A stretch of 64,000 bases of DNA from the NCBI GenBank assembly GCA_033442325.1, contig JAWQFM010000009.1, forward strand, positions 1,467,672-1,531,671. The letters are read 5' to 3'. Under the pieces are notes generated by a model. The model did not search any database and was not told the origin of the DNA. It saw nothing but the letters and a program-made list of their open reading frames with translations. The DNA is from Salpingoeca rosetta (lineage: Eukaryota; Protista; Choanoflagellata). Below, one piece after another: positions 1 through 64,000 of the stretch (position 1 is its first letter; the number at the start of each line of letters is the position of its first letter). Both the position numbers and the translations under genes were made by a program.

Positions 1-12715
<12,715 letters not shown>

Positions 12716-13488
12716 CTTCACGGGTCAGCCGCTCCGCGCGCCTAGTGTGGAGACGTGTTTATGTATGTTGTAGGGTGCGGTGTGAGATGAGATCTGATGG
12801 GCTGTGTGAGATAGAGTGTGTGTGCATGAGTGTATGAGAATGTGTGTGTGTGTGTGTGTGTGTGAGCGTGTGAGTATGTGTGTGTATCAGTGTGTATCAG
12901 TGTGACATGATGTTGCTTTGGCCGCTCTGCAGTAATCATGTGGGCAAAGATGGCACGCGCCCACGCACTCAAGCAACACCCCCCCCCCCTCCAACACACA
13001 CACCCCAACCCCCACACGGCACAAGCGCATGCTGAACAAAGGACTGCACTCAAGCAAGCAAGCAAGCACGTGAACTGACTGTCAATGCCAAGCACGTGTT
13101 ATTGTCAGTAACAATGCAGCAGCAGCAACGGGCACAGTGAATGCACCGCGATCACACACACACACCTCCCGCTTGCTTGCTTCTTGCTTGCTGCACTTCA
13201 CTGCTTCTTGCTGCAGTTGATGTGTGGGTGATTGGTTGGTGTGGGTGTGATGATGACCTTTGATGATGTGTGTGCGCTTCGCATCAACAACATCATCAAC
13301 ATCAACAAGTCTGATGCTGTGTTGCTTCGTGTCCTTGCAGCTCCTCCCTCTGTCTCTGATGATTGATGAGTCAGCACACTCCCAACAACGGATATCAACA
13401 ACACCCCCACCGCAACCAACTCAACGCTTCTTGAGCAGCTCGCCTTGCTTCTCTTGCCTGACGCGGTTTGCGTTGCTTTGAGGGCGTC

Positions 13489-13618
13489 ATGACGTCCTTG
13501 CGGCGTGCAAGCGAAGAGGACCGTGACCACGAAGGCCACGATGAAACAGATATGGTGCGTTGGACAGCACCTCGTGATGCTGTGGTGGTGATCACGGAGC
13601 TGTGTATGTCTGTCTGCC

Positions 13619-13697
<79 letters not shown>

Positions 13698-14775
13698 GAC
13701 TTGGCAATGCATCTCATAACGCACACAACGCACACACGCGCACAACGCACACTCATAACGCTCACACTCACATACATACAACTCGATGCATGGCATCTGT
13801 GTTCTGTGCAGCACAACGTATTTGAGATTGTGGACTTCTCCACCGCCACGGACTGGGAGAAGTGAGTGGGTGTGCCATGTTGACTGTCTTGCACATATGG
13901 ATCACCACCCCTTTGGTTACTTTGACCAGCTCAAACAGGGTGTGTGTGTCCTCATGCCACAAGTGTTCACACATCCAAGAGCTCTCCTCCTTGCGGTCAT
14001 TCCCGAGTGCACCCATATTGGATCTGTCATCTCACCTCTCCAAACCACCAACACCAACACCAACCAAACCCACCAACCAACCACCTCCGCCGCGTCCAGG
14101 GTGACAGCCGAGTTTGAGCGCGCCTTTCGTGCGTGGAAGCTGCACACTCTCGACTCAAAGGCCGTCAAGGTGCGGGGTTCATTCATTCTTCCCACACACA
14201 GACACATGGAAGAGCATGTGCTCGGACGCCTCCGCACACGGACACGTGAACAGAACACCTTGCTTGATCGCTCGCTCGCATGCACGCATGCACATGGGCA
14301 CGCACGATTCATCGGAGCTGCTCGTCGCTGACTGCGCTTGTGTTCTTTCTCCTCTCATCCATGCTTGTTTGGTTTGCTTGCTTGGTTGCCAGCCGCACAA
14401 TGTGCGTGCGACGGAGCCGATTGAGGCCAAGCTGGCCGGGCGCAAGTACCGCGTGTCGTTCAAGACAACAGCACGAGCAGCACCGCGCCCCGTCTCCAGC
14501 GAGATGCTGCGTCGACTCGATGCCTCCTTCCACGGTCTGCACCAACTATCACTCACTCGTAGACCACGGTTTCTCTGCTTGATGGGTGAGTGAGGGTGGA
14601 GGAGGGTAATTCTGTATGTGCGCTCACAACAACTTCAACTTCTACGAACACGCACGATACACGTGTGCAGGAGAGGCGCCTGGTGTGATGCGGTGGGCGC
14701 TGGCCACAAACTTTGACTTTGATCCAGATGCTCATGTCATCCAAGCAAGGTTGGCGGTGGTGGTGAAATGTGCGT

Positions 14776-14833
<58 letters not shown>

Positions 14834-15321
14834 ATCTGTGTGGGTGGGTGGGTGGGTGTGTGGGTGGGTGTGTGTGGGTGTGTGTGAACATACATATTTA
14901 CTGCTAATGCTGCTCCCTCCGAACTGTCTCACTGCATGGTGTGTCTTTGACAGGCTTGGCATCCCGGAGTTTGTCGTGTTGGAGCCGGCAGAAACAACAT
15001 ACGGAGACAAGGTGAGGCGTACTTAGTTTTGCACTGGAGCGAGCATACACAGTCTGTGCTTTCAGGTGGTTTGCAAGGAACGTATTGAGTGCCCCCTGCT
15101 GCCATGCGTGCATATTCACATGCATGTGCACACATGTGCACACATGTGGCAGATTTCGGTGTCTGAATCGAAGATGCTGCTGAGTGCCCTGGTGACGGCA
15201 GCAGCAAATGTTGGCATGGACATTCCCGTCTTCACACAAGTGAGGGTGCACAGGCCTGACCATTGCTGCTTGTGTCTGCCCTGCCGTGGCGAGGAATTTC
15301 CTGTCGGCTTCGCTTCGACAT

Positions 15322-15417
<96 letters not shown>

Positions 15418-18400
15418 TGACACATAGCACACACACACAGATGACACACACACATAGCACACACACACATAGCGCACACACAATCACTCACATGCACACG
15501 TGCACACACATAAACACACACTCACATGCGCAAACAACCCGTACACGCGGCTGCTGTAGGTGTTTGAGGCGCGGTCGAAGCAGTTTTTCGGGCACTGCGC
15601 AGGTCTTGGGTGGAGCATCACATATGATGGCGTACAGCTGCCTGTGGTGCCGAAGGCGAACGCACACATCCAAGGCCTACTCACCCTCTTCCACTCCAAG
15701 CTGACCCACCTCACCTCGCACGTCAAGGCATACGTCAGCGTCAAGTTCACATACAGCGTCCGCAACTGGATGCTCGACTGGGCGAGGTGGGGATTCTGTA
15801 TGTGTGTGTGTGAATGTGTTTGCGTGTGTGTACGTGTACATGTGTGTGTGCGTGTATGTGTGTGTGTGTGCGTGCATGCGTTTGAACGCGTGTACAACTG
15901 CATGTCGACTCGACGGACAGACACACACACACACACAAATGCACACACCACACACACACACACACAAAACTCACTCACACACCACACGCCATGTCCCGCT
16001 CCAACTGCGATGGCAGGTCGTCACCCGGCAGCATCGAGGGCAAACCAGCGGAGCAGCGCTACCACGCCCCCGTCCGCCTTCCCGTCGGCGCTCTCGGCGA
16101 ATCCCTCGAGTCAGTCGCAAATGCGTCGTGTTGGATGTTGGGTGTGTGTGTCTGTATGTGTGTCTGTCTGTCTGTCTGTCTGTCTGTGTGTGTGTGTGTG
16201 TCTGTGTGTGTGTGTCTGTGTGAGCCTATTGTTGGACATGCTGTGTATTTCTGCTGCCGTGTTTCGCCGAACTCGCATCGTTGACGTGCGTTCCTTGTGG
16301 TTGCGTGGTGCCATCAGCTGCCTGTATTTGGCGTGTGCGTGGCCGCACTTTCGCGAAGACGTGCTGCTGGACGACAGCCTCCACTCTGAGCTGACCCCAA
16401 CAACCGCGCCCTCGTGGTGGCTCTCTGTGGAGCGACGCAAGAAGCGCCCGCGATGCAAGCTCGAACGCATGTTGCGCAACTTCATGGAGCTCTGTCACAC
16501 CACCGCAACCTTCAAAGAACTCCTTGGATCAAGCGCATACGTCGACGAGGTGCAGTGCATATGGGGGTATGGGTGTGCGTACGTGTGGGTGCGGGTGTGG
16601 GTGTGTACATGATAGCTTGTGCGTTGAGTGCGGGTGCAGGTGTGCGTGTGTCTGTCTGTTTGTCTGTCTCTGTTCAGTTCCCATGAACCTTCTTCTCAAT
16701 CACCCCATTCTCTCATGCAAACACATACGCACCACCAACACCCTCCCACGGCCTCACATCTCCTTCAACAGGATGAGGACACGCCTGATCTGGGGCGCAA
16801 CGCACTTCGCGCGCTGACAAAACCGCAGCCGGGCAGCGGTATCGCAGACGACGTCGTCAAGGTACAGAAATGTGCACACACACACATGCATGCATGCATG
16901 CATTCGCCGACGAACATACACGCACTCGTTCACACGTTCATGCACGCTCATCGTCTCACTCACAATCACAACCACCCAATCACAACTGCGGCCACGATCA
17001 CCCACCCCGATGCAGGCTGGGCGAACGCTCGGTGCACGGTTCGGTACAGTCGTCGGGCAGACGGTGCGACACGTGAGGACAGCGCGCACCTCCGACAGCG
17101 GTGATGGGTCGGCGCTGGAGAGTAAAGAGATTGATGACATTCTGGGGCACATGTTCATCCACCAGGATGACTGGAGCGAGAAGCACGCAGCCGCGTGGCT
17201 GATGGACCGGTGCAAGACGGCACCGAAGCAAGGCCTGTTGCACCGTCTCGCCACGTACATGGCCTGTGTTGACACGTACAGCGGCGGCCTGGAGTCTGTC
17301 GCCACCCTGTGGAGCGAGTTTGTCATGGAAATCAGGTGCGTGTCTGTGTGTGTGTGTGTTGTACCTCGTGCGTCGTGAGCGGGACAGTTGATGGCTTGAT
17401 GGGTTTGCGTGGCGTGCAATGCTTCAAACTCACCCATCATCCATATTCACGACCCATTCATGCGTGCGTTGCAGGTGGCACTGGGAGAACCTCAAGCCGC
17501 TGCCGCGAATGCCAAATCGCGCGGCGCCGGACATGACGTCCTGTCTTCTGCAGCAGAAACTGGAGCTCATCAACACCTGCATCAAGCGGTGCGTTGCGCA
17601 CACACATACCCGCGCGCGTAGTTACGCAATCTGTGGGGCCTTGCTTGCTTGTCGGTGTTTGTATCCAACCACGTGTTGGCGGATGATGTAAGAAACGGAG
17701 TACGTTGGTGCTGGCTGCTGGAGTGCACTCACGACAGGCACCTCTCCCACGTGTTTGCACCACTGCAGCAAGAAAGACAGACAAGCGTCGCGCTCCAGCG
17801 AAACGTAAGCCCTCGGCCCATGCAAACAACCGATTTATGTGTCTGTCTGTCTGTCTATCTGTCTGTGTGCGTGTGTGCGTGTGGGTGCGTGTGTTTGTTT
17901 GTTTGTTTGTTTGTTTGTTTGTGTGTGTGTGTGTTCGTGTGTGTGTGTGCGTGTGTTCGTGTGTGTGGTTCTCACGCACGCACACTCACACACACACACA
18001 CTCACTCACTCACTCACTCACTCACTCACTCACTCACGCACTCACACACACACACACACTCACTCACTCACTCACTCACTCACTCACTCACACACACACA
18101 CACTCACTCACTCACTTCCATGCTTCATTCGCTACTTGCGTCCGCCGTTTTACACATGCACACAGCACTGACCAAGGCGCGAGCAAACGCGAAGGGGGTG
18201 GTGGCAGAGACGACCACCACAACCACAACCACGACGACGACGACGACGACGACGATGATGATGATGATGGTGATGATGACGAGTTTTTCGTGTGTCCGGA
18301 GGACGAGGAAGGTGTGAAGAAGCGACTGCAAGACCTCAAGCGTCGCGCAGCAGAAAACCCAGAGCAATGTACGCTGTTTGCGTGTGTGGGTGTTTGTAAG

Positions 18401-19485
18401 AGAGAGTGAGAGACGAGTGGCTGTGCATCAGTGGTCACGGCGGCTCACGACATCTTCATCCCTTCACCTCATGATCATTAATTATTGCGTCACCACAGTC
18501 GCTGCGCGAGAGGAAACGATGGCGAAACCGCTCGGTGTCAAGGAGGTGTGACAACCACCTGTGTTGTATCAGCAGTGTCGTGAACGCGTGGTGTTGGCTT
18601 GTTCTGATACTCAGCCACAACCAAGCACACGCGCACACACACACCTGCTCACACAAACACACGCACACGCATGCATATTCACGCATACCCACACACCCTC
18701 GCACACACCCACGGTCAGGTGCACCCAACGTTGGTGCTGCTTGACAGCGACGCGCCGCTGAACATTCCGCGGACACAGGAGCCTGGACCGCTCACAGAGG
18801 ATATGGTGACACGACAGCTGGCGCAGATGGCGGAGGTGCGTACATGGGTGCGCTTGTGTTTGTGTGTGTGTCTCTGTGTGTGTCTCTGTCTGTCTCTCTG
18901 TGTGTGCGTGTGTGTGTGCGTATCCATTTTGTGTGTGTGTGTGTGTGTTTCACCTGCTTTTGTGCATGCTTCTGGGTTGTGCATGCTGTAATCTGCCGGT
19001 GCTTGGGTGAATGGACTGTGGCCGTTTCCGCGCCCGAGAACCTGCCCTGCTTCACGATACAGCACCATGCTCACCCTGAAGGCGTGATGGATCACAGATG
19101 GGCGATTCTGAACAAGCAGCAGCGCTGCGTGCACAGATGCAGGTGAGCAAGCATGTGCACATTGAATTGCATCACACTCTCGAACATCGCGCCTGCAGCG
19201 ATATCCTTTCACACGTGTGACCTTTTCAACACGTTCCCGGTCTTTTGGACCATTACACCAGCTCATATTTCCGCACGCACCGCACCGCACCCCACTCATG
19301 CGTTCGAATGCCCTTCATGACCGCCACCGCTGCCGGTGCAAATCAGAGCACGTCGCTTCGATCGGATATGGAGGCGTTCAAGGCGGCCAATCCAGGGTGC
19401 AAGCTCGGCGATTTCATCCGGTGAGATGTGATGTCGCAATGAAGGGGGGAGGGGAGGGGAGGCAGTGACGCTCACGGTGTTCGTG

Positions 19486-19530
<45 letters not shown>

Positions 19531-20722
19531 AGTGTGTGCATGTGTGTGTGTGTCGTGTAGTATGTGTGAGTAGTGAAGTGTGTGTTCGTTGTGCATGTGT
19601 GTGTCGTGTAGTCTAGTGTATTTTGCAGGCTATTGTGGGTCTTGTATCGGTTATCTTATGGTCTGGTGTGCAACAACTCCTGTGTGCACTCATTATCAGG
19701 TGGCATTCTCCCAAGGACTGGGTCAAGGACGAGGAAACTGGTGAGAAGCACACACCCACGAACACATGCATGCGTGCACACACGCACACGCACACGCACG
19801 TACGCACACACTCAGGCACACACTCAGGCACACACTCGCTTGCACGCTTCGGATCTGCGATGCTTGCAATTCTCGCCCTTCCCTAACCTGGTTGTGTGCC
19901 TTATGGCTGCGACGTGTGGCTGCAGGGGAGACCGGACTGAGCGAGCGCATGCGCGATCCAAAGAACCTGTGGCACGCGCTGTGGCGTGATGCGCTCCCCG
20001 TGCCCGTGAGCCAGCAACGCCTGCTGTTTGACGTGACAGCAGAGGCAGAGGGCGCGCTGACGTATCTGGAGAACATCACCATGCAGGACCTTGCCCGCCA
20101 GTTGTTTCCCAGCCTGCTTGAAGAAGTATACGCACGACTGCAAGGTGAGAACTTGAGCTGCAACGTGTGCTGCTTGCTTGCTTGTGTGTTTTCGACGGGC
20201 CTATATACTCCAAATTCACAACGCTTCGTGAACATGCGCTCGCAAGCGTACATGGGCGAGTATGCACACACGCGCTTGCTTGTTCACTACCTTTCGTGCA
20301 CTCACGCCTATGCACTCACACCTATGCACTCACACCCATGCTCTCACACCTGGCAGATGAGGTGAAGGAAGAGGCGAGCCCAGCATCGCTGGCAGTGCTG
20401 CACGCAAGCTTGAAGCATCTGTCATCGCGCCTGGGCCACAACTTGGACGAGGACATTGATCGCTACGAGGACATTATCGCGCGGTTTGCAGAGGTGGAGC
20501 ACGAGTTGTCTGTGTTCTCCTCTCTCGTTCGCCAGCTCGGTCCCAACCAGATCCCACTATGCGAGCAGCTCCTGAACGACGGCCGCTGCCTCGTCCTGGA
20601 GGTTTGTTTTGTGTACGTGTGTGCGTGTCTGTCTGTGTGTGCGCGTGTGTCTGTGTGTGTGTGTGCGTGTCTGTATGTGTGCGCGTGTGTGTGTGTGTGT
20701 GTGTGTTGTGTGTGTGTGTGTG

Positions 20723-20771
<49 letters not shown>

Positions 20772-21064
20772 GCATCCGCCTTCGTGTGCCCCCCCCCCCT
20801 TATACTGTATTCAATGCACCCTGCTATTGTGTGGCTTCTGCACCGTGAACACTCAATCACTGACCTCTTCCTTTATCGCTTCCCCCCCCCCCCAACACAC
20901 ACGCACCCACCTTCTCGTGTCTCTGGCAGGAGTCCCACCGCGATGCTGTGCTGAGGGTGTTTGCATCCTTCGCCAACGAGAACGACTTGCCTCGGCCAGA
21001 GCGCCGCGAATTCATCTTCCGGGCCATCGCAGACCAAGGTACGGCTCCCCTTCTTTGTATGTGT

Positions 21065-21140
<76 letters not shown>

Positions 21141-21240
21141 NNNNNNNNNNNNNNNNNNNNNNNNNNNNNNNNNNNNNNNNNNNNNNNNNNNNNNNNNNNN
21201 NNNNNNNNNNNNNNNNNNNNNNNNNNNNNNNNNNNNNNNN

Positions 21241-21317
<77 letters not shown>

Positions 21318-21479
21318 TTCCCTGACGGTGTGCACAGCTATCGTCGCCTCATGCCTCCCCATTACATTCTACATTTTGCCTCTCCCTCTGTGATGGTAGG
21401 TGCATATCGGATGTACGCATCCCTCCAGGACCACTCTTTTGATATTGCGGGTGCCTTCACCGCACCGCAGCTGGTGTGA
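13489..21479 (+). CDS. RAB3GAP1: Rab3 GTPase-activating protein catalytic subunit, multi-exon
   Basis: FEIVDFSTATDWE (~13820); LWSEFVMEIR/WHWEN; CLLQQKLELINTCI; LNIPRTQEPGPLTEDM; SDMEAFKAANPGCKLGDFIR/WHSPKDW; GLSERMRDPKNLW (catalytic Arg region); QRLLFDVTAEAEGALTYLE; C-terminal YRMYASLQDHSFDIAGAF, stop at 21479. Confidence 0.93.
21141..21240. other. Assembly gap (100 N) inside a (TG)n tract
   Basis: N run. Confidence 1.
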
Positions 21480-21634
21480 TGCGCTCAATCCAGTGTGAGC
21501 GTTGGGCTTGATAACTGTGCTGGCAATGTTCGGTCTTGGTGTTCGTCTGGTAAGACGTGATAGAAACAGTGCCGTCCTCCACAATCAAGTAAAGAAATGA
21601 GCAACCGCTGAAAGCAAGTCTCGCGAGTGCACAA

Positions 21635-21727
<93 letters not shown>

Positions 21728-22177
21728 ACACGTTGTTGCGTCATGGTCGCGTCACTGCCAGTTGATGTGAATTGTGACAACTGGACAAGTGTATTCGTGC
21801 TCGCCGAAGACATACGTGTATGGGCGTCGTTTACTACGGAGTAATCACATTCATTGGAGAACAAGGGGCAAAACACGGAGTGGAATGATTACGTTGCACA
21901 TAGCATCCCCTCTCTTCTCCTCGTCGGAGCTGTGCAGAAGTAACGACGCTCAGAGCAGCACAGCGACAGAGCAAACAATGTCACTATGTAAGATGTCGTG
22001 ACACCAACCCAACACATGGGCTCACAAAGGCGCAAAGAAGAACGCCAGTTGAAGAATGGGCACAAACAAAACTCTCGTGGCGAGCCAAAGAGCAACTGTG
22101 GGCGGTATCATTAACACCACCACAACAACAAGACATCAACGATGGTTCTCGCTTTCCGTTCTTCTTTCCCAACCTCC

Positions 22178-24895
22178 TCAGGTTTCGGACACATTGGCCA
22201 GCACGGGTGACTGGTATGTGCGCATCCCATCGGGCATTTCAGATTCGCGCGCGACCTGGGCGTAGATTGGACGTTCAACGCCTGTTGTGTTGTAGGATGT
22301 TTCGTCCCATGCGTGCAGGGTCGCAGGAGCGACCGTTCGAGTTTGATCTGGCAAAGGCAATGCACCAGTAATCGAGCAAGAGCGACAGTGAACTTCGCAC
22401 AGGAGAATTGAGACGAGGCACTTGGAAGCGCGAATGTAGTTCAGAGATTGACGCCATTTGAATCCATAGGTGGGTGCTTGCAAGCTCGCATGCAAGCAAG
22501 AGGCGATGTCTGAAGCAACACGCCCACAATGTTCGTGTTCACTACACAAAGTCAGCATGCACAAGCGGACATGCGCCAAGGCTAGCACACTCGCTTCTTT
22601 GTGTACTCGAATCACACCTTCATCTGCAGGGGTGGCGTAGTGGAAGCCTTCATAGGCCGGGTTGACGAAAATATCGCCCACGTGGTTGTCCGCTGCAAGG
22701 TCAATCTTTTCAGCCGGCTGAGGAGGGGAGGAGTGCGCCCATGTCATCAACAAGCAGAGTAACACAGCGACGTGAGAAAATGGCTGCAGCAATGAAGAGG
22801 GGGCTCATCATTCCAGGCAGCGAACAAATCACAGATATACAGAAGAAACTGCAGGAGATTGTTTGCCTTGGGGCACTGACCCGACTTGTTGCGACATCTT
22901 AAGATCTTACTCTTACCATAGGCCGGCGATTGCTCTTCTTTGTGCGCACCAGTATCAAAGCCGAAGCGACGAGACCAACCTAAGCATTCGAATGTGATCA
23001 GATTCGCATGGGCAGACAGACGAAGGCAGGTGAAGTTGCGTCAAGAATATGTCACATCATGCCACACGGGCCCAAAACAACACGTTTTCTCCAGTCAAAC
23101 ACAATCGCGCAAACCTGAACAAATGCATTAGCTCCTTCATCAAAACGCGCAGGATGTTTTTACCACAAGCAAGAAGCCACCAACTGCTGCGCCAATGATG
23201 ACGCCCGTTGATGCGCTGCTGGCGCTGACATTGCTGGGGCTAGACGACAACGCATCAACCACCACCATGCGCACGGCGACACCCGTGTTGCCGTTCGCAT
23301 CCGTCACCGAGTACTCAATCTCGTACGCCCCCGCCACGTGCACGTCAATCGCATCGGCCCCGCGCACCACCACACGCGACGTCACATTGCCGTCGTGCAC
23401 ATCCTGTGCGCTGTACCCAGCCTCCACATATCGTGTCGCATACGGCACGTGCACCTCCTCCGCGCCATACAGCGTCACCTCGGGCGGCGTCGTGTCCACC
23501 ACCACCACCGCCCGNNNNNNNNNNNNNNNNNNNNNNNNNNNNNNNNNNNNNNNNNNNNNNNNNNNNNNNNNNNNNNNNNNNNNNNNNNNNNNNNNNNNNN
23601 NNNNNNNNNNNNNNTCCTCCTGCTTCTCTGCTGAGGCACTACATGGGTGACAGCATACGCGGCAACATCAGCCACGCTCCCCACTGCAAGCACACCCGTC
23701 GCATTCGCCGTCACCACACTCACGTTCACGCACACATTCCCACTCACATCCCCATCGTGCGCATCGTGCGCCGTCACCCCAGGATCAGCAAACGCACCGC
23801 TACCATCTTCACCTGCACCTTCCTCACCATCACCACCACCACTGCTGCTGCCACCGCCAAACTCAAGCTGCACAAGCTGCTCACCAACAAGCTGCATTGT
23901 CGGCGCACTCCCATCCACAACGCGCACCACCCGCTCCACGTGCGCCACGTTGTCGGACGCATCCGTCACCGTGTAGTTGATGCGGTACACGGTGCCGCTC
24001 GGTGCACTGGCTTCAACCGCGTCCAGCGCAGGCGAAGGCCACACCCGTGGTGCCACGCTCGGCACAAAGTCACGCGCAGACGAGTGCACGCAGCTGCTCG
24101 CGGCTGCAGCAGTGCCCACCGTCTGCGCCACCACTCTCACCTCCACACGCGGCCGCACATCACCATCTGCATTGTCGTACGCACTCGCAATGCCCGGCTC
24201 TACCCAGCCCACACCGTCGCCAACAACCGTGTCCAGCGCGCCATTGAGGCGGACGTCTGGCGGCGTCGTGTCAATCACCGTGATCTCCCGCGTGATGCTG
24301 GCCGTGTGGTTTGACGTGTCGCTCACGGTGTATGTGATGTTGAATGTGGCGGGGACGCTTGCTGGCTGCGCCGCATACCCGCCGTCATCAATGCTCAGGC
24401 GCAGCTGTGACGGTGCGTTGTACGCGTCAGACACGTGCGCGCCCGGGTCGATGTCAGCGAGCTCGCTGCCGGCCTCAACCTGCAGCTGGGACGGTCCAAC
24501 CAGCTCAATCGTGGGTGGCTGCGTGTCCACCACTGTCACCGCACGTGATGCGTTGTTGCAGTTGCCCGCCTTATCGCATGCCGTGTACTCCACCGTGAAC
24601 ACAGCCGGTACCGACGCCGGGTACACGTCGACGGTGTTGAGGGTGGTGATGTCGATGGTCCGCTCAAGCGCATCCTCAAGCAGGTCTGACGCCGTTGCTC
24701 CTGCGTCCACGTATTCCGTCCCAGCCTCGTGCGTCACAGATGGGTCGCCAGTGATGGTGACAGTAGGCGCCATCGTGTCCACGACCCGCACCACATATGT
24801 CACGGTGGCCAGATTATCTGACGCGTCGGAGACTGCATACGTAAACGCAAACGTGGTGTCGTCCTCCACGAATGGCCTGAACCGCTGCATGTGCG

Positions 24896-24936
<41 letters not shown>

Positions 24937-27400
24937 GTGTTGTGTGTGTGTGTGTGTGTTGTTGGGGGGGGGGGTTGTTGTTGCGTGTGACGAGATATGA
25001 GTACGATGCTCACTTGGATGAATGTCATGCAGTGGCTGTGACCAGGTCATGCTGAGGTGCTGGGTCCGGCGCGTGCGCGTTTACACGCACCCATCAGCAC
25101 ACACACACACACGTGAACGTGAACGTGAAGGACAGCAACAAAGTACGCACATGCACATGTACACATATGCAAACACACACGCACACACACACACATACAT
25201 ACACGCACACGTGCATCCAACCACACACACACACATCCACACACACACAGCCCTTGACTCACCGGGAACTCTGCAGAGATGACGCTGGAGGAGTTGATGG
25301 TGGTGTCAAAGGAGTCTGAGGCAGTTACAACGGGGTACACGAACGTGATGGCGGCCTCGTGCCAGACTTCGTTGCCTGCATGCACCTCTCGAAGACCAAA
25401 GTCAACCCGCAGGTCCTGTCACAATATTGACGCAGAAACGCACTGGGTTGAGAGTCGGTTCTGATTGCGCAGTTACAGGGTGTCTAGAGCGTATGCAAGA
25501 AGCCTCATATAGCAACTGTAACAATCGCCAGAACGACCTTCAGATCAACCACACGTACTGGCTTTGTCGTGTCTTGGACGATAATAGTCCTGTTTGTTGC
25601 CTGTACAGGGTTGCCAGCTTCGTCTGCTGCGTTCAGCCAGTATGAGAGTTGGTACGATCCCAGACTTGAGACGTTGATGTCGTTCATGCTGTACTGCAGC
25701 TGATCCAGGTCAACAGATAGCTCTCCGTCCACGTTGTCGACAAGGCAAACGCCTTTGGTCAAGTTGTGGCGTGTCGGTGACTGACCAGCTTCGAGCCTCA
25801 GCGTTGGTGGATCAAAGCTAATTTCTGGGCCTAGGGTGTCTTCAACCATAACGGTGATGGTGCGTGTGGCTGTGTTGCTTGCGGCATCGACTGCCATGTA
25901 CGTCAGCGTCCGCGTAGCATGCAGGATATCTGCAAGTGGGGCGAAGCAGCACACCGCAATCAAGCAGGGTGAGCACAGATATGCAAGTAAGCCAACTGTG
26001 GTAATGAGAACTGTGCGCGCGCAAAGCCTTGGGAGCTAACTCGGTATTACACGCATGTACCACAACGCTACGACGTGCACAACAGACGTCGTCACACATA
26101 GTGCCCCCAACCCATTTGCTCGTTCTTTGGCGTACCTGTCGATATGTTGGTAATGTTCGCAGGGGGAATGAGTACAACCGCACCAGCGGCAGTGTCGACG
26201 GCGCTTGCGAGAGGTGGCGAAAACGGAAGCCCAAAACCTGCGGTGTAAGTGTCGCTGCTCTTCAAGAGCACGTTCGTGCCCGGGTATCGGAGCTCAATGG
26301 TGGGTGGCTGGATGTCTACACGCAATTGGCACAATGCGAACGGGTTGAAGGGTGAACGTTGCGCCACGAGACAGCATAGTGGGTGTTGTGTGTATGTACA
26401 ATCCGTGAGGATTGTGTGTATGTGTGTGTGTGCCTGTGTGTGTGTGTGTGTGTGCCTGTGCCTGTGCATGCGTGTGGGTGGGGGGGGGGTTATTGTTGTT
26501 GTTTTATGCTCTCCTCTTGGTAAGTTCACAGGGCACACCACTCCTTCTTCTGACCTTCGCATTTGCCGTTGGCAACCTTGGTGCAGAGAATTGTCTCATC
26601 ATAGCCGGTGGGACAAACGACACAGCTCTTGCAGCTGGCACTGGAGTGTGAGGAAGCGTCTTGATACTTGCCTGCAGGCAAGCACACCGAGAAGCAGAGA
26701 AGTGAGGGTGAATGAGCGGACAGTTGTGGGAGGAGTGCAGCATGACTAGCATGTGTGATTGAACAGAATGCACGCCACATCTTTCACCACAACCGGAGAC
26801 AATCAAGTCTTCAACTACTACCAGCACCTGTGCCTTTTCACAGCTTCCACAGAAGCATCCATGTGCAGAAATACATGTTCAAGAGCACACGCCCGCATGC
26901 CTGTCTGCTTGTGGCTTTCACCCAGCACGCGCCTGCGTGCGCGAACACACCTTGCTGGCATGGAAGGCAAGAAACGCTGCCTGCTCTCTGTCCCCGCCCG
27001 CACACAATTGGATGCGCTTCAACTGCTTGAGCACGCAGCGGAGGGACAATCAATGCACATGGATGAAGGGACATGAACATCGAGGGAATCGAAGCGGGAA
27101 GGAAGACGGCCATGAGTTGCCGTGCATGTTCGAGTCTGAGCTACGGCGGAGGTGATACCGGGGACGAGAGCAACCAAATCACGTGATAACACTCTGTTGG
27201 ACGTTCATCGCACAAGCGCACAGTCGCATGGTTGCTTTTCTCTTCTTCATCGCTGCTGTTTTACACCCACCCCACCCCATCTTGATCAACTTCAAGCTGT
27301 GGCTTACCAACTGGGCGCTGCATGAGTACCAAAGCAGTCACCACTGCGAAGACGGAGGTCGCCCTCCATCTCACTCCACGTTGTTCCTCACAACTCGTCA
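22178..27400 (-). CDS. Type I membrane receptor, paralog B: signal peptide, short Cys-rich region, ~8 HYR/DUF5011 Ig-like repeats, TM helix, Tyr-motif cytoplasmic tail without a kinase
   Basis: Exons: RWRATSVFAVVTALVLMQRPV|VEAHPIVCGRGQRAGSVSCLPCQQG (~27400-26950); GKYQDASSH..CVVCPTGY..C (~26670-26555); DIQPP, DTLGP, DTTKP, DTMAP, DTQPP, DTTPP, DGSAP, DTTPP repeats; TM GVIIGAAVGGFLLV|VGLVASALILV followed by RTKK (23200-22917); tail exons ~22717-22618 (FVNPAYEGF) and ~22347-22178. An N-gap interrupts it at 23515-23614. Start codon is uncertain. Confidence 0.78.
23248..25419. repeat. Near-identical direct duplication of 29456-31675 (HYR stalk exons plus one intron)
   Basis: By-eye comparison finds about 4 substitutions across the ~1.25 kb 23640-24888 vs 29913-31166 segment; the intervening intron is also conserved apart from microsatellite length changes. 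Confidence 0.95.
23515..23614. other. Assembly gap (100 N) inside a coding exon of receptor paralog B
   Basis: N run; the homologous interval in paralog A is 29723-29888 (166 bp). Confidence 1.
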
Positions 27401-27788
27401 TCATCAGCATCGCACGCAGACGCCACAAAGACGCACATCCACACGTCTGAGCGTGGAATTGTGTGCACGCGTTGTGAAAATGTGACTCCTCAGGCGCACA
27501 ACAACTGTCCTGCCAAAATTCCCATACAAACACAACAAAGAGGAGCCATGTGGTTTTCTTTTGCGGGTGACAACAACAAAAAAAAAAAAAAAAGAAGAAA
27601 AAAAAAAAAAAGAGAACACAGCATGATGCCAAGAAGCAAGCGTGCACGTCAGCATGAACACTGACTCGCCAAAGACACCTCGACCTCGATCTCCCTCTCC
27701 GCTGCTGACAATGGACAAAGAGAGACTTGAGCCAAAATGTGTAATGGGAATGTAACAAGTATCCCTTGCCAGGAGGGTGTGGTCCTCG

Positions 27789-30700
27789 CTAAGCCACGGC
27801 ATCCTCGGCGGATTCATAAACATTGTCTTCCACGACTCCCCCCTCTGTCACCACGTCGTACTCTGGCTGCATGTTCAAAATTCCCGTGTCCACATAGCCA
27901 CTCGTGAACGTCGTGTCATAGTCGGCCTCGTCCCACGTATGCGCCGGTTGCGCTTGCAGCACTGTCCATTCATCGCACATTGTGTGGGTGTTGCCGTTGT
28001 TTGTGAGTAACTGTTACGGATCAAACACCAATGAGGCAGTGCAACCATGACATGAAATGACCACTACGACGCAGTAGGCCATGTAGCATGGGTGCATGCA
28101 CAGAGCGGCCCAGCAAGCAGACATGAGCAAGGCCCAAACAAATACCTTTGAGGGGTGCGCCGTGCTCCGATGTTCCTGACACGAGGCGACAGCATCGAAA
28201 AGACAAGTGACAGGGCACCGTGAATGACAACGACAAGATGAACGAGAACTCGAGGCTTTGGAGAGCGAGAATGTTTCACATCACATCGCATCACAACGCG
28301 GCATGACGGAGGCTCACACTCGCAGCCACAGTGTACGCAATTACCCCCCCCCACCTCTTTCTTTCTCCCTCTCACTGAACAAGCAGACCTGTTGTGACAG
28401 CAGTCGCACTCACCGGCAATCTTGCCCGTGTCAAAGTCGTCGGTTCCACAGAATGCAGGGTTGATCGTCTCCAGCCCGTTGTGCGGCACAGACTGGTAAG
28501 GGTTCTGGGCCGCCTCCTACAGCCCCAGCAGCAGAGCAACAAAGCGACACAAGGTGTAAGCCACAAGCTGTGCGAGTACACACAAGCAAGGAACAAACGC
28601 CGAAACCACACAAGAGCACAAGAGATGTGCTTCTTGATGACGTGGTGGCAATCAAACACACAGACATACAAGGCATTCACCATCAGGCATACCAGTGTTG
28701 TTTTCGCCAGCTGCTGACGCTTTGACCGACGCCGAAGCAACGAGACGACAACCACAACCATAGCCTGATGCAAGCACCAAGGTCAGCAAGCAGAGAGACA
28801 GAGAGAGAGAGAGAGCGCAAATCAGTTGTGCAACAAAGGTGTTCACTGCCGTCGTTCCTAATCACCCACCCGAAGAGTGCCCAATCATCAACGTAGCAAC
28901 GACGGTACAGTAATTCAATTCATTGCACAACAAGCGTGCCGTGTCACTCACCACAAACACGACGCCGCCAGCTGCTGCTGCAATGATCACAGTCAGCGAC
29001 ACGCTGGCGTTGCTACCGCCGCTCGAGGTCGATGTGCCCAAATCCGGATCATACGCGGAAGCACTCAGCACCGCGCTTGTCCCCAGCACAACGACTCCAT
29101 CCAAGAGCGTCAGCACCTCGGTAGTGCTCATCCACGCCAGTGTCCCTGGGTCCCGCACCCCAAACTCGACCACAGTCATCTCCGTTGCTGTTGTCATTGG
29201 TACTGCAGCTGGCGTGGATGGCGCCTCCCTTCGCTTGCGCACACTGCTACCACTGCTGACACTGTCGTTGTTGCCGCTGCCGTCGCTTGGACGCCCATCT
29301 GCGCTGTCGTAAACGAGAAACACGACCACAAACTCCACTCCCAATGCTTCCTCTAGATCGGCCTCTAGCTGCGGCACATCGCCACCAAAGATGACCTCCG
29401 CCGTGCCTGCAAGCACCAGCTCCACAACAGCATCCTCATCATCATCGGGTCGGGTCAACGCATCAACCACTACCGTGCGCACGGCGACACCCGTGTTGCC
29501 GTTCACATCGCTCACCGCGTACTCAATCTCGTACGCCCCCGCCACGTGCACGTCAATCGCATCGGCCCCGCGCACCACCACACGCGACGTCACATTGCCG
29601 TCGTGCACATCCTGTGCGCTGTACCCAGCCTCCACATATCGTGTCGCATACGGCACGTGCACCTCCTCCGCGCCATACAGCGTCACCTCGGGCGGCGTCG
29701 TGTCCACCACCACCACCGCCCGACGCACAACAGCAGCCGCGTGGCCCGCCCGGTCCTGCACGCTGTACTGCATCACATACACCGTGCCCACCTCTGCCCA
29801 CGCCACTGCACCCCCAAGCCCCACAACACCCTCACCACCCTCACCACCCCCACCACCCCCACCACCATCACCATCATCATCCTGCTGCTCCTCCTGCTTC
29901 TCCTGCTGCTGCACTACATGGGTGACAGCATACGCGGCAACATCAGCCACGCTCCCCACTGCAAGCACACCCGTCGCATTCGCCGTCACCACACTCACGT
30001 TCACGCACACATTCCCACTCACATCCCCATCGTGCGCATCGTGCGCCGTCACCCCAGGATCAGCAAACGCACCGCTACCATCTTCACCTGCACCTTCCTC
30101 ACCATCACCACCACCACTGCTGCTGCCACCGCCAAACTCAAGCTGCACAAGCTGCTCACCAACAAGCTGCATTGTCGGCGCACTCCCATCCACAACGCGC
30201 ACCACCCGCTCCACGTGCGCCACGTTGTCGGACGCATCCGTCACCGTGTAGTTGATGCGGTACACGGTGCCGCTCGGTGCACTGGCTTCAACCGCGTCCA
30301 GCGCAGGCGAAGGCCACACCCGTGGTGCCACGCTCGGCACAAAGTCACGCGCAGACGAGTACACGCAGCTGCTCGCGGCTGCAGCAGTGCCCACCGTCTG
30401 CGCCACCACTCTCACCTCCACACGCGGCCGCACATCACCATCTGCATTGTCGTACGCACTCGCAATGCCCGGCTCTACCCAGCCCACACCGTCGCCAACA
30501 ACCGTGTCCAGCGCGCCATTGAGGCGGACGTCTGGCGGCGTCGTGTCAATCACCGTGATCTCCCGCGTGATGCTGGCCGTGTGGTTTGACGTGTCGCTCA
30601 CGGTGTATGTGATGTTGAATGTGGCGGGGACGCTTGCTGGCTGCGCCGCATACCCGCCGTCATCAATGCTCAGGCGCAGCTGTGACGGTGCGTTGTACGC

Positions 30701-33464
30701 GTCAGACACGTGCGCGCCCGGGTCGATGTCAGCGAGCTCGCTGCCGGCCTCAACCTGCAGCTGGGACGGTCCAACCAGCTCAATCGTGGGTGGCTGCGTG
30801 TCCACCACTGTCACCGCACGTGATGCGTTGTTGCAGTTGCCCGCCTTATCGCATGCCGTGTACTCCACCGTGAACACAGCCGGTACCGACGCCGGGTACA
30901 CGTCGACGGTGTTGAGGGTGGTGATGTCGATGGTCCGCTCAAGCGCATCCTCAAGCAGGTCTGATGCCGTTGCTCCAGCGTCCACGTATTCCGTCCCAGC
31001 CTCGTGCGTCACAGATGGGTCGCCAGTGATGGTGACAGTGGGCGCCATCGTGTCCACGACCCGCACCACATATGTCACGGTGGCCAGATTATCTGACGCG
31101 TCGGAGACTGCATACGTAAACGCAAACGTGGTGTCGTCCTCCACGAATGGCCTGAACCGCTGCATGTGCGTTGTGTGTGTGTGTGTGTGTGTTTGTGTTG
31201 TGTGTGGGGGGTTGTGTTTGTGTGTGTTGTTGGGGGGGGGGGGGTTGTTGTTGCGCGTGACGAGATATGAGTACGATGCTCACTTGGATGAATGTCATGC
31301 AGTGGCTGTGACCAAGTCATGCTGAGGTGCTGGGTCCGGCGCGTGCGCGTTTACACGCACCCATCAGCACACACACACACGTGAACCTGAACCTGGGCCT
31401 GAACGACTGCAGCAAAGTACGCACATGCAAACACACACGCACACACACATACATACATACATACACACACATACACAGATACATCCAACCACACACACAC
31501 GCACAGCCCTTGACTCACCGGGAACTCTGCAGAGATGACGCTGGAGGAGTTGATGGTGGTGTCAAAGGAGTCTGAGGCAGTTACAACGGGGTACACGAAC
31601 GTGATGGCGGCCTCGTGCCAGACTTCGTTGCCTGCATGCACCTCTCGAAGACCAAAGTCAACCCGCAGGTCCTGTTATGGCAAGAGAGTAATGCTTAAGT
31701 GAGTCACGCTCGCAGAAAGCGTCGACATGGACACCCATCCACACACCCACACACACCCAAACACACCCAAACACACCCACCCACACACACGCACCCACAC
31801 ACGCATTGCCTCCATAGTTCGCTTACAGGTTTGGTGGTGTCGGCGACAATGACATTGCGGACGGACTGTGCTGAAGAGTCCTCTGCCCACAACAGCTCGT
31901 ACAGCACAGTGTAGTTTCCAAGTTGCTGCACACTCACGCTGGCGGGGTCGTACACGAGTCGAGAACTGTTGAGCACGGCATCGGTGGCAAGAACGGTGAC
32001 GCCACGCGTGTAGTCCTCAGCCGTTGGTGTCAGGCCAGCCTCCAGGTGCAGCGTTGCTGGTGAGAAGACGAGTTGTGGTGCATTATCGTCGATGACGTTG
32101 ACGGTGATGGAGATGCTGGCTTGATTGCCAGCCTCGTCCATGGCCGTGTACGCGAGCGCCTGGGTTGAGCCAACGAAGGCTATGTTGAGCGAGAGTGGGT
32201 AAGTGCGTGCGTGAACGTGTGAGAGACTCGGAGGCAGAGGGTGCGTGTGTGTGTCTATTCAAAGAGCAATTGCTGAATTGAAATGGAACGCGAAAGGTAA
32301 GTGTGGGCAAGCAACGCGTGCTTGGGGTCGGTGACGTGAAAGCGGCACGAACAAAGTGGAGACCAAGAGGCGGAGCACCCACCACAAAGAAGAGCAAACT
32401 CGACGTACCAGTGGACACAGAGTCGTACGATGGCTCAACAATTGTGGCGTTGCTGTATGTGTCTGTCGCGGTGACGACTGGGGGCTGAAATTTCATGTGC
32501 TGCACAACCGTGTACACATATGCCGGCCCCTCGATAACGCTGCCAGAATCTGGGCGACGGGCAGTTATCACAGGTGGTGTCGTATCTATCACAAGGAATG
32601 CAAAGCAAAGGCGAGTGAGTTATTGTGTGTGTGTGTGTGTGAATGTGTGTGAATGTGTGTGCGAGTGACGAGCGTGTATGCGTGTGTACGTGTGCGCGAC
32701 AACATTACAGGTGTGCGCGCACATATGAAGAAGACACGCTTCGGTGATGAACATAATAAGATGCAGGTTGATGGGCTCCAAAAACAAACCTTTGCAGACT
32801 GTGTCGGTGGTGGGGGAGCACGCGGGTGAAGGCGAGAGACCCGTCGGGCACGATGAGCACGTCTTGCACTTGCTCAGGCCTGTTTCGTTCGCGTATTTGC
32901 CAGTGGCGCAAGTGCGGCACTCAATCGTACGGGGTTGACTCGCGTAGGTGCCAATTGGACACAGATTGCAGCCCCTCTGGCCAGCAGCATCCTGGAACTT
33001 GCCCGTGGGGCACACTGTGCAGGTGTCTTGGTTTCTGTCGTTCGAAAACGACCCAGCAGCACAGCTCATGCACACTCTGTCGGTTGTTATCGTGGGCAGT
33101 GAAGACACAAACTTGCCCTCGGGACATGGCTGCCACGGACGACAAGTCGGCGACTGATGGCTCGTGCTGTCTTGAAACATGCCTAGCACGTCGAAAGGAC
33201 CGGCAAAGAAACATATTATGCGTTTGTGCATGAGTGAGTGAGTGTGCGTGAGTGTGTGAGTGTGAGTGTGTAAGGCGATGTGGCGTGAGGAACCCAAAGC
33301 GCGCCAGTGGCAATATCCCGGAACAAGGGAGCAGGTACAACACATGCTTTAGCCCTCAGCGCAATGCCAACGTACCGTCGCTGCAGTCTGTGCAGCTCGC
33401 ATCACTGACGGTCAAGCCCACAATCCACCTTTCACCTGCGCCGCAGCTGCTCCAACTCTTGCAC

Positions 33465-33501
<37 letters not shown>

Positions 33502-33801
33502 AGACGAAGTCGTAAATAAAACCATGTGAGCGCCAGTTCCTCGATTGACGACCAGGCCCGCAAGTCATGAGTGTCCCAATGCCATCACTCGTGTTCCATC
33601 ACTACCTGATTGACCAAAGTTGTTTTGGTACTTGCCAAACGGGCACGTTTCACATGTTGAATCTGTGTGCTCAAGCTTATTTTGGTATGTCCCTGCATAT
33701 GCAGATGTGTGCGTGTGTGTGTGTGTGGTTGCGATGGTGCGATGAGTGAGTTCTAGGCTGCGGAGCTGGAAGTCAACAACGTGCACAGTGCTCACGTGCA
33801 G

Positions 33802-33873
<72 letters not shown>

Positions 33874-34127
33874 CGTGTTCAAAGCTGCAAAAGGGCATCC
33901 CACGGTGGCTCACCAGGCAAGCAAGGCAGACACGTTGTGTCGAGCGTGTTCGTTCCTTGTCTGTAGAAGGTACCCGCATCACACTTGCTCCACGGCTTGC
34001 ACGCTGCGTACATCACACGAGAGGAATTGAATGACGGTGCAGTGTTTCGGATTGACTTCGCGGCTCAACCACTCTACCACTCAGCCACTCAAGTACCCTG
34101 CTTCACTGTCGTCGAGATTCAGTACAG

Positions 34128-34165
<38 letters not shown>

Positions 34166-34663
34166 ACTTGCTTGGCCTGGTCTGTCTTGGTACTTTCCAG
34201 ACTGGCAGGTGTCGCACGACTCGTCCAAGTGGTTGTTCTTAGGCTGCACTCTGCCTAACCGAGCGACGGTTGTGATCAATGTGATGTGAGTGAATTCGTC
34301 AGCAAGACACAGAAAAGTGAGCGTGTGTATGAGTGTTTGTGTGTGCATGTGAGTGCGCGAAAGTGTAAAGGCGATTTCATGGTAAGAAGAACCAAGGATG
34401 AGAAGAAGTGAGGAAGCGTCTCAGCCCACCCGGAGCGATCACATCACCACCACCACCACCACCCATTACGAGGTCATGGGTACCCGCTTCCAGTTGGGCA
34501 CTCTTTCACACGCTCACACCGCACCTGGTGGGCATTGGCGGCAACTCATGAAATCGCAGTATTCCCCAACATCACACGAAGCCCAGCAGAACGCTCGTGC
34601 AGTCGGGAATAGTGTGGTGGTGGCCACCGCAACCACAAGGACAGCTGCCACCTGCCACATCAT
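27789..34663 (-). CDS. Type I membrane receptor, paralog A: signal peptide, multiple TNFR/ephrin-receptor-like Cys-rich repeats, ~8 HYR/DUF5011 Ig-like repeats, RKRR-containing juxtamembrane domain, TM helix, Tyr-rich tail
   Basis: MMWQVAAVLVVAVATTTLFPTARA signal (34663); Cys exons CDTCQSGKYQ, CKPWSKCDAG..DTTCLPCLPG, CETCPFGKYQ, CKSWSSCGAG, CRPWQPCPEG..CTVCPTGKFQD..; eight D-x-x-x-P repeat starts; large exon ~31159-28950; TM LTVIIAAAAGGVVFVV|AMVVVVVSLL then RRRSKR; tail exons NPYQSV..INPAF and HTWDEADYD..NVYES, stop at 27789. Confidence 0.85.
29456..31675. repeat. Second copy of the ~2.2 kb near-identical HYR stalk block
   Basis: Matches 23248-25419; identity stops at acag|GACCTGCGG (splice acceptor) on one side and after VVVDAL on the other. 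Confidence 0.95.
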
Positions 34664-35206
34664 TGCACCGTGTTCTTCTCTGTGGGTGCCCCTTGCACTC
34701 CTAGTTCTCTCTTTGGGTGCGCTTTTGTTTCCCACTCAACCACCGTCAAAGCTGAGGCTGTGTGCTGTGGCAAACGAACGAACGGCTGAGAATGAATGCT
34801 GATGACGACGATGGCACCTCCTTCGCCTGTCGAGCTTGCAAGAAGCACTGAAGCAGAACAGGCCGGAAGAGGTAGGCGGCGAGATCGCGGCGTGTTGTGT
34901 GTGTTTGTTGTGGGCGGTCCTCCGGTTCTCGAGCGGAAAATTGTTGAACCTTTCCCAAAGATTATCGCTCCTCGGAAGAGCAATAGGAGCAAGGCACAAC
35001 GTCAAGCAACAAAGAACGCAAACCACTGTTGCACACTGGACATGCTCTGCTGCTCTGTGCTTGAGCCTCAGCTTTCATCTCCAGCAAGCAAGCAAGGTGT
35101 CGTGTTGGCCATTCTCAAGTCTTTCTTTCTTTTATTATGAACACGTGCTGGGATGTGCAAGTATGTATTCGTACCAACCACAAGCACTTGCAAGTCACGT
35201 GGGCGC

Positions 35207-35258
35207 AGTCAACAGTTAACAGTCAACAGTCAAAGAGTCAACAGTCAACAGTCAACAG

Positions 35259-35260
<2 letters not shown>
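35207..35260. repeat. Heptamer tandem array (CAGTCAA), ~8 units
   Basis: Directly visible immediately 3' of the MPPED stop codon. Confidence 0.9.
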
Positions 35261-38195
<2,935 letters not shown>

Positions 38196-38659
38196 CTTTG
38201 GCGTGGTGTGTTTGGTGGACGAGGTTGAGATGTATGTTGTGTCAGCAAAACGGAATTGATGTGACACAACCCAACGTGGTGTTCTCTTGCCTTGTGTCCT
38301 GGTTTGCTTATTTGAAGCATGGACCGAGCGGGATAACAGGCAGGCAGGCGGGCGCGTCAGAAGAAGAGGCAGAAGAGCGCCCAAGGAGATTTGGGGGGGG
38401 GGGCCGGTCAAGGAAGAAGAAGAAGAAGAAGAAGAAGACAGTCATGACAAAGGAGGTTAGGGTCACACACACACACTAATCTCTCTCTCTCTCACGCATC
38501 CCATGCGCGCACACACATCACACACACACATCACATCTCTCACACATCACACACACACATCACACACACACACACATCTCACACACATCACATCTCTCAC
38601 ACATCTCTCACACATCACACACACGCACGCACACTTCTCACATTCATCACACACACACA

Positions 38660-39811
38660 TCAGGAAGTGGCATGTGGGCTGGATACGAGGATGGCGGGAT
38701 TGCTGTCGCCATCATCGCCTGCACACGCGTCAACCGCACCAGACCCGTTGGCCAGCGGCGAGCCTTTGCCCTTGCCCCCGTTCCCATCATTGTCATGGTG
38801 GTGGTGATGACGATGGTGATGAAGGCGGTGCGGAAGCGTGTGGAAACGCTGCTGCTGCTGCTGCTGCTGTCCTGCGCCTCCATCGCCATGACCGTCATCA
38901 TCAGCGTCATCATCCCCACCGCGCGCGCTGCTGGTGCTGTTGCTGCTGCGCGTGCGACCGCTGGGCGTGCTCGCGGTGCGCCTGGGATTTGCGCCCTTCT
39001 TCTGCGTCGGTGGCGACGCTGCCGCCGTGGCCGGGAGGGAGGACGACGACGATGTGAGGATGGTTGCAGCAAGGGCAGAGGTGGACGCGCGTGGCGATGT
39101 GACGAGGCGGAAGCCAACCGCCTTCTGCAGCCGCGTCCACCGCTCGGAGCGCTCCTTGGCCACCTGCCCAAGCAGCTCGTACAGCTCAAGCACAGAGTGC
39201 ATCTCCGTCTCGCACTGCGACGGCCGCTGTCATGATGGTGTGTGTGTGTGTGTGTGCGCGCGCGTGCGTGAGTGAATGAAGAGAGGGTGGAGCCAATGCA
39301 CACGTAGCCGTAGACACACACACACACACACACACACAACACACGCACACACACACACAACATACCACGCTGTTGGCGAGACGAAGGACGCCAAAGACAC
39401 TGCGGCGCTGTGCATCGAGCTTCTCTGCCTCCCGTCGCGCCTGCTGCTTGCGCTGTTGCGTCAACTCCTTGACCAGCGTCAACAGCTGCGTCTCTTGCTC
39501 GTACGACTGCTGGAGCAGATCTGCAGTGGTACGCACATGTGTGCGCGCGCACGTGTGTGTGAGAAGGGAGCGTGTTCAAGAGCGGATACAAGAACAATAT
39601 CATCAGTGGGGCGTGGCAAACGAAAGTTGGCCGCCATACAAAAAAAGCACATGCATACAAACACGCACGCATGCACATACATGCACACACTCATAAACGT
39701 GGCTTCTAACCCTTCAGTTTCGTCCTGAGAGTCTTCTGATGATCCCGGAGTCGCTTCATTTCGCTGCGAAGGCCATCAGCCTGCACACGCGCGCACACAC
39801 ACAAACACACA

Positions 39812-39870
<59 letters not shown>

Positions 39871-42012
39871 GCGTCGAGGGTGAGCAACCAAACTGCCAAC
39901 AAAAGAGGAGCAACCAGCACCAGTTTGCGCGTGTGTATGTGCGCGCGCTTACCTCGTCCTTCGCCTTTGCGCTCTCCTCGGACATGCTCTGGAGTTCCTT
40001 CTGTCAGCGTCCAGACGTAGAAGAAAAGGCACACGTGCCGTGTATGTGCACACAATGGCAACCATTCGCGGGTCAGTTATGCTTGTATGTGCAATGGAGC
40101 AACACAAAGCCCAGCAAGCGCACAGCCCATCATGTGTGTGTGTGTGTGTACCTGCGTGCGGCCTGCGTCCTCTGAGAGCGTGGCCTCATACTGCTCCACT
40201 TTGCCCTCCAGATCCGTAATTGCTGACGCCTCCTTCGCCACCCGCTTCAGCTCACTGTTAAGCCGTTTCGTCTGCACACGCAGCAGTGCGTAGAGACAAA
40301 TGCGTGAGTGTGTACGCGCGCGTATGTGTGCAAAAGCAATCGTGCAGGGTGTGAGAAGCATAGCAGCGGGCGCCCGCAGGACAGTAGTCGCGTGCAGGTA
40401 TACGTACGCACATAGACAGACAGACAGACAGACAGAAACACAGACAGACAGAAACACACACAGACAGACAGACAGTCTCCGCCAACGCCCGACCTTTGAG
40501 TCGTAGTAGCCGACAACAAGGAGGAGCAGAACGCTGACGCCGACGGCACCAACGGTGATGATGTACGACAGGCGTCTGAACCAATAGCAATCAGCCATGT
40601 ACACAGGCAGAGTGGCAGTTGTCAACTTGTGCTTGACACGCGCCCGCAGACCCAGAAATAGACAAGCAAACTGACAACCAGACATACACACACACACACA
40701 CCACCACCACCACCACCACCACCACACACACCACCACCACCACCACCACCACCGACACTGCAAGTCATGAGCAGGTGCCGCACGTGTTGTCTGGGCCCGG
40801 GCCAAAGAGGACGGCGTCGAGACTGCGCAGCTTGAGGCGCTGGCGATCCTCCTTGCTGCCGCACAGCTTCTCGATCGTGTCGTGGCTCACAGCAAGGTGC
40901 GCAAGGTCCTGTCATGTCACGTGTCGCGTGCAGCAGCGAATGAGAGGCGAGTTGTGAAGTACGGCACGGAATTGAGGAAGGAAGACGCCATGCAAGCACG
41001 GCAGACAACGTTAACCACACACACACACACACCTTGCCCGTGAGCTTATACTTGAGGACGCTGTCAACGCAGCTGTCAAGCTCAAGGCCGCGCACCCACT
41101 CTGCAACTTGGTCTGTTGTCCATTGGCGGATGGGGTTGCTCCTCCACTCCGTCAGCAGCTCGCCCTCGTCGCGCTCATCATCGCCCTAGCAGTTGGCAAT
41201 TGAGAGGGGACGAGGGGGGCGGGTGAGGTCAGCCATGGGTTCTCCAGCGCCTGCGCCACAACACAGTACTACACTTCCCCATGTTCTCACCGCAACACAC
41301 TTCCTCCACCCTGCCCTTGCGCATAGCACTTTCGCAGGATTGCATCCGAATTTCAAACCTTGTGAAACTCCTCGACAGTGTGATGCGTGCCCATGAGCTC
41401 CTTGTTGATCACCTGCACACATTGTCAACCATCATACATGGCATATACTTGTCAGGCCACGAGTCAAGTGTCACAGAGACGGGATCAAGGAGAACACGAT
41501 CTTAATTGGCTGCTCCCTTGCGATTTCTCTCCCCCTACTTTATCCGCAATACTCGCACACAGCTGAACCCGAACCAGCTGCCATGCAAACCAAGGAGCCA
41601 CGCACATCCTGGGTTTCGCGGATGGTGATGCTGCCATCCTTGTCATCGTCCACCAGATCCATGAGCCGGTGGATCCACGACTCTTCTTGCTCCGATTGAC
41701 CTGCGATCCAAACCATACGCACGCGAGAAGAACACAGACCATGTATTGATATGAACACACAACACGGTTGGCCACGTCACACACTCACGCAAACACTCAC
41801 CACCCCCACCAGTCTTACTCCGTTCTGCTTCTCCCCATGAAATCGCGCTTCCACCCCCCCCCCCCCTGTCCATGTTCGTACACACAACACAAGCATGTGT
41901 GCGCACCTTTGGGCGCCCCATTGCCCGCATCCACCTGTGCTGTTCCAAGCAACAATGCGATGAACACCAGCACCAGCACCAGCACCCACATCGTCCTCCT
42001 TGCACGCAACAT
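38660..42012 (-). CDS. STIM: Stromal interaction molecule (ER Ca2+ sensor): signal peptide, EF-hand, SAM, TM helix, coiled coil, CAD/SOAR
   Basis: Signal MWVLVLVLVFIALLLGTAQVDA (ATG at 41991 or 42012); canonical EF loop DDDKDGSITIRE (~41615-41650); SAM WRSNPIRQWTTDQVAEWV..RQRLKLRSLDAVLFGP, resembling STIM1 RQKLQLKALDTVLFGP; TM YIITVGAVGVSVLLLLVVGYY; CAD-like AEKLDAQRRSVFGVLRLANS..KERSERWTRLQKAVGFRLV. Confidence 0.9.
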
Positions 42013-42217
42013 GTTCCTCCACAGCACTCAACAAAGACTTGACTCGTTTCTGCACAACCGAAAATGACCTGAAAGCATTACCATTTTTCTGTTGCCAGCA
42101 ACAGCCACGAAGGCCACCAAACACACACGGATACACGGATACACAGCAACCAACCAGAGAAAGTAAAGGCAGCCGCCAGCCAGTGACCACCGCCACGCTA
42201 CAGCCACACCGCCAGCA
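41992..42217. promoter_or_regulatory. Putative bidirectional promoter between STIM and RUVBL1
   Basis: Divergent ATGs about 205-226 bp apart. Confidence 0.6.
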
Positions 42218-46229
<4,012 letters not shown>

Positions 46230-46633
46230 CCACCGCACCGCCAGGGTGCTGTGATGCCACTTGATGGTGGATTTGTGTTTCCTTCAAGTAATCGGGTGTT
46301 GTGTTGCTGCCTGTCGCTGGTGTTGTGTCCGTTTGTGTGTGCGGTGTAGTGTCGCAACGTCTGTCGTTTGTTAATTCGTGGCTGAGTGGTTGGAGTCGCT
46401 TGTGTCATGTCAATTCACCACTGCGCTGCACACATGCAAGCGTGGCGGGTTGTGGCTGTTGTTTCTGTTTCGTTTCTGTGCTGTTTGCGTGTGTCTGTGT
46501 GTTTGTGTGGACGTAGGGGACACACAGTGGTGCGCTGAAAAGAAGCGAAGTACTGTTTCATTAAACAGCAAACTTTACGAGACGCTACGAATCAAGACGC
46601 ACACATCCACAGATGCAAACACACGTGCGTGTC

Positions 46634-48327
46634 TCACTGTTGCTGCTGGTGCTCGCCGTCTGCAGCGGCGATGAGCGGCTGTATCGCGCGCTTCAGTGCA
46701 TGAACCACCGGTGTGCTCTCCACACGTGGTTTCACGCGGCCAAACTCGTCATCGTTATCATCACCATCATCGCCAGCATCACCAGCACCACTGGCATCAC
46801 AACCATCACCATCACCATCACCATCATTATCACCATCATTATCACCGGCAGCGCCAAGGTTGTGTTCATTGTCCCCCCTGTGGTGTTCCAGCGTCACCTC
46901 CACCAGCTCTGCTCCAAGCTCGCGTGCCAGCTGCCCAACGCCGTCCCGCCACAGCGCCACTGCCTTTGGCTGCGACAGATACGGCATGAGTGCCACCGTG
47001 TCGGATGTGACGATGATGTGGCGTGGCGTGGTGCGTGGGAGCGGCTTGAACTGGTTGATGATGGTGAGCTGGGATGCCGTCTCGTTGGCGTGCAGCATCT
47101 CCACCGCCACTGCGCGCTGGTGGTCGCCGTGGCACGCAATGTGCTTGGAGTACGTGGTGTTGCCCATTCCTACCGGCACGTGTGCGACACCGCCCATCAG
47201 CGCCAGCCGCGTCCAGCCCATGAACGCGCTCAGCTGCCGCAGCTCCTGTGCCGGCACAACGCTGCCGTACCTGCAGTGGGGGTGCGCGCAGAGGGCGCGG
47301 TGTCGCATGCATGAGATGCAGACGCAGACAGACAGGCACACGCACGTGGCCAGGCAAGAAAAGCGCACAAGAGGACAAGGACACAAAAGGCACAGTAAGG
47401 CACAGTAAGGCACGGTAAGGCAAATACACAACAAGCACACAAACACACGCGCGCGCACTCACGCACGCACAACTCGCACATAGACAAACACACACAGACA
47501 CACAGCCACAGACACACAGACACACGCACGCACGTACAGACACACCAGAATTGGTAAAATGGCGACGGTGGAGCCGTGACGGAAACGCTGTCTGTGAGGA
47601 GGGATTCGTGGACAGGGTTGATCAAGATGATCCCGGCAACATCGTCCTCGTACAGCTGCGAGTAGAATCGGGAGGTCATGGTGGAGAGGCCAAAGGACAC
47701 CAGCGTCACTGGCAAAGAGACGTTTGCCTTGCGCAGCAGCCAGTGAAGGTCTTCCGCAGCCCGCTCCGCCGTGCCCACCTTGTCTCCACGCGGCTTGATC
47801 TCCGACCCCATGTACGCATACGGGTCTGTGGGCGGGTTCATGCGGGTGAACTGGCCAGAGTGGCCGAGCCCCGCGCGGTCATAGATGCACACGCGAGCAG
47901 TTGGTGCGAGTGCTTCCATCAGAGGACGGTATTCCTCCGCACCCATGCCCACGTCCGCCTCGATCAGAACCGTTGGCCGCCCATCTTTAGTACCCGTCGT
48001 CGGGGTGTCTGTGCACTCCAAGTACAGCTGTGTGCCATAGCCAACAGCGTGGAAGTAAGCGGTGCTGTTCGGCAGCAGCGCCAGTGCTTCGTGCTGCAGG
48101 CCAGCGCTGTTCAGCACAATGGGCAGGAACAGCAAGCCTATGACAAACCCAATCACGTTCAGCCACCCAACCGGCTTTGCTTCATCTCCTGCTTGTTCGC
48201 GTTCTTGTCCCTGTTCGCGTTGTTGCTGTGGCTGTTGGCGTTCCTGTTCGCGTTGTTGCTGTGCCTCCTGCTGCTGTTTCGGCTGGTGCGTGCTGTGGCG
48301 CACGTCAGCATCCTTGTCCTGTGCCAT
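46634..48327 (-). CDS. Membrane-anchored alpha/beta-hydrolase-fold protein (2 exons), probably lacking the catalytic Ser
   Basis: TM WLNVIGFVIGLLFLPIVL; LYLECT..PTVLIEAD; RVCIYDRAGLGHS; AAEDLHWLL; PVTLVSFGLS; DVAGIILINP. Exons ~48327-47546 and 47270-46634. Confidence 0.82.
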
Positions 48328-48567
48328 CGTGGTTGTTGGCGATTCGCGGGTATCTTCAATAAATTTCAAGCCAAACAAACACACAAAAGGAGAGGTGTTG
48401 CTGGTTGCTGGCTGGAGGAGGAAGCAGACGGGCCTTGCTTGCTTGCTTGTTGCGAGTGTCCTTTCTGCACCACTGTTGGTGTGCGTGCCATCACGGAAGA
48501 AGCATAGGGGCAAGTGCTGCTGTACGTCCGTCTTTGGAATACACAAGCATTGTCCGTTGCAGCAGCC
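48328..48567. promoter_or_regulatory. Putative bidirectional promoter between the hydrolase-fold gene and SMCR8
   Basis: Divergent ATGs 240 bp apart. Confidence 0.6.
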
Positions 48568-56984
<8,417 letters not shown>

Positions 56985-57220
56985 CAGCAGCAACAACGCC
57001 TCTGTTGCCCTTTTCTAGTCGGTCTGCTTTTTCCTCTGTAAACGCCTTCTATGCCCACCTGTTTCGTCTCTCTCTTGCTATCTCTCTCTCTTTTTTTTTT
57101 TCTCTCTGTCTCTGTCTCTCTCTTGCTGTATTCGCTGCCGTGCTGCAATGCATGTGTGATGGCTTTGTTTATTGTTGTTCATAACCGATGATGATACGCG
57201 TGCCAAGGAAAGCGCTCTGT

Positions 57221-57255
<35 letters not shown>

Positions 57256-57354
57256 TCGTAACCGGCACAGCCAATGCCACTTGCGCGTCATCATCATCAT
57301 CATCACAGCTGCTCAAAGGGGGCAAAGTCACTGGAGCACACGTGGGTACATCAG

Positions 57355-57388
<34 letters not shown>

Positions 57389-57425
57389 ACAGATACACAG
57401 CAGCAGCCAAGTTGTCCTTTGTTCT

Positions 57426-58661
57426 TCATCTCTCGGGTTTGATGACGCACGCCTGCGTGCCCTTGTTGAATAACTGCAACTCAAGCCCATGCTTGCGCAC
57501 GAGCGCATCAACAGCCGTCTGCACTGCCGCCACCTCATAATCATCCATTGCCAGGGCGCCGCCAGGGGCAAGCACGTTGTAGTAGTGCTCCAGGTCGACA
57601 AACACGTCTGGGTTCGCGTGTGATGCATCAAGGTAGATCAAGTCTGGTCGGAGGCGGTGTGCAATCAGCGCCATGGCTCCGTTTGATGACGCCGTCTGCA
57701 AGGGGATGATGCGGTGCTGCGTGCGCGTGAACAGCACGTTGCTGAGGAAGATGTAGTACATGTGGGAGGCGCCACCAATGTACACGTTCTTGAAGTAGCG
57801 CGTCTGCGTGCCCGTTGCAGCTCCCTCCTTTGTCGGCGCCGACCACACGAAGCGGAGGTCGAGCAGCCACGTGTCGATGGAGATGATGAAGCTCTCCTTG
57901 AGCTCGGGCTTCCTGTCCAAGAGCTGGGCCATCTTGATGGAGGTTGACCCGCGAAAGACGCCCACCTCCACCAGCAGCCGCGGCTTGATCGTGGTGATCA
58001 GGTTCTCAAGCATGCCGAGCTCCAGCGTGCTGCCAAAGATGTCCTCCGGCTTTGTGTCAATCTCCAACAGCTTCAGCATCTCCGGCAGCTTCGGATCTGC
58101 CCAGACGTCTTCGCCGTGCAGCGCTTGCATGGCGGCGTTGTACGACGCCTTCTTGGGCAGCCAGTGGGAGGGAGAGATGTTCATCGTGTAGGTCATGTCC
58201 ACTGTGATGGTGTCCTCAAACATCCGGTCCATGGCGGGGCCAGCGCGAATGTCGAGCTCCGTGCAGTGCTGCTGCGTTGCACCTTCCTCTTCTCCCTGAG
58301 TCTCCGCGAAGTCTGTCGATGCCCGTGGCTCGTCTTCTCGTGTTAGCAATGCTCCCGCGTCTTCGTCACTCCCAAGCACGTCGCGCATCTCGCCTTTGCT
58401 GACGCCTTCGGCCTGGTCCAGGACGGTGAACGGGCACACGGCGCATGGCGGGCACGGGCAGGGCCCGCTCATGAGCATGGCATCGTCGTCCATTGGCCAT
58501 CTTCGTTTCGAGCTCTGCAGATCCTGTGAAGGTTGGGACACAAACACGGCCATCAACAGCGCAGCTGCCACTGCTCCTACCAGCACAAACAGCAGTGCCC
58601 GCACAGGCACCAGCCCCGACGACGACGATGTCGACGTTGCTGCTCCACTTCGTGCAGCCAT
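57426..58661 (-). CDS. Intronless type II membrane class I SAM-dependent methyltransferase (Methyltransf_24-like), ~411 aa
   Basis: Single ORF from MAARSG; TM ALLFVLVGAVAAALLMAVFV; CPCPPCAVCP stem; motif I LLVEVGVFRGSTS; IISIDTW; PDLIYLDASH; LAPGGALAMDDY. Confidence 0.88.
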   Translation of the reverse strand: MAARSGAATSTSSSSGLVPVRALLFVLVGAVAAALLMAVFVSQPSQDLQSSKRRWPMDDDAMLMSGPCPCPPCAVCPFTVLDQAEGVSKGEMRDVLGSDEDAGALLTREDEPRASTDFAETQGEEEGATQQHCTELDIRAGPAMDRMFEDTITVDMTYTMNISPSHWLPKKASYNAAMQALHGEDVWADPKLPEMLKLLEIDTKPEDIFGSTLELGMLENLITTIKPRLLVEVGVFRGSTSIKMAQLLDRKPELKESFIISIDTWLLDLRFVWSAPTKEGAATGTQTRYFKNVYIGGASHMYYIFLSNVLFTRTQHRIIPLQTASSNGAMALIAHRLRPDLIYLDASHANPDVFVDLEHYYNVLAPGGALAMDDYEVAAVQTAVDALVRKHGLELQLFNKGTQACVIKPER

Positions 58662-58852
58662 ATGACGCGTAAGAAGGTGTGTGTGTCGTGTGAGAGACAC
58701 AGATGTGCGAGTTTGCTTTGTGCGAGTTTGCTTTGTGGCGGTTGTTGGCGATTTGATGAAGTTTTCCATCGAGTTTCGACAAACAAACAACGTTGCTGAC
58801 AATCCAAGACAGAGAAGACAGGCAGGCAGGACTCTGAACCCACTCACTGAAC
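58662..58852. promoter_or_regulatory. Putative bidirectional promoter between the methyltransferase and CRYL1
   Basis: Divergent ATGs 191 bp apart; contains a tandem pair of gtgcgagtttgcttt (~58705-58735). Confidence 0.6.
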
Positions 58853-59486
58853 ATGGCGAGCATCAACAAAGCCTGTGTTATTGGCAGTGGCCTGATTGGC
58901 CGCTGCTGGGCCGCGGTGTGTTATTATCCTCTGTGTGTGTGCGTTAGTGTATGTGTGTGTGTGAGTGATTGTGTGGGTGAATGTGTGAGTGAATGTGTGG
59001 GTGAGTGTGGGTGTATATGTATGTGCATGTGTGAGTGCATGTGTGAGTGAATGTGTGGGTGAATGTGTGTGTGTGTGTGAATGTGTGAGCGTACGCGTGT
59101 TTGAACTTATGTGCAAGATACAGGTGTGTTTGATTCATGAACTTGATTTCGAGCAAACGGGTGGTGCCCAACCCACCACTCACGCGGAACGCAACCTTTG
59201 CATGTGCATGGCAGCTCTTTGCTCGGGCGGGGCTGGAGGTGCGCTTGTTCGACATTGACGAGGCACAGGTCACCACAGCCCTGGATGCTATTCGCGACAT
59301 CATCGCCGAGCTCCACGACAACGACCTTCTCCGCGGTGTGTGCTTGTGATGGTGTGTGTGATGATGTGTGTGCATATGAGTGCGTATGAGTGCATGTGTG
59401 CCTGCTGCAACACTCGAAACTCGAAACAGTTGTGCAAAATCTGTAAAACTACAACAACGCACTCACTGCATTGCGAGCCCGGCTAA

Positions 59487-59547
<61 letters not shown>

Positions 59548-60921
59548 GCGTGTGTGCACGACGCTCATCCCAACAGACCAGACGGTGGATGAGGTGTTGC
59601 AGCGTGTGAGCGGCAGCAGCAACCTCGGTGATGCCGTGGGTGATGCAGATTACGTACAGGAGTGCGTGCCAGAAGTGCTGGACATCAAGCGAAAAGTGTT
59701 TGAGCAGGTATGAGGCAAGCTGACACAGTGGGATCAGGGTGCAGGGAAACGGTGTATGCTCGTGTCCCAAGTTTTTGTTTACTTTGATCCTGCATACACA
59801 CACATACACACACACACTTACACACACATCCGCTGGCTCCCCATGAAACTATTCAGCTGGACGAGGTGGTGAAGGACTCGTGCATTCTGGCGAGCAGCAC
59901 CTCGTGCATCGCCCCGTCCAAATTTACACACGAGTGAGTCCGCATCGTGGCTCATACATGTACAATTGGGGAAATGGTGGTGAAGGAACCGGTGCATTGG
60001 TGGTGGTGGTGGTGGTGGGTGGGGGGTAGACATTGAGATGGACGAAAGTCCTTGCCGTTCACGCAATGCTCACGCCGTTCACGCAATGCTCACGCTGCCC
60101 ATCCCCTGTCCACATGAATTTCCAGCCTGAAGCACTCTGCCAACTGCATTGTGGCGCATCCTGTCAACCCACCACACTACATCCCCGTCGTGGAGGTGTG
60201 TGTGTGTGTGCGTAGTATGTGTGTGTGTGCGTGATATGTGTGTGTGTGTGTTGTACACTGGCATGACGGTTGGCACGGTTGTGCATGCTCACAGCTCTCT
60301 GTTCCGTTTCTTCCCTCATTCATGCACTCCCACCCTGCGCATGCGTCACAACGCGGCATCAGGTTGTTCCCGCTCCGTGGACGAGCGAGCTGACTATCGA
60401 GACGACCCGCGCGTTTCAGCTCAGGCTGGGACAGGTGCGTTGTTGGCACGTGCTTGTGCTTGTGCGTGTGCTTTGTGCATCTTGTACATGTGCATATGTG
60501 AGTGCGAAGACCCGTTGACGTTTTCGTGAACGTGTGCCTGAGTTTGCGTACAATGTGAGTCCCAACAAGGCCAGAACACAAGCAAGCGACAGCCATACAT
60601 TGAACAGTTCGGGGTGCACATTGTTTGCACATGCGTTTGCTGACCTGCTGCGATGTCTGTCATGCCCACAGGCGCCGGTTGTGCTGCGAAAGGAAGTGAA
60701 CGGGTTCATCATCAACCGCCTGCAGTATGCGCTGCTCATGGAGGCGTGGCGGCTGGTCGAGGTATGTGTTCAACAAACGAACATGCACATTGTCGATGCT
60801 GTGTGCAAGCTCAACAGAACACAGCAAATGTTACGTTCACACGCCATTACAGGCACACAGACCACATCTCATCACTCTTTATCGTGTGATGATGTGTGCA
60901 TGTGTATGCATGTGTGTGTGA

Positions 60922-61010
<89 letters not shown>

Positions 61011-61280
61011 GCTGGCACCGTTTTGCGACTCGGCCTGCCACTGTCGCGCCTCACCCGCTGCATCGCATCGACGTGCCATTCGCGCAGGATGGGGTGGCAA
61101 CGCCGCAAGACGTGGACACGGCTGTGTCGCAGGGGCTTGGACTTCGGTGGTCGTTCATGGGACCGTTTGAAACCATTGATCTCAATGCGCCGGGCGGTGT
61201 TGTTGACTACTGCAACCGCTACGGCGACACCATCTCGGCCGTCTGCAGGTGGTGGGGGGGGGTTGCGTGTCGCATGCATT

Positions 61281-61370
<90 letters not shown>

Positions 61371-61838
61371 ATGCGTGTGTGTGTGCATGTTTGCATGTGT
61401 ACACGTCTGCGTTTCATCAGCCCTACCTGTTTGTGCTGCATCTTTCAATCACTCACGCTGGGGCCATCCACGGCATCCATCGCGCCAATCGCAACAGAGA
61501 ACAAGAGGACACGCGCGCCATGAAGGGAACAGCGACAGCAGCAACTGTTCACGCCGCAATGCGCCAGGATGTGCCGGAGGACCAGCTGAAGGTGTGCGTG
61601 CATGTGTGTGTGTTTGTGCATGCGCATGTGTGTGCGTGTGTGTGTTCGTGGGAACAAGCCTTACCCTTCGTCCATGCGCCTGCATTGCTGATACGGCAAC
61701 GCGCCTTCCTTTTGTGTGCGTGCGTATGTGTTAATCGTGATACAGAGCGGTGCGCGTCGCGCGTGGAGGGATCGACGGCTGGCCGCACTCGCTGTGCACA
61801 AGCACAAGCAGGCACAGGTCTGTACAACACAGCAGTGT

Positions 61839-61872
<34 letters not shown>

Positions 61873-62040
61873 CTCACGGACAAGCACCCAGCTTCGTGCA
61901 CAGCCATATCGAGTCACACCCCTTTCTACCTGTCTGCGTGCATGTGTCAATCTCTGTTCGCTGCTTCACTTGTCTTCCTCAATCTCCTTTGCCGCCACAT
62001 GATCTGCACACAGGTGGAACAGGCTGTCGACGACAAGTGA
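58853..62040 (+). CDS. CRYL1: Lambda-crystallin / L-gulonate 3-dehydrogenase (3-hydroxyacyl-CoA dehydrogenase family)
   Basis: CVIGSGLIGRCWA; YVQECVPE; ILASSTSCI; CIVAHPVNPPHYIPVVE; GFIINRLQYALLMEAWRLV; GLGLRWSFMGPFETIDLNA; RRAWRDRRLAALA; last exon VEQAVDDK, stop at 62040. Confidence 0.93.
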
Positions 62041-62711
62041 ACAGTGATATGGACACGACCACTTCGCGCTTGTTTGCGCTTGTTTCCTCATCCGCTCTCT
62101 TCCCCCCCCCACCCCCGGTTCTTTCGTTGGCCAGTCGTTGAGAAAGGGAGTTGTTACATTCCATTACATTCCCACGCATCACCATCATCTGCCTGTCATT
62201 GCTGCTTCAACCATTACGCGCACCGTGGCATCTCTCCCAGTATGCACCACTGCACCCTCCACTTCTTGGTGTGAGTGAATGAAACCGTACACAGAGATAA
62301 CATGGACGAGTCGTCAAGTCAACCCTAATGAAACAAGTCAACTTTTTGACACCTGGATCATCCATGACTGTTCGTTTACTCATCTTATGATGAATGAAGA
62401 GAGAGTAAAGGTAACGGGACAATGACAACAACAATACCTGGCCAGTGCCAACCTTTGACATTTAACCGCAAACTTACCCACACGTACACACACATACACG
62501 GATGCATGCATGCAAACGGGAACAATAACAATACAGCAATCGCAACACCACGTAGCACGCATCTACATGAAGCGGGAAAATGCCCAACTCCAACCAAAAC
62601 CCCCAGCAATACTCAAGCCACAATGTCCACATATCACCTCCATGGCACATGCCACTCTCCATGCGCACATGTCACTGTCCATGTGCACGTGCCAGTGTCC
62701 GTGTGCAGCCC

Positions 62712-64000
62712 CTACGACGACGATGTTGACGATGCAGATGCGGCCGACATGAGGTGATCAACGGCACTGGCGACATCGCCATCGGCAGCAACCAGCGCAG
62801 CAACAGCAGCATCCGAATCGCCGCACAGCCCCATGTCCGCCAGCGTGTGCATGTGCTTGAGGTATGCGGGCACGCGCGTGTTGTCGTCGCAGCCGTCAAG
62901 GACTGCGAGCACGTGTTCTGCTGGCCGGTGCGACGACAATTTCAGGTCGGCCGCTCGGAGCAACACATCCATAACCTGCCACACCATGTGTGTGTGTGAG
63001 TGAGTGAGTGAGTGAGTGAGTGAGTGAGTGAGTGAGTGAGTGAGTGAGTGAGTGAGTGAGTGAGTGAGTGAGTGAGTGAGTGAGTGAGTGAGTGAGTGAG
63101 TGAGTGAGTGAGTGAGTGAGTGAGTGAGTGAGTGAGTGAGTGAGTGAGTGAGTGAGTGAGTGAGTGAGTGAGTGAATGTGAATGTGTGTGTGAATGGGAA
63201 TGTGTACAAACACGTCCAAGCTCATAACGCAAGTGCCACACCTTGTTCATGTCTTGCTTGTAGTGCTCCACGGCCGCCCCTGCTAATGTTGCATCGAATC
63301 CCATGGCGCTCCAGTCCGTTTCTGCGGACGACCTCTCCGTTGCCGCTGAAGACGACGACGGCGGTGATGGCGATGAATGAGGCGACGCTCGTGTGCGCGC
63401 GGTGTGTGTGCGTGTTTGTGTGTGCGTGCTTGCCTGCGCGCGTGCATGCGAAGAGACTGCACGGGCCGCTGCCTGTCCAGGAACACGGGACGACGCCGAG
63501 TAATGACACGGTTGCTGCTGATGCTGCTGCTGCTGCCGTGCATGGTGTGCTGCTACATGGTGGTGGCCACCATGACCACCGTGACGGTGGCTGTGGTGGT
63601 GCTGCTGCTCCAGCCGCTCGAGCGCAGCCGACATTGAGTCGAACCGGTCCCGTGATGACGCCCGACCCAGGCCGTCATGATGGTGATGGTGATGATCGTT
63701 GTGGTGGCCATCGTGGCTATCATGGTGTTGATGCTGCGAGAGGTGGTGATCATGGTGGTGCTTAACATGGTGGGGTGATGATGATGATGATGATGGTGGT
63801 GGCGGTGGAGGACAACGTGCAGACTGCCGGTGGCTCGCTTGTCCATCTGCGTCCAAGTCCACCAGCATGCCACTGCCAGCATCATCGATGCTGTGCTGTG
63901 ATGCATGCGGTGGCTGTGGAGGATGCAGCGATGCGTCCGACCTGTCCCCAGCCATCGCATTCCGCCCATCCATCACAGGTGTTGCCTTTGCCTCCTCGCT
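62712..64000 (-). CDS. 3' end of a gene with a His/Ser-rich disordered region and C-terminal overlapping UBA repeats (SOUBA, UBAP1-like); 5' part lies outside the window
   Basis: Exons >64000-63242 and 62975-62712 give WSAMGFDATLAGAAVEHYKQDMNK|VMDVLL..HVLAVLDGCDD..YLKHMHTLADMG..AALVAADGDVASAVDHLM*, with the spacing of the UBAP1 SOUBA domain. Confidence 0.65.
62997..63174. repeat. (TGAG)n intronic tetranucleotide tract
   Basis: Directly visible. Confidence 0.95.

Follow-up and report, generated by a model that had tools for sequence, protein, structure and literature searches.

Probable gene conversion of an exon–intron block between two adjacent receptor-like genes in a mosaic family of Salpingoeca rosetta

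Two neighbouring genes of the choanoflagellate Salpingoeca rosetta, here called A and B, are old duplicates between which a segment of ~2.1–2.2 kb was recently copied. We consider gene conversion the likely route of this transfer, between genes whose function we infer from their domains and motifs. Comparison with the rest of the genome indicates that the pair is part of a family of 8–9 genes with pervasive mosaicism, which is described here for the first time. The genes lie head to tail on the minus strand of contig JAWQFM010000009.1 (assembly GCA_033442325.1), and all coordinates refer to the window, the whole stretch of 64,000 nucleotides that was analysed. Gene A is PTSG_04975 (22178–27369), with a public model of 903 residues that codes to 22181, followed by the stop codon. 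Gene B is PTSG_04976 (27792–34663), with a public model of 1419 residues and 14 exons, which was mapped exon by exon. Both public models require correction. Neither gene is named in any paper found by our literature search, and a cluster look-up for the pair returned the two GenBank models and nothing more.

The domain content of the models identifies both products as kinase-less type I membrane proteins. In A, one or two Cys-rich modules are followed by eight HYR/DUF5011 domains, a short Ser-rich linker, a transmembrane (TM) helix and a tail with Tyr motifs. B runs from a signal peptide through about nine TNFR/ephrin-receptor-like Cys-rich modules, eight HYR/DUF5011 domains and a juxtamembrane domain, termed J, to a TM helix and a Tyr-motif tail. 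The intron positions in A are those in B, including an intron within the TM helix. Above the Pfam gathering score, DUF5011 (PF16403) was found with 138 bits in the B open reading frame and with 89 and 58 bits in those of A, HYR (PF02494) with 24.4 bits, and the Cys-rich region of B as TNFR_c6 (47.9 bits) and Ephrin_rec_like (42.5 bits). The TNFR_c6 match in A reaches 18.5 bits against a cut-off of 29.4, and on this score we grade the module as degenerate or reduced. Single-exon references and the public models, rather than joined exons, served as queries in these searches. No kinase domain was found by Pfam in the A model, the B open reading frames, the precomputed list for PTSG_04976 or the family models, and A and B were accordingly discarded as candidate receptor tyrosine kinases. 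A toxin reading, based on the UniRef name 'Cry22Aa', was also dropped, since this name is only the Pfam label of the Ig-like repeat. A preliminary description had given the two genes one layout from signal peptide to tail. This holds for the eight HYR/DUF5011 domains and the matching introns, but the signal peptide of A is a weak candidate and J is present in B alone.

The N-terminal regions of the two proteins differ in size, A having two Cys-rich exons and B six, as had been noted. In B, a strong N-terminal hydrophobic region forms the signal peptide and is followed by the six Cys-rich exons, with TNFR_c6 and Ephrin_rec_like modules (32791–34663). The short N-terminal region of A (26556–27369) includes a Cys-rich exon at 26556–26669 and the annotated first exon at 27328–27369, in which no signal peptide was found. 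An alternative first exon, from a Met codon at 27113 to about 26922, holds a weak signal-like segment and supplies the weak candidate. The distal HYR1 and HYR2 exons are located at 26137–26316 and 25559–25930 in A and at 32410–32586 and 31827–32180 in B. HYR2 shares 37–38% protein identity between the genes at a saturated dS of 1.36, and the introns in the flanks are not alignable. The distal repeats and Cys-rich ends are as diverged as first described. To regard the Cys-rich end as a sensor and the HYR array as a passive stalk is an assumption.

The homogenised block takes in the final 4 bases of intron 4, at its acceptor, and continues over exon 5 and intron 5 into the large exon, as far as and including HYR8 (23248–25419 in A; 29456–31675, 2220 nt, in B). 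By blastn, A 23248–23514 is 97.8% identical to B 29456–29722, and A 23615–25419 is 96.4% identical to B 29889–31675 over 1810 columns. In sliding windows, the exons of the core reach 99–100% identity and the flanks 30–45%, which is the random level. The step at the 5′ edge spans less than 50 nt, and the edge itself lies no more than 4 nt from the acceptor of intron 4. None of the 153 columns of exon 5 differs between the copies. The large exon has seven differences over 1270 columns, of which three fall in the 21 nt next to an assembly gap (see below), and the last HYR has six over 267, while a single amino acid differs among the 416 aligned residues of HYR3–8. In summary, exonic identity over exon 5 and HYR3–8 amounts to 99.5–100%. 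The dS between A and B is 1.36 in the distal HYR, 0, 0.02 and 0 in the core exons and 0.02 in the last HYR, and at the rate seen in the flanks, 361 synonymous sites would show no more than three differences with a probability of ~1e-147. Intron 5 (24885–25262 in A, 31160–31518 in B), with a (GT)n arm on its 5′ side and a (CA)n arm on its 3′ side, is homologous in the two genes and 82% identical, the differences being mostly length changes in these arms plus 13 substitutions. Comparison along the genes therefore bears out the reported near-identity of the central ~2.2 kb, intron included, and finds the divergence to be non-uniform, with a sharp step at the edges originally named.

The dS step, the inclusion of intron 5, the sharp edges and the differing microsatellites all argue for the sequence of events proposed at the outset, in which the genes arose by an old duplication and an exon–intron block then passed, recently and non-reciprocally, from one to the other. 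Selection on the protein is excluded as the cause, because silent sites and non-coding DNA have been homogenised as well. A history without exchange, in which extreme purifying selection has held the stalk constant in both genes, would fit the 50–59% protein identity of HYR3–8 across the family. However, both the synonymous sites and the ~380-nt intron are near-identical between A and B, and the same exons are synonymously saturated against other family members (dS 0.74–1.4). We regard the probability of this history as practically negligible.

Copy A contains an assembly gap of 100 N (23515–23614) within the block, in the acidic/Gly-rich loop of HYR7. The counterpart in B is 168 nt, or 56 codons, of open frame (29723–29890). 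The reading frames on either side of the gap would join if A had the B length, and the public model of A spans the gap by an artificial intron (23476–23636). The last 21 nt ahead of the gap carry two mismatches and a 1-nt deletion relative to B, which could be a contig-end error or a real frameshift, so that the continuity and frame of A across the gap are unproven. Given the gap inside the copy, the middle of the A block is not independently anchored, and A could be frameshifted. A word search for short fragments matching the post-gap exon of A found none.

This gap raises the prospect that the middle of A was assembled from reads of the B stalk, and that the real A core is diverged, shorter or absent. 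Near-identical 2-kb repeats placed 6.2 kb apart are difficult to assemble, the differences at the gap edge are error-like, and sequence identical to B extends over 450 nt ahead of the gap and 200 nt beyond it. Yet the assembly is contiguous across both points where unique A sequence meets the block, and copy A has its own microsatellite lengths together with 13 intron and four exon substitutions over 1.3 kb from the 5′ junction. The four exon substitutions are spread along the 5′-most 1.3 kb of the block (24765–24086). These copy-specific microsatellite lengths and substitutions, which are evidence internal to the assembly, indicate two distinct loci. Moreover, a second neighbouring pair in the family, L012 and L014, shows the same pattern with no gap. 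A genome-wide search of the 55.4-Mb assembly found the near-identical stalk in A and B only, with no third copy and no unplaced alternative core that might be the true one of A. We judge an assembly artefact to be highly improbable and, with two copies that are probably real, recent gene conversion is the best reading.

We propose that exon 5, intron 5 and the HYR3–8 exon were copied between A and B by non-reciprocal homologous exchange. Both proteins now have the same six Ig-like domains next to the membrane, and the distal HYR domains, Cys-rich ends, juxtamembrane regions, TM helices and tails retain their old divergence. The tract would have been limited by pre-existing homology. On the 5′ side its limit may have been base 1 of exon 5, since the upstream intron had already diverged past alignment, and the last HYR, kept similar throughout the family, would have been a good homology anchor at the 3′ side. 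The recent tract probably has its 3′ end near 23311 in A. The last 65 nt of the block hold six A–B differences, and at several of these one of the two copies matches the six other genes of the family, a pattern that older family-wide homogenisation would be expected to leave. The same process may have operated throughout the family, in which block edges fall at or near splice sites, and its outcome would be varied N-terminal arrays and varied tails on a common HYR rod.

Had the core until then been no more similar than the flanks, a conversion driven by homology would have worked poorly, leaving room for another copying mechanism. The block could then have been replaced by intron-mediated or illegitimate recombination. 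A double crossover or a template switch, with one breakpoint in intron 4 and the other where HYR8 ends, would have placed the B block in an otherwise unrelated family member, or the other way round, which would be classical exon shuffling. The position of the 5′ edge within 4 nt of the intron-4 acceptor is in keeping with this, as are two more block edges of the family at or near splice sites, and flanks with a dS of 1.36 and about 35–40% DNA identity in global alignment leave little homology for starting conversion. However, the product keeps collinearity and reading frame, with exact homology at either end, and its edges are free of junction scars, filler DNA or transposon ends. Furthermore, the 3′ side fades gradually, as is typical of homology-guided repair, within a segment of 93–95% identity across the family. 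We find exon shuffling unlikely and favour gene conversion.

Beyond A and B, the genome-wide search identified six further family loci, which match at 68–71% in the stalk and 83–95% in the last HYR. The dS matrices are mosaic, with the nearest neighbour of a gene differing by segment. L012 and L015 are 95.8% identical as far as the donor of the TM intron and unrelated past it, which points to a true tail swap exactly at this intron, also new here. Two types of N-terminal array, I and II, join the common stalk within 15 nt of an acceptor. The tails of L012 and L014 have YDVP repeats plus SH2, the layout of a YxxP-repeat/SH2 scaffold, and a YATP site is retained in the tails of A and L015. The previously known PTSG_05573 is the C-terminal part of L014, which in the last HYR has a dS of 0.13–0.15 to A and B and which has the J domain in common with B. 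In the core, A and B are equidistant (by dS) from the six other loci, which thus do not polarise the direction of transfer. Segment trees, with A and B alone on one side, add little beyond the dS matrices, apart from an A/B-to-family branch that is about ten-fold shorter in the last HYR. The proposal of modular receptors therefore holds at the level of the family, where the six mosaic loci and the tail swap at the TM intron make block exchange real, but not for the tails of A and B, which are homologous.

A membrane-proximal block of ~500 nt (29305–29821 in B), which runs from the end of HYR7 through HYR8 to about the middle of J, is, by comparison of the loci, homogenised across the family, a further new finding. 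Its DNA identity is 83–88% between B and the six other loci (86–88% for five of the six) and 85–97% among those six, and it has been kept uniform on four contigs. The dS is 0.11–0.30 in this block (0.11–0.19 against five loci) and 0.74–1.4 in the adjoining stalk. In A, only 23248–23514 is left of it. The J domain of B comprises ~160 residues (28970–29455), and seven loci of the genome have one. Its predicted secondary structure has the order β-α-β, a loop with RKRR, then β-α. An AlphaFold2 model from nine sequences was of low confidence (pLDDT 51.6), with an order of elements that fits a SEA/ferredoxin-like fold. The best Foldseek matches were the ferredoxin-like MAD domains of cadherin-23 and protocadherin-15, which are weak (E 0.02–0.1); no sequence family was matched in Pfam, and the ESM Atlas returned unnamed clusters with scores below 0.9. 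As a lead only, J may be a ferredoxin/SEA-like domain with a predicted furin-type RKRR site in its loop. MAD12 of protocadherin-15 and MAD28 of cadherin-23 are membrane-adjacent domains, and J likewise is placed next to the membrane, after the last Ig-like domain. However, the long RKRR loop is peculiar to the S. rosetta family and the fold match is weak (pLDDT 52).

The TM helix and tail of A are encoded at 22181–23220, with the first half of the helix ending at 23161, the second half at 22917–22976 and tail exons at 22619–22717 and 22181–22348. Those of B are encoded at 27792–29000, with the first half ending at 28952, the second half at 28693–28764 and tail exons at 28391–28516 and 27792–27962; a further model exon, 28147–28257, is doubtful. 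The A tail contains NPAY, YATP, HAWDETSY, YAQV and YQSP motifs, and the B tail YQSV, NPAF, HTWDEADY and YDVV. With 39% identity and the same motif order, the tails are best described as diverged homologues, not swapped modules. What had been called variable output is, for this pair, ordinary divergence. Two YxxP motifs are present in A and none in B, and both tails lack an SH2 domain. No ITIM or ITAM pattern was found in either tail, and both TM helices are uncharged, so that a pairing of the activating/inhibitory type was rejected for A and B.

Partial gene conversion between neighbouring immune-type receptor paralogs is known in animals from Siglec-5/Siglec-14, KIR and LILR. A and B resemble these as tandem, single-pass Ig-like receptors in which an extracellular exon–intron block is near-identical, with sharp edges, and the rest differs. 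In the animal pairs, homogenisation affects the N-terminal domain that binds the ligand, and the signalling ends are of opposite sign, an ITIM versus a charged TM residue that recruits an ITAM adaptor. In A and B, by contrast, the homogenised part (HYR3–8) is membrane-proximal, the N-terminal ends differ and the homologous tails lack such signals. HYR3–8 are identical in A and B, whereas HYR1, HYR2 and the Cys-rich ends differ, and a near-identical ligand-binding region, as in paired receptors, would depend on which of these parts binds the ligand.

From their architecture, A and B are presumably surface receptors or adhesion molecules, and adaptors of the phosphotyrosine-binding or endocytic kind may recognise NPx[YF], YxxP and YxxV motifs in their tails. 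The receptor tyrosine kinase RTKB2 of Monosiga brevicollis has an ectodomain of Cys-rich (TNFR-like) and HYR modules (PMC3584944). RTKB2 is similar to A and B in its TNFR-like Cys-rich region and hyalin-type repeats, its one TM helix and the tyrosine docking motifs of its tail, but it has a kinase, SCR and EGF modules and RM2 repeats, and A, B and the family models are without a kinase. The suggestion of an undescribed recognition system is speculation, and a part of one family member is already published: PTSG_05573 was reported in Sci Rep in 2016 as one of the choanoflagellate YxxP-rich transmembrane proteins with C-terminal SH2-like domains, and in vitro the SH2 domain of a choanoflagellate Crk binds phosphopeptides from its tail (PMC5043372). 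The Cys-rich/HYR ectodomain family as such, with its number of copies and mosaic evolution, is absent from that paper. YxxP/SH2 proteins of the PTSG_05573 type share the last HYR with A and B, and J with B, but the tails of A and B are short (100–180 residues) and lack the YDVP repeat array and SH2 domain.

A broader possibility is that the 8–9 genes form a kinase-less, combinatorial recognition repertoire that exchanges cassettes, with rods made interchangeable, above all in the last HYR and half of J, by recombination near intron borders and members with docking tails pairing and co-signalling with members that have SH2 tails. We hold this to be quite unlikely. If true, Cys-rich heads would be combined with either tyrosine docking tails or YDVP/SH2 tails, members with identical rods, A and B among them, could pair laterally, and the family would evolve as animal immune-receptor clusters do, here in a close relative of animals.

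Gene conversion between adjacent paralogs is ordinary, and repeated block swapping near intron borders is a familiar mode of receptor-family evolution. The A/B case is unusually clean, in that dS drops from 1.36 to zero and one edge coincides exactly with a splice site. The family exhibits, in one genome, choanoflagellate receptors rebuilt from exon blocks, with heads exchanged at the first HYR exon and one tail at the intron in the TM helix. It also ties an experimentally probed Crk-binding tail, that of PTSG_05573, to a defined ectodomain family. These exchanges bear on the origin of the large and varied receptor and phosphotyrosine toolkits in the closest relatives of animals.

A word search with the largest open frame ranked Salpingoeca rosetta proteins highest. 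The public gene models, mapped onto the window (C9:1467672-1531671), place two minus-strand genes head to tail with ~420 nt between them: gene A (27369-22181; PTSG_04975, P0001, XP_004994293.1, 903 residues) and gene B (34663-27792; PTSG_04976, P0111, XP_004994294.1, 1419 residues). The annotation calls both products hypothetical proteins; one relative has been published in part. Pfam matched Bact_surface_Ig-like/DUF5011 (PF16403) and HYR in both proteins, and TNFR_c6 and Ephrin_rec_like in the N-terminal exons of B. A motif that recurs at domain starts was counted in the public models and gave eight HYR domains per protein, in agreement with the preliminary description, and the matching intron positions noted there are confirmed, including a phase-0 intron within the TM helix. 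The signal peptide and Cys-rich region claimed for both paralogs hold fully for B, with its strong signal peptide and a Cys-rich region of six exons. In A a single exon is clearly Cys-rich; no signal peptide is present at the annotated start (first exon 27328-27369), and an alternative first exon (M at 27113) encodes only a moderate hydrophobic segment. One exon of the PTSG_04976 model (28147-28257) resembles a translated intron. Searches used single-exon references and public models. For the HYR3-8 rod, S. rosetta paralogs ranked first, followed by DUF5011 proteins of marine Flavobacteriia (Aquimarina; P0004-P0008; 31–32% identity over ~70% of the query). The UniRef name 'Cry22Aa' for PTSG_04975 is merely a label of the DUF5011 domain.

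The reported near-identity of the central ~2.2 kb, intron included, between otherwise strongly diverged genes was borne out by blastn, global alignment and dS. By blastn, A 23615-25419 is 96.4% identical to B 29889-31675, and A 23248-23514 is 97.8% identical to B 29456-29722. In the global alignment the exons of the block are 99–100% identical, compared to 30–45% in the flanks, with differences at 0 of 153 columns in exon 5, 7 of 1270 in the large exon (three within 21 nt of an assembly gap) and 6 of 267 in the last HYR. Intron 5 is clearly homologous at 82% identity, with 13 substitutions and length changes in (GT)n/(CA)n. This intron (24885-25262 in A, 31160-31518 in B) has a (GT)n-rich arm at its start and a complementary (CA)n arm at its end. 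Divergence is not uniform along the genes: dS (Nei-Gojobori) is 1.36 in the distal HYR exon, whereas the core gives 0, 0.02 and 0 for its three segments and the last HYR gives 0.02. If synonymous differences had accrued at the flank rate, a count of at most three in 361 sites would have a probability of ~1e-147. Recent gene conversion, or equivalent non-reciprocal copying, between old tandem paralogs is the best-supported explanation.

The 5' edge of the block is exact: identity begins at the ACAG of the intron-4 acceptor (25419 in A, 31675 in B), where a sharp step had been anticipated, and upstream intron 4 is at the random level. Intron 4 falls at the HYR2/HYR3 boundary, and so the block comprises domains 3 to 8. 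On the 3' side, similarity does reach 23248/29456, but the recent tract probably stops sooner, near 23311, because several of the six A-B differences in the final 65 nt of HYR8 are positions where A or B agrees with other family genes. Judged from these positions, the similarity from ~23311 down to 23248 is probably older than the recent tract. Past 23248, A is unlike every relative: a Ser-rich linker of 15 residues takes the place of the juxtamembrane domain (J domain) of ~120–170 residues found in B and the other family genes. A conversion tract limited by homology would halt where the diverged intron starts and, at its other end, inside HYR8, which is conserved family-wide, and would thus account for both edges. 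Intron-mediated replacement of the exon block, the shuffling alternative of the preliminary description, is the main rival, and we consider it unlikely.

The core of A is interrupted by 100 N (23515-23614), opposite 168 nt in B that form 56 open codons and encode the final strands of HYR7 together with its acidic/Gly-rich loop. Given B's length, the A frames on either side would join. The last 21 nt of A before the gap contain two mismatches and a 1-nt deletion relative to B, which could be a contig-end error or a true frameshift. The PTSG_04975 model bridges the gap by an artificial intron (23476-23636) and omits 42 in-frame nt (23811-23852) that the PTSG_04976 model retains. The position of the gap inside A's copy, and the lack of copy-specific variants in the 450 nt before and 200 nt after it, would fit a near-identical core of A that is an artefact of assembly. 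However, both junctions of unique A sequence with the block lie within contiguous sequence, repeat lengths and substitutions specific to A's copy extend across 1.3 kb from the 5' junction, and a DNA search of the 55.4-Mb assembly found no third copy or orphan core; a neighbouring pair of family genes also shows a like pattern with no gap. Misassembly is therefore improbable. Two further 100-N gaps lie at 21141-21240, surrounded by long (GT)n stretches a short way downstream of A, and at 37958-38057.

The same own-genome search found the stalk at 96% or higher only in A and B, together with six further, mosaic family loci. No public model was retrieved for L011 (contig C26, from 445544), L013 (C26, from 293149) or L012 (C13, from 775202); L014 (C13, from 755838) corresponds to PTSG_05572 and PTSG_05573, one locus split by annotation, L015 (C15, from 922377) to PTSG_12379 and L016 (C3, from 1042672) to PTSG_02374. 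The A/B stalk is 68–71% identical to these loci in DNA (dS 0.74–1.4), while the last HYR of A is 89–95% identical (dS 0.11–0.19 for five of the six). Among the six, the nearest neighbour by dS shifts along the genes: for L011 it is L012 in HYR2, whereas exon 5 and the core's second half are closest to those of L013, and the last HYR to that of L014. L012 and L014, two convergent neighbours, resemble A and B, sharing 3.5 kb of stalk at 95.7% with different heads and diverged tails. Two further block edges lie at splice sites. One, where two types of N-terminal Cys-rich array meet the common stalk, is no more than 15 nt from the acceptor of the first HYR exon; the other is the GTGAGT donor of the TM intron, up to which L012 and L015 are 95.8% identical and past which they are unrelated. 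Exchange would be routine within the family, with edges that tend to fall close to intron borders.

A block of ~500 nt (window 29305-29821 in B; gene-sense ~7130-7650 in L011-L016) spans the end of HYR7, HYR8 and the first half of the J domain, flanked on both sides by low-complexity coding loops. It is 83–97% identical (mostly 86–97%) among seven genes on four contigs, with dS of 0.02–0.3 compared to up to 0.4–1.4 in adjoining segments. Such uniformity may mark a hot spot of conversion, or the sequence itself may be under selection. Exactly seven loci of the genome carry a J domain, which has no Pfam or Atlas assignment. A low-confidence AlphaFold2 model from nine sequences (pLDDT 51.6) has a beta-alpha-beta, long loop, beta-alpha arrangement; in Foldseek it came closest to the ferredoxin-like membrane-adjacent domains of cadherin-23 and protocadherin-15 (E 0.02–0.1). 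The loop in B contains RKRR. As a lead only, the J domain may be SEA/MAD-like and possibly cleaved.

The tails of A and B had been described as variable signalling modules. They are homologous rather than swapped, 39% identical, with the same motif order (NPx[YF], H-x-W-D-E-x-x-Y, Y-x-x-V); this tail type recurs in L013, L015 and L016, and the L011 tail appears similar by eye. In L014 (7480-9900 of C13:755838-765837, plus strand) and L012 (101-2521 of C13:775202-785201, minus strand), the J domain is followed by an intronless TM helix and a long intronless tail of >600 residues with ~ten (M/L)YDVP(R/K) sites and C-terminal SH2 domain(s). In an earlier study (PMC5043372), PTSG_05573 was singled out as a transmembrane protein that is rich in YxxP and has a DUF5011 domain, and its pYDVP peptides were shown to bind the SH2 domain of a choanoflagellate Crk. 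L017 (C12:1069000-1078000; 178-6351, plus strand), a ninth and more distant gene, has the same design: one frame has seven Ephrin_rec_like/TNFR matches, followed by a 1143-residue frame with DUF5011/HYR and two SH2 matches (67 bits). Both tail types occur together with this ectodomain in other sequence sets (P0043, EukProt; P0124, JGI metagenome), and so the split between them is probably old; the identity of L012 and L015 across tail types probably reflects recent exchange. An ITIM, an ITAM and a charged TM residue are absent from both A and B, and so the activating/inhibitory model of paired receptors does not apply.

We infer that A and B are surface receptors or adhesion molecules whose tails would be read by PTB/SH2 or endocytic adaptors. 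The labels 'sensor' for the Cys-rich end and 'stalk' for the HYR array are assumptions; should ligand bind to the HYR array, most of the binding surface would be common to A and B. The mechanism itself is of a known kind. The new elements are the conversion between A and B, a defined family that is mosaic with edges at splice sites, and the tail swap at the TM intron.
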